From the NCBI GenBank assembly GCA_965243205.1, contig CBDEUK010000002.1, positions 384,001-448,000 of the forward strand: DNA of 64,000 nt. Reading direction: 5' to 3'. The translations under genes were made by a program, and so were the position numbers. Under the pieces are notes generated by a model. It was not told the DNA's origin. It saw nothing but the letters and a program-made list of their open reading frames with translations, and searched no databases. Of this stretch, positions 1 through 64,000 are shown piece after piece; position 1 is the first letter of the stretch, and each line of letters opens with the position of its first letter. Origin of the DNA: Gammaproteobacteria bacterium. Lineage in GTDB: Bacteria; Pseudomonadota; Gammaproteobacteria; Eutrophobiales; Eutrophobiaceae.

Positions 1-237
1 AGATAAATCTTTCCAGCTTGTAGAATATCTAGGCGATAAGTAATTTTGTCTCATCAATCACTTACCGTTAACACCTTCCGAACCAAACACAGCCGTATCT
101 CTACCATAACGTTTATTAATCTTATCAATCATTTTCATTAGTGATTCAGAATTAAAACTCTGACCTGTCTCAAACATATCGCTTTGTAAGAATTGATTAT
201 CAACTATATTAATGATCCCAAAACCACTAAGTCGAGC
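1..237 (-). pseudogene. umuC: C-terminal remnant of Y-family DNA polymerase V subunit UmuC (DUF4113-type tail), runs off the window edge
   Basis: Manual minus-strand translation gives QSDMFE...LMKMIDKINKRYGRDTAVFGSEGVNGK*LMRQNYLSPRYSTSWKDLS, matching the UmuC tail. There is an in-frame TGA at 58-60 where Trp is expected, and the frame is closed upstream by TAA at 238-240. Confidence 0.8.
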
Positions 238-426
238 TTATTTTCTACAAAATCATCCGCAGCCCGACGGGAAATCAGCCGCCAGTTTGGATGCCAGAAT
301 GGGTATTTCTTGTTTTGAGAGTTCGGATTTGGGGAGAAGGAAATTTTCCAGTTTCATAATTCATGATATTTTCATATTCTTAACATAGAATAAAGCACTA
401 TCCATAAAGAAAGGAATTACTTCTAA

Positions 427-1161
427 ATGAACAGGGCAATCTTACTTTTCTTATCCGCGCTACTATTCACACCCCCCCCCATACAAGCTGCTCTAATACA
501 AGGAAAAATATTAGGGACTATTGATGGAAGGTCAAAAACAGAAGGGGATGGTGATAATGTTTTTGGACTAAATGGAGATCAATTGTTAGGGGAACAATTT
601 ATTATTGATTTATATTATCGCACTGATATTGCTCCTATAAGTAGTAGTTCATCATCAATTTTTCAATCACAAACTAAATATAGTTCTGACGATCCTGACC
701 TTGAATGGTTAGGACTCACATTAACCATAAATGAAATTTCATATGAAGTTATTGGTAATAAAAGAAGAGCTGTTGTTTTAGATACGGTTGCAAGTTCAAA
801 TATCAATACTTTAGATAGCATATCATTTTCAATTGAAGCAGATTCTGGGCCTTTTGATGGTTCAAGTAAACGTAGACAGTTTTTGTCTTTAAATGAACGA
901 CTAGACGAAGATACATTTAACAATTCGCTACTACCAACATTCCTCTCCTCTTCAAATATAACAAGAGTTATCAACTCTTCTAATTTTATTATTGATGATA
1001 TTGATAAAAATCCTCAGACAGGAGAATTACTATTCAGACGTTTTGTTCAACTTGAATTAGATGTTCAATCTATTGAATTAGCTGCTGTGCCTTTACCAGC
1101 AAGTATATGGTTTTTTCTTTCAGCATTAATAAGCCTAGTCGCTAAAAAGAGAATTGAATAG
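427..1161 (+). CDS. Secreted protein with VPLPA-CTERM (PEP-CTERM-like) sorting tail
   Basis: N-terminal signal peptide; C-terminus VPLPASIWFFLSALISLVAKKR (motif, TM helix, basic cluster). Confidence 0.85.
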   Translation: MNRAILLFLSALLFTPPPIQAALIQGKILGTIDGRSKTEGDGDNVFGLNGDQLLGEQFIIDLYYRTDIAPISSSSSSIFQSQTKYSSDDPDLEWLGLTLTINEISYEVIGNKRRAVVLDTVASSNINTLDSISFSIEADSGPFDGSSKRRQFLSLNERLDEDTFNNSLLPTFLSSSNITRVINSSNFIIDDIDKNPQTGELLFRRFVQLELDVQSIELAAVPLPASIWFFLSALISLVAKKRIE

Positions 1162-1165
1162 TGGT

Positions 1166-1187
1166 CGGCTGAATGTAAACTTAAGCT
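1166..1187 (+). repeat. Decayed right arm of an attC-like site
   Basis: CGGCTGAATGTAAAC-TTAAGCT resembles the right arm CAGCTGAATTCAAATGTTAGAA at 3011-3032. CTTAAGCT matches 6/8 of GTTAGGCT, the complement of AGCCTAAC at 1981-1988. Confidence 0.4.
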
Positions 1188-1258
1188 TCATTAAAATGAA
1201 ATATACAACATATAATATTAATTTTATCAAGGTATAGCGTTTAAAAGGAATATATGGT

Positions 1259-1987
1259 GTGAATTATAATCTCTTTGCTAGGGCTTTTGCTCTATTCTTA
1301 ACAATTTTTATCTCCACACCAGCTAGTGCAAAGCTGGTTACTCTAGAGCTGACGGGAAATGTAATTAGTGGCGTAGCTCCAGGCGATACTTTTTTTAATA
1401 TTGGATCAAGTATTAAATATACAGTTACTTTTGAAGAAACTTTAGCAACTGACACGTACACAAGCATTCGATCTGACAAAGTAAATTCATATTATTTTCA
1501 TTCAATTAAGTCATTTTCAGGAACTGTAGGGAGCTATGATTTTTCTGGTGACAATGGAAATATATTTATTGGAAATGGCTTGCTTCCAGGCAGAGCCGAT
1601 TCACTTTCCATTAGACATTGGAATTCTGTTTATAATGAAGGTAAAGCTTTAGGGAGCATAATTCGTGATGATTACACATCTACGGATGGTTCTTTAAGCG
1701 GTAAACCACTTTCACGAGTAGAAATTGGAGCCGGTAATCTTGGTGAGCTTTTATACTCTGATTCCGATTTAAACGAGAATAAATTCCTGGCTCAGCAAGC
1801 AAAGAATCCTTTTTCTATGGGCATTACAATGTATTTTCAAGATGGAGTTTTAGATTCATTTTTCGGAAGACAGGTAAACGGTGTATTTACTTCCATGACT
1901 ATTACTACAGTGCCTATACCAACAGCCTTTTGGTTATTTGGTTCATCTCTGTTAGCTCTAGTGACTAACCGAATTAAACGAGCCTAA
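1259..1987 (+). CDS. Secreted protein with VPLPA-CTERM-like tail
   Basis: Signal peptide ending PASA; C-terminus VPIPTAFWLFGSSLLALVTNRIKRA; stop codon lies within GCCTAAC (RYYYAAC). Confidence 0.85.
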   Translation: MNYNLFARAFALFLTIFISTPASAKLVTLELTGNVISGVAPGDTFFNIGSSIKYTVTFEETLATDTYTSIRSDKVNSYYFHSIKSFSGTVGSYDFSGDNGNIFIGNGLLPGRADSLSIRHWNSVYNEGKALGSIIRDDYTSTDGSLSGKPLSRVEIGAGNLGELLYSDSDLNENKFLAQQAKNPFSMGITMYFQDGVLDSFFGRQVNGVFTSMTITTVPIPTAFWLFGSSLLALVTNRIKRA

Positions 1988-2096
1988 CTCTATAAAGCAA
2001 CTATCTCAGGCAACCATTTAAACTTATCTTCAGGTGGTGGAACAGTAGATTTTTAAGCGACTATGTATAAATAAGGTAAAATAATATTTGTTAGGA
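1982..2096 (+). repeat. Degenerate attC-like site
   Basis: GCCTAAC overlaps the upstream stop codon; GTTAGGA at 2090-2096 lies just before the next ATG; interior 2009-2048 matches 3779-3818 at 28/40. Confidence 0.45.
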
Positions 2097-2101
2097 ATAC
2101 T

Positions 2102-2407
2102 ATGGAAATATCATATCTAGACTTACAAAAAAGGTATTCTGAAATATCTAACGATGAACTGCTTTCCATTTATGTTTCTTCTGACTTAACTCCAGAAGCA
2201 TATTCTTTAATAGAAATTGAAATAAAAAAAAGAAATCTTGATAGTTCAGATATTCAATACGCAGTAAAATCTGAAGAATTCATAGCTAATGAAAGAAGAA
2301 AAGATCAAGACTTAATTCGTAGAAAAACACAAATACAATTTATATTATTTTTAATACTAATTTTATTAGTAATAACATACGAAGTTTTAAAATATCTAAT
2401 TTCATAG
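2102..2407 (+). CDS. Small hypothetical protein with C-terminal TM helix (cassette-like gene)
   Basis: 101 aa ORF starting 5 nt after GTTAGGA; hydrophobic C-terminus. Confidence 0.7.
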   Translation: MEISYLDLQKRYSEISNDELLSIYVSSDLTPEAYSLIEIEIKKRNLDSSDIQYAVKSEEFIANERRKDQDLIRRKTQIQFILFLILILLVITYEVLKYLIS

Positions 2408-2533
2408 TTTCGAGTGTACCAATTTAGGAGGAATGGAACTATGATAGATAAGAAAGTCGTGATCCAGATTTGCTCAATACCAAACATTTTTATTAGGGAC
2501 GTAACTTTATGTTTTGTCTAGATTTAAAAAAGA

Positions 2534-2597
2534 ATTACCAACAATCGATTGGAATGTTATACGGACCTCTCGCATCCATCTAATATCTGTTATGAGT
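2534..2597 (+). repeat. Degenerate attC site
   Basis: ATTACCAAC matches 7/9 of the complement of GTTAGGAAT at 2090; imperfect inverted repeat TGGAATG/CATCCA; ends in GTTATGAGT. Confidence 0.55.
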
Positions 2598-3017
2598 AAT
2601 AAACTAAAAACCTCAATATCTTCAATTAGTTTATTTTTAGCCGTTTTAATTTCTACAGTTTTAGGGGCTAGTTTTGTAATTGATAAAATGTGGGAGCATC
2701 ATTAGAAAAGCATACTTGGAGAAAACATAATAAATTCTATTCATTATCAAACCGCAGTTCAGAATGAGCTGACTACTATTGAGTTGCTAGAAAATAATGA
2801 AACAGATGAGTTGTATAAAAAATCATGCGAAACACTAATCATGTTCGCAAAATTTATAAAGCCGGAACTTTATAATGATGCTCCAAAGAAGAAAAAAGAA
2901 ATACAAGAATTAAAAGAAAACGCATTTCAAGCAATCAAGAAATTAAAAACTAAAGGTCATTGCAATGAAATCACTCATAACCAATCATTCCAGCTGACCG
3001 CTAACGCGGCCAGCTGA
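2592..3017 (+). pseudogene. Cassette gene (N-terminal TM helix) interrupted by one in-frame TAG
   Basis: Track ORFs 2514-2705 and 2784-3017 share a frame, with only the TAG at 2703-2705 between them (MSNKLKT...MWEHH*KSILGENIIN...). ATG 2592 sits inside the GTTATG boundary. Confidence 0.75.
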
Positions 3018-3032
3018 ATTCAAATGTTAGAA
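2973..3032 (+). mobile_element. Integron attC recombination site (well formed)
   Basis: R'' ACTCATAAC; L'' ATTCCAGCTG and L' CAGCTGAAT pair with one extra-helical C; CCGC-TAAC-GCGG terminal hairpin; R' GTTAGAA. R'' is the exact 9-nt complement of GTTATGAGT at 2589-2597. Confidence 0.85.
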
Positions 3033-3034
3033 GG

Positions 3035-3598
3035 TTAAGAAAATTTATATTTCCTTCGAAAACTAAGTCCAACCGTAGCAGAACCAAACAAAAAGATACT
3101 AGGAGGTATTGGGATTGTTGATACAGGATTTATCTGGTCAACAATGTTGTATGTAGAATCAACAATTGTCCCACCAGAAGAACCTACTTGCATTCCAAAA
3201 TTATTAATGTCGAAATTTTCTGGATTAAATTTTCCTGGAATATCGAATTTTATATCAATGTGAGCCCCTATGTACCAGTTCCATAAACCTTTGTTTCGAG
3301 TCAGAATAGAATCGCTGTACGGACTTCTTGAGAGAGAATAAACATCAAGTGTGCTATACGAATGCCTAGGCCCTTCTTCCCATACGACAGCTGTATCAAA
3401 AACATAGTCAAACCAATCACTTGTATCATCATCTACTAAACCAAATAACAATTGATAACGAAATTGTGGTGAGAGCGATGTAACAGTCCCTTTAACGTGG
3501 AAAGATAAGCTTGAGGTAGTTAGTTCAAAGTCATCAATAACTACACTAGCATTAGCTGTACTAGTAAAAAAAATAAATAGGAAAAAAAGATTTTTCAT
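3035..3598 (-). CDS. Secreted protein with PEP-CTERM/VPLPA-like tail, inverted relative to the array
   Basis: Signal peptide ending TANA; C-terminus IPIPPSIFLFGSATVGLSFRRK. Confidence 0.8.
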   Translation of the reverse strand: MKNLFFLFIFFTSTANASVVIDDFELTTSSLSFHVKGTVTSLSPQFRYQLLFGLVDDDTSDWFDYVFDTAVVWEEGPRHSYSTLDVYSLSRSPYSDSILTRNKGLWNWYIGAHIDIKFDIPGKFNPENFDINNFGMQVGSSGGTIVDSTYNIVDQINPVSTIPIPPSIFLFGSATVGLSFRRKYKFS

Positions 3599-3734
3599 AT
3601 TTTAAATCCATTTTCTTTTTGAAAGTATTTAAATATATAGATTTTAAAATAATAAGACAATACTAAGTAATTAGAGTCCTTTAATACTGGTTATGCTAAA
3701 TCACGCACAGAGTAAATTTAAAGAGCATATGTGC

Positions 3735-3830
3735 TAATAACAAATTCTCAAACTGACCACTAATAAGATGAGATACATGGCCATCGCTTAAATTTAGTCT
3801 CAGGCGGTGGCATAGTAATTACTGTGAGAG
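3735..3830 (+). repeat. Degenerate attC-like site next to tRNA-Leu
   Basis: TAATAACAAATTCTCAAACTGACCAC ... GTGGCATAGTAATTACTGTGAGAG; imperfect inverted repeat; shares a 40-nt segment with 2009-2048. Confidence 0.4.
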
Positions 3831-3840
3831 AATTATCTAA

Positions 3841-3927
3841 TGGTGCCCGGGGCCGGAGTCGAACCGGCACGGCCGTTAAGCCGAGGGATTTTAAGTCCCT
3901 TGTGTCTACCAGTTCCACCACCCGGGC
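3841..3927 (-). tRNA. leuZ: tRNA-Leu(TAA)
   Basis: GCCCGGGTGGTGGAACTGGTAGAC...GGGACTTAAAATCCC...GTTCGACTCC...CACCA; long variable arm; encoded CCA. Confidence 0.97.
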
Positions 3928-4137
3928 AGGATGCAGTTTCGATCAATCAAACATGGAAATTGAGTTGGGAATGTACTTAAGGAAATAAGCCATCTAGGCC
4001 GTATCTATTTGTTATTCCTAACAACTCTGGAACCGAGGCGGCGCATATTAGCAGATACTCAAAGCTCTGCAAAGCATGTTTTTTCGATTGAAGTAATGTT
4101 ATTTTATCTAGAATCAATTTTAAGGTTTGTGCAAATC

Positions 4138-4638
4138 ATGTTGAATATTCTAAATTTTAATCGGGTGCTATTTTTTGTATTCATAGGACTCTCTCCTAAC
4201 CTATTTGCGGAGTGTTTTTCTGACTATAAGCAACTTTTAAACGCCTTGAATTCTTCTGAGCAGGCCATAACCCCTATTACCAAAGATTTTTTTATCGAAG
4301 AGCAGTTTTTGGATGAATTTGGCAATATTAAAGACAGAAACCGCTTGGATGAAATCCCTGAAAAATATTCTTACGATGGTCGTTTGTACCCAACGATTAG
4401 CCAACAGCAAAGCAATAATATTGAAATGAAAAACCGATTATCGGTAGCAATCGATATTCGCAATGTATCGGAAAAAGTCGGCGATGATTATAGAAGTAAC
4501 TACTGGTTTTGGCAGGAAAAAGGCTGTTGGTATTTAAAGCAGAAAACGGTTCATTTGAAATATGTGGAGCCGGAAAAAACCGAAGAGGAAGGTCAGCCAG
4601 AGAGCGTTGGAGAAGAAGCTAAAACTAAGGAAAGTTAA
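4138..4638 (+). CDS. Hypothetical exported protein
   Basis: Track ORF 4009-4638; signal-peptide-like segment ending NLFA if started at ATG 4138; no family recognised. Confidence 0.6.
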   Translation: MLNILNFNRVLFFVFIGLSPNLFAECFSDYKQLLNALNSSEQAITPITKDFFIEEQFLDEFGNIKDRNRLDEIPEKYSYDGRLYPTISQQQSNNIEMKNRLSVAIDIRNVSEKVGDDYRSNYWFWQEKGCWYLKQKTVHLKYVEPEKTEEEGQPESVGEEAKTKES

Positions 4639-4643
4639 TTTAA

Positions 4644-4717
4644 TGGAGGCTGAGCCCGGAATCGAACCGAGGTCCAAGGCTTTGCAGGCCTCTGCATAAC
4701 CACTCTGCCACTCAGCC
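4644..4717 (-). tRNA. cysT: tRNA-Cys(GCA)
   Basis: GGCTGAGTGGCAGAGTGGTTATGCAGAGGCCTGCAAAGCCTT...GTTCGATTCC...CTCCA, 74 nt. Confidence 0.96.
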
Positions 4718-4737
4718 ATATATTGAGTCTATGAAAT

Positions 4738-4760
4738 AAAAAACCCCGTTAATGGGGTTT
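4738..4760 (-). terminator. Hairpin with T-run downstream of maeB and upstream of tRNA-Cys
   Basis: AAACCCC-N7-GGGGTTT, followed by a T-run on the minus strand. Confidence 0.55.
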
Positions 4761-4854
4761 ATTGCATGTGGTGCAAGGCGCGTAGTGTACATGATTTTTT
4801 TATTGGATTGTAATAGAAAATTGAAATATTTTTTCTATTCTAATGTACTAATTT

Positions 4855-7131
4855 TTATACATTTTTCCCTTCAATTGCATCTGCTGCAGCCAAGGCTGTC
4901 ATATTAATAATGCCCCGAACCGATACGGATGGCGTGATAATGTGAACGGCTTTTTTAGCGCCAAGCAACATTGGGCCGATGTCCACAGCATCGCCTAGTT
5001 CCCTGACAATTCCATGTGCAATATTGGCTGCATCAAGCGAAGGCATAATAAATAAATTGGCTGAACCTTCGAATGCCATATTAGGAAATGTAAATTTGCG
5101 AGTTGCAGAATTAATGGCTAATGAGGATTGCATTTCTCCTTCGACTAATAATTCTGGTTCGATTTCTTTAATTAGATTCAAAGTTTGACGCATACGTTCA
5201 GAAGAGTCGCTATTTGATTTCCCAAAATTGGAATGAGATAACAGAGCAACTTTAGGTGTAATACCAAATCGTTCAGCAGCTTTTGCACTCATGATTGCGG
5301 TTTCTGCAAGATGCTCAGCAGTTGGGTATTGAGTGACCTGGGTGTCGGTAAAAAATATTGGCCCTTTACGATGAAGTAATAGATTAACTGTTGAGTAATC
5401 AGTAATACCATCGATCATACCAATGATATCTCGAATGTTTTCTAAATGATCTTCAAAGTGTCCATAAATCCCGCATATCATGCCGTCGACATATCCATTT
5501 TGTAGCATTAAAGAAGCGAGTATTGTTCTATCGCCTTTGAGAACGGATCGAGCTTCTGATGGTGTGACGCCTTTGCGTTCCATCAATTGATGATACTGCA
5601 AACTGTATTCATCAAATTGTTCAAATTCACTTGGATCGATAATGTCGAAATCTTTGCCAAGTGTTAAACGCATGGCGTGATCTTTCATTTCTTCAAGTAT
5701 GGTTTCTTTGCGACCTAATAAAATAGGATACGCAATATGTTCATCACAAATAATTTGTACAGCTCGATGAATACGCAATGATTCACCTTCAGCAAAAACA
5801 ATGCGTTGTAAGTTATGTTGTGCTAATTCAAACACAGGACGCATAATGGTGTGTGTTTTTATAGCAAACGATTGTAGTTTACTTTTGTAATCGCGAATGG
5901 ATTGTATCGGTCGAGTCGCAACACCTGTTTCCATAGCAGCTATCGCTACTTTTTCTGGGATTACATTTAATAATCGTGGATCAAATGGTTTTGGAATTAA
6001 ATATTCTCTACCAAACTTTAATGATTCGCCAGCATATGCATTTGCAACTGTTTCATCAGTTTCTGCCATAGCTAAATCAGCTATTGCTTCAACACAGGCT
6101 ATCTTCATCGCTTCATTGATCGTTGTAGCGCCAACATCGAGTGCGCCACGAAATAAAAAAGGAAAACATAAAACATTATTTACTTGGTTTGCATAATCCG
6201 AACGTCCAGTCGCCATAATGACATCGGAACGAGCTTCTTTAGCGACTTCAGGCAAGATCTCAGGCGTAGGATTCGCTAAAGCCAGTATTAAAGGATCACT
6301 CGCCATTTGTTTAACGTCTTCAGCTTTTAATACATTCGGTGCGGATAAACCTAAAAACACATCAGCTTCTTTTATGACGTCGCTAAGTTTTCTTGCATCT
6401 GTCTTTTGTGCGTATCGGTTTTTATAAGGGTCCATTTCTTCTACCCTACCCTCATACACTACACCTGCGATATCACATACGGTTACATTATTTTTGTTTA
6501 ACCCCATGCTAACTAATAAATCTAAACATGCTAAAGCTGCTGCACCAGCACCAGAACACACTAACTTAATGTCTTGTATATTTTTATTCGCAAGTCGTAA
6601 TCCATTTTTTACTGCAGCAGCAACACAAATTGCAGTGCCATGTTGATCATCATGGAACACAGGTATGTCGAGCTGTTCTTTTAAAGCCTTTTCAATAATA
6701 AAACACTCAGGTGCTTTGATATCTTCTAAGTTAATACCACCAAACGTAGGTGCTAATGCTTTTACAATCTCGATAAATTTTTCTGGATCACGTTCTTCTA
6801 TCTCTAAATCAAAAACATCAATACCCGAGAAGTTTTTAAATAAAACAGCTTTCCCTTCCATGACTGGTTTAGAAGCAAGAGCACCAATAGAGCCTAAGCC
6901 CAATACGGCAGTGCCATTAGTAATGACCGCAACTAAATTGCTTCTCGCTGTGTAATCAAAAGATGTTAGAGGATCCTCTTTAATCGCTTCGCATGGAGCG
7001 GCAACGCCAGGTGAATATGCCAAGGCTAGGTCATGGCTGGATACCATTTTTTTCGTTGCCGTTATTGCCAGTTTCCCTCGAGGCTCGGCTCGATGATATT
7101 CAAGAGCTTCTTGTTTTAGCTGTTTATCCAT
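4855..7131 (-). CDS. maeB: NADP-dependent malic enzyme with C-terminal phosphotransacetylase-like domain
   Basis: ALAYSPGVA, NGTAVLGLG, INLEDI, FHDDQHGTA, GAGAAA, ATGRSD motifs; PTA-like C-half (RIVFAEGE). Confidence 0.95.
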   Translation of the reverse strand: MDKQLKQEALEYHRAEPRGKLAITATKKMVSSHDLALAYSPGVAAPCEAIKEDPLTSFDYTARSNLVAVITNGTAVLGLGSIGALASKPVMEGKAVLFKNFSGIDVFDLEIEERDPEKFIEIVKALAPTFGGINLEDIKAPECFIIEKALKEQLDIPVFHDDQHGTAICVAAAVKNGLRLANKNIQDIKLVCSGAGAAALACLDLLVSMGLNKNNVTVCDIAGVVYEGRVEEMDPYKNRYAQKTDARKLSDVIKEADVFLGLSAPNVLKAEDVKQMASDPLILALANPTPEILPEVAKEARSDVIMATGRSDYANQVNNVLCFPFLFRGALDVGATTINEAMKIACVEAIADLAMAETDETVANAYAGESLKFGREYLIPKPFDPRLLNVIPEKVAIAAMETGVATRPIQSIRDYKSKLQSFAIKTHTIMRPVFELAQHNLQRIVFAEGESLRIHRAVQIICDEHIAYPILLGRKETILEEMKDHAMRLTLGKDFDIIDPSEFEQFDEYSLQYHQLMERKGVTPSEARSVLKGDRTILASLMLQNGYVDGMICGIYGHFEDHLENIRDIIGMIDGITDYSTVNLLLHRKGPIFFTDTQVTQYPTAEHLAETAIMSAKAAERFGITPKVALLSHSNFGKSNSDSSERMRQTLNLIKEIEPELLVEGEMQSSLAINSATRKFTFPNMAFEGSANLFIMPSLDAANIAHGIVRELGDAVDIGPMLLGAKKAVHIITPSVSVRGIINMTALAAADAIEGKNV

Positions 7132-7335
7132 TATTATCAACTCTTTATGGGATTAATTTTTTGAATGTTAAGAATAATATAGCGGTAATTTAATGGATTA
7201 ATTGAATAGTTTTTGGATATTTAAGATTTAAATGACAGAAATATTGCAGAAAAAAGGCCTGTGAGGCAGTTCACAGACCTTAATTTCAGATTGAGTATAC
7301 TGAAATTATCGTATCTACAAGGAGTCTATAAAAAG

Positions 7336-8664
7336 ATGAACTCCAATATTATGTCGGATCCACTAGCTCGATTCGCAATTCAAAATTTAGTATTTTTACT
7401 ATTGGCCGCCATGACATCCTTATCTGCGGAAGCAGCGCCAATTGATATTACTCGTATAGCGAACAATCTTAATCGGCCAGTTTACCTAACGTCAGCCCCG
7501 GGAGAGTCGGATCGTTTATTTATCGTAGAATCTCATGTCGGCGCTGTCCAAATCTTAAAAAAACAGATTGATGGTAGTTGGCTTAAAAATTCACAAGCTT
7601 TTTTGTTATTAAGCAATAGTGGAATCAGTGTTAGTACCGCTAACGAACAGGGTTTGTTAGGTATGGCATTTCATCCAGATTACCAATCGAATGGTAAGTT
7701 TTATGTGAGTTATACTGCAAATGGTCGATCTCATATTGCTGAATTTCTTGTTTCGTCAAACCCCGATTTAGCAAATGCTTCATCATTTAAACCGATACTT
7801 TCTTTTAATCGCACAGCTTCAAATCATAATGGTGGTTGGATCGGTTTTGGTCCAGATCGTTATCTGTATATTCCAACAGGTGATAGTGGTGGAGGTAATG
7901 ACCCATCAAATTCAGCACAAAATTTACAAGACCTTAGAGGTAAGATATTAAGAATTGATGTAAACGCAGATGATTTTCCAAGTGATTCAACACAAAACTA
8001 TTCCATTCCAAACACGAACCCATTTATTAATGATTCAAGTGTGAACAATGCAATATGGGCCTATGGATTACGCAATCCTTGGCGTAATAGTTTTGATAGG
8101 CAAACAGGTGATTTATACATTGCAGATGTTGGGCAAAATGCTTTAGAAGAAATTAATTTACAATCGGCTCTAAGCACAGGTGGAGAAAATTACGGTTGGG
8201 ATTTTAAAGAAGGTACTTCTATATTAAATACTCCTCCAATTGGTTTTAATCCAATTGATCCTATTCATGAGTACCCTCATAACTTTCAAACAGGCGGAGT
8301 ATCAATTACTGGTGGCTATATTTATCGAACAGATAATGATAATTCTGTTCTACAAGGTAAATATTTATTTGCAGATTTTATAAGCAATAAAGTTTGGGCA
8401 TTATCATTTGCTCAAACTGGCGCAAAAATACTAGAAGAAATAACCAATGATTTAACTCCAGACATCGGAAGTATTAATGGTATATCATCATTTGGAGAAG
8501 ATGCGAATGGTAATATCTATATCGTTGAATTAAGCGGTGAAATTTACTCCATTAATTCAGTGCCAATTATCCAAGAAATATCTGTGCCGTTGCCAGTGGG
8601 GTCATACCTTATTCTTTTCTCTTTAATCGGTGTGATTGGTAGTCGGTTTAATTACAGTTCTTAA
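7336..8664 (+). CDS. PQQ-dependent sugar dehydrogenase (GSDH beta-propeller) family protein with VPLP-type C-terminal anchor
   Basis: EQGLLGMAFHP, NHNGGWIGFGPD, GKILRID, AYGLRNPWR, ADVGQ motifs; signal peptide; tail VPLPVGSYLILFSLIGVIGSR; AGGAG upstream of ATG 7336. Confidence 0.85.
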   Translation: MNSNIMSDPLARFAIQNLVFLLLAAMTSLSAEAAPIDITRIANNLNRPVYLTSAPGESDRLFIVESHVGAVQILKKQIDGSWLKNSQAFLLLSNSGISVSTANEQGLLGMAFHPDYQSNGKFYVSYTANGRSHIAEFLVSSNPDLANASSFKPILSFNRTASNHNGGWIGFGPDRYLYIPTGDSGGGNDPSNSAQNLQDLRGKILRIDVNADDFPSDSTQNYSIPNTNPFINDSSVNNAIWAYGLRNPWRNSFDRQTGDLYIADVGQNALEEINLQSALSTGGENYGWDFKEGTSILNTPPIGFNPIDPIHEYPHNFQTGGVSITGGYIYRTDNDNSVLQGKYLFADFISNKVWALSFAQTGAKILEEITNDLTPDIGSINGISSFGEDANGNIYIVELSGEIYSINSVPIIQEISVPLPVGSYLILFSLIGVIGSRFNYSS

Positions 8665-8734
8665 GTTTTCGCTCTAATATTACTCTAAATCAGTTTATAA
8701 TTAACGGTTTAAACATTATTAAGCCGTTAACTAT

Positions 8735-9988
8735 ATGTCTGAGCATTTTATTCCTTGTAATCGTTCTAAATTAATTCAACTTTGTACTGCCCAGCTAGAA
8801 CAAAAAAACTTAGAACACAAATCGTTTTATGAGCTTTGCCAAATTTTATTGGCGTACTTGCATCATACAGAACAATCTAATTTAGAAGATTTGAAAAATT
8901 CTTATTCGGTCTTTGATCCAGATCTCGAAACAGAACCTCAATCACTCATTAATCATGAAAAAGTGATAGATGTTATTAGTGGTACATTGAAAAAAGCGAA
9001 TTATAAAGAACTATCTAAACAATCTGTGCATGATTCATTGAACGGCTCATCGCTTATCCCAGTACAAACTGCTGTCGATTTTAACGAATATGATGACTAC
9101 CGATTTTTCTATCGTGATAAAACACAAAAAACATTAACCCTAAAGAAATGGTTTTCAAATAAAACAATAGAATTTATGAACTATGGTCGCATGGTCGTTT
9201 TGTTGAAAACTAACTCAAATATTGAATCGACAAAAGATAAAAAAGAAATATTTAAGGCTGATCGCTTGTATTTATATTTGTATAAAAATATTCCCCACGA
9301 TGATTTAGAAATGTTGTTTCCTAATTTAAAAGTGAGCATGACATTAAAAGATCGATTGTTTCTCATTGTTCCTGCTTTAGGTGCAGCAATACCGTTAATA
9401 TTAAAAGTGTTGCCTAGCTTAGCATTACTAATTGGAGCAATTATGTTTTTTTCATTTGGTTCGGATCTTGGAACAGGATTCCATTTTGATGAACAAAGTA
9501 ATGCTTCTATATACGCAGTATTAACCGCTGTTCTATCAGTTGGTTTAGCTCTAGGAGGATTCGCGGCACAACAATATGTAAAGTACAAAAGTAAACGACT
9601 AAGTTTTTTAAAACAAGTCGCCGATACATTGTTTTTTAAATGCTTGGATACAGGTTCTGGTGTGATTCATAAAGTTGTGGATGAAGCAGAAGAAGAACTC
9701 TGCAAAGAAATGGTGCTTGTAATATTTATCTTAACTCAAAACAAACAAGGTTTAACCGAAAAAGAAATCGATAATAAGATTGAAGAATGGTTAGAAAATA
9801 ATCTAAATATGAAAATGGATTTTCATGTAAAAAAAGCTTTAGATTCTCTTCAGAAAATAAATTCTATGGATGAAAATAATTCAATGATCTATCAAGCCAA
9901 AAATGGTGTTTATCAAATAAAATCATTGGATGACTGCAAAATTATCTTAGATCAAATTTGGGATAATCTATTTCAATATAATAATTAA
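8735..9988 (+). CDS. DUF3754/TMEM143-like membrane protein
   Basis: EHFIP start, YKNIPxxDLEMLFPN, two TM helices, LFFK...EAEEE.CKE pattern. Confidence 0.7.
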   Translation: MSEHFIPCNRSKLIQLCTAQLEQKNLEHKSFYELCQILLAYLHHTEQSNLEDLKNSYSVFDPDLETEPQSLINHEKVIDVISGTLKKANYKELSKQSVHDSLNGSSLIPVQTAVDFNEYDDYRFFYRDKTQKTLTLKKWFSNKTIEFMNYGRMVVLLKTNSNIESTKDKKEIFKADRLYLYLYKNIPHDDLEMLFPNLKVSMTLKDRLFLIVPALGAAIPLILKVLPSLALLIGAIMFFSFGSDLGTGFHFDEQSNASIYAVLTAVLSVGLALGGFAAQQYVKYKSKRLSFLKQVADTLFFKCLDTGSGVIHKVVDEAEEELCKEMVLVIFILTQNKQGLTEKEIDNKIEEWLENNLNMKMDFHVKKALDSLQKINSMDENNSMIYQAKNGVYQIKSLDDCKIILDQIWDNLFQYNN

Positions 9989-10050
9989 TATACTTGCCAT
10001 AAATAAAGGAAGAATATAAAAGATTTCGTAATTAATCGTTACAAAAAATT

Positions 10051-10126
10051 TGGAGCGGGAAACGAGATTCGAACTCGCGACCCCAACCTTGGCAAGGTTG
10101 TGCTCTACCAGCTGAGCTATTCCCGC
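10051..10126 (-). tRNA. glyW: tRNA-Gly(GCC)
   Basis: GCGGGAATAGCTCAGCTGGTAGAGCACAACCTTGCCAAGGTTG...GTTCGAATC...CTCCA; directly downstream of pgsA. Confidence 0.97.
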
Positions 10127-10167
10127 GTTTGAAGGCAATTTTCAGCCTAGAACTGAAAAGAACGGCT

Positions 10168-10195
10168 ATTGTAGCGGCGAGTTTGCGACTGTCAA
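10168..10195 (-). promoter_or_regulatory. Sigma70 promoter for tRNA-Gly
   Basis: TTGACA-N16-TACAAT on the minus strand. Confidence 0.7.
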
Positions 10196-10200
10196 CCTCT

Positions 10201-10752
10201 CTATTCTTTTAATTTCGGCCATGCCGAAACCCAGTATTGCCACATCGAAATCAATGTAAGAATTGTTGCTATATATAAGGCAATAAAGGCAATTTTCAGG
10301 ATTGGAATTCCAAAAACTGGCTCATGAATAATAAATAGAATAAGCGCGATCATTTGTGCAACGGTTTTTATTTTGCCATAGATTGATACGGCGACCTTGC
10401 TTCTTGCCCCTAATTCGGCCATCCACTCTCGAAGGGCGGATACAGTAATTTCCCGGCCTATAATCACTGCCGCAGGTAGGGATAGCCAGATACTTGGATA
10501 TCGCTCGACTAATAACACAAGAACAACTGCTATCATTAATTTATCCGCTACAGGATCTAAAAACGCGCCTAATTTTGAGGTCTGTTCCAGTTTTCTGGCT
10601 AAATAGCCATCTAACCAATCAGTAATTGCTGCAATGATGAATATTCCACAAGCTACCCAGTTCGCCCAAGTAACTGGCAGATAAAATATCACTACAAATA
10701 CTGGGATAAGTGCGATTCTAAATAGCGTTAATGAATTGGGAATATTAATCAT
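10201..10752 (-). CDS. pgsA: CDP-diacylglycerol--glycerol-3-phosphate 3-phosphatidyltransferase
   Basis: NIPNSLTLFR, DWLDGYLAR, GAFLDPVADK, GREITVSALRE; overlaps the uvrC stop. Confidence 0.95.
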   Translation of the reverse strand: MINIPNSLTLFRIALIPVFVVIFYLPVTWANWVACGIFIIAAITDWLDGYLARKLEQTSKLGAFLDPVADKLMIAVVLVLLVERYPSIWLSLPAAVIIGREITVSALREWMAELGARSKVAVSIYGKIKTVAQMIALILFIIHEPVFGIPILKIAFIALYIATILTLISMWQYWVSAWPKLKE

Positions 10753-12580
10753 GCAATGTATCGTATATTTTTTGAGCAAGTTGTTTATTAATGCCTGGCA
10801 CTAACGCTAAATCATCAACGCCAGCCTTTACAATTCCCTGAAATCCACCGAAATACTTTATGAGTTCTTGTTTGCGTTTTGCACCTACACCACTAATTTC
10901 ATCCAACGGAGAACTGGTTGCTTTTTTCTTTCGTTGTAAACGATGACCAGTAATTGCAAATCGATGTGCTTCATCGCGAATTTGCTGAATCAAATGCAAA
11001 GCTGGTGAGCCAGCTGGTAGTTGTACTGTAACACGATCATGCGTAATGATTAATTTTTCTTGGCCAGCCTTACGATCAGGGCCTTTGGAAACACCAATGA
11101 TAGGAATATGTTCCAACTGTAATTCACGCAACACAGTTAATGCTCTACCCGTTTGTCCTTTGCCGCCATCGATTAAAATTAAATCAGGCATTACCGCTTC
11201 TTCCTTTTGCAAACGACTATATCGACGAGTTAATACTTGTTCCATTGCCGCATAATCATCTCCTGCTTGAATGTTTTTGATATTAAATTTTCGATAGTCA
11301 CTGTTTAACATTCCATTGTTACCATACACCACACATGAACCAACAGTTTCGCTTCCTTGATGATGACTGATATCAAAACATTCTATACGTTCGATTGGAT
11401 CGTCAAATTTAAAAGCCTCTTGTAATGCTTCTAAGCGTTTAACCTGATTTTCTTGGCTGTTTAATTTTGCATTTAATGCCAACTTTGTATTTTGAATGGC
11501 TAAGTTGAGCCATTTCAGTTTCTCACCGCGTTGTTGCTGCTTAATGTCAACTTTACGATTATTTTGTTGAGTTAATACTTCGCTTAATATTGAATGATCA
11601 TCTGGCAAATGACTGACAATAACTTCTTTAGGGACTTGTTTATTAGCTTGCCGTTCTAAGTAATATTGCGCTAAAAACGCACTAAGCACATCTTGTTCTG
11701 TTGAGTTCTTTGTATGTTTTGGAAAAAATGTTTTATTACCTAAATTTAAATTAGAACGTAAAAAATAAATCTGTACACAAGCAACAGAGTCTTTTATTTG
11801 ACAAGCGATCACGTCAACATCTTCTTTGATTTTGCTGCTGACTTGTTGATCTTGTAAAGCTCTTAAACTACTGATTTGATCACGGAAATGCGCAGCTCGT
11901 TCAAAATCTAATCTATCCGATGCTTCTTGCATAGGTGTATAAAGCGATTCGATAATTTTTTCACTATTACCTTCTAAAAACATCACAGCGTTATTAATGT
12001 CGTTTCGATAATCTTCTTCACTGATTAAGTCTACACATGGCGCAGTGCAACGCTTAATTTGATATTGAAGACAAGGTCTGGTGCGATTACTAAAAACACT
12101 ATCTTCACAAGAACGAATTAGAAATATTTTTTGGATTAGATTGAGAGTTCTTCTAACGGCAGTGGAATTTGGGAATGGCCCAAAGTATTTACCCTTACCT
12201 TTTTGCGCGCCTCTATGAAAATGTAAACGTGGAAATTTTTTATCGCTAGATAAATAAATATAAGGATAGGTTTTGTCATCTCGAAGCAGGATATTGTATC
12301 TAGGTTTGTATTCTTTAATTAAATTATTTTCAAGTATTAGTGCTTCTGCTTCGTTACGAGTAATAGTAATTTCAACATTTGCCGTTTGCTTCATTAATAC
12401 TTGTGTTTTGACAGATTGAGAATTAATCGAATTAAAATATGAGCTCACTCTATTATGTAAATTATTCGCTTTGCCGACATACAGGATAGTTCCTGATTCA
12501 TCGAGCATGCGATAAACACCTGGTTTGGTGGTTAAGTTTTGTAAAAACTCTTTGGGATCTTTAAATTCGTTTAGATTCAT
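10745..12580 (-). CDS. uvrC: Excinuclease ABC subunit C
   Basis: GIY-YIG (PGVYRM..YVGKA), ECFDISH, LIDGGKGQ, IRDEAHRFAI, C-terminal HhH. Confidence 0.97.
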   Translation of the reverse strand: MNLNEFKDPKEFLQNLTTKPGVYRMLDESGTILYVGKANNLHNRVSSYFNSINSQSVKTQVLMKQTANVEITITRNEAEALILENNLIKEYKPRYNILLRDDKTYPYIYLSSDKKFPRLHFHRGAQKGKGKYFGPFPNSTAVRRTLNLIQKIFLIRSCEDSVFSNRTRPCLQYQIKRCTAPCVDLISEEDYRNDINNAVMFLEGNSEKIIESLYTPMQEASDRLDFERAAHFRDQISSLRALQDQQVSSKIKEDVDVIACQIKDSVACVQIYFLRSNLNLGNKTFFPKHTKNSTEQDVLSAFLAQYYLERQANKQVPKEVIVSHLPDDHSILSEVLTQQNNRKVDIKQQQRGEKLKWLNLAIQNTKLALNAKLNSQENQVKRLEALQEAFKFDDPIERIECFDISHHQGSETVGSCVVYGNNGMLNSDYRKFNIKNIQAGDDYAAMEQVLTRRYSRLQKEEAVMPDLILIDGGKGQTGRALTVLRELQLEHIPIIGVSKGPDRKAGQEKLIITHDRVTVQLPAGSPALHLIQQIRDEAHRFAITGHRLQRKKKATSSPLDEISGVGAKRKQELIKYFGGFQGIVKAGVDDLALVPGINKQLAQKIYDTLHD

Positions 12581-12647
12581 AATTTGATAGGGTAATTATT
12601 TGATTACTCTATCAAAGATTTACACGGTTGGCAGTAGAGATAATTAC

Positions 12648-12676
12648 AAAAAAAGCCGAAACGAAATGTTTCGGCT
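12648..12676 (-). terminator. Intrinsic terminator of the 12711-13043 gene
   Basis: AGCCGAAAC/GTTTCGGCT stem followed by a T-run on the minus strand. Confidence 0.75.
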
Positions 12677-12710
12677 AATGATGTATTTAGAAGGAAAACT
12701 TAATAAATGA

Positions 12711-13043
12711 TTATTTAATATGATTCATTTTCATACGACGTGGAGTTGCTACAAATTTATCTTCTTTTTGAGTTTCAAATTGTGCCAAATCTACAACTCT
12801 AACGGTTTCAGTGTTACGCGTATAAGGTGGCTTGCCACGGAAATCTACGTTATTCACAACGATTTCTTTTTGGGTTTCAAATTGCGCTAAATCAACGTTT
12901 CTAACAGAATCCTTACTGCGTTGATAAGGTGGTTTGCCAGAAAAATCAGTGGTCCAAACAGTCGTTGTTTGATCTTCCGCACTTACATTAGCGAATAAGC
13001 TCATACCTAAACTGACCATTAATAATTGTGAAAAACGTTTCAT
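12711..13043 (-). CDS. Small exported protein with two internal repeats
   Basis: AGGAGA RBS before ATG 13043; signal peptide ending VSA; two copies of DF(S/R)GKPPYxR...VDLAQFETQKE. Confidence 0.8.
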   Translation of the reverse strand: MKRFSQLLMVSLGMSLFANVSAEDQTTTVWTTDFSGKPPYQRSKDSVRNVDLAQFETQKEIVVNNVDFRGKPPYTRNTETVRVVDLAQFETQKEDKFVATPRRMKMNHIK

Positions 13044-13143
13044 TTCGTTATCTCCTATTGGATGTTTGTGGGATTTCAATATTTTCATTGATAGTAATTT
13101 TAATTTTAATAACGCGCGCTAATGACATAATTTCAGAAAATAT

Positions 13144-13164
13144 GTGATAAAAAATATCTATCAC
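13144..13164. promoter_or_regulatory. Palindromic LysR/OxyR-like operator
   Basis: GTGATA-N9-TATCAC containing ATAA-N7-CTAT (OxyR-type ATAG-N7-CTAT with one mismatch). Confidence 0.45.
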
Positions 13165-13200
13165 CTATTGTAAAAAATTACGTATTTTTAATGTACAAAA

Positions 13201-13331
13201 TGCATTGCTTTGGTGCGTTTTTTAAGCTCGATGTTAGAAATGCACTATATATGTGCAATACGCTTTTATTATGTTTTGTATCTTATTGATTTTATTAGAT
13301 AAAAATTGGTAGGTATTGGTCTGTTTCGTGC
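13201..13331 (+). promoter_or_regulatory. Two NtrC-like enhancer sites, an IHF-like site and a sigma54 -24/-12 element
   Basis: TGCAT-N7-GTGCG (13201-13217); TGCAC-N7-GTGCA (13241-13257); AATCAAtaagATA on the minus strand near 13279-13291; TGG-N10-GC (13317-13331). Confidence 0.5.
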
Positions 13332-13365
13332 CATTTATAGTTTAAATAAATTGGCAGACTGTTTT

Positions 13366-13884
13366 ATGAAAATATTTCAAAATCTAAGATTACATCGGCT
13401 TAATCTATTACTGATAATTTTTAGCCTGTGTACGATAGTTCAGGCAGAAGAAGTAACGAAAAATATAATCGAGCTTCACCCATCTTCAAGTGGTACATAC
13501 ACTATCTCAGGTCAAATGGCTCCTGCAGTAAAAAGTGAATTTCTACTCGATACTGGAGCGACTATGGTGATGATTAGTAACAAGCTGTTTAAAGAGATCA
13601 GTAAACATCAGAAAACTACATCAACTGGCAAAGTTGCTGCCAGCATGGCAAATGGAAAAGTAAAAACCATTCCTACTTACTCTATACCTTCTTTAGTATT
13701 AGGCAATGGTTGTGAAGTTGGCCCAGTTGAAGTCGCTGTTGTTAGAGGCGCAAGCAGAAATTTAATTGGATTAAATGCTTTATCTAAATTAGGCGCTATG
13801 ACATTGGACATTCAACATGCCACATTATCAACAACAGAATGTCCCAAAACATTATTAACGGCTCAAAGTGTTGTAGTAAATTAG
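13366..13884 (+). CDS. Retropepsin-like (clan AA) aspartyl protease, probably exported
   Basis: FLLDTGAT catalytic motif, MANG, NLIGLNAL; N-terminal signal/TM segment. Confidence 0.85.
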   Translation: MKIFQNLRLHRLNLLLIIFSLCTIVQAEEVTKNIIELHPSSSGTYTISGQMAPAVKSEFLLDTGATMVMISNKLFKEISKHQKTTSTGKVAASMANGKVKTIPTYSIPSLVLGNGCEVGPVEVAVVRGASRNLIGLNALSKLGAMTLDIQHATLSTTECPKTLLTAQSVVVN

Positions 13885-14825
13885 ATAGCGTTTATCAAAT
13901 TGCCAACGTGTTTATGAACTAATTTTTTTAAATTGGCAGAGAATTGTTTAAAGAAATGATTTGATGGTGAACCTTTACGCCAAGCTACCCCATGAATTCT
14001 TTCCATTGACTCACCTTCGATTGTAACAACACGTAACAAACTATCACTGTCTATCTCTGAAGCTATATAGAGTGAGGGTAAAAAAGAGACCCCCATACCC
14101 AATAAAACCATTTGGCGTATACCATCAAGGCTTGTGCCGCCATATTCACGTTTTAAATTCATATCAAGTTTTTCACTTAATAATTTCACTTGTCGATAAT
14201 AATGATGTTGTTCTTCATAGATTAATACATCTGCTCCTTTTAAGGATTGTTTATCAATCGCATTATTATCATTATCTAAATTAGGATGGTCATAACGAGT
14301 AATTAATGACATAGGCTCACGAAATAACGGTACAACATTCAGTTTTTTTTCATTAATTGGTAAAGGACATAAAACTAAATCGTAATGCCCATTAATCAAG
14401 CCATCTTCAAGAATTTTTGGAGTTGCTTCTCGAATATGCAGTTGTAGCTTTGAATATCTAAGATGTATATCGGGTAATATATGTGGTAACAAATATGGTC
14501 CTAATGTAGCTGGTATACCTAATCGAAAACTACCAGAGGTTCCAAGTTCTTCATGGTTTGCTAAATCATGTAATTGATTAACCTGTTCAATGATGTTTTT
14601 TGTTGGCGCTAACATTCGATTGCCTATAGAACTTAAAATTGAACCTGAGCGCCCTCTTTCAAATAAAGTTAATCCTAAACTATTTTCCAACGAAGCTATT
14701 TGAGAAGTTAAAGTAGGTTGAGTAATATTTAATTTCTCTGCAGCTTTTCTAAAGCTACCAGTTTCCGCAATCGCGAGAAAATATTCTAATTGTTTTAATG
14801 TTGGCTTGGTGCGTTCTTCTCTCAA
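13881..14825 (-). CDS. LysR-family regulator, OxyR-like paralogue
   Basis: PTLKQLEYF..SFRKAA..TQPTL HTH; IPATLGPYLLP; GTSLDGIRQMV; the OxyR GHC(L/F)R redox cysteine motif is not present (QHHYYR). Confidence 0.85.
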   Translation of the reverse strand: MREERTKPTLKQLEYFLAIAETGSFRKAAEKLNITQPTLTSQIASLENSLGLTLFERGRSGSILSSIGNRMLAPTKNIIEQVNQLHDLANHEELGTSGSFRLGIPATLGPYLLPHILPDIHLRYSKLQLHIREATPKILEDGLINGHYDLVLCPLPINEKKLNVVPLFREPMSLITRYDHPNLDNDNNAIDKQSLKGADVLIYEEQHHYYRQVKLLSEKLDMNLKREYGGTSLDGIRQMVLLGMGVSFLPSLYIASEIDSDSLLRVVTIEGESMERIHGVAWRKGSPSNHFFKQFSANLKKLVHKHVGNLINAI

Positions 14826-14842
14826 AACAAAACCTTTATTTC

Positions 14843-15481
14843 TTAATGTTTGATCTCATTTTTGATAGTGGCAAATACCTCTTGAAACATTTTTTCTGTA
14901 AGTCTACGAGTTTGAGTGTTATAACGACTGCAATGATAAGAGTCAATTAAGGTAGTTTCATCTAAGATATTATGTTTTGCATGATGTGAAAATTTATAAG
15001 ATGACAATTTTAAATCTAACGATTTTAACACTGCATCATGAGCGATCTTACCTAGAGCTAAAATAACTTTAGGTTTTATTTTATGTATTTCATTACGTAA
15101 ATATTGATTGCAGATTTTAATTTCATCGCTAGTCGGTTTGTTTTCAGGAGGCAAGCATTTAACAGCATTGGTAATTCGGCAATTGATAAGCTTTAAACCA
15201 TCTTTTATATGACAAGATTCTGCTTGATTGGAAAAACCAAATTTATGCAATGTTTCATAAAGAAGTATTCCTGCATAATCACCCGTGAAAGGTCTTCCTG
15301 TCGCATTTGCTCCATGCATACCTGGAGCTAAACCTACAATCAGCAACTCTGAATTTAAGTTGCCAAAAGGAGCAACTGGTTTAGCGTGATAATCAGGATG
15401 TTTGGTTTTCACTTCCGTTAAAAACGTTGATAAACGCTCACATTGAGTGCATTCCAAATCAAATACAGCATTATTTTTCAT
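14843..15481 (-). CDS. Uracil-DNA glycosylase, family 5-like (Fe-S cysteines)
   Basis: CTQC, VGLAPGMHGAN.TGRPFTGD, NAVKCLPP.NKP, SYHCSRYNTQT. Confidence 0.88.
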   Translation of the reverse strand: MKNNAVFDLECTQCERLSTFLTEVKTKHPDYHAKPVAPFGNLNSELLIVGLAPGMHGANATGRPFTGDYAGILLYETLHKFGFSNQAESCHIKDGLKLINCRITNAVKCLPPENKPTSDEIKICNQYLRNEIHKIKPKVILALGKIAHDAVLKSLDLKLSSYKFSHHAKHNILDETTLIDSYHCSRYNTQTRRLTEKMFQEVFATIKNEIKH

Positions 15482-15495
15482 AAGAATATTTTACT

Positions 15496-16590
15496 TTACC
15501 AAATTAAATTTGTCGGCACTTCAGTAGCATTTTTTTGATGTCTATAATCAGAACTTGCTTTATAGACGGCTTTGCGAATTCGATTGAGCTCACCTATTGG
15601 TCGGTGTTCTGGTAAGGCATTCCATGGTGAAAATGAAAGGTTTTCACAAAAACGTTGTTGCTCAGGCGTATCAAATATTTGTTTTGGAATAATAATTTTA
15701 GCAACCGATATAAAAGGCGAATCGTTTTCATCCCATAATACACTGGGGTCTTCTATCGGCATTCTCTTATTTGGGTCTTGTTTTTGTATCATAAAATTAA
15801 AGCAAGCATCAGAATTTTCTAATTTTTCTGACATTTCATTACGTAAAAAATGTTTGTCCATTTGGTCTGCTTTGATTCTGTTTAATGAGCCGTTACAAGA
15901 TTTTGCTGTAAATTTAATATTATGAGGACCAAGTTTATAAGCAGTGTTACTAAAATACTGATTATCTAAAAGACTTTCTGGAGGATGTTTCAAAGTAGCA
16001 AGCCCATGTTTTAACCCTCGTAGCTTCCAATTGAATGGATTAGGATCAGAAATAAAATATAAAACTTTATTCGAGCTTTCAGTAAATTGATTATAGTCTT
16101 CCATGTTAGCTGTAAAAAATACGGGGCTATCATGCATTAAAAAATCTTGATATTCGGGTGCATTAGCTTTTTGCATAATTCCTTGCTCAAAGATATTGAC
16201 TAATTTTACCGCCATGCCTCGTGCATCTTTATTGTAATCATAATTTCCTTTTACTCTAGAAGCACCATTAGAAAACCGTATCCAGCTTTTATATTCGTTA
16301 TCAGGATATTTTAAAATACCATGTCGTAAATCTTTTGCTATATCTTCATTCACTTTGAAATAAGCTTTAACACAGGCATGCCCTTTTGAATGTGCACCAC
16401 GTGCTATGTAATCGCCTTTATTGTTTTCAACAATGTTCAAAAAATTATCAACCGAACGTTGTATCTGTTCAGTTTCATCATCTCGGAATATTTCTTCAGT
16501 TGTTACCTGAATAGGTTTGTTAAAATGATAGGCTATAAATAATCCTATTAAAAAACAAAATAAAACAGAAAGTTTTAGAAAAGACTTCAT
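15496..16590 (-). CDS. Small catalase-fold haem protein with N-terminal signal/anchor
   Basis: RGAHSKGH (distal His), RFSN, DARGMAVK, FSPW, RKAVY (proximal Tyr); 364 aa, shorter than typical catalases. Confidence 0.8.
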   Translation of the reverse strand: MKSFLKLSVLFCFLIGLFIAYHFNKPIQVTTEEIFRDDETEQIQRSVDNFLNIVENNKGDYIARGAHSKGHACVKAYFKVNEDIAKDLRHGILKYPDNEYKSWIRFSNGASRVKGNYDYNKDARGMAVKLVNIFEQGIMQKANAPEYQDFLMHDSPVFFTANMEDYNQFTESSNKVLYFISDPNPFNWKLRGLKHGLATLKHPPESLLDNQYFSNTAYKLGPHNIKFTAKSCNGSLNRIKADQMDKHFLRNEMSEKLENSDACFNFMIQKQDPNKRMPIEDPSVLWDENDSPFISVAKIIIPKQIFDTPEQQRFCENLSFSPWNALPEHRPIGELNRIRKAVYKASSDYRHQKNATEVPTNLIW

Positions 16591-16592
16591 AC

Positions 16593-18287
16593 TTATAATG
16601 TTTTCATATATTCAATAACTGACCAGATTTCATTATCTGATAGTTTAGGAAGCCCATCTTTCCCTGTACCGTATTCATGACCTGAATTGCTATTTCCTTT
16701 TAAGTTTGTGTCGAAGAAAAATGATCCTTCACGTTTTTCTGAAACATAACCGACGTTAGTAGGATCAAATTCCCATGCGCCTATATAAAACGTTTTTGAT
16801 CGTGCTTCTGCAGGCAACATTAATTCATATAAATTTGGCACAGAACCATTATGTAAATAAGGCGCGGCAGTCCAAATTCCATTTAAAGGTCTGGCTTTAT
16901 AGGCTAACAATGCTTTTTCAGAACTTTCTTGGCCTCTTTCAATGATTTTACCATCCACATATTTAGGTTGACGAAAATCATCTGAATGGCCTAATTTTTT
17001 TGCATCACGTTTAGCTAATAAACTCTGTATGGGCTTATTGGTTAAAACACCTCCCATAATGTTATTCACTATGTAGATAGCAAAATCTTCTGTTTGTAAA
17101 GCTGGCCCAGCTTTGTAAAAACGAGGTTTGCCTGAAAAAATACCACTCTTGCCACGGAGTTTAATGGCGTTTTTAGCCATTAATGGATCGGTGCCAATGT
17201 AATCTAAAGTACTCATGCGTACTTTGATATATCGATCGGGATCATCTCGTTCCATATCCAAATGACAACTAGAGCAATAGGTTTTATAAAGTTCCCTGCC
17301 CTGCTTCGCTTTAGTCTGATCTATTTTAGGAAATATTTCTGGCCATAAAGGTGAATGAAGTTCAGCTACTTTCATTTCAATTTTTCTTAATGAATCAGCC
17401 TGTATAGAAGAGTTATAACCACCATCAAAGAAAAATAGAAATTTAGATGGCTTAGTTTCAACTTGACCAAATACTCCTATTACTTCTCCTATGTTTCTTG
17501 CTAATGCTCCAACACTTGAATTGGATTGTGAACCATTCCATTCTACATAATCATGTTGTGGTGTATCCCATATATAAGGATAACTGGTCGGAGCATCCGC
17601 CATGTTAAAATTATTTTTTTCTTCTGTTAATAACAATCCTTTGTTTAAGATGTTTCCGAAAGCATCTAATCTTGAATAACCATACATTTGATTAGAATGA
17701 TTACGTATATTATGTTGTTTGCGTTCTTCTAGTATTTCTGTGAACTGTTTTTTTAATGTTTCTTGTTTTGTTTTAGAAATATTTGTTCCTAAAATACGTT
17801 TTTCTAATCTAGAATACTTATCATCTGATTTGGCTGTTGCGTCTAAGGCGGATTCTAAATCCATAAGAAACATTGGCAGGTCCATCATTGCTTGCCCGCC
17901 GTCAATATGAATAAATTGATTTTTATATTTAATTTGTTGGGTATGGCAAGCAGCGCAAGTCAACCCTAAATAGTTATCAGCTTTAGTAAAACCAATCGGT
18001 AAATTATCAGGGTTATATTTTGATGGAAGAAAACCATATTTCATCATATTTAATGGATCATGAAATAAAGATTCAGATTCAGCTTGTTCAAGGTTTATAA
18101 AAATTTCATAAGGAATTAATCTTGATCCTTGATCCACTGTATAAAACCATTCTCGATCTGTTTCAGTCCAATTTTGTTCTAGATAAATAATCTTATTTAA
18201 ATCTAATGCAATTTTATCTTGTAATTCATTTGCATGGACAAACGATATTAAAAGTAACAAAATAATAAATGATAAAGTGATTTTCAT
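16593..18287 (-). CDS. Exported di-haem cytochrome c of the RoxA/MauG/CCP superfamily
   Basis: Signal peptide; CAACH and CSSCH; YKARPLNGIWTAAPYLHNGSVPNLYEL; GNSNSGHEYG. Confidence 0.85.
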   Translation of the reverse strand: MKITLSFIILLLLISFVHANELQDKIALDLNKIIYLEQNWTETDREWFYTVDQGSRLIPYEIFINLEQAESESLFHDPLNMMKYGFLPSKYNPDNLPIGFTKADNYLGLTCAACHTQQIKYKNQFIHIDGGQAMMDLPMFLMDLESALDATAKSDDKYSRLEKRILGTNISKTKQETLKKQFTEILEERKQHNIRNHSNQMYGYSRLDAFGNILNKGLLLTEEKNNFNMADAPTSYPYIWDTPQHDYVEWNGSQSNSSVGALARNIGEVIGVFGQVETKPSKFLFFFDGGYNSSIQADSLRKIEMKVAELHSPLWPEIFPKIDQTKAKQGRELYKTYCSSCHLDMERDDPDRYIKVRMSTLDYIGTDPLMAKNAIKLRGKSGIFSGKPRFYKAGPALQTEDFAIYIVNNIMGGVLTNKPIQSLLAKRDAKKLGHSDDFRQPKYVDGKIIERGQESSEKALLAYKARPLNGIWTAAPYLHNGSVPNLYELMLPAEARSKTFYIGAWEFDPTNVGYVSEKREGSFFFDTNLKGNSNSGHEYGTGKDGLPKLSDNEIWSVIEYMKTL

Positions 18288-18294
18288 GTTTCTA

Positions 18295-19692
18295 TTAATC
18301 TCTTATTAATAATGCATTTAATAAGTTATCTTGAAAATTAATGTTCCCAGTTAAGCCGCCATGTTCTTCACATAATAAAATAGCGTGATCCAATGGAAAG
18401 AATGAATATTTATGTCTGGGCACACTCGGATCTAATACATTTCGTGCTAATAGAGAAGCTTTAGTTACTTGTCCATCGCCTGGTTCCATTAAAATAGCTT
18501 CGTAATCAATGCCATCTATAGGGTTTGTAATTTCTTCAGGATACATTCGTATTAATGATTTATCTTCAATATCCTCTACAACAATTCTCGAAGGTGTTAA
18601 ATGACAATCACCACCAAATACTACAAGTAAAGGATGTTCTTCAGGTAATGGAACTGTTAAAGACCAAACAAACCGTCTTGCGCGTTCAATTCTTTTTTCA
18701 AAAAATCTCTCTAATGTGTTTATGTATTTATCAGCTTCTTCTTCAACCTCAAACCGTTGTTTGATGCGTTGTCTTACTTCAGGATCAAATATTGACCATT
18801 TAAACGCGCGCCAAATTCTGACACTAAAAAGATCTCTGTCCAAAGGCTTGCCAGATGTAGTAACTATCCAATCATTTAGAGGGTGTGGAAGTAATTGATA
18901 CAGACTTGGCATCGTAGCCATAACTTCGGTTGGTATATCATTAACCCCCAATGTAATGCCATCGATTAAAGCATTCAGCATTCGAACAGAACCTAAGTTA
19001 GGTGTTCCTAATAAGATGACGCGGCGTACTCGCTCACCACCATACATATTTACCGGAAATTCATTGTCATCTAAAACATCGAGTTTGCCGTAACGCATAT
19101 AATAACGGGCAACCAGTCCTCCCATACTATGTGCCACGATATCAACTTTTAAATTAGGATCACCATAATCTAATTTTATTTGTTCTATAAAGTCAGCCAG
19201 TTTTTGAGCGGTTTTGACATTATCTTGTCGCCAGTCATATAAAAAAACGTAATAGTTTTTTCTTTTTGGATCTGCTTTATTGCCAATTGATGCCTCTTGA
19301 TAACCACCATAATCCTCTAAAGTTTTAATAATGTTGCCGTAAAAATCTTTACCAACTAACTCATCTGCCAATGCGTATTCTTCATAAGGGCTTTCTATGA
19401 CTTCTAAAGTCATTGGATCTATGTCCAGAGCCAATTGTTCATAATCCCCAAATAATAATTTACTAAGAGAACCGAACCACACTTCTTTTTTTGTTTCTTT
19501 ATCACGAAGACGACTACCTAGAACTCCATGTAAAAAAATAACTGGAGGTTGATCATCCACCATACTGCTTTGAGAAAATAATCGTTTTAGATCAGGTTTA
19601 GGTTCATTTGAGCATGAAATTAAAACGATACAAATGATGAAAAGGCTAACGATAGTAAAAAAAATATGTGAATTTTTGCGGTTTATAATCAT
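18295..19692 (-). CDS. Lipoprotein alpha/beta hydrolase (lipase/LCAT-phospholipase-like)
   Basis: Lipobox VLISC; PVIFLHGVLGS, YDWR, AHSMGG nucleophile elbow, LGTPNLGS, GDGQV, EEHGGL. Confidence 0.85.
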   Translation of the reverse strand: MIINRKNSHIFFTIVSLFIICIVLISCSNEPKPDLKRLFSQSSMVDDQPPVIFLHGVLGSRLRDKETKKEVWFGSLSKLLFGDYEQLALDIDPMTLEVIESPYEEYALADELVGKDFYGNIIKTLEDYGGYQEASIGNKADPKRKNYYVFLYDWRQDNVKTAQKLADFIEQIKLDYGDPNLKVDIVAHSMGGLVARYYMRYGKLDVLDDNEFPVNMYGGERVRRVILLGTPNLGSVRMLNALIDGITLGVNDIPTEVMATMPSLYQLLPHPLNDWIVTTSGKPLDRDLFSVRIWRAFKWSIFDPEVRQRIKQRFEVEEEADKYINTLERFFEKRIERARRFVWSLTVPLPEEHPLLVVFGGDCHLTPSRIVVEDIEDKSLIRMYPEEITNPIDGIDYEAILMEPGDGQVTKASLLARNVLDPSVPRHKYSFFPLDHAILLCEEHGGLTGNINFQDNLLNALLIRD

Positions 19693-19782
19693 TTTTAGTC
19701 CCAGATTACATCTACATTCTCTATATTGGACAAGATTAAGGAAAAAAAGCTATTCCGCTTTTATTTTGACTATAATCTTAAT

Positions 19783-20586
19783 GTGAACAAAAGAAAATTA
19801 CGATTTAGATATATTTTTAACATTGTAGGATTATTAATCATAATAATGCCTACTACGTTGTCTGCTACGCCTTATCGATATCATCATGATCGATATTATT
19901 ATGGTTATAACCATTGCTGTAGCTACCATGGTCATTATGGACCAAGGGTAAGTGTTGGAGCCGGTTATCGTTCTCGCAATAATACGCTAGGTTATATTTT
20001 TTTAGGTTTATTAGGGCTTTATGTGATACATGAAATATTTGATGATGATGGATATGAACGTCATTCCTATCCTGAACGTGTTAATAATACCCCATCTCAA
20101 CGCGTTATTATTCAGCCGAAACAAGTTAACTACTATGGATCAGCCGATATTAATCAATACTATTTTGGACAAAATGAAGGATGGGAGGCGCTGGATAATC
20201 AGAATTATTTAAAGGCCATGCGGATCTTTGCTATTCAATCACAACAAAATCTAAGTTCTGGGGTTCCGAAGATAGGATTCGCTCTAGCAACAGCGGCTAA
20301 TGGAGAATTAGAACGTGGTATTTGGTCTATGCAACGAGCCTTAAAACAAGATCCTAATGCTTTAGAAAAAATCAGAGCTCATAATCATTCTAAGCAATTA
20401 TTAAATCAAATCCATTTTAGTTATGAACAGAGTGCTCAATTAGATAATCAGCAATCTCATTTCATGATGGCAGCTATTTCTTATATGAATAACGAATTTA
20501 TGATGGCTGCAGAAGAAATTTCATTAGGCGGTAATGACCTTAGTACAAATAAATTAGCGACTATTATAGATTCTAAAATTAATTGA
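19783..20586 (+). CDS. Hypothetical exported/membrane protein with Tyr/His-rich N-region and TPR-like C-domain
   Basis: Track ORF 19726-20586; signal-like segment if started at GTG 19783; internal hydrophobic helix; helical repeat-like C-half. Confidence 0.6.
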   Translation: MNKRKLRFRYIFNIVGLLIIIMPTTLSATPYRYHHDRYYYGYNHCCSYHGHYGPRVSVGAGYRSRNNTLGYIFLGLLGLYVIHEIFDDDGYERHSYPERVNNTPSQRVIIQPKQVNYYGSADINQYYFGQNEGWEALDNQNYLKAMRIFAIQSQQNLSSGVPKIGFALATAANGELERGIWSMQRALKQDPNALEKIRAHNHSKQLLNQIHFSYEQSAQLDNQQSHFMMAAISYMNNEFMMAAEEISLGGNDLSTNKLATIIDSKIN

Positions 20587-20752
20587 TATAGCACGCCCAG
20601 TAAGATTATTTAGCATATCCTATAACATGCCTCTATGAGTTATTACTTATGGATAATGATTTTTCATATCTAATGAAATGTTCTACCAACTAGCTAATAT
20701 TGAGTTTTAGTGTTTTTTAATGGGACACTCACTTTTAATCTTTTAATAAAGA

Positions 20753-21166
20753 TTACTTTAACGAATATCTCATTATCTTTATCGATGCCATACCATAGCC
20801 AAATGTCGTGAGCGATATAGTTGTGAAAATAAACAAACCAATTAATGGTGATTGTGACTCTGGAAATATTGAACCTAATAAAAAAGCACTTGGATTACCA
20901 ATAGAGCCAAGTGCCATTGGCCAAATTACAATTTTTGGTAACGGTATTTTAGAGGCATAAATACCAAACAATAACATTGACATCATTAAAAAATCCAAAT
21001 GCGCAGAAAGAAGTTCGTCGGTATCTTTAAAAATATTAAGAAAAAATGGGATTTTGAAAGGGATTGTTGCCATAAGACACCAGGCTAGAATCAATCCTAT
21101 TATTAATGTAATACAGGCAACTCTTAATAAAATCACATTCCCTGCATGTTTTTCTTCTATATTCAT
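20753..21166 (-). CDS. Hypothetical four-TM membrane protein
   Basis: Four hydrophobic segments; SAHLD motif at start of helix 2. Confidence 0.7.
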   Translation of the reverse strand: MNIEEKHAGNVILLRVACITLIIGLILAWCLMATIPFKIPFFLNIFKDTDELLSAHLDFLMMSMLLFGIYASKIPLPKIVIWPMALGSIGNPSAFLLGSIFPESQSPLIGLFIFTTISLTTFGYGMASIKIMRYSLK

Positions 21167-21275
21167 CTTCTAACCTATTATAAAAAATTAGAAGACTATC
21201 GTATTGAGGATATTTAGATTTAGTACCAATTATTAAAAACTTATTGGTACCGTTTTGTAGTTAGACGAGAAAAAA

Positions 21276-21352
21276 TGGCGCGCCCGGCAGGACTCGAACC
21301 TGCAACCCTCGGGTTCGAAGCCCGATACTCTATCCAGTTGAGCTACAGGCGC
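21276..21352 (-). tRNA. tRNA-Arg(TCG)
   Basis: GCGCCTGTAGCTCAACTGGATAGAGTATCGGG-CTTCGAA-CCCGA...GTTCGAGTCC...GCGCCA; anticodon TCG; Arg-type D-loop with A20. Confidence 0.93.
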
Positions 21353-21484
21353 TCAGTAATTTTATTTGTTCAAGTCAGTCCCAATAATACCTCGATTTCT
21401 TAGTAATTCAAAAAATAACTTTGAAGCTCTAGATATAAATCATTGTATTTTTTATAAATTATTGGATATATAAGTCAATTTATC

Positions 21485-21512
21485 TAAAGAGATACAATCT
21501 AGATGCCGTTAA
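21485..21512 (+). promoter_or_regulatory. Sigma28-like promoter
   Basis: TAAA-N16-GCCGTTAA upstream of the PAS-GGDEF-EAL gene. Confidence 0.4.
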
Positions 21513-21613
21513 TCAGTAAAGTATTCTACAATAACCATAATCTATGGTTTGTAGATAAGATTATATGTACCCGATGTGTCATATTTTGAATAAATGGTTA
21601 TCAGCAGATCGCA

Positions 21614-24478
21614 ATGTTCAATTCAATTGATATAGAAATACAGGGTTTATTAAACACTCTTATTAAAGAAGCATCTTCTGCTATAGCGGTGCTTGATAAG
21701 AATATGTGTTATCTCGCATGTAGTGATCGTTGGATATCAGATTACAACATCGAAAAAGATTCCATCATTGGCCAATCTCATTACGATTTTTTCCCCGATA
21801 TAAAACCTGAATGGATTGAAGAGCATCAGTTAGCCATGCAAGGCCAGCGAATAGAAAAAGAAGAAGAACTTTTATTACGCGATGATGGCAGCAAAATATG
21901 GATGAAAAGAAAGTATATACCGTGGAGAGATAATGATGGTGAAGTTGCAGGAATTTTAATATGCAATGAGGTAACAACGGTACAAAACGAACTAATAAAT
22001 GCAACTCAAACATTAAAACAAACAAATAAAGAATTAGAAGATATAAAAAATTTACAAAATTTAATTCTAGAAAATTACCCGGATTATATTTTTGTAAAAG
22101 ATAAAGATTTTAAAATTATTATGGCTAATAGTAATTTTATTAGCTTATACCCACCTGATAAACAAGAAAAAATTATTGGATACACAACACTTGAGGAATA
22201 TCGTCCGGAAGAAGCTGAACTTTTTTTAGCAATGGATAAAAAAGCATTTGCTGAGGGTTATTCTGAAACACTTGAAACAGTAAATTTCCCAAACGGTGAT
22301 TTAAGAATTTTACATACAAAGAAAATTCTTTTTGAAGGTAATGAAGAGCAATATATTTTAGGGATTGCGAGAGATGTTACCGAACAAAAAAACTATGAAG
22401 ACAAACTTGAAAAAAGTGAAGAGCGCTTTCAATTATCAGTTGCTGGTTCAACAGATGGTCTGTGGGATTGGGATATTAAATCTAATAACTGTTGGTTTTC
22501 ACCTCGTTTCAAAGAAATGCTTGGATATTCTGATTCTGGCAATATTCAAAATGATGGAACGTTTAATTTTTTTCTAGATTTAGTACATTCTGATGATTTG
22601 CAAGATGTAAAAAACAGTATCGAAGATCATAAATTTAATGGTTCATCTTGTGTGGTTGAATGCCGACTTAAAAAAAATGATGGCCAATTTCATTGGTTTT
22701 TATTTCGTGGCCAAGCTTTATGGAATAAAGACAGTCAAGCAGTTCGCATGTCGGGATCTTTAAAAGACATCAATCAAAATAAACTGATTGAGAAAGCTTT
22801 ATATCTAGAAAAAGAGAAAGCAATAGTCACATTAACGTCTATTGGTGATGCAGTTATCACGACAGATATAAAAGGCATTGTAGAATTTATTAATCCTGTC
22901 GCTGAAAAACTGACAGGCTATCGCTTAGAAGCTGCAAAAGGTAAACCGTTGGATGAAGTTTTTCATATCAAAGATGAAATAAATGGCGACTACATTCCAA
23001 ACCCTGTTCAACGCTGTATTGAACAAGGTCGCATTATTGGCTTAGCAAATCATACTATTTTAATTAATCGTGATGGCAGTGAATACGCAATAGAAGATTC
23101 GGCTGCTCCTATACGCAATCAAGGTGTCATATTAGGTGTTGTGCTTGTTTTTAAAGATGTTACAGAAACAAGGCGTATGGCCAGAGAAATGAGCTATCAA
23201 GCTTCGCATGATCATTTAACAGGTTTAGTGAATAGACGCGAATTTGAAAGACGATTGAAACGAATTATTAATACGGCTCACGAAGAAGGCTCTAAACATG
23301 CAACCTGTTATCTCGATTTAGATCAATTCAAAGTAGTTAATGACACATGCGGACATACTGCAGGTGATGAACTACTCAAACAACTAGCGAACGTTTTGAA
23401 AAATTCTGTAAGGAAACGAGATACTATCGGGCGCTTAGGTGGCGATGAGTTTGGAATTATTATGGAGCACTGCGATATTGATCAAGCTTACAAAGTTTGT
23501 GAAAAAGTTCTACAGAATTTTAGAGAATATAGCTTTGTTTGGGATAATAAAACATTTTCTGTCGGCGCAAGTTTAGGACTAGTTCCAATCACTCTTGGCA
23601 GTGAAAGCATTACGGGTGTTCTGAGATCAGCGGATGCTGCATGTTATACCGCCAAAGATGATGGAAGAAATCGCATTCATGTTTATAGAGAAGATGATGA
23701 GCAATTATCAAAACGCCATGGTGAAATGCAATGGGTATCTAAAATAAATAAAGCTTTAGAGCATGATCATTTCATACTTTATTCTCAGAAAATTAAACCA
23801 TGTAACAAAGATAATCCTCATAATCTCATCGAAATTCTTATAAGGATAAAAGATGAGAATGATAAAATAATCCCTCCAGCCTTATTTCTTCCAGCAGCTG
23901 AACGTTATGGTCTATCTCAAAAAATCGATCGTTGGGTCATACGTAACTTTTTTATGTGGTATCAAGCAAACCTTTCAAAAATAAACCCGCAAGATAAATG
24001 GTGTATTAATTTATCAGGCTTATCATTAAGTGAGGATGATTTTTTAACTTATGTTGAACAGTATATCGATAACCATAAAGTGCCGGCTGAATGTTTATGT
24101 TTTGAGATAACTGAAACAGCAGCTATTGCAAATCTTGCTAGTGCTAGCCTTTTTGTAAATACTTTACATAAAAAAGGCTGTTCATTTTCATTAGATGACT
24201 TTGGTAGCGGTCTTTCATCTTTCGCCTATTTAAAGAATTTATCAGTCGATTATTTAAAAATTGATGGTGTGTTTGTAAAAGATATTAATCACGACCCAAT
24301 TGATTACGCCATGGTTAAATCAATTAATGAAATTGGCCATGTTATGGGTATAAAAACTATTGCGGAATTTGTTGAAGACGATTCAATTATCAAAAAATTA
24401 GAAACGATTAGTACTGATTACATACAAGGCTATGGCGTTCATAAACCTTGTCATATAGATGAGATACTCACAATTTAA
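21614..24478 (+). CDS. Multi-PAS diguanylate cyclase/phosphodiesterase (4xPAS-GGDEF-EAL)
   Basis: PAS/PAC repeats (DGLWDW, IGDAVITTD), HDHLTGLVNRR, RLGGDEF, EILIR, EITET, LDDFGSG, KIDG, IAEFVE, IQGY. Confidence 0.93.
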   Translation: MFNSIDIEIQGLLNTLIKEASSAIAVLDKNMCYLACSDRWISDYNIEKDSIIGQSHYDFFPDIKPEWIEEHQLAMQGQRIEKEEELLLRDDGSKIWMKRKYIPWRDNDGEVAGILICNEVTTVQNELINATQTLKQTNKELEDIKNLQNLILENYPDYIFVKDKDFKIIMANSNFISLYPPDKQEKIIGYTTLEEYRPEEAELFLAMDKKAFAEGYSETLETVNFPNGDLRILHTKKILFEGNEEQYILGIARDVTEQKNYEDKLEKSEERFQLSVAGSTDGLWDWDIKSNNCWFSPRFKEMLGYSDSGNIQNDGTFNFFLDLVHSDDLQDVKNSIEDHKFNGSSCVVECRLKKNDGQFHWFLFRGQALWNKDSQAVRMSGSLKDINQNKLIEKALYLEKEKAIVTLTSIGDAVITTDIKGIVEFINPVAEKLTGYRLEAAKGKPLDEVFHIKDEINGDYIPNPVQRCIEQGRIIGLANHTILINRDGSEYAIEDSAAPIRNQGVILGVVLVFKDVTETRRMAREMSYQASHDHLTGLVNRREFERRLKRIINTAHEEGSKHATCYLDLDQFKVVNDTCGHTAGDELLKQLANVLKNSVRKRDTIGRLGGDEFGIIMEHCDIDQAYKVCEKVLQNFREYSFVWDNKTFSVGASLGLVPITLGSESITGVLRSADAACYTAKDDGRNRIHVYREDDEQLSKRHGEMQWVSKINKALEHDHFILYSQKIKPCNKDNPHNLIEILIRIKDENDKIIPPALFLPAAERYGLSQKIDRWVIRNFFMWYQANLSKINPQDKWCINLSGLSLSEDDFLTYVEQYIDNHKVPAECLCFEITETAAIANLASASLFVNTLHKKGCSFSLDDFGSGLSSFAYLKNLSVDYLKIDGVFVKDINHDPIDYAMVKSINEIGHVMGIKTIAEFVEDDSIIKKLETISTDYIQGYGVHKPCHIDEILTI

Positions 24479-24579
24479 TAATTAAATATAAAAATTGAAT
24501 TTCTCTAAATTTTTCAAACTCAAAGGCCTTGTAATCGCCAAACTCCCTCCTCCCTTTAGATAAATTAAAAAAAATTAAT

Positions 24580-24606
24580 TCAAAAAAAACTCTTTCCTGT
24601 CGATGT
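24580..24606 (+). promoter_or_regulatory. Sigma28-like promoter
   Basis: TCAA-N15-GTCGATGT upstream of the BLUF gene. Confidence 0.4.
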
Positions 24607-24641
24607 AGTTAGAGTACGAATTGCAATAAGGAAACAGAGCC

Positions 24642-25061
24642 ATGTATTTAGTACGATTACTCTATGCGAGTGAGAAATCCAAACACTTTCAAGAAGTTGA
24701 TTTAGAATTAATTTTAAAATCAGCAAGAAATCATAATAAAAAGAATAATGTGACAGGTTGTTTATGCTTTAATCGAAATTATTTTCTTCAATGCCTTGAA
24801 GGTTCCAGGACAAAAGTCAATGAAACCTATCACCGAATCCTAAATGATCATAGACACGACAAAATTGTCTTATTAGATTACAGAGAAATTCCCCAAAGAG
24901 AATTTGGAGAATGGTTTATGGGGTATTTACCAGAAACAAAAACTACCCGCCCCTTAAATTTAAAATATTCACCACATGAAAAATTCATTCCTCATGAAAT
25001 GTCAGGGGAAAGCTCACATCGCTATTTACTGGAAATGAGTGGTTTAGTAGATATTATTTAA
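24642..25061 (+). CDS. Stand-alone BLUF blue-light photoreceptor
   Basis: LLYAS (Tyr), ARNHN, VTGCL, FLQCLEG (Gln), D.RH, REFGEWFM (Trp/Met). Confidence 0.92.
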   Translation: MYLVRLLYASEKSKHFQEVDLELILKSARNHNKKNNVTGCLCFNRNYFLQCLEGSRTKVNETYHRILNDHRHDKIVLLDYREIPQREFGEWFMGYLPETKTTRPLNLKYSPHEKFIPHEMSGESSHRYLLEMSGLVDII

Positions 25062-25102
25062 AATAAAGCTAAGCTATTGAAATAATTAGAATAAAATATT
25101 AA

Positions 25103-25193
25103 TGGCGGAGAGGGTGGGATTCGAACCCACGATGGGCTATTAACCCATGCCGGTTTTCAAGACCGGTGCATTCAACCGCTCTGCCACCTCTCC
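25103..25193 (-). tRNA. serT: tRNA-Ser(TGA)
   Basis: GGAGAGGTGGCAGAGCGGTTGAATGCACCGGTCTTGAAAACCGG...long arm...CCGCCA; divergent from yccA as in other gammaproteobacteria. Confidence 0.97.
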
Positions 25194-25411
25194 TAAATCT
25201 TTAATATCTATCGCCTTTTTAGGCAAAGACCACAAATGGCTTGGTCGAAAAGAAGCGAGAGGATACATTATATACACGATTTGTAAAACCCTACTTAGAA
25301 ATATTCCTAAAATACGTTTTATTAATGAATATTTAATGCAATTTCACTTGAATTCTTTGGTCTGAGGACTTAAGTTTTAATAATCTATTAATGATTGGAG
25401 GTTGTACCCGA

Positions 25412-26077
25412 ATGAATCAGAATTATGCAGTAGCTCGCTCGGAAGAATCGATTCTAGCGACGAATAAACTTATCAAAAACACCTATATATTACTTTCAAT
25501 GACTTTGCTCTTTAGCGCGGCTATGGCTGTAGTGTCTTTATACTCAGGTGTATCTCACATGGTTGGTTTTATTTCTTCGATCTCTGGTTTTCTGTTGCTA
25601 TGGCTAGTTTTACCACGTTTTGCAAATTCATCTACAGGTGTAGGAATTGTATTTCTGGTTACTGGTTTACTGGGCTTTGGCTTGGGACCTATGCTCTCAT
25701 CTTATCTATCTTTGCCAAATGGCCCACAAACTGTTGTAACTGCAATGGGTGGTACTGGTGTTATTTTTCTTGGTCTTTCTGGATATGCTCTAACCACTCG
25801 AAAAGATTTTAGCTTTATGGCTGGTTACTTAGCGATTGGGTTTTTAGTAGCATTAATAGCTTTTATTGGGGCTTTTATCTTCAATGTCCCCGCTTTATCA
25901 CTGGCTGTCTCAGCAGTATTTATTCTGTTGATGTCAGGCTACATTTTATATGACACTAGCCAAATGATTCATAATCCAGGTCAAAATTATTTATATACTA
26001 CAATCCAGTTATATCTTGATATTGTTATCTTATTCCAACATTTATTACACCTTCTAGGTGCTTTAGGCGACGATTAA
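25412..26077 (+). CDS. yccA: Bax inhibitor-1/YccA family membrane protein
   Basis: NKLIKNTYILLSMTLLFSA, TTRKDFSFM, YILYDT, LYLD; GGAGG RBS before ATG 25412. Confidence 0.9.
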   Translation: MNQNYAVARSEESILATNKLIKNTYILLSMTLLFSAAMAVVSLYSGVSHMVGFISSISGFLLLWLVLPRFANSSTGVGIVFLVTGLLGFGLGPMLSSYLSLPNGPQTVVTAMGGTGVIFLGLSGYALTTRKDFSFMAGYLAIGFLVALIAFIGAFIFNVPALSLAVSAVFILLMSGYILYDTSQMIHNPGQNYLYTTIQLYLDIVILFQHLLHLLGALGDD

Positions 26078-26099
26078 GGATTAATCTTTCTCTACTAAC

Positions 26100-26125
26100 A
26101 AAACCCGCTTTATGCGGGTTTTTTT
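26100..26125 (+). terminator. Intrinsic terminator after yccA
   Basis: AAAACCCGC/GCGGGTTTT stem plus T-run. Confidence 0.85.
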
Positions 26126-26236
26126 GTGTCTATTTATAAAGTAATACTTACTATGACAGTTTTATTAATTCATGCTAGCATCGAAAATTAAACAAAAAAA
26201 CAGTATTCATAAATCATTATTATTGAGGGGGTATGG

Positions 26237-27778
26237 ATGAAGATCGGTGTACCTAAGGAGCTGTTTGCAGGTGAAAAGCGTGTTGCTTTAACGCCTGATA
26301 GCGCAAAACAATTACAAAAACTCGGATTTGACGTTCTCGTTGAATCAAATGCAGGCGAACTCGCAAATTTTTCAAATGCTGCTTATGAAGAAGCCAATGT
26401 GCGTGTAATAAGTGATGCACAAAGTCTTTGGTCAGAAGCTGATATCATTTTAAAAGTCCGTGCTCCTGAATCTTCTGAAATTTCATATCTTAATGACTCG
26501 AAAACGTTAATCAGTTTTATATGGCCGGCCCAGAGTGAGTCTTTGATGGAGTCATTAAGCCAAACGGGTGCCAATGTACTTGCGATGGATAGTGTTCCAC
26601 GTATTTCACGTGCACAAAAAGCTGATGCGTTAAGTTCTATGGCGAATATTGCGGGTTATCGTGCTGTGATTGAAGCATCACAACACTTTGGACGCTTTTT
26701 CACAGGACAAGTCACTGCAGCCGGTAAAGTACCACCAGCTAAAGTGATGGTTATCGGTGCTGGTGTCGCTGGTTTAGCGGCTATTGGTACAGCAAATAGT
26801 CTTGGTGCCATTGTTCGTTCATTTGATACTCGCCCAGAAGTTAAAGAACAAGTTGAAAGTATGGGCGCTGAATTCTTAGAACTTGATTTCGAAGAAGATG
26901 GTAGTGGCGAAGGTGGTTATGCCAAAACCATGAGTAAAGAATTCATTGAAGCTGAAATGGCTTTGTTTGCTGAGCAAGCTAAAGATGTTGATATCATTAT
27001 TACTACGGCTCTAATTCCTGGAAAACCAGCACCAGAGTTAATTACTGAAGACATGGTGAAATCCATGAAGCAAGGCAGTGTGATAGTCGATCTTGCTGCC
27101 GAACAAGGCGGTAACTGTAAATTAACGGAAGCTGGTAAAGTGGTTGAGAAACATGGTGTGACTTTAATTGGTTATACCGATTTACCAAGTCGTTTACCGA
27201 CGCAATCAAGCCAGTTATACGCAACGAATTTAAGACATCTGTTAACTGATCTAACACCAGAAAAAGATGGTGTGATTAATATCGATATGGATGATGAACT
27301 TATTCGTGGTGCTACTGTGATTAAATCTGGGGAAATTACTTGGCCACCACCTGCTCCGAAATTATCTGCTGCCCCTGCTAAACCCAAAGAACCTGCAGCG
27401 GCTCCTGTTGTTGAAGAAAAACAACCTTTCTTACCACCAGGTGTTACTTCAGCGCTTGTGATGTTACTTGGCGCGATTGTTTTTTATTGGATTGGTAACA
27501 ATGCTCCTCAATCATTTATTCAGCATTTCACAGTATTCGTACTGGCTTGTTTTGTTGGATACATGGTTATCTGGAATGTCACTGCTTCCTTGCATACACC
27601 ATTAATGAGTGTGACTAATGCTATTAGTAGCATCATTATTATTGGTGCATTAATTCAAGTGTCAGCGAGTGGCTGGTTATTAACTAGCTTAGCTGGACTC
27701 GCGATATTGATCACCAGTATTAATATCACGGGTGGTTTTGCAGTTACGCAACGCATGTTGCAAATGTTTCGTAAGTAA
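26237..27778 (+). CDS. pntA: NAD(P) transhydrogenase subunit alpha
   Basis: [47 protein letters not shown]. Confidence 0.97.
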
Positions 27779-27789
27779 GGGGGCTTATT

Positions 27790-29190
27790 ATGTTATCAGA
27801 AGGTTTAGTGACCGTTGCTTACATTGGTGCAACTATTTTATTCATTCTTGCGTTAGGTGGTTTAAGTAATCAAGAAACTGCTCGTCGTGGAAACTACTAT
27901 GGAATGATTGGTATGGCTATCGCCATACTTGCTACTGTCTTTGGTCCAGAAGTGACTAATTATTCTGTATTAATCGTTGCAATGTTGATTGGTGGTGTGA
28001 TTGGTTTCATGCTGGCCAAGAAAGTTGAAATGACTCAGATGCCTGAACTTGTGGCAATACTGCATAGTTTAGTCGGTCTGGCTGCTGTATTAGTTGGTTA
28101 TGCCAACTTTATGGATCCAGATGCCTCTTCACATTTTGTTGGTGCTGAAAAAACCATTCACGAAGTAGAAATTTACATTGGTATATTAATTGGTGCAGTG
28201 ACTTTTTCAGGTTCTATTATCGCCTTTGGAAAGCTCAGCGGTAAAATTGGTGGCTCGCCTTTATTATTACCAGCACGTCATTGGTTAAATCTCGGTTTAT
28301 TGATCATTGTGATATATCTTGGCGGCCAATTTATAGAAGGTGCCGAACATGGTGGTGGGTATTGGCCATTAATTCTAATGACTATCATCGCCCTAGCCTT
28401 TGGTATTCATATGGTGATGGCCATTGGTGGCGCGGATATGCCAGTGGTTGTATCCATGTTAAATAGTTATTCAGGTTGGGCTGCTTCAGCCACTGGGTTT
28501 ATGTTATCAAACGACTTGTTAATCGTAACAGGTGCCTTAGTTGGTAGTAGTGGTGCAATTTTGAGTTACATCATGTGTAAAGCTATGAATCGAAACTTCA
28601 TCAGTGTGATTGCGGGTGGTTTTGGTACTGGTACAGGCACTGCAGCAGCGGCTGATGGAGAACAAGGCGAAGTCTTTCCTGTGGATGCTGAAGAAACAGC
28701 CAATTTATTATCTGATGCTAAAGAAGTCATGATTATTCCTGGTTATGGAATGGCTGTCGCTCAAGCTCAACATACTGTGAATGAAATTACTAAACGCTTA
28801 CGTGATAAAGGTGTGAATGTACGATTTGGTATTCACCCTGTCGCTGGTCGTATGCCAGGACATATGAATGTGTTATTAGCTGAAGCACACGTACCTTATG
28901 ACATTGTGTTTGAAATGGAAGAAATCAATGATGATTTTCCTGAAGTAGATGTTTCAGTCATTATTGGTGCCAATGATATTGTTAACCCTTCTGCGTTAGA
29001 AGATCCAAACAGTCCTATTGCTGGTATGCCAGTACTTGAATGTTGGAAAGGAAAAACTTCTATCGTACTTAAACGTGGGATGGCAACAGGTTATGCAGGC
29101 GTTGATAATCCTTTATTCTTTAAAGAGAACACACGCATGTTATTCGGAGATGCGAAGGATAGCTTGGAAGCAGTATTAAGTTCTTTGTAG
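27790..29190 (+). CDS. pntB: NAD(P) transhydrogenase subunit beta
   Basis: [54 protein letters not shown]. Confidence 0.97.
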
Positions 29191-29215
29191 TATTTAAAAA
29201 TATTTATGAAGTATT

Positions 29216-29241
29216 AAAGCCGAGCATTGCTCGGCTTTTTT
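29216..29241. terminator. Intrinsic terminator between convergent pntB and the NnrU-like gene
   Basis: AAAGCCGAGC/GCTCGGCTTT stem plus T-run. Confidence 0.85.
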
Positions 29242-29246
29242 AATGT

Positions 29247-29813
29247 TTAAATAATTGCGACACCTGCAATATATTGATGAAAACAAATTATTACACCAAT
29301 CACAATCAAACTAATTATTAAACCGATTAATTCGGTTTTAATCGATGACTGTATAATTAATGGCTTTTTACCATCACGTTTATTAATAAAAATAACTTCT
29401 AAGACAGCCCAAGTTAATAATACGCCAAACAACCAAATCGAACGAGTATCACCATTTAATAACAAATGAGCAAGTGCCCAAATTTTTAACCCTATGAGCT
29501 GGGGGTGGCGAATAATAGGTTTTAATCGATTAGGATATTTTGCAGAAAAGAATACTAACAAGCCAATAATAGCCAATAACATTAATATGCCGCGTATTGC
29601 ATGACTACTTGCAATATCATATAAAAATACCGGCTCAGCTGTTCTCCAACCAAAAATAATTAATGCTAATGAGCTAAATATTAATAAAGCAAAAATTCCT
29701 TTATATGGACCTAAACCAATTTTTTCTATAGCGCATTTTTTTATATTAGGCGTTATAGATAATGATAAATGCACTACAGACCAGAGCAGTAACCCAGTGA
29801 TTAAAAGCGTCAT
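29247..29813 (-). CDS. NnrU family membrane protein
   Basis: GLLLWSVVH, IIRHPQL.G..IWA.AHLLLNGD. Confidence 0.85.
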   Translation of the reverse strand: MTLLITGLLLWSVVHLSLSITPNIKKCAIEKIGLGPYKGIFALLIFSSLALIIFGWRTAEPVFLYDIASSHAIRGILMLLAIIGLLVFFSAKYPNRLKPIIRHPQLIGLKIWALAHLLLNGDTRSIWLFGVLLTWAVLEVIFINKRDGKKPLIIQSSIKTELIGLIISLIVIGVIICFHQYIAGVAII

Positions 29814-29831
29814 TCTTCTCCCCTCCTATCA

Positions 29832-31109
<1,278 letters not shown>

Positions 31110-31128
31110 TTATAAAAACCTTAAATAG

Positions 31129-31506
31129 TTAAATCATATTTCTGGCAATGGTTAAACCTAACCAGCAAGCAAACAATGAAAATAAAACACTAATTGTTAT
31201 ATTGGCGATAGCTTTTAAGTACCAACCATTTTCTAACAACATAAGTGTTTCAATTGAAAATGTTGAAAATGTTGTTAATGCTCCTAACAAGCCTGTTGTT
31301 AAACCTAATCGCCAGTGGTCATCTAATTGAAATTTAGATGTTAATAAAATAAATAACAGCCCCATAAAAAAAGAACCAATAATATTTACTGCCAGCGTCC
31401 CATGAGGAAAACTGCGATCAAGATAAGCGTGTACTAGATTGGTTAAGCCGTAACGTAATAAGGCACCCAATGCTCCACCGCCAGCGATAAAAAAGATTTG
31501 ATTCAT
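31129..31506 (-). CDS. crcB: Fluoride efflux channel
   Basis: GGALGALLRY, PHGTLAVNIIGSF, TGLLGALTTFSTFS. Confidence 0.95.
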   Translation of the reverse strand: MNQIFFIAGGGALGALLRYGLTNLVHAYLDRSFPHGTLAVNIIGSFFMGLLFILLTSKFQLDDHWRLGLTTGLLGALTTFSTFSIETLMLLENGWYLKAIANITISVLFSLFACWLGLTIARNMI

Positions 31507-31596
31507 TGATTAACGAGTGATTTATATAACAATTAAATTTTAGCGGATTGTATAAGAGCTACTTGAGTTTGTCTTGTGTTATCAGATAACAACTAA

Positions 31597-32895
31597 TTAT
31601 TTTGCCTGTTTATCCCATTCTCGTAATTGTTGTAATTTTTCTGCAATCTTTATTTCTAAGCCGCGATTAACTGGCTCATAATAAGAATTTTCTGGCATAT
31701 CATCAGGCAGATAGCTTTCACCTGCCGCATAAGCATTGGGCTCATTGTGTGCATAACGATAGTCTTTGCCATAATCGAGATTTTTCATCAATTTGGTCGG
31801 AGCATTACGTAAATGCAACGGCACCTCTAAAGAACCGTATTGTTTTGCATCATTCATGGCAGCTTTATACGCCATATATACAGCATTACTTTTTGCCGCA
31901 CATGCCATGTAAACAATCGCTTGCGCAATCGCCAGCTCGCCTTCTGGAGAACCCAATCTTTCTTGAGTTTCCCATGCATCTAGAGCGATTTGTAATGCTC
32001 TAGGGTCTGCATTACCAATATCCTCTGATGCCATGCGTACAACCCTTCTAGCAATATATAAAGGATCACAGCCACCATCAATCATTCGTGTAAACCAATA
32101 AAGAGAAGCATCAACCGCTGAACCACGAACCGATTTATGTAATGCCGAGATTTGATCGTAAAACGCTTCGCCACCTTTATCGAAACGCCTTAATGAACCG
32201 CCTGTTAGGATTTCATTAAGTAGGTCTTCATTAATTACACCGTCTTCAGTTAACTCACTCGCAATCTCTAAAAAATTCAGGGCGCGTCTAGCATCGCCAT
32301 CAACTGCTTTTGCTAAAATCTTTTTTGTTTCATCATCAATCTGTAAATTAAATTCAGCTAAACCTTTTTCTTTATCATTAAGAGCACGGTCGATGACTTT
32401 GAGAATGTCTTCATCATTAATATTTTTTAAAACATACACTCTGGCACGAGATAATAACGCATTGTTTAATTCAAACGATGGGTTTTCAGTAGTAGCGCCA
32501 ATAAATGTAATCGTGCCATTTTCTATATGTGGTAAAAAAGCATCTTGTTGTGATTTATTAAATCGATGTACTTCATCAACAAATAATACAGTATCTTTTT
32601 GATAGACTTGTCGATATTGTTTTGCTTGTTCTATTGCTTCACGAATATCTTTAACGCCGCTCAATACGGCTGACAAGGTTATAAATTTTGCATCACATGA
32701 ATTGGCAATAATTTTTGCGAGGGTGGTTTTCCCGGTGCCAGGAGGACCCCAGAAGACCATAGAATGTAATCGAGCGTTTGAAATTGCTGAATACAGGGGT
32801 TTATCTTTTGAGAGAATATGTTGTTGCCCCACATATTCATCAAGTGTTTGGGGTCTTAACCGATCAGCAAGTGGACGATAATCTTCAGATGACAT
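31597..32895 (-). CDS. rarA: Replication-associated recombination protein A (AAA+)
   Basis: [45 protein letters not shown]. Confidence 0.96.
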
Positions 32896-32897
32896 GA

Positions 32898-33533
32898 TTA
32901 TTGATTTGGCATTTCACTCACGTCGATAACATCAATATTTTCAGCCGCAGTAAACGTAAATAAAGACTCATCAAGCGCATCATTACGTTTTACATTATCA
33001 AACTGTACATCAGTAATCTGACCTAATTTATCAAATAAAATCATTTGTATTAATTTGTCATCTTTAAAACTAAGCTTAACACTATGAAATTGATTATCTT
33101 CAGAATTAGGAGCAAGTTCTACAACACTAATGCCAATATTATTTGTTTGATTAACGACTTTAAAATATTGATACAACGTATCTTTACCGCTAAGAATTGC
33201 AGCAGGTGTATTATCTAATTCCTCATTAACATCTTTGATTGTGACTTGTTCTAAATCTTCATCATATACCCAAAGTTTTTTACCATTTGATATAAGGCTT
33301 TGTGCATAAGGTTCAACATACTGCCAATGAAACTGGCCTGGATATTTTAAATACAATGAACCTTTAGAGCTTTCTAATACTTCACCACTCGTATCGACTA
33401 AAGATTGTTCAAATGTTCCACTAAATGTTTTAAAACCTTCTAGAAAATCATCAAGTGAATTTTTTTCCTGGGCTGCTTGTGTGTTACTGAATAAAAAAAT
33501 AAAAACAAAGCATAATGTTTTTAAATATTTCAA
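32898..33533 (-). CDS. lolA: Outer-membrane lipoprotein chaperone
   Basis: [26 protein letters not shown]; lies between ftsK and rarA. Confidence 0.92.
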
Positions 33534-33596
33534 AATAGTTATCCTTTATCATAAAAATCTAACGATTTAGATTACATTCTCTAAAATAAGTTTTGA

Positions 33597-35918
33597 TTAA
33601 TCGATTGGTGGAGGTGCTGCAGCATAAATTTCACGGGTACCATTCGATTCTAACGGTCCAACTAAACCACTACTTTCCATTTCTTCCACAATACGCGCTG
33701 CTCGGTTATAACCGATTTTCAATCGACGTTGTATATATGAAATAGATGCTTTTCGAGTTTCTGTAACGATTTGTACTGCCTCGTCATAGAGTGGATCAAT
33801 ATCATCACCTCGCGCACTCTCAATACCTGGAATTAATTCAGCTCCACCTTCTTCTGGCCCACGAATGATATCATCATTGTATTCAGGTTCTTCATTGCTG
33901 CTAATATTTTCAACGACTCGATGTACTTCATGGTCATCAACAAATGCACCATGCACCCGTTCAGGAATATTGCTACCTGGTGCAAGGAACAACATATCAC
34001 CGTGGCCTAATAAATTTTCGGCGCCCATTTGGTCAAGGATAGTTCGTGAATCGACTTTGGAAGAAACTTGGAACGCCATACGACAAGGAATGTTGGCCTT
34101 GATCAAGCCTGTAATCACATCAACCGAAGGACGTTGAGTTGCAACGATTAAATGAATACCAGCCGCCCTAGCCTTTTGTGCTAAACGCGCAATCAGTTCT
34201 TCAACTTTTTTACCGACCGTCATCATCATGTCAGCTAATTCATCGATAATAACTACTATCAACGGAATTTCATCTAAGGTTGGTATTTCATCTTCTTCTG
34301 AAACTGGTTGGTAAAAAGGATCAGGAATCGGAATATTCCCGCGAATCGCATCCGCTACTTTTTTGTTATAACCACTAATATTTCTTACACCAAGAGAAGC
34401 CATTAATTTATAACGTCGTTCCATTTCAGCGACACACCATCGCAAAGCATTTGCTGCCTCTTTCATATCTGTTACAACTGGTGCTAATAAATGTGGAATA
34501 CCTTCATAAACGGATAACTCCAGCATTTTTGGATCAATCATAATCATGCGTACATCACGCGCCATCGATTTATACAATAAACTTAAAATCATGGCATTGA
34601 GTGCAACTGATTTACCCGAGCCAGTTGTACCTGCAACTAGTAAGTGCGGCATTTTAGCCAGATCGGTTACTACTGGATTACCGGCAATATCCTTACCTAA
34701 GGCCAGTGGCAATTGTGTTTTAGAGATATCATATTCTCGCGAATTAATAATTTCCCCTAAACTGACTAAATCTCTATTTTCATTAGGGATTTCTAATCCA
34801 ATAACAGATTTCCCAGGGATCACTTCAACCACCCGTACGCTAACGACTGATAACGAACGAGCTAAATCTTTAGATAAATTACTGATTTTACTAACTTTTG
34901 TACCTGGAGCTGGCTCTAATTCGAAACGAGTCACGACTGGTCCTGGGTGAACAGCAACTACTTGAACCTCAATGCCAAAATCATTGAGTTTGATTTCAAC
35001 TTGGCGAGAGATGGCTTCTAAAGCCTCCCTAGAATATTGCCCTTTCGAAGGTGTTGGCTCGTCTAATAGATTAAGAGTGGGTAATTTGCTATCCGCAGGC
35101 AAATCAAACAAGTTTTCTTGGCGTTCGTTTTCAGCACGTAGACTGGTTTCGAAATCTGAGATGATTGGTTCACTAATTTCCACTGGAGAACGATCAATAA
35201 TCTTTTCTTGCTCTTTCTTTATAACTGTTTCACGCTCTTTTCTTGCTTGGCGACCTAAGGTCTCTACTTTTGCGTTATTTCTAACCCCCTTTATATAGTC
35301 CAACAGGCTCAAAGTCATTGCGCCTGTTTTATCCATTAACCAAAACCATGAGAACCCAGTAAAAAGCGTAATGCCAGATAAAATCATCATTAGAAACAAT
35401 AAGGTACTGCCCAAATGACCAGTTTTTTGATAGAAAAAATTACCAATCAAATCACCAAGAACTCCACCAGAACCTCGAACTTCCAATGGCAGACCTGAAC
35501 CCGCGTGAATATGTCCCCATGCGAGACCTACACAACCTAATAGGAATATAACAACGCCAACTGAACGCAGACTAAAATAGAGGCTAGAAAACGTGATTTG
35601 TTGTCTTTTTGCGTCGAAAAGTCGCCAACACCCATAAATTAGCAATACTGGAATTACATATCCCATATAACCCAAGACATACAATAAAATATCAGCCATC
35701 CATGCACCAACAGCTCCAGCACTATTACTCACTTCATTACTTGAAACAGCATGGGACCAGGCAGGATCATTTTGGTTATACGACAACAACGCTATGCATA
35801 AAAAAAGTGCCGACGTAATGAATATAAAAATCATGACTTCTCGGACATTTTGAAATGCCGTAGTTGATGGTTGCAGTGGTTTATCTGCTTTTTTCTTTTT
35901 CCGTTTAGCTTGCGCCAT
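33597..35918 (-). CDS. ftsK: DNA translocase FtsK
   Basis: N-terminal TM domain, [30 protein letters not shown], gamma domain IGYNRAARI. Confidence 0.97.
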
Positions 35919-36100
35919 ACTATCTATTATCTACTTTAAATTCTTTATATATATTTATGAAATTATTGAAAAATTTTAACATTAAATAGTGAGAAAATCA
36001 GTATTGGATTATAACTATCTATTTTGCTTGGCCTGATTAATTAACGTACCATAGCCCGCTGAATTTTTCTTCCAACTCGTTCTTTTTTTAGGAGTTATGA

Positions 36101-37057
<957 letters not shown>

Positions 37058-37075
37058 TCTCAAGGAAATTACGAC

Positions 37076-38071
37076 ATGAAAGCGATCATCATGACTGATG
37101 TGGGTGGCCCTGAAGTATTACAACTACAAGAAGTAGATAAACCATCAATACAGAATCCAACAGAGGTGCTCGTCAAACTTAAAGCCGCCTCTATTAATCC
37201 TATTGACATCAAACTACGCAGTGGTGCTTATCCTGTCAATCCAATGCCAACCATATTAGGCTGTGATGGCGCTGGTGTTATTGAAGCAATTGGTACTAAT
37301 GTAAATAACTTATCGGTAGATGATGAAGTGTATTTTTTTCACGGTGGTTTAAGTGGGATTCCAGGTAATTACGCCGAATACATTGTTCTAGACCAACGTT
37401 TCGTTGCTAAAAAACCATCTTCAATCAATTTTCACGAAGCAGCTGCTGCGCCATTAGTTTTATTAACGGCCTGGGAATCGTTGTTTGATCGTACAAATGT
37501 GACGCAAGACTCCACCGTATTAATCCATGCAGGTGCAGGAGGAGTTGGACACGTTGCTATTCAATTAGCCAAATCGGTTGGCGCTAAAGTAGCGACAACC
37601 GTAAGCACACAATCCAAAGCCGATTTTGTATCCAAACTTGGGGCGGATAAAATCATTTTTTATAAAGATGAAAATTTCGTTGAATCTATTTTAGATTGGA
37701 CCAATGGTGAAGGTGTTGATGTGGTTATGGATAATGTCGGTGGTGCTTTAATTGAACAATCCTTTGCCGCGACAAAAGTCTATGGTGATGTTGTCACACT
37801 ACTACTCGCACCTCAAGAAACCGATTGGTCGGTTGCTCGAATACGTAATGTGCGTTTTTCTCAAGAAGTTATGTTAACGCCCCTGCTTCTTGGAATAGAA
37901 CAGCATCAATACCATCAAACAAATATTATCAATAAATGCACAGAATTATTTAATGAGCAAAAATTAAAAGTAGAAATACAAGATGTTTTGCCATTAGAGC
38001 AAGCTGCAGATGCTCATCGTTTAATTGAGCAAGGCTCAACCTCAGGGAAAATTGTTTTATCAATTGATTGA
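37076..38071 (+). CDS. NADPH:quinone oxidoreductase / MDR family
   Basis: GGPEVL, INPID, LGCDGAG, HAGAGGVGH, GKIVL. Confidence 0.88.
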   Translation: MKAIIMTDVGGPEVLQLQEVDKPSIQNPTEVLVKLKAASINPIDIKLRSGAYPVNPMPTILGCDGAGVIEAIGTNVNNLSVDDEVYFFHGGLSGIPGNYAEYIVLDQRFVAKKPSSINFHEAAAAPLVLLTAWESLFDRTNVTQDSTVLIHAGAGGVGHVAIQLAKSVGAKVATTVSTQSKADFVSKLGADKIIFYKDENFVESILDWTNGEGVDVVMDNVGGALIEQSFAATKVYGDVVTLLLAPQETDWSVARIRNVRFSQEVMLTPLLLGIEQHQYHQTNIINKCTELFNEQKLKVEIQDVLPLEQAADAHRLIEQGSTSGKIVLSID

Positions 38072-38149
38072 TAAAAGATCCATTTAAAATATAACCATTT
38101 TAAAATTCTAACTAATTGAGATTTCTATCTCATTTTGTCAGTATTTTTC

Positions 38150-38177
38150 TAAAGTTTTTCGCAAAAAAAAACGATAT
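38150..38177 (+). promoter_or_regulatory. Sigma28-like promoter
   Basis: TAAAGTTT-N12-AACGATAT. Confidence 0.35.
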
Positions 38178-38237
38178 ATCTATAGTGTCGTCTAACTATT
38201 GATACTCATCATATATCGAGCATTTTTGTGAAAAAAA

Positions 38238-38819
38238 ATGAAATTAATTGACATTATAAAGACCATTCTTGTTATTAAATTAACGGGCTTTTTCATAATG
38301 GGAACAGCCGCAGCTTATATAGCGTACCCATATGTTTACGATGAAATAGAAGACGCTCAGGTATCAGAAATAATCAATCAAATATCATTAATAAAAAAAG
38401 CGGCGATAAAATTTCATGAAGACACTGGATACTATCCAGTAATGCAATCGAATAAAGAAAATCGTTTTTACCATTCCTTTTTATATGCCGATTCTTACAA
38501 TACAAATAATGAAATAATACCAGGATGGAATGGGCCTTATTTGGATCATGAACCTGAACATCCTATTTCAAAAGACTCATTGCAATATTTGCAACATACT
38601 GAACATAAATCATATGTATGTGATATCGATGGCAATGGAATGACGGAAGGTTCCTGGTTGGTTTACCGTCTTGATGATATACCTCCTACAGCCATGAGAA
38701 AGGTAAGTGATGTAATTGATGGTGATGGCATATCTGAAAACTGGGCACGCAAAGGGATGGTTAAACAATACAATGGCAAACACAATTCAATCATGATCGT
38801 ATGTTTATTACGAACTTAA
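38238..38819 (+). CDS. GspG/pseudopilin-like protein lacking a canonical prepilin leader
   Basis: N-terminal hydrophobic helix; IKKAAIKFHEDTGYYP and GWNGPYL resemble GspG; no G|FTLIE. Confidence 0.55.
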   Translation: MKLIDIIKTILVIKLTGFFIMGTAAAYIAYPYVYDEIEDAQVSEIINQISLIKKAAIKFHEDTGYYPVMQSNKENRFYHSFLYADSYNTNNEIIPGWNGPYLDHEPEHPISKDSLQYLQHTEHKSYVCDIDGNGMTEGSWLVYRLDDIPPTAMRKVSDVIDGDGISENWARKGMVKQYNGKHNSIMIVCLLRT

Positions 38820-38909
38820 TCTCTATAAATAAAATCTAATTTTATATTCCTAAACATTGTTTAATTAGAGTTACTGATTTTTTTTCTAAAAATTAGTACA
38901 GTATTAGAC

Positions 38910-40394
38910 ATGCAACTGCTCCAAAAAATAGAATCTATTGGTAATAAGTTACCGCATCCAGCTACGTTATTTTTTTGTGGTTTTATCATTGTCGTTTTAT
39001 GTTCTGAACTCGCAGTGCTATTAGATTGGAAAGTTATTAATCCTATATCAGGTGAAGTCGAAGCAAAGAGCCTGCTTCGTTCTGATGGTATATGGTGGTT
39101 CTTAAGTCATCTTGTACAAAATTTTATACAGTTTCCTCCATTAGGTATTGTCTTAGTCGGAATGTTAGGTATTGGTATGGCTGAACGATCAGGCTTGTTG
39201 CCTGCGTTGTTGAGTTCTTCTATTCAAAAAGTACCTATGACTTTACTAACACCTGCGACTATATTCATTGGTATCATTTCATCTGTAGCATTAGATGCAG
39301 GTTATGTTGTATTACCACCTTTAGTTGCTGCATTGTATTTATCTTTAGGGCGTTCTCCTGTAGCAGGTATAGCCGCCACCTTTGCTGGCGTTTCCGCAGG
39401 CTTTAGTGCAAACCTAATCATCACAGCGCTTGACCCATTGTTAGCGGGATTTACTGAAAGTGCTGCACAAATTATTTCTCCAGAGTATCAAGTTACAGAT
39501 ACGGCGAACCTTTGGTTTATGATCGCTTCAACCATTGTATTAACTGTGACTGGTTGGATCATTAGTGTTTATTGGGTAGAGCCACAAATTGGAACCATGG
39601 GCATGGACAGTTCCGTTAAAACAGAAACTCTAAGTCAAACATCTGAACAACAAAGCAAAGGCTTATATGTCGCAGGGCTTAGCTTTATTATTTGTTTAGC
39701 GATTATCTTGGCGATGATCTTTATAGAAAACGCTCCACTTCATGGCGAAGGTAAAAGATTCGCTCGATGGGTAGAAGCGACCGTACCGATACTATTTATT
39801 TTATTTTTTATTCCTGGTATTTGTTATGGCTTTGCTTCCCAATCAATAAAAAACGATAAAGACATAGCGAATATAATGTCAGATACGATGTCCTTCCTCG
39901 CCTCTTATATTGTGTTGGCTTTTTTTGCGGCACAATTTATTGAATCCTTCAAATATTCAGGCTTAGGTGAAATGTTAGCTATCACTGGCGGCAACGCTTT
40001 AACACAACTCGCCATTCCATCGACTATTTTAATGATATTATTTGTTTTAATGGCTATGTTGGCTAATCTTCTTATGGGTTCAGCCTCAGCTAAGTATGCT
40101 TTTTTAGCGCCTGTATTTGTGCCGATGTTTATGCAAGTCGGTATAAGCCCAGAACTTACCCAAGCGGCTTATAGAATCGGTGATTCAACCACCAATGTCA
40201 TCACACCTCTTAATCCCTATATGATCATCGTATTAGCATTGTTTCAAAAATACGTTAAAGGTTCGGGCTTAGGCACGTTGGTTGCAGTAATGTTGCCGTA
40301 TACTATTGGCTTTGCCATTGTTTGGATAACTTTACTCAGTGTATGGATGTTGTTGGGGTTACCGCTAGGGCCTGGAGGAAATTTATATTTGTAA
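38910..40394 (+). CDS. AbgT family transporter
   Basis: IE.IGNKLPHP, FPPLG, GRSPVAGIAATFAGVSAGFSAN, YRIGDSTTN.ITP. Confidence 0.93.
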   Translation: MQLLQKIESIGNKLPHPATLFFCGFIIVVLCSELAVLLDWKVINPISGEVEAKSLLRSDGIWWFLSHLVQNFIQFPPLGIVLVGMLGIGMAERSGLLPALLSSSIQKVPMTLLTPATIFIGIISSVALDAGYVVLPPLVAALYLSLGRSPVAGIAATFAGVSAGFSANLIITALDPLLAGFTESAAQIISPEYQVTDTANLWFMIASTIVLTVTGWIISVYWVEPQIGTMGMDSSVKTETLSQTSEQQSKGLYVAGLSFIICLAIILAMIFIENAPLHGEGKRFARWVEATVPILFILFFIPGICYGFASQSIKNDKDIANIMSDTMSFLASYIVLAFFAAQFIESFKYSGLGEMLAITGGNALTQLAIPSTILMILFVLMAMLANLLMGSASAKYAFLAPVFVPMFMQVGISPELTQAAYRIGDSTTNVITPLNPYMIIVLALFQKYVKGSGLGTLVAVMLPYTIGFAIVWITLLSVWMLLGLPLGPGGNLYL

Positions 40395-40450
40395 TATCTT
40401 TACTGTGTTAAAATCATTAAAAATTCACATTTGTATAAATAATATTATTT

Positions 40451-40792
40451 ATGAGTAACGAAAAACCTATTTATAAAGTCATTTTTCATAACCAAGGACA
40501 AATCTACGAAGTCTATGCAAAATCAGTTAGCCAGGGAAATATGTTTGGCTTTATTGAAATTGAAAAACTTGTGTTTGGTGAAAAGACCACAGTTGTTGTG
40601 GATCCATCTGAAGAAAATTTAAAAAATGAATTCAATAATGTCATAAGAACCTATGTTCCAATGCATTCTATCATTCGTATTGATGAAGTTAGTAAACAAG
40701 GTTCCGCTAAAATACTTGAAACCACTAAATCTGATAACAAAGTAATGCCATTCCCCGTGTATACCCAGGGCTCAGAAAAAACCCCAGAGTAA
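40451..40792 (+). CDS. DUF1820 family protein
   Basis: IYKVIFHNQGQIYEVYA, VVDPSEE.LK.EF, PMHSIIRIDEV. Confidence 0.8.
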   Translation: MSNEKPIYKVIFHNQGQIYEVYAKSVSQGNMFGFIEIEKLVFGEKTTVVVDPSEENLKNEFNNVIRTYVPMHSIIRIDEVSKQGSAKILETTKSDNKVMPFPVYTQGSEKTPE

Positions 40793-40804
40793 TCTTTAAC
40801 GCTA

Positions 40805-41824
40805 TTAAACTTCTAACAAAGCTTTGATGTGAGCGACTGTTGCACTAGCATTACCTTGTAAATTGTAACCACCTTCAAGTATTGAAACGACTTTGCCATC
40901 ACAATATTGATCGGCAAGGTTTAAAACTAACCGGGTTAGTTCATAAAACCCTTGGTCTGAAACATCAAAGCACCCTAATCTATCCTCAACTCGACTATCA
41001 AATCCAGCTGAAACTAATATAAGTTCAGGCTTAAATTCATGCACTTTAGGAATCAGTTTGCTCTCAAAAGCATCTAAAATCATCTTATCGGACGTATTGC
41101 ATGGTAAATGAACATTGATATTGTAACCTTTACCATCTCCATCACCCTGTTTTGATGGGTCTCCTGTACCTGGATAGGCATGCCAATCATGCGTAGAAAA
41201 AAACAAAACGGATGGATCTGTATAAAAAGCTGACTCAGTACCATTGCCATGATGATAATCCCAATCAACAATTAAAATTCGTTTTAAATTATGTTTGAGC
41301 TGAGCATAACGAGCCGCGATTGCAATAATATTGTATAAGCAAAACCCTTCTATTTTTCCAGTATTTTCAGCGTGATGTCCAGGTGGTCGAGAAATCGCAA
41401 ATGCGTTATCTAATTCACCGTTTATAACTTTTTCAGTCATATAAATCACGTCAGATACGACTTTAAGCAATACTTCATGCGATAGTGAGTGATTTTTCTT
41501 TAATAATTCAATATGTTGTTCGGTATGAATGTATTTAAGATAAGATTCAATTAATGCTCTATCAACGGCTTCATTATTGCTAACAATGAGTTTATCGAGT
41601 TTTTCCTGCTTTAATTTATTGTTAATAAAAAGCAAGCGTTCTGGTGATTCAGGATGACCTGGTTCATTAAGATGTTTCAAATAGATTTTATCGTAAATGA
41701 TCCCAGTATTTCGTTGCTGACTTATTTCTTCAGCAATCGAAAATGAAGTGGTTAAAAATTGATTACCCAAAAACGACCCTGTTAAATATTTGAGCAGTTG
41801 ACGACGATTGATTACACTAGACAT
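40805..41824 (-). CDS. Histone deacetylase family amidohydrolase with Tat-like signal
   Basis: HPESPER, RPPGHH, GFC, DWDYHHGNGT, SAGFD, LEGGY; N-terminal NRRQLLK. Confidence 0.9.
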   Translation of the reverse strand: MSSVINRRQLLKYLTGSFLGNQFLTTSFSIAEEISQQRNTGIIYDKIYLKHLNEPGHPESPERLLFINNKLKQEKLDKLIVSNNEAVDRALIESYLKYIHTEQHIELLKKNHSLSHEVLLKVVSDVIYMTEKVINGELDNAFAISRPPGHHAENTGKIEGFCLYNIIAIAARYAQLKHNLKRILIVDWDYHHGNGTESAFYTDPSVLFFSTHDWHAYPGTGDPSKQGDGDGKGYNINVHLPCNTSDKMILDAFESKLIPKVHEFKPELILVSAGFDSRVEDRLGCFDVSDQGFYELTRLVLNLADQYCDGKVVSILEGGYNLQGNASATVAHIKALLEV

Positions 41825-41885
41825 AGCATTATTTTAACGCAGATTATACAATTTACTAAATTTCAAACTATTTTCTCGTATCATT

Positions 41886-42398
41886 ATGAAAACGGCTTTT
41901 CAAATACTTATATTATTTTTTTTGCCTCTAACGATTCATGCCGCCTTTTGGCAAGTAGTTGAGTCGAATGATGAAAATAATACAATCGCAAAAGATCTTG
42001 CACAAATTCAAAATAATGATGGTTTTAAAATTCAAATATTCTTGGATGAATATTCAGAAGTTAAATTACGATTTACTAGCAGTTCAAAAGTCGGTGCTTT
42101 GTCGGATAAAATTTGTCCCTCTTTCCAAGTCGATAACTATACAACTTTCAATCGTTCATTTAATGGTGATGAATGCATTGTAAATGGAAATACATATGAA
42201 TATGGCTTAGGTAGTATAGAACTTGAGCATATTGATTCTACAGCCCTATATCGAATTCAAAATGGTAATCAATTATTTTTCAGGTATATGTTTGAAAATG
42301 AAGGTTATGGAGAAACATCATTTACCTTAGCTGGTTCAAGTCGAATCATATTAAGTGTTTTGGGTTCGGAAATTGTCATTCGAAAAACTCGTCCTTAG
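41886..42398 (+). CDS. Hypothetical exported protein
   Basis: Signal peptide ending IHA; 170 aa; upstream of the GNAT-aat run. Confidence 0.7.
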   Translation: MKTAFQILILFFLPLTIHAAFWQVVESNDENNTIAKDLAQIQNNDGFKIQIFLDEYSEVKLRFTSSSKVGALSDKICPSFQVDNYTTFNRSFNGDECIVNGNTYEYGLGSIELEHIDSTALYRIQNGNQLFFRYMFENEGYGETSFTLAGSSRIILSVLGSEIVIRKTRP

Positions 42399-42413
42399 TG
42401 TTTCAATATTTGT

Positions 42414-43571
42414 GTGAGCTTTAACCAAACTAGCTATCAATTTAAAGTACTCGATTCTTTATCAAGCATTAGCTCCAATGACTGGAATGCTTTAAATGAA
42501 AAGCAAAATCCTTTTCTTAGCTACGATTTTTTATATTCCTTAGAAAAATTTGACTGTCTAAAAAATCAACACTGGCAATCCAATCATTTCGTTTTATATG
42601 ATAACGATACACTTATTGCAGCAGTCCCAGGATATTATAAAACCGATTCCTATGGTGAATTTGTTTTTGATTGGGCTTGGGCAGATGCTTACCAGCGAGC
42701 TGGCAAATCGTATTATCCCAAATTTGTTTCGGCAATTCCTTTTACCCCAGTTCTTGGCAATAGATTATTAGTAAAAGAAAAAGCTGCAAATAAAGACTCG
42801 ATTTGCAATACCTTTATTAAAAATATTATCCATGAAATAAATCAGAATGATTTATCGTCAGCACATTTTTTATTCAGTCAACAAGCTTTAAACAATTTTG
42901 CAGATGATGAGCAACTGTTAACTCGTTTAACTTGGCAATATCATTGGAAAAATCGTGGCTATGAATCATTTAATGATTTTTTAAATTCACTCAATTCAAA
43001 ACGCCGCAAACAAATTCGTAAAGAACGTCGTGCCATTGATAATTTCGGTCTCGAGTTTGAGGTGCTAGAAGGTAATGCTATTAGGGAACATCATTGGAAT
43101 ATCTTTTATGATTTTTATTGTTCAACATTCGAAAGGAAATGGGGTGAGCCAAGATTCACTTTGCCATTTTTTCAAAACCTTTCTGAAACCATGCCTGAAA
43201 ATATTATCTTGATACTCGCAAAAGATCAGTCGGGTTATATAGCGGGGGCATTTGCCATGCGTTCTAAAGATACTTTATATGGCAGGCATTGGGGGTGTAA
43301 TAAGTTCGTACAAAATTTACATTTCGAATGTTGTTATTACCAAACCATTGATTACTGTATACGCAATCAATTATCAAAACTTGATGCCGGTATCCAAGGT
43401 GAACATAAAATCTTTCGTGGTTTTGAGCCTGTTGTTTGCAAGTCGTATCATTACATCACTGAACCCACGTTTAGAAACGGAATAGCTGACTTTTTAGTTC
43501 ATGAAACAAAGCACATAAATGAGCAAATTGACCTTTTAAATCAGCATTTACCATATACACTTAAAGTATGA
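42414..43571 (+). CDS. FemAB-like GNAT family protein (DUF482)
   Basis: SYGEFVFDWAWADAY, PFTPV, QYHW.NRGY, LYGRHWG, LHFECCYYQ, QGEHK..RGF. Confidence 0.88.
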   Translation: MSFNQTSYQFKVLDSLSSISSNDWNALNEKQNPFLSYDFLYSLEKFDCLKNQHWQSNHFVLYDNDTLIAAVPGYYKTDSYGEFVFDWAWADAYQRAGKSYYPKFVSAIPFTPVLGNRLLVKEKAANKDSICNTFIKNIIHEINQNDLSSAHFLFSQQALNNFADDEQLLTRLTWQYHWKNRGYESFNDFLNSLNSKRRKQIRKERRAIDNFGLEFEVLEGNAIREHHWNIFYDFYCSTFERKWGEPRFTLPFFQNLSETMPENIILILAKDQSGYIAGAFAMRSKDTLYGRHWGCNKFVQNLHFECCYYQTIDYCIRNQLSKLDAGIQGEHKIFRGFEPVVCKSYHYITEPTFRNGIADFLVHETKHINEQIDLLNQHLPYTLKV

Positions 43572-44305
43572 CTCAAAATTATGATGATGCCAGCAAATCA
43601 CAATTATATTGGGTAGCCGAAAATGTTATTTCGACAAAGTTTCCCGATGTAAAATCAGCTTTGCGCTCCCCGGATGGCTTACTTGCGATTGGTGGGGATT
43701 TAACGGAACAGCGATTACTGTCAGCTTATCAAAAAGGTATTTTTCCCTGGTATAACCAAGGACAACCTATTATGTGGTGGTCTCCAGATCCTCGTTGTAT
43801 TTTTGATATTAATGAAATTAAAATCAGTCGTAGCTTAAGAAAAATTCTAAAATCTCAAAAGTTCACCGTTAGCATGAATAGCGATTTTGAACGTGTGATA
43901 GGTGGTTGTGCAGCTCCAAGGGTTGATCATGATGAAACCTGGATTAGTCAAGATGTACATCAAGCCTATCTAGATTTACACCATTCTGGATATGCTCATT
44001 CCATAGAATGTTGGATTAGTAATCAGCTCGTAGGAGGTCTTTATGGTATTGCTATTGGAAAAGTTTTTTTTGGTGAGTCGATGTTTTCTAGAGCATCAAA
44101 TGCCTCTAAAGTTGCATTAGTCTATCTTGCAAATTTTTTGAAACAACATTCGTTTTTAATGATTGATTGTCAAATTTATTCGGAACATTTGGCCAGCCTT
44201 GGGGCCAAAACAATCGCACGTGATGAATTTACCCAAGCATTATCTAAACATTGTAACCTTATCGAACCACATAAATGGCCCGCACAAATATTAGAATATG
44301 AGTGA
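43568..44305 (+). CDS. aat: Leucyl/phenylalanyl-tRNA--protein transferase
   Basis: GLLAIGGDL, GIFPW, WWSPDPR, LVGGLYG, FFGESMFS. Confidence 0.96.
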   Translation: MTQNYDDASKSQLYWVAENVISTKFPDVKSALRSPDGLLAIGGDLTEQRLLSAYQKGIFPWYNQGQPIMWWSPDPRCIFDINEIKISRSLRKILKSQKFTVSMNSDFERVIGGCAAPRVDHDETWISQDVHQAYLDLHHSGYAHSIECWISNQLVGGLYGIAIGKVFFGESMFSRASNASKVALVYLANFLKQHSFLMIDCQIYSEHLASLGAKTIARDEFTQALSKHCNLIEPHKWPAQILEYE

Positions 44306-45014
44306 TCCAAAAAATTCCTTGGGATTTTTTATTACACCATCCCATGATTGCAATTATTTAGAAAATCAAAAAGCGGTAACGTTATTTGCTGATCCCAATT
44401 TCCCTAAAAATAAACATTTGTATTCAGCTTTAACCAGTATTGGATTTCGACGCAGTGGCGGCCACTTATATCAGCCCAATTGTGAAACATGCACAGCTTG
44501 TATTTCAGTACGATTAGATGTTAATCAATTTGTTGCCAATAAAACTCAAAAACGAAATTGGAAAAAAAACCAAGATCTTAAAATTCAATCTCTGCCTGCA
44601 GAATTTAAACAAGATCATTATTTACTCTATCAAAAATATATGAACTTACGTCATTCTGGTGGCGGCATGGAAGCTCATACACCAGAAACTTATATGGAAT
44701 TTCTAAAAAGCAGTTGGTCCGAAACAGAATTTATTGAATTTACTTTAGATGGAAAACTAATATGTGTGGCTGTTGTAGATACCTTGGATAATGCTTTATC
44801 CGCTGTTTATACTTTTTTTGAGCCAGAATATGAAAAACGAAGCTTAGGGCGTTTTGCGATACTGTTCCAAATTGAATTAGCAAAACAACGCAATTTACAA
44901 TGGTTATATCTAGGTTATTGGATTCAAGAATGCCGCAAGATGCGTTATAAAAGTGAATATCAACCGATGCAATATTTTATCAATAATGAGTGGCAAGATT
45001 CGCCAGAAATTTAA
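44298..45014 (+). CDS. bpt: Asp/Glu leucyltransferase (ATE1-like)
   Basis: CNYL, GFRRSG, CETCTAC, RH..GGM, SAVYTFF, YLGYWI, KMRYK. Confidence 0.9.
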   Translation: MSDPKNSLGFFITPSHDCNYLENQKAVTLFADPNFPKNKHLYSALTSIGFRRSGGHLYQPNCETCTACISVRLDVNQFVANKTQKRNWKKNQDLKIQSLPAEFKQDHYLLYQKYMNLRHSGGGMEAHTPETYMEFLKSSWSETEFIEFTLDGKLICVAVVDTLDNALSAVYTFFEPEYEKRSLGRFAILFQIELAKQRNLQWLYLGYWIQECRKMRYKSEYQPMQYFINNEWQDSPEI

Positions 45015-45080
45015 TCATTATTTTTGCCAATCATGTATTTTTAGTGCACAATTCGCTTTTTTTTAAACAAGGCGAATTTT

Positions 45081-45299
45081 ATGGCGAAAGAAGATCATAT
45101 TGAAATGGAAGGCACAATCATTGAAACCCTACCGAATACAATGTTTCGTGTGGAATTAGAAAATGGGCATGTCATAACAGCTCATATTTCTGGCAAGATG
45201 CGTAAAAACTATATCCGTATTTTAACAGGGGATAAAGTCACTGTTGAAATGACACCTTATGATCTATCGAAAGGCCGTATAACTTATCGAGCAAGATAA
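45081..45299 (+). CDS. infA: Translation initiation factor IF-1
   Basis: [11 protein letters not shown]...[14 protein letters not shown]...[14 protein letters not shown]. Confidence 0.98.
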
Positions 45300-45318
45300 G
45301 CATTATTTATTGTTATTC

Positions 45319-46080
45319 TTATTTTTTACTCCATTCTTCTCTAGCTTTTTCTAAATCTTCTGGCGTATCAATTCCGATACCTGTTGAGTCTATTGCAATA
45401 GAAACATGGATCTTTTCTCCATGATATAAAGCTCGAAGTTGTTCTAGCGACTCAACAATTTCGAGATTTGCTCGTTGCATTTGACTGAATTCGGTTAAAA
45501 ATTTATTACGATAAGCATATAAACCAATATGCCTGTAATACTGTCTTTCATGAAAATTAGAATCTAACTTACCATTTGAATCCCTATCCCAAGGGATGGG
45601 AGCTCGACTAAAATACAATGCGTAATTATTTTCATCACTGATAACTTTTACAATGTTTGGATCCAACACTTCTTCTGTCTGATGAATAGGTTCGCAAATA
45701 GTTGCCATATTACAATCAGAGTTAAGATGTAAAGCTTCAGCAACTTGATTAATAACTCCAGAGGTCATCCCTAATTCATCACCTTGTAGATTGACAATCA
45801 CTTCATCATCCGCAAGATTTAATATCTTAGCTGCTTCTGCTAATCGGTCTGTTCCTGACTCATGATATTGTGATGTCATAACAACATTTGCGTTAAATGA
45901 TTTTGCAGCAGCTTCTATACGTTCGTCATCACAAGCAATATAAATATTGTTAGCTTTGCTGAGGCAAGCTGACTCATATACATGTTGGATTAATGGTTTA
46001 CCCGCAATATCTAATAATGGTTTAGATGGCAATCGTGTAGAAGCATAACGGCAAGGGATGATAACTGAAAAAGAATTCAT
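45319..46080 (-). CDS. kdsB: 3-deoxy-manno-octulosonate cytidylyltransferase
   Basis: RYASTRLP.KPL, SGTDR, NLQGDE, ALYFSR, HIGLYAY, ESLEQLR. Confidence 0.96.
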   Translation of the reverse strand: MNSFSVIIPCRYASTRLPSKPLLDIAGKPLIQHVYESACLSKANNIYIACDDERIEAAAKSFNANVVMTSQYHESGTDRLAEAAKILNLADDEVIVNLQGDELGMTSGVINQVAEALHLNSDCNMATICEPIHQTEEVLDPNIVKVISDENNYALYFSRAPIPWDRDSNGKLDSNFHERQYYRHIGLYAYRNKFLTEFSQMQRANLEIVESLEQLRALYHGEKIHVSIAIDSTGIGIDTPEDLEKAREEWSKK

Positions 46081-46082
46081 AA

Positions 46083-46277
46083 TTAACGATATTGCTCTAA
46101 CTCTTCTTCAGTTAATGTTCTGGCTTCATCCTCTAGCATTACAGGAATGCCATCCGTTATTTTATAGGCTAACTTTGCTGATTTAGAAATCAATTCTTGA
46201 TTTTTTTTATCGTAAATCAAAGGTCCTTTGGTTACAGGACAAACCAATATATCTAATAATTTTTTATCCAATGCCAA
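46083..46277 (-). CDS. ycaR: Trm112/YcaR family protein
   Basis: [12 protein letters not shown]...DGIPVML; lies between lpxK and kdsB. Confidence 0.92.
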
Positions 46278-47259
46278 TCTCCTTTAAAAAAATATCTAGG
46301 CGATGTGTAAACGCATCAGGCAATACAGCTTTGATCGGTAAATACCAAATATTATCCGTTGCAAATTTTTCACATTTAATCGCATCTTTTTCGGTCATTA
46401 TAATAGGATAATCATTATCAAACTGCAGATCTTTGTATTCATATTGATGATGATCAGTAAATTTATGTCGTATTAACTTAAGATCGTGACGAATTAAATA
46501 GGAATAAAATTTTTCAGGACTCGCAATACCACTGACAGCATTTACCGTTTGTTGACTAAATTCTTGAATCGGTTTTGTGATATTCGGATTATTTAAAGAG
46601 ACAAGATCGTCATAGGTATATTCCATAAGGAATTCTCCTCTTTGTGCTCTTGCATTTGCAACTACCATATCAACATTTTTTAATCTTGAAACAGGTTCTC
46701 GCAGTGGGCCTGCTGGTATACAAAAACCATTGCCATGTCGACGCAAGCCATCAATTACTGCTATTTCAATATCTCTACCCAATGCGTGATGTTGTAAACC
46801 ATCATCACAAATAATTACATCCACATTTTCATGTTCCAATAAACCCTCAACAGCCTTACTACGATTTTTTCCAATAGCAACAGGACAATTGGCTTTTCGT
46901 GCAATCATTATAGGTTCATCACCGACTAACTCAGGATTGCTATCTACACGAACTTGTTGAACACTATTATTTAATTTCCCACCATAACCTCGGCTAATCA
47001 CGCCAGGCAAACGGCCTTTTTGTTTTAAATAATCGACTAACCAAATGGTTAACGGTGATTTGCCAGTTCCTCCAGCTACAATATTACCAATAACGATGAT
47101 AGGTATATTAAATTTATTAACACGCATCAGCCCTGCTTTGTAGATTTGTTTACGTACAAAAATTATAAAGCGATATAGCCAACTTAATGGAAGTAAAAAA
47201 TACGCAAGCGGATGCTTGTTATACCAAGTCTCTTCAAGTAATTCAGATAATGACATCAC
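46264..47259 (-). CDS. lpxK: Tetraacyldisaccharide 4'-kinase
   Basis: [41 protein letters not shown]. Confidence 0.96.
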
Positions 47260-47286
47260 AACCGAACAAACAATAATAGAGGATGG

Positions 47287-47709
47287 TTACTCTTCTTCTT
47301 CGTATTTTTGTGTTGCAAAGGTAATCCTCACAAGTCCTAATTGGCGAGCAGCATCCATTACCTTAATGACATTTTGATAATTAGTATGAGAGTCAGCCGT
47401 AATAATAACAGGAGCATCATTACGTAAACCTAATTTATCAAAAAGTGCTTGTTTGATTGTATCTATTTTAGAATTTACCAAAGCCATATCATTCACATAA
47501 ACATCTCCTTTCGAATCAACCGAAATATTGATCGCGTCGGGCTTTGCTTCAGTGACTTCTTCACTGGCTTGAGGCAAAGTAATATTAATTTCAGATTCAC
47601 GTTCGAACGTGGTCGAAACCATAAAAAAGATCAATAACAAAAATACTACATCGATTAATGGTGTTAAGTTAATGTCTGAATCGTCTTTGTCAGCGGTTCT
47701 GAAATTCAT
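47287..47709 (-). CDS. exbD: ExbD/TolR family protein
   Basis: INLTPLIDVVFLLLIFFMV. Confidence 0.92.
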   Translation of the reverse strand: MNFRTADKDDSDINLTPLIDVVFLLLIFFMVSTTFERESEINITLPQASEEVTEAKPDAINISVDSKGDVYVNDMALVNSKIDTIKQALFDKLGLRNDAPVIITADSHTNYQNVIKVMDAARQLGLVRITFATQKYEEEE

Positions 47710-48338
47710 GAAACAACTTCCTCATTTTCATTACTGCGTAAACCCGTCATGACTTCGACCATTTTTAATGACTCTTGCTCCATTGTGATGATCAATTGAT
47801 TTACTTTGCCGCGAAAATAACGCAGGAACATTAATGTAGGAATTGCTACAGCTAAACCTGCTGCAGTAGTAATCAAGGCTTCCGAAATACCTTCCGCTAA
47901 AATACTTGGGTCACCAACACCTTGAGCCGTAATAACAGCAAAGACTTTGATCATACCGATAACAGTACCGAGCAAACCCAATAAAGGGGTTATTGAGGCA
48001 ATAGTACCCAAAGTATTTAAAAAACGTTCTAATTCAAATGCGACGTGACGCCCAACATCCTCAATACTTTCCTTCATCACTTCGCGGTCACGTTCTCTAT
48101 TTAGTAAACCTGCTGCTAAGATTCTTCCAAGAGGTGAACTGACACGGATTTCGTGGATACGTTTCGCATTTAAACTACCAGCGTTTTGCCATTGCCATAC
48201 ATTAGATACTAAATTTTTAGGAGCAACTCGATTACTTTGTAAGAACCAAAAGCGCTCAGCAATAATTGCCAACGAGACAATCGAACACAACATTATTGGC
48301 CACATTAACAAGCCACCAGCTTTCACTAATTCCAGCAC
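47706..48338 (-). CDS. exbB: MotA/TolQ/ExbB proton channel protein
   Basis: PLLGLLGTVIGMI, GISEALITTAAGL.VAIP. Confidence 0.92.
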   Translation of the reverse strand: MLELVKAGGLLMWPIMLCSIVSLAIIAERFWFLQSNRVAPKNLVSNVWQWQNAGSLNAKRIHEIRVSSPLGRILAAGLLNRERDREVMKESIEDVGRHVAFELERFLNTLGTIASITPLLGLLGTVIGMIKVFAVITAQGVGDPSILAEGISEALITTAAGLAVAIPTLMFLRYFRGKVNQLIITMEQESLKMVEVMTGLRSNENEEVVS

Positions 48339-48376
48339 TGCTTAACTCCCCTAGTTATAATATTTTTGTAAAAATT

Positions 48377-50701
48377 TTATGGAATAGTATGCCAAAAACG
48401 CCGATGTTCTGCTCGATATTGTGAGATATTCAACTCATTATTGGTCAATTTAAAGCTTAACATCCCACTGTCGACCGTACTGATCGCCTGTACACCACGT
48501 TTTTGATAACGGCTCATTATAACCTGTTTTGGAAAGCCGAAGCGATTACGATAACCATTTGTTATTAAAGCATATTTTGGCTTAATTACATCAATAAACG
48601 GCTCTGAAGATGAAGTCTTACTACCATGATGAGGAACCAGTAAGATATCTGATTGCAGCGTATTCGAATACTGTTCTAGTAATTTCAGCTCAATTTTATA
48701 ATCAATATCACCAGGTAATAAAATTTTCAGTGAATCTGTATTTATTTGCACAACACAAGATGATTGATTTTTACTCAACGATCCTAAACCTGTGATATTT
48801 TTCGGGTGTAAAATCGTAAAATCTATTCCGTCTTTTTTCCAAGATTGTCGATAAGTACAATCACTATGTTTCCATAACTTTTGCTCTTTCTGATTAAATT
48901 TACCGTTAAAAAGTACTTCGTCTACTTGAATTCCCTCCAATACCGAAGCCAAACCACCAATATGATCGTTATCTGCATGACTAATGATCAACTTATCCAC
49001 TTTAGAAACGCCTAAGGTTTGTAAGACAGGTACAACAACCGCTGAACCGGCATTAAATCGATCACTGAATTTAGCACCTGTATCATATAACATCGTTTGG
49101 TTTGCCGTTTGTACAATCACCGCGGTACCTTGTCCAACATCTAATATATGCAACCAAACATCATTATTTTTCGGTTTATCAACTGTCGAAAAAAATAAAG
49201 GGCTTAACAAAAGGAATGCTAAAGTTTTAGCTGGAAATCCTCCTGGTAATAAAAACCATAATACTGCTATCAATGAAATAATTGTTGTGATTAAGCTAGG
49301 CGATGAGACAGAAAGTTCAAATTTAGGAAACGAATAAATAAATTCAAGAAATGACCAAAGTAACGACATACTGATATCAATTAACGACAAAATATATCCT
49401 GACAGTTCAGGCTGCACTAAATCTACTATCGCATAGATTAATATCAATGGAACGACACAAAAGCTGACGATTGGAATCGCGATTATATTCGCTACAAAAC
49501 TAAACTCAGATATCATTTGGAACCAAAATAGTGCCATTGGCATTAACCCTATCATTATCAACCACTGTGCTCTACCCCAAGCCCACCATATTCCTTCAGG
49601 TTTAACTCTGTAACTCATGCCATAAATAATGAAACCAACTGCCGTAAATGAGAGCCAAAAACTTGGAGTATTAATTGCAAAAGGATCCAGTAAAAAGATA
49701 AACAATAAACTAGTTGAAAATAAACGTCTGATGGATATCGAATTATAGTTCCAGATACTAAGAACAGAGAGACATAACATGATGAGTGCACGTTGTGTAG
49801 GTAAGGCAAAGCCTGCTAAAGCAGAATAAAAAATGGCAAATACTAATCCAGCTAATAAGGCTATTCTTTGAGCAGGCACTCGAACAATTAAAAACGGCAA
49901 TAAACGGAACAAATAATTTGCTACAAAATAACCAAAAGTAAAAACCAAACCTATGTGTAATCCTGAAATCGCTAATAGATGACTGGTTCCTGTTTGTTGT
50001 AATACCTTCCATTGTTCTGCCGTTATTAATGATTTATCCCCAATCATCAAAGCAACAATTAAATTTTTAAGTTCATTACCTTGAGAAAATTTATTCAAAA
50101 AAGAATTTTTAAGCTTGTACCGAAGGTAATCGATAGAAAAATCATTATCTTTAGATAAAACTTGGCAACTTTTTTTAGCGACTACATAACCTGTTGCTCG
50201 TATAGCTTGATGAAACAAATAAAATTCATAATCAAATGTTCCTAAATTAAAAAAACCATAAGGACGTTTTAATTTAATATAACAATTTAATGTTTGGCCT
50301 GGTTCAAGATTATTTTCAAATTGGTTCCAAGTAAGCTGAATTAATTTCGGTAATTGATAGGTTTGATTATTAAAGGATATAGGCTCTTCTATTTTGAACT
50401 TAAAACGTTGTCCAAACTGAGTCCGTTCAGGTAATGAAGCAACTTTTCCTGTTACTTCAATCAGTTCACCTTCAAGCTCTCTATGCAGGTCATTGGATAA
50501 AATTAATTCTGCTCTAAACCAAGTCCATAAAAAACCAATTGCGATAAAAGCAATTAAATTAAGTGTTCTGGATCGAGTAAAAATTAAGCAAAAAAAGGGA
50601 AATAATAGAAATGGGTAATCAGGAAGATCTCCCAATTGTAGAAATAAGGCTATCCCTAAGAAAAATCCAATAGTGATTTTTAACATACCTGTCCTTGGCA
50701 A
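48377..50701 (-). CDS. comEC: DNA uptake channel ComEC/Rec2
   Basis: GTSHLLAISGLH, PTQRA, LDVGQG, ISHADNDHIGG, VPHHGS. Confidence 0.94.
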   Translation of the reverse strand: MPRTGMLKITIGFFLGIALFLQLGDLPDYPFLLFPFFCLIFTRSRTLNLIAFIAIGFLWTWFRAELILSNDLHRELEGELIEVTGKVASLPERTQFGQRFKFKIEEPISFNNQTYQLPKLIQLTWNQFENNLEPGQTLNCYIKLKRPYGFFNLGTFDYEFYLFHQAIRATGYVVAKKSCQVLSKDNDFSIDYLRYKLKNSFLNKFSQGNELKNLIVALMIGDKSLITAEQWKVLQQTGTSHLLAISGLHIGLVFTFGYFVANYLFRLLPFLIVRVPAQRIALLAGLVFAIFYSALAGFALPTQRALIMLCLSVLSIWNYNSISIRRLFSTSLLFIFLLDPFAINTPSFWLSFTAVGFIIYGMSYRVKPEGIWWAWGRAQWLIMIGLMPMALFWFQMISEFSFVANIIAIPIVSFCVVPLILIYAIVDLVQPELSGYILSLIDISMSLLWSFLEFIYSFPKFELSVSSPSLITTIISLIAVLWFLLPGGFPAKTLAFLLLSPLFFSTVDKPKNNDVWLHILDVGQGTAVIVQTANQTMLYDTGAKFSDRFNAGSAVVVPVLQTLGVSKVDKLIISHADNDHIGGLASVLEGIQVDEVLFNGKFNQKEQKLWKHSDCTYRQSWKKDGIDFTILHPKNITGLGSLSKNQSSCVVQINTDSLKILLPGDIDYKIELKLLEQYSNTLQSDILLVPHHGSKTSSSEPFIDVIKPKYALITNGYRNRFGFPKQVIMSRYQKRGVQAISTVDSGMLSFKLTNNELNISQYRAEHRRFWHTIP

Positions 50702-50813
50702 TCATTACGGCATAAATTTTGTTAGCAGTTTAACATGAATTTAAAGAATATTTTTCCAAGAGTCGGCTATAATCCTCCCTTTTTAGACGCAGTAAATCCA
50801 TCCAAGTTATTTC

Positions 50814-51356
50814 ATGGTTAAGAAAGTTTTCAAAAAATACATGCCAGAGAGGCATCACATCGAGAAACATGGTGTGCTCGATTATTTCGGTGACTGGATT
50901 CACGATCCAAATCTGTGGCATTTAACCCGCCATTCTACCTCTGGTGGTGTTGCTAATGGCTTGTTTTGGGCTTTTTTGCCGATTCCAGGCCAACTGCTTT
51001 TAGGAATTTTCTGCGCGATCTATTTTCGGGTGAATATTCCAATTTCGGTCTTTGGGGTTTTCTTAACCAATCCGCTGACAATTGGCCCCGTTTTTTATGT
51101 GACCTACTTAATCGGTGCCACTATTTTGAATCAACCGATATACGATCTTAATTTTGAATGGTCGTGGGGATGGTTTGGTTCAACACTAGCAGATATTTGG
51201 TTTCCTTTATTATTTGGCTGTTTATTGTGTGGTGTTGTATCCGCTGTAATTGGCTATTTCGTTGTTCAAGGATTATGGCGATTAAATGTAGTACGAAGCT
51301 GGGAAAAACGTAAAGAAAAGTTACAACAACAAACGAACTCAATAAAAGAAGATTAA
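50814..51356 (+). CDS. DUF2062 family membrane protein
   Basis: DPNLWHLTR, LPIPGQ, TNPLT; usual position between lolD and comEC. Confidence 0.85.
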   Translation: MVKKVFKKYMPERHHIEKHGVLDYFGDWIHDPNLWHLTRHSTSGGVANGLFWAFLPIPGQLLLGIFCAIYFRVNIPISVFGVFLTNPLTIGPVFYVTYLIGATILNQPIYDLNFEWSWGWFGSTLADIWFPLLFGCLLCGVVSAVIGYFVVQGLWRLNVVRSWEKRKEKLQQQTNSIKED

Positions 51357-52052
51357 TTAAACCGTTTCTAATAAACCGTCGTGTAAACGATATTGCCTGT
51401 CCATTCTTGAAGCCAGCTCATTATTATGGGTGACCATAATTAAACTAGTACCGATTTCTTGATTCAATTGCATCATTAAGTCGAATACCTGATTTGATGT
51501 TTGCTCATCTAAATTACCAGTGGGCTCATCCGCTAATAAGCATTTTGGTTTGCTGACTAAAGCTCTAGCTATTGCTGCTCGTTGGCGCTCACCGCCAGAA
51601 AGTTCTCCTGGTTTGTGTTTAATCCGTTCACCTAAACCAACTTTTGTTAAAATATCTTGAGCTTGTTGTTTCGCTTCTTCTGGATTTGTATTACCCATGA
51701 TTAAAGGTAAGGCCACATTTTCTTCTGCAGTAAATTCAGGTAACAAATGATGAAATTGATAAATAAAACCCATGTATTTATTTCTTAATTCACCTTGCGC
51801 TTTTTCATTCACATTGGATAAATCATAACCACAAATACTGACCTTGCCTGAAGTTGGAATATCTAAACCGCCTAGTAAATGCAATAAGGTACTTTTACCT
51901 GAACCTGAAGAGCCAATAATGGCTATACGCTCAGATTGCTTAACATCTAAATCAATACCGCGTAGGACATCAACCGATAACTCACCTTGAGAAAAGTTTT
52001 TCTTCAATGAATCACAAGTCAAAACCGCATTATTCATATCATTACTACTCAT
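51357..52052 (-). CDS. lolD: Lipoprotein-releasing ABC ATPase
   Basis: [36 protein letters not shown]; ATG 52052 overlaps the upstream stop (TATGAGTAG). Confidence 0.94.
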
Positions 52053-53289
52053 AACGCAAGGCCTCGGCTGGTTGAGTTTTCGAAGCACGCCATGATGGAT
52101 ATATCGTTGCTAATAGACAAATAATGAAAGAAATAATGGTAATAATTAAAACATCACTCCATAAAACTTCAGATGGTAATTTACTGATGTAATAAACATC
52201 CGATGGTAATAAATCAACATTGAATGTTTTTTCAAAAAGTTCTACAAGATTTTCAAGATTTAAAGCTAATGTAATACCTAACAATAAACCTAAACCGATA
52301 CCGACAATCCCGATAATCAAACCTTGGATCATAAATATTTTTGTAATATCACTTGGACTCGCGCCTAAGGTTCTAAAGACAGCGATATCACCTTGCTTAT
52401 CGGTTACGACCATACTTAAAGTTGAAATTATATTTATAGAAGCAACCAAAATAATTAAAGTTAAGATTAAGAACATTACTAATTTTTCTGTCTTTAATGC
52501 TCCTAAGAAATTCTTGTGTTCGTCAGTCCAATCTCTAACTGCGTACACTCCTTGCAAATCATTTCTGATCTGTTTGCTTATAATGGGTGCATTTAAAACA
52601 TCATCGGTTTTTATGCGTAAACCTGAATAACCTTGTTTACGAAAGAGTTTTTTTGAATCTTCTATATGAATTAACGCCACACCACCATCAAATTGATGCA
52701 TACCAATTTCAAAAACACCTTTGACAGTAAAACGCTTTAACCTAGGTAATACTCCTGCTGGAGTAACATTAGCTTGAGGTGCCACTATAGTAACTTTGTC
52801 ATTAATGCCCACGCCTAATGCATTGGCTAATTCAACGCCTAATATAATTCCATATTTTCCTTCTTCTAAACCTTTAAAGTCTCCTGCAATTATTTTTTCG
52901 GAAACTTCAGAAACCTTAGGCTCTTCATCTGGCAATATCCCTCTAATTAAAGCACCATTTACTCTCTGTCCATTAATCAACATACCCTGCGCATAATGAA
53001 ATGGAGCTACTCCAATCACATTTTCATGATCTATTACCTGATTTGCAACAGCCTGCCAATTTTGTAGTTGATCGTTTTGTTGGTAAATAGTCGCATGAGA
53101 TGCCATAGCCAAAGTGCGCTCAGTTAATTCTTTTTTAAAACCATTCATTACTGAAATGACTACAATCAATGTCATCACACCAAGTGCGACGCCTATTATC
53201 GAAATAAGAGATATAAATGAAATAAACTGGTTGCGGCGCTTCGCCTTAACGTAACGTAATCCAACAAAGGCCTGATAGGGTGTAAACAT
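52045..53289 (-). CDS. Lipoprotein-releasing ABC permease LolC/E
   Basis: [48 protein letters not shown]. Confidence 0.93.
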
Positions 53290-53387
53290 GCGCGCTAGTA
53301 TACCGTAAATGAATCAGCTGTCTGGTTTTTCTTAAGTAATTTCTTAAGTTCTTATATGATTTTCTGGCTTATGACATAATCCAGCTC

Positions 53388-54056
53388 ATGAAGTTATTAA
53401 GCTTAGACACATCAACAGAATCTTGTTCCGCAGCGATTTATATCGATGGAAACATCAGCAAACATTATCAAGTTGCACCACGCCAACATGCAGAATTAAT
53501 TCTAACCATGGTGGATGAATTATTAGCCGAGTCTGATCTAAAACTGAATCAACTTGATGCCCTCGCCTTTGGCCGAGGTCCAGGCGCTTTCACTGGTTTG
53601 CGCGTTGCTGCGGGTGTAATCCAAGGTCTAGCCTATTCTGCTGACTTACCTGTGATTGCTATTTCTTCGTTAGCGACATTAGCTCAAGCATATGCAGAAC
53701 AATATAAATATCTTTTTCCATGCTTCGATGCGCGAATGGGTGAAATATATAGCGGTTTATATCAATCTACCGATACTGGAATCGTCGAATTAATCGGCCA
53801 AGAACAGGTCATAAGACCTGAATTTGTAGAATCCTTACCATCTTCAGCAGTCTATGGTCTTGGCACAGGCTGGGGAACATATTCTGAAATCTTAACCCAA
53901 CAATTAGGCTCAGAAAATATCATTGGTTTTGAACCAGAAGTTTTTCCAGATGCTGAAAATATGTTGCCATTAGCCATCCAAGCTTATGAATTAAAACAAT
54001 ACACAACAGCCGCTGAAGTCCGACCTGTTTATCTTAGAAACAAAGTGGTCAATTAA
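53388..54056 (+). CDS. tsaB: tRNA threonylcarbamoyladenosine biosynthesis protein
   Basis: LDTSTESCS, GRGPGAFTGLR, DARMGEIY, PVYLR. Confidence 0.95.
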   Translation: MKLLSLDTSTESCSAAIYIDGNISKHYQVAPRQHAELILTMVDELLAESDLKLNQLDALAFGRGPGAFTGLRVAAGVIQGLAYSADLPVIAISSLATLAQAYAEQYKYLFPCFDARMGEIYSGLYQSTDTGIVELIGQEQVIRPEFVESLPSSAVYGLGTGWGTYSEILTQQLGSENIIGFEPEVFPDAENMLPLAIQAYELKQYTTAAEVRPVYLRNKVVN

Positions 54057-54240
54057 CTATTATTTACTTTAAATAATAAATATATATTATTGTTTTTATT
54101 AATTTTATTAACTCTATTTAAAGCAGTTTCTTAGCTAAATTAAATTGATTTAAATACTAGTACAAAGGTATTATGTTTAGCGTTAAATGTGCGTAGACAC
54201 ATTACACTCAATCACTTTTCACACTATAAGAATAATAATT

Positions 54241-54753
54241 ATGAAAGATCAAAAACTTGCTGGTGAATTTGCACAATTAGGCTTAGATCATTTCAAATCA
54301 GGCCGCTTTGCCGAAGCTGAATCCTGCTATTCAGAAGCCTTAGATTTAGTAGAACATAAAAACTGGGATTTAGTGGACTATCACGATGAATTTGCCCAAG
54401 TGCTACTGAAACTAGGCAAAGAGCGAGAAGCAAAAAAACAACTCGAAGCCTCCTTGAAAAATGCCATTCAACTGAGTGAGAAAATCACCGACTTTGAAGT
54501 TACACAAGCCAGATATCAATTAGCCGAACACCACAATCAAACTGGTCGCTATCAAGATGCTTTAGATATCGTAAAGCCTTTCCTAGGCAAAGGCTGTGAC
54601 AGTGATTGGATGTTGTACCTCTCTGCAGCAACAGCACTCAAGGCATTAGGTGATGAAACAGGTGCAAAAATATCTGCCCTAGCCGTACTTACCAAAGTTC
54701 CAGGGGATACACGTTATAATATGGAAGAACAGTTAGCCGAGTTTTTGGATTAA
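54241..54753 (+). CDS. TPR-like helical repeat protein
   Basis: LG..HF..GRFAEAE..Y..AL and LA..H...GRYQDAL patterns; track ORF starts at 54187. Confidence 0.7.
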   Translation: MKDQKLAGEFAQLGLDHFKSGRFAEAESCYSEALDLVEHKNWDLVDYHDEFAQVLLKLGKEREAKKQLEASLKNAIQLSEKITDFEVTQARYQLAEHHNQTGRYQDALDIVKPFLGKGCDSDWMLYLSAATALKALGDETGAKISALAVLTKVPGDTRYNMEEQLAEFLD

Positions 54754-55091
54754 CTATTGTATCGAACTCGGGTGCCATGTTTGATAGAAAAATTCAATTC
54801 TTGAGCGGATAGTTCTTTTGGAAAATAACAGCCTGAGATGTTTGCATCGCCAAAGCTGGCTCCTTCTAAATTGGCTTTGCGGAAATCGATGCCACGTAGG
54901 TCAGCCATACGAAAGTACACGTCTTTAAGGTTTAAGTTATCAGCGTTTAGGCCTTGTAAATTAATTCGCGCAAGGTTAGTTCCGCTCAAATCGTATTCTA
55001 CTGATGAGTCACGCTTTTCGTTAAATGTTTTAATTTCTTCCGTTCTTAATAAAACGAACATATCGTCGTCTAAGATTTTTGGGCTGCCCAT
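54750..55091 (-). CDS. Pentapeptide repeat protein
   Basis: DLSGT-NLARI-NLQGL...ADLRG-IDFRK-ANLEG-ASFGD-ANISG; GGAG RBS before ATG 55091. Confidence 0.85.
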   Translation of the reverse strand: MGSPKILDDDMFVLLRTEEIKTFNEKRDSSVEYDLSGTNLARINLQGLNADNLNLKDVYFRMADLRGIDFRKANLEGASFGDANISGCYFPKELSAQELNFSIKHGTRVRYNS

Positions 55092-55129
55092 TGTAGTCTC
55101 CACTATCAATTATCATAGTCGTTGAGAAT

Positions 55130-55156
55130 TTATCGGCTTTTTTTGAGTAAACTTGA
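55130..55156 (-). promoter_or_regulatory. Sigma28 (FliA) promoter
   Basis: TCAAGTTT-N11-GCCGATAA, one mismatch to TAAAGTTT-N11-GCCGATAA. Confidence 0.75.
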
Positions 55157-55170
55157 TTAATTTTTAGGCG

Positions 55171-55824
55171 TTAACAACATTCCTTGCCCTGTACCCATCG
55201 ACAAGTTGGCGTAGCCAATAACATACCTAAAATAGGTGCAGCTATATAAACCCAGACTGTTTCAATATTGCCTGAGACAACGGCTGGCCCAATAGAACGC
55301 GCTGGGTTCATCGATGCTCCAGTCACTGGGCCTGCAAATAAGGCTTCTAGAGCTACCATGCCCCCTACAGCAACGCCAGCCATAATACCTTTTTCCATGT
55401 GCCCTGTAGAAATGTTTAAAATGACAAACATTAGAAAGAACGATAAAAATACTTCGAATACAAACGATTGCAGTATGTTACCACTAGGTAAGGTTGAGCC
55501 CAGGGTTTTATGTTCAGGAAATAATAACCATAAAACTAATGCAGCAAGGATAGCGCCGATTAATTGTGCAACGATGTATGGAATAACTAGTTTCTTTTCT
55601 AAACGACCTGCTATGTAAAAAGCGATTGTGACCGCAGGGTTAATGTGTGCACCAGAGATATTGCCTATGGAATAAATCATCGACATTACGATTAAACCAA
55701 ACACCAAACTTACACCCACATGTGTGACTACACCCCCATGCAAATCATTGGTAATGATTGCGCCACAACCGGCAAAGATTAAAGCAAAGGTTCCAATCGC
55801 TTCAGCAACGTATTGATTATTCAT
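55171..55824 (-). CDS. MIP/aquaporin channel, NIP-like (AqpN-type)
   Basis: SGAHINPAVT and GASMNPARS NPA boxes; C-terminal CC. Confidence 0.92.
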   Translation of the reverse strand: MNNQYVAEAIGTFALIFAGCGAIITNDLHGGVVTHVGVSLVFGLIVMSMIYSIGNISGAHINPAVTIAFYIAGRLEKKLVIPYIVAQLIGAILAALVLWLLFPEHKTLGSTLPSGNILQSFVFEVFLSFFLMFVILNISTGHMEKGIMAGVAVGGMVALEALFAGPVTGASMNPARSIGPAVVSGNIETVWVYIAAPILGMLLATPTCRWVQGKECC

Positions 55825-55898
55825 TTTGTATAGGAAATAGATTAGTTTTAATAAACAAATTATGCGTTACGGTAACATACTTGGTTTAGAATTAAGCT

Positions 55899-56090
55899 AT
55901 GCATTTATTACAAAACATAAGCCGCTATTGCCCTTACTGTGGCGAGTTGATCGATTTTTTAGTCGACTGCTCTATTGAACAACAACAATACACTGAAGAT
56001 TGTCAGGTATGTTGTCGTCCTATTATTGTTTCGAGCAATATTGAAGCAGGAAAAATTATAACCCTCTCAGTAAATCGAGAAGATGATTAA
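55899..56090 (+). CDS. CPXCG-motif cysteine-rich protein
   Basis: CPYCGE...YTEDCQVCCRPI. Confidence 0.88.
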   Translation: MHLLQNISRYCPYCGELIDFLVDCSIEQQQYTEDCQVCCRPIIVSSNIEAGKIITLSVNREDD

Positions 56091-56113
56091 GCTGAAAACG
56101 CAGAAAGATAGCT

Positions 56114-56932
56114 TTAAGCTGGTGTAGGATGCCACCCCGCATCCGCCCATAACTCACCACTCACGGCTGAATTTGCAATCATAAAGCAAATTGCATCAGC
56201 AATTTCTTGAGGACGAATTAAACGTCCAAGTTGAGTATCTTTTAAGATATATTTCTCGATGTATTCCTCACCTAAAGCTCTAACCATTGGTGTATCTGTA
56301 AATCCTGGATGAATCACACCACAACGTACACCATGAAAAATAGCTTCTTTAGTTAAGGTAGCAGCAGCACCTTCTAAACCAGCTTTGGTTGATGCGTATG
56401 AAACTTGACCTTTGTTACCTTGTGATGAGATTGAGCCAATAAAGATTGCTGTACCCTGCACTTTCTCATCAGGATGCCATTTTTTTAAACCATTGGCTGC
56501 TCTGTATTCAGCAATTCGCGCGATCATTTCCATGGCCCAATAAACTGGCGCAATTAAGTTTACATTCACAACTAATTCAAATTTTTCTTGCGCATACATT
56601 TTAGCTTTGCCGCTTTCTTTATCTACTTTTACGGCTAGAGAGTCGCGGGTTATTCCGGCTGCAGGAATGCAAATATTAACGATATCGTGTTGTTCACATA
56701 ACTCATTGAATACTTTTTTACGGAAATCTGTATCAGTGGTATCACCTTGATAAGCGACAGCTACTTCCGAGTTAGTTTTTGAATTAATCGTATTGGCTAC
56801 TTCGTTGACATTATCACCCATATCAACCAATGCTATTTTTTTTATTCCTCTTTCTGCTAATTCAAAACAAGTTGCTTCACCAATTCCACTAGCAGCTCCA
56901 GTAACAACTGCAACCTTATCTTTAATAATCAC
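56114..56932 (-). CDS. Short-chain dehydrogenase/reductase
   Basis: TGAASGIG, AAGITRD, GQVSYASTK (YxxxK), PGFTDT. Confidence 0.9.
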   Translation of the reverse strand: MIIKDKVAVVTGAASGIGEATCFELAERGIKKIALVDMGDNVNEVANTINSKTNSEVAVAYQGDTTDTDFRKKVFNELCEQHDIVNICIPAAGITRDSLAVKVDKESGKAKMYAQEKFELVVNVNLIAPVYWAMEMIARIAEYRAANGLKKWHPDEKVQGTAIFIGSISSQGNKGQVSYASTKAGLEGAAATLTKEAIFHGVRCGVIHPGFTDTPMVRALGEEYIEKYILKDTQLGRLIRPQEIADAICFMIANSAVSGELWADAGWHPTPA

Positions 56933-57004
56933 ATTAACCTCGCCGTATTATTTTTAACATCGATAGTTACAGTATATATTGCATTGCAACAATAGCAAAT
57001 GAAA

Positions 57005-57793
57005 TTATGAATTAGTTGTTGTAGGCAATCTGTAGATAGAGGTTTCTATTGAACCGTTAGTGAATAATTTAAAGTATCGAAAACCTGGCGTTAAATCATC
57101 GGTTTCATAACTAGAAACTCCAGGCTTGAACTGAGCACAAGTCGATGGGCTGCCTATAAAATGAACACCATTAAGATCTTTATAAAAGTCTTGATGGATA
57201 TGACCGCAGATAACTGCTTTTACATTGGGATAATTTTGAATTAAAGAAAGAAATTCATCACGGTTAATCAAGATCATGCTATCCATCCATGATGAATCAA
57301 TAGAAACTGAATGATGATGTATGGCTAATAAGATATGTTTATCATCAATTTCTTGTAGAGAGCTATTCAACCAATCTAATTCATCAGCAGTTAATTCACC
57401 AGAATGAGTATTTGGCTTATAACTATTGAGTAATAAAATAGCCCAATTAGCAAAATCTATTTGTTTTTCAGAACTTAAATTCTCTGAATTAAGATATTGT
57501 TCAATTAACTCAGGTTCGTCATGGTTCCCTGGCAAACAAAAAACAGGAATGTTTAAATCGTTAACCATGTTATAAAATTTTTTATAACTGTCATAGACAG
57601 GATCTTGTGCTATATCACCCGTTACGATCATTAAATCTGGCGGCCATACATCAGACCCTTGGGCTAGATCAAGAACTTGCTGTAAACTTTGTTCTGTATT
57701 GTAGCCACTAAATTCTGATTCAGAATCTCCATAGATATGCGTATCCGTGATTTGGATGATAGAAATATGGTCTGATGATTTTGTTTTTAGCAT
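57005..57793 (-). CDS. cpdA: 3',5'-cyclic AMP phosphodiesterase (class III)
   Basis: QITDTH, TGD, PGNHD, HHH, WMD, CGHIH, PSTC.QFKP. Confidence 0.88.
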   Translation of the reverse strand: MLKTKSSDHISIIQITDTHIYGDSESEFSGYNTEQSLQQVLDLAQGSDVWPPDLMIVTGDIAQDPVYDSYKKFYNMVNDLNIPVFCLPGNHDEPELIEQYLNSENLSSEKQIDFANWAILLLNSYKPNTHSGELTADELDWLNSSLQEIDDKHILLAIHHHSVSIDSSWMDSMILINRDEFLSLIQNYPNVKAVICGHIHQDFYKDLNGVHFIGSPSTCAQFKPGVSSYETDDLTPGFRYFKLFTNGSIETSIYRLPTTTNS

Positions 57794-57831
57794 AATGAAA
57801 ATAAATTTTATATTGAATATAGGACAATCAT

Positions 57832-59217
57832 ATGACAAGTGAATTAAGAATACAGGACTTGTTAAAAGCAACCAAACCTGAACAATCGATTACTGTTCAA
57901 GGGTGGGTGAGAACAAAACGTGAAGCAAAAGATTTTATTTTTATAGAATTAAACGACGGCTCATGTTTAGCAAATATACAAATAATAGCTGCAGATAACT
58001 TGAGTGATTATGAATTGATCAAAAAAATCAATACCGGTTATTCAATCAAAATCGTTGGCGATTTAATCGAATCACCTGGGAAAGGTCAAAACTGGGAAAT
58101 ACAAGCCAGTAACATCGAAATACTTGGAACAGTTACAGAAGATTATCCATTACAAAAGAAACGTCACTCAGATGAGTTTCTTCGAACCATTGCTCATCTA
58201 CGACCAAGAACGAACAAGTACGGAGCAATGTTTCGCATTCGTTCTAAATTATCTTTTGCTATTCATCAATTCTTCCAAGAGCGTGGCTTTAATTGGATCC
58301 ACACTCCAATTATTACTGGTTCGGATTGCGAAGGCGCAGGTGAAATGTTTCGCGTAACAACCTTTGATTTAGACAATGTTCCTAAAAAAGAAGGTAAAGT
58401 AGATTTTGCGCAAGACTTCTTTGGTAAAGAAGCAAATCTAACCGTATCTGGCCAGTTATCTGGAGAAATGTATGCCTTAAGTTTAGGGAAGATCTATACC
58501 TTTGGTCCTACATTTCGTTCAGAAAATTCAAATACCTCAAGGCATATGTCTGAATTTTGGATGATAGAACCTGAAATGGCCTTTGCCGATTTAGCGGAAG
58601 ATATGCGTTTAGGCGAAGAAATGATCCGATATTTAGTTAAATATGCAATGGAAGAATGTTCAGAAGACTTAGAGTTATTCGCCAAGTTTGTTGATAAAAC
58701 ACTAATGACTACATTAAGTAATATCGTTGACAATGATTTTATTCATTTACCTTACACTGAAGCCATCGATATCTTATTAAAGTCAGGTAATAAGTTTGAA
58801 TACCCTGTTGAATGGGGTCACGATTTACAATCTGAGCATGAGCGTTTTTTAACCGAGCAACATTTTAAACAACCAGTTATCGTTACAGATTACCCAAAAG
58901 ATATAAAAGCATTTTATATGCGTGTTAATGACGATGATAAAACTGTTGCCGCTATGGATATATTGGTTCCTTCAATTGGAGAAATCATCGGTGGCAGTCA
59001 ACGAGAAGAACGTTATGATGTATTGGTCAAAAAAATAAACGACTTGGGTTTTAATGAAGAAGATTATTGGTGGTACTTAGACTCACGACGTTATGGCAGT
59101 GTACCTCATGCGGGCTTTGGTTTAGGTTTTGAACGTTTATTAATGTTAGTCACAGGCGTTAATAATATTCGTGATGTGATCCCATTTCCAAGAACACCAA
59201 AACATTTAGAGTTTTAA
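57832..59217 (+). CDS. asnS: Asparagine--tRNA ligase
   Basis: [55 protein letters not shown]. Confidence 0.96.
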
Positions 59218-59223
59218 ATTTTA

Positions 59224-60822
59224 TTATTGTTGTTCTATTTTTGAAGACTCATCACGCGGAGGTAGATAACCTATTCTAAAGCCACCCCAATGTTTACTAT
59301 TCACATAAATAGGTGCAGATAGATCATGCATAACTTCGCCTGTGTCTCTTACATAGGTTTGTAATAAAAACGTTTTCGTGTTTGAACCACAACGTCCACC
59401 AGTTCTATCATCAAATACGCGCTTAGTACGATTATTTTTTAAATCTATATCATAGTCGCCAGTTAATGGCTTACTGAATCTATCATTATGTGTTGGAAAA
59501 TAACCATTAATATCCACTGCACCTGCTAGAATAAAGTATGGATAATCTACCAATAATTTTTCTTGTATTGGCGGCAACACATTATCTGTAAATTGATCAT
59601 ATTTAGTATGAAACTTTACGGGATTGGTATTGGGTATTGATTGATAATTTTTATCAAATAAATCTTCCTCAGTGATCTGGCCTTTTTGAATTGCATCTTC
59701 AAATAACTGCCCAACTTGTTTTGCAGTACTAATAGCAATTTCTTGGACCGTATCGTGTATGGTTCCTAAGTTATAATCACTATTTGCATCATAGATATGC
59801 TCAGCGTTTTCAGATAAAGAAATAGCATCTTGAGAAACTTTACCAGTTTCCTTATTAATTAAATCGAATGCGTCACGTATAGAACCAATTTCATTTCTAA
59901 CTTGATTAACTGAATTCAAATGTTCATCCATGATTGTACTGATCTTTGCAATCATATCATTTGAGCCAATTGCTTCACTATTAATAGATTCCAATTCATT
60001 ACCAATTTGTGAAATTTGCATCACAACCAGTTCAACCATTTGTTGAAAATTGATAATTTCTTCTCGAGTTTGTTTTGAAACACCAACCACTCGTTTCAAT
60101 TTATCCTCAATGTTATGTGTATAAGTTGAAGATTTTGTGGCTAACTCTCTAACTTCATCTGCCACAACAGCAAAACCTCTTCCTTGTTCTCCTGCTCTAG
60201 CAGCTTCTATAGCAGCATTTAATGCCAATAAGTTTGTTTGCGCAGCAATATCATCAATAACAACTGTTATTCCTTTAATATCTTGCACGTATTCATCTAA
60301 TTCTTGAATACTATTCGAAGCTTGTTCAACGTTACTTTTTAAATTTAAAACACCACCAGTAATATTTTTAATATTACTAATTCCTTCAGCACTGGCTTGT
60401 TTGGTTTTTAAGGCCGATTCAGATGCCATTTGAGCACTGGCTACAATTTGATTTGTATCATTTGCAAGCTCTTCGGCGGCAACCGCGACATTCGTTGTTC
60501 GATTAAATTGATTTGAAATATTTTGCTCAAGTGAAGACAGGAAATTAGATATTTTTGCACTCGAAGCTGCAACGTTTAAGCCTATTTTTGATGAACGGCA
60601 CATAGAGCCGAGTATGGACACACGTTTGCTTACTAAATTAGTAAACAAGCCTGTCACAAATTTGCTTCTAAACAATGGAGCGCTTGTATTAATGTCATTT
60701 GAGTTAAAATAGCGTTCTAATAAAATCGAATCTGACTTTATTTTTCCTACTATTAGGAAAACCATCGACGCTAAAACTACTGTAACTACAAATAACAAAA
60801 CGAAAAAAATAATGATTTCCAT
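59224..60822 (-). CDS. Methyl-accepting chemotaxis protein with one N-terminal TM and an extra C-terminal domain
   Basis: [34 protein letters not shown]; about 170 aa after the signalling domain ([28 protein letters not shown]). Confidence 0.93.
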
Positions 60823-60850
60823 TTGCTATTCCTTTTATTTTCTAACATTG

Positions 60851-60878
60851 GAATCGGCATTTGGATGAAAAAGCTTTA
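60851..60878 (-). promoter_or_regulatory. Sigma28-like promoter for the MCP gene
   Basis: TAAA-N16-GCCGATTC. Confidence 0.55.
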
Positions 60879-62774
60879 AATATTTTTAAAAAAACTCTCT
60901 ATATCTTCAATTTTCCGTGTAATTGTCATATTTGGTAAGCTTTTCATAAAGATACGACCATAAGATTTAGTGGTTAGGCGAGGATCGCAAATCACTAATA
61001 CACCTGAGTCCGTTACGTCTCGAATCAATCTACCAACACCTTGACGTAAAGAAATTACTGCTTGAGGTAATTGATGCTCCATAAATACATTTTTCCCTTG
61101 CTGTTCCATTAATGCGCCTCTAGCTTTGAGCACTGGATCATCTGGCATCGCAAAAGGTAACTTGTCGATAATCACACAACTAAGCGCATCACCTTTTACA
61201 TCAACACCTTCCCAAAAACTGCTAGTGCCAAACAACAAACCATTTTGGCTCTGCCTAAACGACTCAATTAATTGTAATTTTGGAGCATCACCTTGAATAA
61301 AACATGGATAACTCAATTGTCGTTTAACTAAATCAGCTGCTTCTTTTAAAGCCCGATGGCTAGTAAATAATAGAAAAGCTCTACCTTGACTTGCTTTTAG
61401 AACAGGAATGATTTTATCAACAACTGTTTTAGTGAAATCGGCTTGTGATGGTAAAGGTAAATTGGTCGGCAAATATAATACAGTTTGTTTTTTGTAATCA
61501 AACGGACTTGGCCATTGTTTGGCAGTAACTTCTTCTAAACCTAATTGTTTTTTAAAGTGATCAAATTTCTCACCTACGGCTAAAGTTGCAGAAGTATAAA
61601 TTGAATTACATTGGTAATGTTTTAATCGATGTTGAAATTCTTTGGAAATATCTAATGGTGTTTTATGTAAAAAAATACCTTTACCCCTAATTTCAATCCA
61701 TTTCACATTGTCTGTATCTTTAGTTTCTAAAAAACCATCTAACCTATCATTCAAAAGTAACGAACGTTGATAACAACTTTCTAATTCTTTACCTCGATCT
61801 TTAATCGATTCAATTGTTTCTGAAAATTCGATCAGCTTTTCCAATAAACCATTTAAACTATTTTTAATCGCATCATCATTAACTACCTTATGCCATTCTA
61901 GTTTCAAATCATTGGTTTTAAATTGTTCACGTAGAGTACGTGTTGCTGTATCTATCTGATAGGTTTTATCCATAAAACCTTTAACGTCCCAGGCTTCTTT
62001 TTGATAGGCATTACGCGTATCTTCACTAAGATCCAAACATTGTCTTGCACTAAAAGTTGTACCGAAGAATTGCGATGCTAATTCAGCTAACTGATGAGCT
62101 TCATCAAAGATAATACTATCTATGTTTGGCAATAGCTCACCAAAACCAGTTTCACGCAAAGCCATATCCGCTAACAACAAATGATGATTAACCACAATAA
62201 CATTTGCCTTAGCCGCTCGTTTACGTGCTTTCAGTACAAAACAATCTTCATATTCAGAACATTCTTGCCCTAAACAATTATCCGTAGTTGAACTTACCCA
62301 AGGTTTGATTTGTGAATCTTCTGATAAAATTTCAGTTAGATCACCCGTTTGAGTTTTATGAACCCAAGTCTGGATATCATATAACTCCGTTTGAAGTTTT
62401 GGAGATTTTAATATTTCATCCGCAAATTTATGTCGATGTAAACATAAATAATTACTGCGACCTTTTAATAAGGCAACAGTAGTTGTCGCTTTTAACGCTT
62501 TTTGAACGGTTGGTAAGTCACGATGAAAAATTTGATCTTGTAAATGTTTTGTACCAGTAGAGATAATGACTTTTACATCGGCCATCAATACAGGAACTAA
62601 ATAAGCGAAAGTTTTACCGGTTCCCGTGCCCGCTTCACAAATAACCGACTCATCATCTAATAATGCAGCAAGGATCGTATCTGCCATTTCTTGCTGCATT
62701 GGGCGAGACTTGAACGAATCAATAACAGCCGATAATGCACCTGAATCTGAAAGAATATCACTAGCTGAATCCAT
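60876..62774 (-). CDS. yoaA: DinG/YoaA family Fe-S ATP-dependent DNA helicase
   Basis: EAGTGTGKT, LKGRSNYLC, DEAH, TSATL, FWEGVDV, IDKLPF, QGVGRLIR. Confidence 0.92.
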   Translation of the reverse strand: MDSASDILSDSGALSAVIDSFKSRPMQQEMADTILAALLDDESVICEAGTGTGKTFAYLVPVLMADVKVIISTGTKHLQDQIFHRDLPTVQKALKATTTVALLKGRSNYLCLHRHKFADEILKSPKLQTELYDIQTWVHKTQTGDLTEILSEDSQIKPWVSSTTDNCLGQECSEYEDCFVLKARKRAAKANVIVVNHHLLLADMALRETGFGELLPNIDSIIFDEAHQLAELASQFFGTTFSARQCLDLSEDTRNAYQKEAWDVKGFMDKTYQIDTATRTLREQFKTNDLKLEWHKVVNDDAIKNSLNGLLEKLIEFSETIESIKDRGKELESCYQRSLLLNDRLDGFLETKDTDNVKWIEIRGKGIFLHKTPLDISKEFQHRLKHYQCNSIYTSATLAVGEKFDHFKKQLGLEEVTAKQWPSPFDYKKQTVLYLPTNLPLPSQADFTKTVVDKIIPVLKASQGRAFLLFTSHRALKEAADLVKRQLSYPCFIQGDAPKLQLIESFRQSQNGLLFGTSSFWEGVDVKGDALSCVIIDKLPFAMPDDPVLKARGALMEQQGKNVFMEHQLPQAVISLRQGVGRLIRDVTDSGVLVICDPRLTTKSYGRIFMKSLPNMTITRKIEDIESFFKNI

Positions 62775-62817
62775 TAGCTAAATACACCTTTTTGAATATA
62801 CAAAATAAATCTCTCTT

Positions 62818-63306
62818 CTATTCCTGATTACTCCATACACTATCAACTCGTCCTTCTTCTGTTGTCCATACTAGATCGGCAATGATTTTAAACCTCGCCA
62901 AAGTCAAGCTACCTCGTTTATTCGGTGTGCTTTCAGCTAAAGCTGATTCAATTTCGTCACGATGGCAAAAATAAATTTCGACTGATTCAAATTTATCATT
63001 CATGACGACTAGAACAATGCCATCCCATTCTTGTTCTAATTTTAATTGTCCTAATCGATGCCCTGATTTAGTTTCATCAAAAATAGCACGACCTTTTATT
63101 TGAACTTTAATTTCTTCATCGTTATAGCTCATTAAAGCATCATAACCGTTTGCGTCCTTGTCAGCGTTTTTAAGTTTTAATAAATGAATAGCATCGTTAA
63201 TGGCAATCTCAGCAGTGATCGGTAATGTTTTACCTGTTGCTTCACGATAATCCACCGCTAATTTTCTAGCTTCAGCCGTTAATTTATTAACATCGAAAAT
63301 TGCCAT
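62818..63306 (-). CDS. Hypothetical protein, possible PD-(D/E)XK-like fold
   Basis: EIA...GYDA...KVQIKGR spacing; co-oriented between epmA and the helicase. Confidence 0.65.
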   Translation of the reverse strand: MAIFDVNKLTAEARKLAVDYREATGKTLPITAEIAINDAIHLLKLKNADKDANGYDALMSYNDEEIKVQIKGRAIFDETKSGHRLGQLKLEQEWDGIVLVVMNDKFESVEIYFCHRDEIESALAESTPNKRGSLTLARFKIIADLVWTTEEGRVDSVWSNQE

Positions 63307-63315
63307 ATTAATTGA

Positions 63316-63999
63316 TCACGCTTGAGTTGAAGAGAAACATAATACCTGATTAATGTCTTCGAGTTTAAGAATTGTCATTAATAATCGATCTATACCAATA
63401 GCAACGCCAGCACAACCTGGTAAATCATTCGTTGTATTCAATAAATGTTTATCCATAGGTCCATATGGCAAATTATTTTTTTTACAATACTCAATATCAT
63501 TTTCAAATCGTTGCTTTAGTTCGCTAGCATCATTTAATTCATGATAAGCATTGGCAATCTCTAGACCATTGATAAAAACTTCAAACCGTTCTGAAACTTT
63601 ATAATCTCCATCATAGCGTACTTTAGATAATGCTGCTTGCTCTGAAGGATAATCGTATATAAAACACGGCTGTTCAATGCCAAGCTTTGAAATAACCAAT
63701 TGGCTAAATAAAAAATCCAAATATGTATTTCGATTGGATCCTGTGTTGTGAAAACCAAGAGATTTTGCCTTTAGCATTAATTCAGATGTTTTAGCTTGGA
63801 ATGGATCAATTTCGCCGTATTCAATAAAGGCAGCTTGATAACTTTTTCTCTCCGCGGCTTTAAATCCTAATTGCACAAATAATTCGTTTAATTCATTCAT
63901 TAATTCATGATGATCAAACCCTACCCGATAATACTCAAGCATTGTAAATTCTGAATTATGCAATCGACCGATTTCTTCATCTCTGAATACGCGGCATAT
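63316..63999 (-). CDS. epmA: EF-P beta-lysyl ligase, 5' part outside the window
   Basis: Frame stays open to the window edge: ICRVFRDEEIGRLHNSEFTMLEYYR; ERFEVFINGLEIANAYHEL; CAGVAIGIDRL. Confidence 0.92.
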   Translation of the reverse strand: MCRVFRDEEIGRLHNSEFTMLEYYRVGFDHHELMNELNELFVQLGFKAAERKSYQAAFIEYGEIDPFQAKTSELMLKAKSLGFHNTGSNRNTYLDFLFSQLVISKLGIEQPCFIYDYPSEQAALSKVRYDGDYKVSERFEVFINGLEIANAYHELNDASELKQRFENDIEYCKKNNLPYGPMDKHLLNTTNDLPGCAGVAIGIDRLLMTILKLEDINQVLCFSSTQA

Positions 64000-64000
64000 C

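Follow-up and report, generated by a model that had tools for sequence, protein, structure and literature searches.

The locus examined here lies within a window of 64,000 nucleotides from a gammaproteobacterium of the Eutrophobiaceae (contig CBDEUK010000002.1, positions 384,001 to 448,000) and comprises three minus-strand open reading frames. These encode an LCAT-like alpha/beta hydrolase of 465 aa (positions 18295-19692 of the window; PF02450, E 1.7e-11), a di-haem cytochrome c of 564 aa with a RoxA-like fold (16593-18287; NF040606, 582 bits against a cut-off of 150) and a small catalase-fold haem protein of 364 aa with an N-terminal hydrophobic helix (15496-16590; PF00199, E 4.8e-11). The intergenic gaps are 7 nt (hydrolase/di-haem) and 2 nt (di-haem/catalase-fold), as an earlier sequence-only reading had described, and the motifs named there (AHSMGG, two CxxCH, PYLHNGSVP and a catalase His/Tyr pair) are all present. 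An N-terminal hydrophobic stretch in each protein (15-residue hydropathy peaks of 3.2, 3.0 and 2.6) makes export of all three likely, and the hydrolase carries a lipobox (LISC, Cys27). However, the lipobox is not a family-wide export signal, since a similar motif occurs in 8 of 49 aligned lipases and the remainder resemble N-terminal membrane anchors. The proposed operon is a tight, co-oriented trio, but the transcript may extend beyond it, because 14 nt beyond the last gene lies a uracil-DNA glycosylase (UDG) gene in the same orientation. Only 25 of 160 related loci have this gene beside the trio, and it was rejected as a member of the unit, as were uvrC, pgsA, the OxyR-like LysR gene two genes downstream (kept in 2/160 loci, with no regulator conserved), a divergent 286-aa ORF (0/160 loci) and an epoxide-hydrolase-like gene found in one sub-clade of 15 loci. 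A promoter and terminator scan was uninformative, yielding fewer sites (32) than shuffled sequence (49.9).

The hydrolase, which is predicted to be membrane-anchored, contains AHSMGG at residues 187-192, and its predicted triad of Ser189, Asp406 and His444 is invariant in all 49 aligned relatives. It thereby has the Ser-Asp-His triad with nucleophile elbow of LCAT/lipase alpha-beta hydrolases, and LCAT is also its best Pfam match.

In the di-haem protein, the haem 1 motif CAACH (residues 111-115, 17943..17957) and the haem 2 motif CSSCH (residues 338-342, 17262..17276) are invariant at C111, C114 and H115 (48/48 clade and 35/35 wider rows) and at C338, C341 and H342. They are accompanied by the MauG-type motif PYLHNGSVP (residues 476-484, 16836..16862; PF21419) and by His537 (16677..16679), which is equally invariant in 48/48 and 35/35 rows and shares its alignment column with the distal haem 2 ligand of RoxA, His641; haem 2 is accordingly predicted to be bis-His. 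Between the two haem motifs, Glu249-Trp250 (17538..17543) places a Trp at RoxA Trp302 and a Glu in the column of RoxA Phe301, two residues whose roles are known, Trp302 forming the inter-haem bridge (PMC4496055). Trp250 is kept in 48/48 clade rows (Trp in 26 and Tyr in 9 of 35 wider family rows), and so is Glu249, the wider NF040606 rows having Gln in 28 of 35. Phe273 (Phe in 41 and Tyr in 7 of 48) may match RoxA Phe317, which in RoxA belongs with Phe301 to a hydrophobic distal pocket; the alignment is gapped in this part, and model confidence is low at 234-265 (pLDDT < 50). NF040606, of which the source genome (G000) holds one match above cut-off, is entitled 'di-heme-cytochrome C peroxidase', and an ESM Atlas search gave no name other than this one. 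Peroxidases such as CcP and MauG typically have a Glu on the distal side, and the second haem of canonical bacterial CcP and MauG is ligated by His/Met or His/Tyr. The possibility of an ordinary cytochrome c peroxidase, raised in the sequence-only reading as evidence that would count against it, was rejected: the protein has 564 aa against 35-40 kDa for canonical CcP (PMC4496055), carries His537, gives no CCP_MauG Pfam match at E <= 0.01 and matches MauG in Foldseek at E 0.84.

RoxA (4b2n) was the sole Foldseek match of the di-haem model at E <= 0.001, with a profile match at E 8.6e-34, and the equivalents of RoxA Trp302, His517 and His641 are kept, in a fold family common to RoxA and RoxB. 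In contrast, identity to RoxA is 16%, the TM score is 0.41, the distal pocket is probably polar and there is no catabolic context; moreover, the NCBIfam models for RoxA, RoxB and RoxC gave 47.9, 60.5 and 64.1 bits against cut-offs of 1000, 900 and 900, respectively. The RoxA-like assignment made earlier holds for the fold family, but the closest characterised relatives appear to be PA2077 and PA2078 of the P. aeruginosa oleate-diol synthase, that is, the 10S-dioxygenase OdsA and the 7,10-diol synthase OdsB of the 'FadCcp' subfamily (PMC4496055, PMC6377657), so that a di-haem enzyme in place of a lipoxygenase is already known. The definition of FadCcp includes two CxxCH and PYxHNGSVP, and the haem 2 distal His is H611 in PA2077 and H603 in PA2078 (PMC4496055); in both PA2077 and the protein studied here this ligand lies 58 residues past the motif His (553 to 611 and 479 to 537, respectively). 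Peptides of PA2077, read from published mutagenesis primers (PMC4496055), scored 14.4 and 11.8 bits on the NF040606 haem-1 and haem-2 profiles, inside the family leave-one-out range, and none of 39 unrelated CxxCH windows scored as high. The published F301Q change (PMC4496055) fits the Gln of the 28 wider family rows, and Trp250 is kept as in PA2077 (W251), where PA2078 has Ser. In addition, Ruegeria pomeroyi, Methylobacterium radiotolerans and Rhizobium leguminosarum, which appear in published PA2077/PA2078 homologue trees, have NF040606 proteins 33-35% identical to the di-haem protein. Orthology with PA2077 is argued from short peptides and species names because the full PA2077 and PA2078 sequences were not found in 14 control genomes or a plasmid collection, nor by PF21419 in one genus of 21 genomes, nor by the PYFHNGSVP pattern, which was searched in 34 genomes and then gave 0/401. 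In summary, the sequence around the haems, the bridging Trp and the His of the second haem indirectly fit the oleate 10S-dioxygenase PA2077 and suggest that the di-haem protein is likely a fatty-acid dioxygenase.

The catalase-fold protein retains the distal His67 and proximal Tyr343, and R64, H67, R105, S107, R339, Y343 and R350 are invariant. PF00199 matches residues 64-172 only (43 bits), and its identity as a monofunctional catalase was rejected: such enzymes run to about 480-500 aa and have an N-terminal arm and a helical domain, whereas this protein is about 120 residues shorter, includes a membrane helix and lacks the distal Asn. The closest fold to its model (pLDDT 94.3) by VIA-align was coral allene oxide synthase (1u5u; Z 30.2, rmsd 2.9, 302 aligned), followed by the MAP-2744c-type protein 3e4y (Z 28.2) and true catalases (at most 26.7). 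The allene-oxide-synthase likeness proposed earlier is thus borne out by the compact fold with its His and Tyr but not by the active site, where the equivalents of Thr66 and Asn137 are Ala and His, at 15% identity. A Thr before the distal His is reportedly a hallmark of catalase-related allene oxide synthases, and among 113 neighbours this residue was Ala in 89, Val in 23, Ser in 1 and Thr in none. Likewise, column 153, which by alignment to catalase GNNTP (catalase numbering) we take to be the distal-Asn position, holds His in 51, Ala in 11, Thr in 7, Leu in 1 and Val in 1 of 71 rows, and the column after it Asn in 43 and Asp in 24. Since both residues are missing, allene-oxide chemistry is not supported by the sequence; T66 has an assigned role in the coral enzyme (PMC5617202). 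A quick tree, which included 15/71 trio rows and 16/42 long catalase relatives and from which two SrpA-type loci were dropped for lack of a profile match, placed the trio proteins on one branch (98), sister to pseudomonad-type neighbours (92) and separate from three true catalases, but did not resolve them from lipoxygenase- and cyclooxygenase-fused domains.

Related loci, found by an alignment-profile scan of genome contigs where a single-protein scan found none, demonstrated that the arrangement far exceeds chance. Both partners were present in 54 of 58 species-level GTDB loci with at least 2 kb upstream and at least 3 kb downstream, and in a census of 126 genomes of the family all three genes occurred in 47, none in 64 and part of them in 15; these counts include related, hence non-independent, genomes and come from two collections that share members. 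The loci cover Thiotrichaceae, Methylophaga/Piscirickettsiaceae, Methylophilaceae and other Gammaproteobacteria, with variable outer neighbours. This wide co-occurrence is what the gene-neighbourhood survey suggested in the sequence-only reading was to look for, and the lipid-oxidation reading survives both it and the comparison with ordinary cytochrome c peroxidase. In 45 of 160 loci an acyltransferase-3 gene (PF01757) separates the di-haem gene from the catalase gene; the other 115, including this one, have no such gene. One genome (G137) retains lipase, acyltransferase and catalase with no di-haem gene between them, and in another (G010) the lipase is 90 kb away. Outside the clade, no lipase was found at 26 phylum-sample loci, 14 of which were also without the catalase; the haem pair was adjacent in 9/9 matches from a single large family of Gammaproteobacteria, probably Pseudomonadaceae, and the order on pNGR234a is catalase, hypothetical, di-haem, patatin. 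Among 120 long di-haem relatives, 38 are fused to the catalase domain, in both orders, 12 to a DUF2235/Tle1-type phospholipase, and 10 and 9 carry alpha-amylase and reprolysin-like domains, respectively. Thr-His stands at the distal His in 18 of the 38 fusions, one of which (P0255) gave no match to allene oxide synthase by sequence. Of the 42 long catalase relatives, 2 carry a fused lipoxygenase, 6 a cyclooxygenase-like haem peroxidase and 3 a patatin, and 15 were classed as DyP-type from their Pfam match or source name. The conserved core is hence the di-haem/catalase pair, which recruits different phospholipases, and the lipase is an exchangeable partner.

From this gene anatomy, conservation, fusions, folds and residue equivalences we infer that the trio probably encodes fatty-acid oxygenation at the envelope, by lipase, dioxygenase and hydroperoxide-converting enzyme in turn. 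In this scheme an unsaturated fatty acid would be released from phospholipid by the anchored hydrolase and then oxygenated with O2 by the di-haem protein, yielding an allylic hydroperoxide in the manner of PA2077. The catalase-fold protein would use up this hydroperoxide, occupying the position held by PA2078 in P. aeruginosa. A partner enzyme would be needed in such a pathway, because PA2077 alone is toxic and PA2078 relieves the toxicity (PMC4496055). For the last step, reduction to a hydroxy acid (10-HOME-like) is somewhat favoured over allene-oxide or lyase chemistry, as the protein has neither the Thr nor the Asn of allene oxide synthase. Several observations speak against this pathway: the Glu249 of the clade, where PA2077, PA2078 and most of the family have Gln; the lack of Thr before the distal His; the many fusions to domains other than lipid enzymes; the loci outside the clade that have no lipase; and the incomplete or dispersed trios of G137 and G010. 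The idea of lipid oxidation is thus partly supported, with three changes: the nearest characterised relatives appear to be PA2077 and PA2078 and not RoxA/RoxB, allene-oxide chemistry has no support in the sequence, and the lipase is an exchangeable partner.

An unlikely alternative is lipid-peroxide repair, in which the lipase would excise oxidised acyl chains and the two haem proteins would reduce organic hydroperoxides with no O2 inserted, the di-haem protein acting as peroxidase or electron donor. The invariant Glu249 at the haem 1 distal position, the family title, the frequency of DyP peroxidases, which are fused to the catalase domain more often than any other partner, and, as second-best fold, a 33-kDa catalase-related protein of M. 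avium, which has peroxidase activity, fit this explanation; however, RoxA and PA2077, the characterised proteins with the di-haem fold, are dioxygenases, the fusion partners of the catalase domain also include lipoxygenase and cyclooxygenase-like domains, which make hydroperoxides, and the surveyed loci show no reductant-supply gene accompanying the trio. Less probable still is envelope lipid tailoring, with the same oxygenation step but another role for the hydrolase and another end product: the haem pair would hydroxylate acyl chains, whose new hydroxyl would then be esterified by the LCAT-like enzyme or by acyltransferase-3, giving an O-acylated structural lipid in place of a released oxylipin. 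The 45 acyltransferase insertions, the LCAT match, a paralogous lipase beside a fatty-acid hydroxylase-family gene (loci L031, L307 and L308), the predicted membrane anchors of lipase and catalase and the lack of a conserved regulator point this way, but the acyltransferase is missing in most loci and the partner elsewhere is patatin or DUF2235, both hydrolases.

Ordinary H2O2 defence by a cytochrome c peroxidase and a catalase beside a chance lipase appears very improbable. Both proteins belong to peroxide-handling superfamilies and an OxyR-like gene lies nearby, yet the size, Pfam result and His at the haem 2 distal position of the one, and the missing Asn and shortness of the other, argue against it, and the lipase is conserved beside the haem pair where the LysR gene is not. 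Scarcely credible, finally, is growth on rubber or polyisoprenoids by cleavage of the RoxA/RoxB kind. Among solved structures RoxA comes nearest, but the Rox models score 48-64 bits against 900-1000, a polar residue occupies the Phe301 position and the hosts include Methylophaga and Methylophilaceae, which are restricted methylotrophs. In the source genome, which encodes two full KatG, two desaturase-family proteins and a GspD secretin, no PF00725 match (FadB-type dehydrogenase) was found at 100% completeness, so that neither H2O2 housekeeping nor feeding explains the trio.

On the oxygenation pathway, the trio likely forms an undescribed route by which fatty acids would be freed, oxygenated and converted outside the cytoplasm, and its product would more plausibly serve as a signal, in defence or as an envelope lipid than as food. 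No report on the trio or pair was found in a search of mainly open-access literature. Di-haem oxylipin synthesis in bacteria is characterised only in P. aeruginosa, and its authors asked whether other bacteria do likewise (PMC6377657); the trio names likely oxylipin enzymes in dozens of species, would assign a role to a subfamily of catalase-fold proteins whose active-site pattern is new, and would supply a candidate enzyme type for the conversion of 10-hydroperoxide to 10-HOME, a step which the ODS paper calls undefined. More speculatively, and with some doubt on our part, the pair might be what many bacteria have in place of the lipoxygenase/allene-oxide-synthase tandem, based on a c-type di-haem dioxygenase and recruiting whichever phospholipase is available. 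In the envelope of methylotrophs, pseudomonads and rhizobia it would then make a class of oxylipins, or of O-acylated hydroxy lipids, that has not been seen before.

Related proteins and couplings are known. The 33-kDa protein of M. avium subsp. paratuberculosis (3e4w/3e4y) is likewise a small catalase fold without the distal Asn (Ser by profile alignment), but at 20% identity, and in the trio the protein comes with a di-haem enzyme and a lipase. The coral cAOS-LOX and cHPL-LOX proteins (1u5u, 3dy5; PMC5617202) couple a dioxygenase to a small catalase-fold haem protein, there by fusion and here by fusion or adjacency; in contrast, the putative dioxygenase of the trio belongs to the c-type di-haem proteins and not to the lipoxygenases or cyclooxygenase-like enzymes, and its catalase-fold protein is predicted to be exported and membrane-anchored. 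A fatty-acid dioxygenase is also coupled to a small catalase-fold protein in Nostoc punctiforme, where a pair of 10S-dioxygenase and catalase-related lyase is reported, as cited in PMC9579011. The nearest parallel is PA2077/PA2078, linked to ODS quorum sensing in P. aeruginosa (PMC6377657, bioRxiv 10.1101/2021.09.08.459554), in which an exported di-haem protein with the same motifs, bridging Trp and similar haem-flanking peptides is also encoded adjacent to a second enzyme. However, PA2078 is a di-haem paralogue, whereas the second enzyme of the trio is a catalase-fold protein; the trio unit includes a lipase, its di-haem protein has 564 aa against 634 and Glu, not Gln, at the RoxA-F301 position, and its locus carries neither tandem di-haem paralogues nor a conserved LysR receptor.

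The three co-oriented, closely packed genes described in the sequence-only reading were confirmed on the minus strand of the window, where they encode a hydrolase of 465 aa (18295-19692), a di-haem protein of 564 aa (16593-18287) and a catalase-fold protein of 364 aa (15496-16590), separated by 7 nt (hydrolase/di-haem) and 2 nt (di-haem/catalase-fold) and carrying all the motifs then named. Their GC content (33-34%) is the same as that of the surrounding DNA, and a UDG gene starts 14 nt past the trio. Export had been claimed as well and is assessed by hydropathy and by eye; the lipobox stands for the hydrolase of the window but not as a family trait (8 of 49 relatives), and the N-termini of the other relatives look like uncleaved anchors. 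Nearby, an OxyR-like LysR gene past the UDG gene (13881-14825, minus; 167 bits against a cut-off of 329) is not conserved with the trio. An exported-looking 125-aa ORF (12711-13088, minus) contains two copies of a unit of about 35 residues (DFxGKPPY ... VDLAQFETQKE) and has no Pfam or NCBIfam match, while a divergent 286-aa ORF (19726-20586, plus), rich in His/Tyr in its N-terminal part, has no family match and never adjoins the trio in 160 loci.

The trio is a real, conserved gene unit, and its members do co-occur in other genomes. In alignment-based scans, the lipase was present in 70 and the catalase in 71 of the best 80 of 108 GTDB loci; 58 of these 80 had at least 2 kb upstream and at least 3 kb downstream, and carried both partners in 54 cases, the lipase only in 2 and the catalase only in 2. 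With the same flank, 31 of the best 80 of 88 metagenome loci gave both partners in 22, the lipase only in 3 and neither in 6, the last being distant (32-41% identity). In the window's own family, 126 genomes were searched: the individual genes were present in 51, 58 and 54 of them, the full trio in 47, a partial set in 15 and no member in 64. These counts, like those above, are non-independent, since the family genomes are kin and the collections overlap. In many of the 15 partial genomes the trio genes lie at contig ends or the assemblies are incomplete. One family genome (G137, L304:2043-5984) has lipase, acyltransferase and catalase genes in a cluster with the di-haem gene missing from between them; in another (G100, L027) the catalase gene is split over two reading frames. 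In G010 the lipase is located away from the rest. The outer neighbours of the trio differ from lineage to lineage.

Since fusions and neighbourhoods vary in partner, the di-haem and catalase genes are the core of the unit, to which unrelated phospholipases have been recruited more than once. In a phylum sample, where 28 of 401 genomes matched and 26 loci were fetched, a catalase gene was close by in 12 of the 26, including 9/9 of one family (f23), and a trio-type lipase in none. Of the 120 long di-haem relatives listed (of 173), 38 were fused to a catalase domain, in both domain orders (residue pair Thr-His in 18, Gln-His in 11, Val-His in 8, unmatched in 1), and 12 to a DUF2235 phospholipase-like domain. 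Conversely, 42 long catalase-protein relatives included fusions to lipoxygenase (2), cyclooxygenase-like peroxidase (6), patatin (3) and DyP-type domains (15); DyP, amylase and reprolysin fusions mean that the haem-pair domains are not exclusive to lipids. On pNGR234a the gene row is catalase, hypothetical, di-haem, patatin; other plasmid di-haem copies are without a catalase gene. An acyltransferase-3 gene lies between the di-haem and catalase genes in 45 of 160 clade loci (e.g. L065:7662-8942), mainly in Methylophaga and Methylophilaceae records, and 5-6 loci (L027, L028, L031, L107, L108, L119) have DUF547 and a radical SAM gene after the catalase gene. A second RoxA-like subtype, which scores under the NF040606 cut-off, occurs on a Paracoccus yeei plasmid (L285:4788-9264), where genes annotated 'catalase family' and 'peroxidase family' come after it; this subtype also adjoins the di-haem gene in L237, L251 and, as fragments, L203. 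Four plasmids of Alphaproteobacteria (L200, L201, L202, L285) carry helix-turn-helix regulators of about 350-390 aa adjoining the di-haem gene, which are possible product sensors. In L255:4676-8110 and L201:4881-9336, NF040606 genes are paired with a cytochrome P450 and no catalase-fold gene, resembling fungal dioxygenase-P450 fusions.

The di-haem protein had been likened to RoxA/RoxB, an assignment that fails at the family level: the RoxA, RoxB and RoxC models give it 48-64 bits against cut-offs of 900-1000, whereas NF040606, a family of c-type cytochromes, gives 582 against 150. RoxA was the sole Foldseek match at E <= 0.001 (TM 0.41) to the structure model (pLDDT 75.8, pTM 0.80), and a 35-row family profile matched it with E 8.6e-34. 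This alignment equates Trp250 with Trp302, Glu249 with Phe301 and His537 with His641, and because of the last pair haem 2 is predicted to be bis-His, in contrast to CcP and MauG, whose haem-2 ligands are not. According to PMC4496055, PA2077 and PA2078 of P. aeruginosa, an oleate 10S-dioxygenase and a diol synthase, are both RoxA-like di-haem proteins with F301Q relative to RoxA; the Trp is retained in PA2077 only, which is toxic without PA2078. For PA2077, Table 1 of that paper lists the haem motifs CAGCH/CAACH, but the S2 Table primers give CSMC and CSSC ahead of the mutated His. Three indirect lines appear to tie both proteins to the NF040606 family: the primer-derived PA2077 peptides score 14.4 and 11.8 bits on family haem windows (0/39 control windows as high), Gln fills the F301 column in 28/35 wider family rows, as in PA2077/PA2078, and NF040606 proteins in the plasmid collection come from species of published homologue trees (PMC6377657 supplement 3; matched by species name, not accession). 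Position 249 is Glu, not Gln, in 48/48 rows of the window's clade, which counts against simple function transfer from PA2077.

The catalase-fold protein matches PF00199 weakly (43 bits). For its confident model (pLDDT 94.3), the VIA-align ranking is headed by coral allene oxide synthase (Z 30.2, rmsd 2.9, 302 aligned residues); the M. avium 33-kDa protein, which was the top Foldseek match, is second (Z 28.2), and true catalases stand at or below 26.7. In 71/71 rows there is no change at the haem-binding Arg, at His67 on the distal side or at Tyr343 on the proximal side. Allene oxide synthase has Thr66, His67 and Asn137 as its distal residues (PMC5617202). Although the coral enzyme heads the VIA-align ranking, the residue preceding the distal His is Ala, Val or Ser across 113 neighbours (Thr in 0/113), and the distal-Asn column is filled by His, Ala or Thr; because this Thr and Asn are absent, the protein is, judged by these residues, atypical both as a catalase and as an allene oxide synthase. 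The hydrolase (top Pfam LCAT, E 1.7e-11) is likely an active serine hydrolase, since Ser189, Asp406 and His444 are unchanged in 49/49 aligned relatives. A paralogous LCAT-like lipoprotein (about 29% identity) adjoins a PF04116 fatty-acid hydroxylase/desaturase gene in L031:1048-3627, L307:3423-5995 and L308:2818-5397, with Pfam assigned on the L031 copy.

We consider it reasonably probable that the hydrolase would free an unsaturated fatty acid, that the di-haem enzyme would then insert O2 at haem 1, with Trp250 connecting the haems, and that the anchored catalase-fold protein would convert the toxic hydroperoxide, to an alcohol more likely than to an allene oxide. Repair of lipid peroxides by the same proteins is an unlikely alternative, and production of O-acylated envelope lipids, a reading that the acyltransferase-3 genes bring to mind, is somewhat less likely still.

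The window's own genome (100% complete) encodes two KatG, two desaturase-family genes and one type II secretin; H2O2 removal is thus covered by genes outside the trio, and plain H2O2 defence is very improbable. Isoprenoid cleavage, the activity of the rubber oxygenases under whose cut-offs the di-haem protein falls, has an even slighter chance. PF00725 (3-hydroxyacyl-CoA dehydrogenase) found no match in this genome, in a search whose control matched 7/14 genomes, and classical beta-oxidation appears to be missing, which makes feeding an unlikely role. With three PQQ methanol/ethanol-family alcohol dehydrogenases over the cut-off and no PF00725 match, the host looks like a methylotroph, like many other trio carriers.

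No description of the trio or of its haem pair was found in the literature within reach, which leaves aside subscription papers and the PMC4496055 figure supplements that may bear on the PA2077 link, nor in the available parts of PMC10813956, PMC11719350 and bioRxiv 10.1101/2021.09.08.459554. A Nostoc tandem of a dioxygenase and a catalase-related protein is cited in PMC9579011. The preferred route of hydrolysis, dioxygenation and hydroperoxide conversion would work similarly to the PA2077/PA2078 pair of P. aeruginosa and to the coral and Nostoc dioxygenase/catalase-related tandems, yet the trio is a member of neither system.
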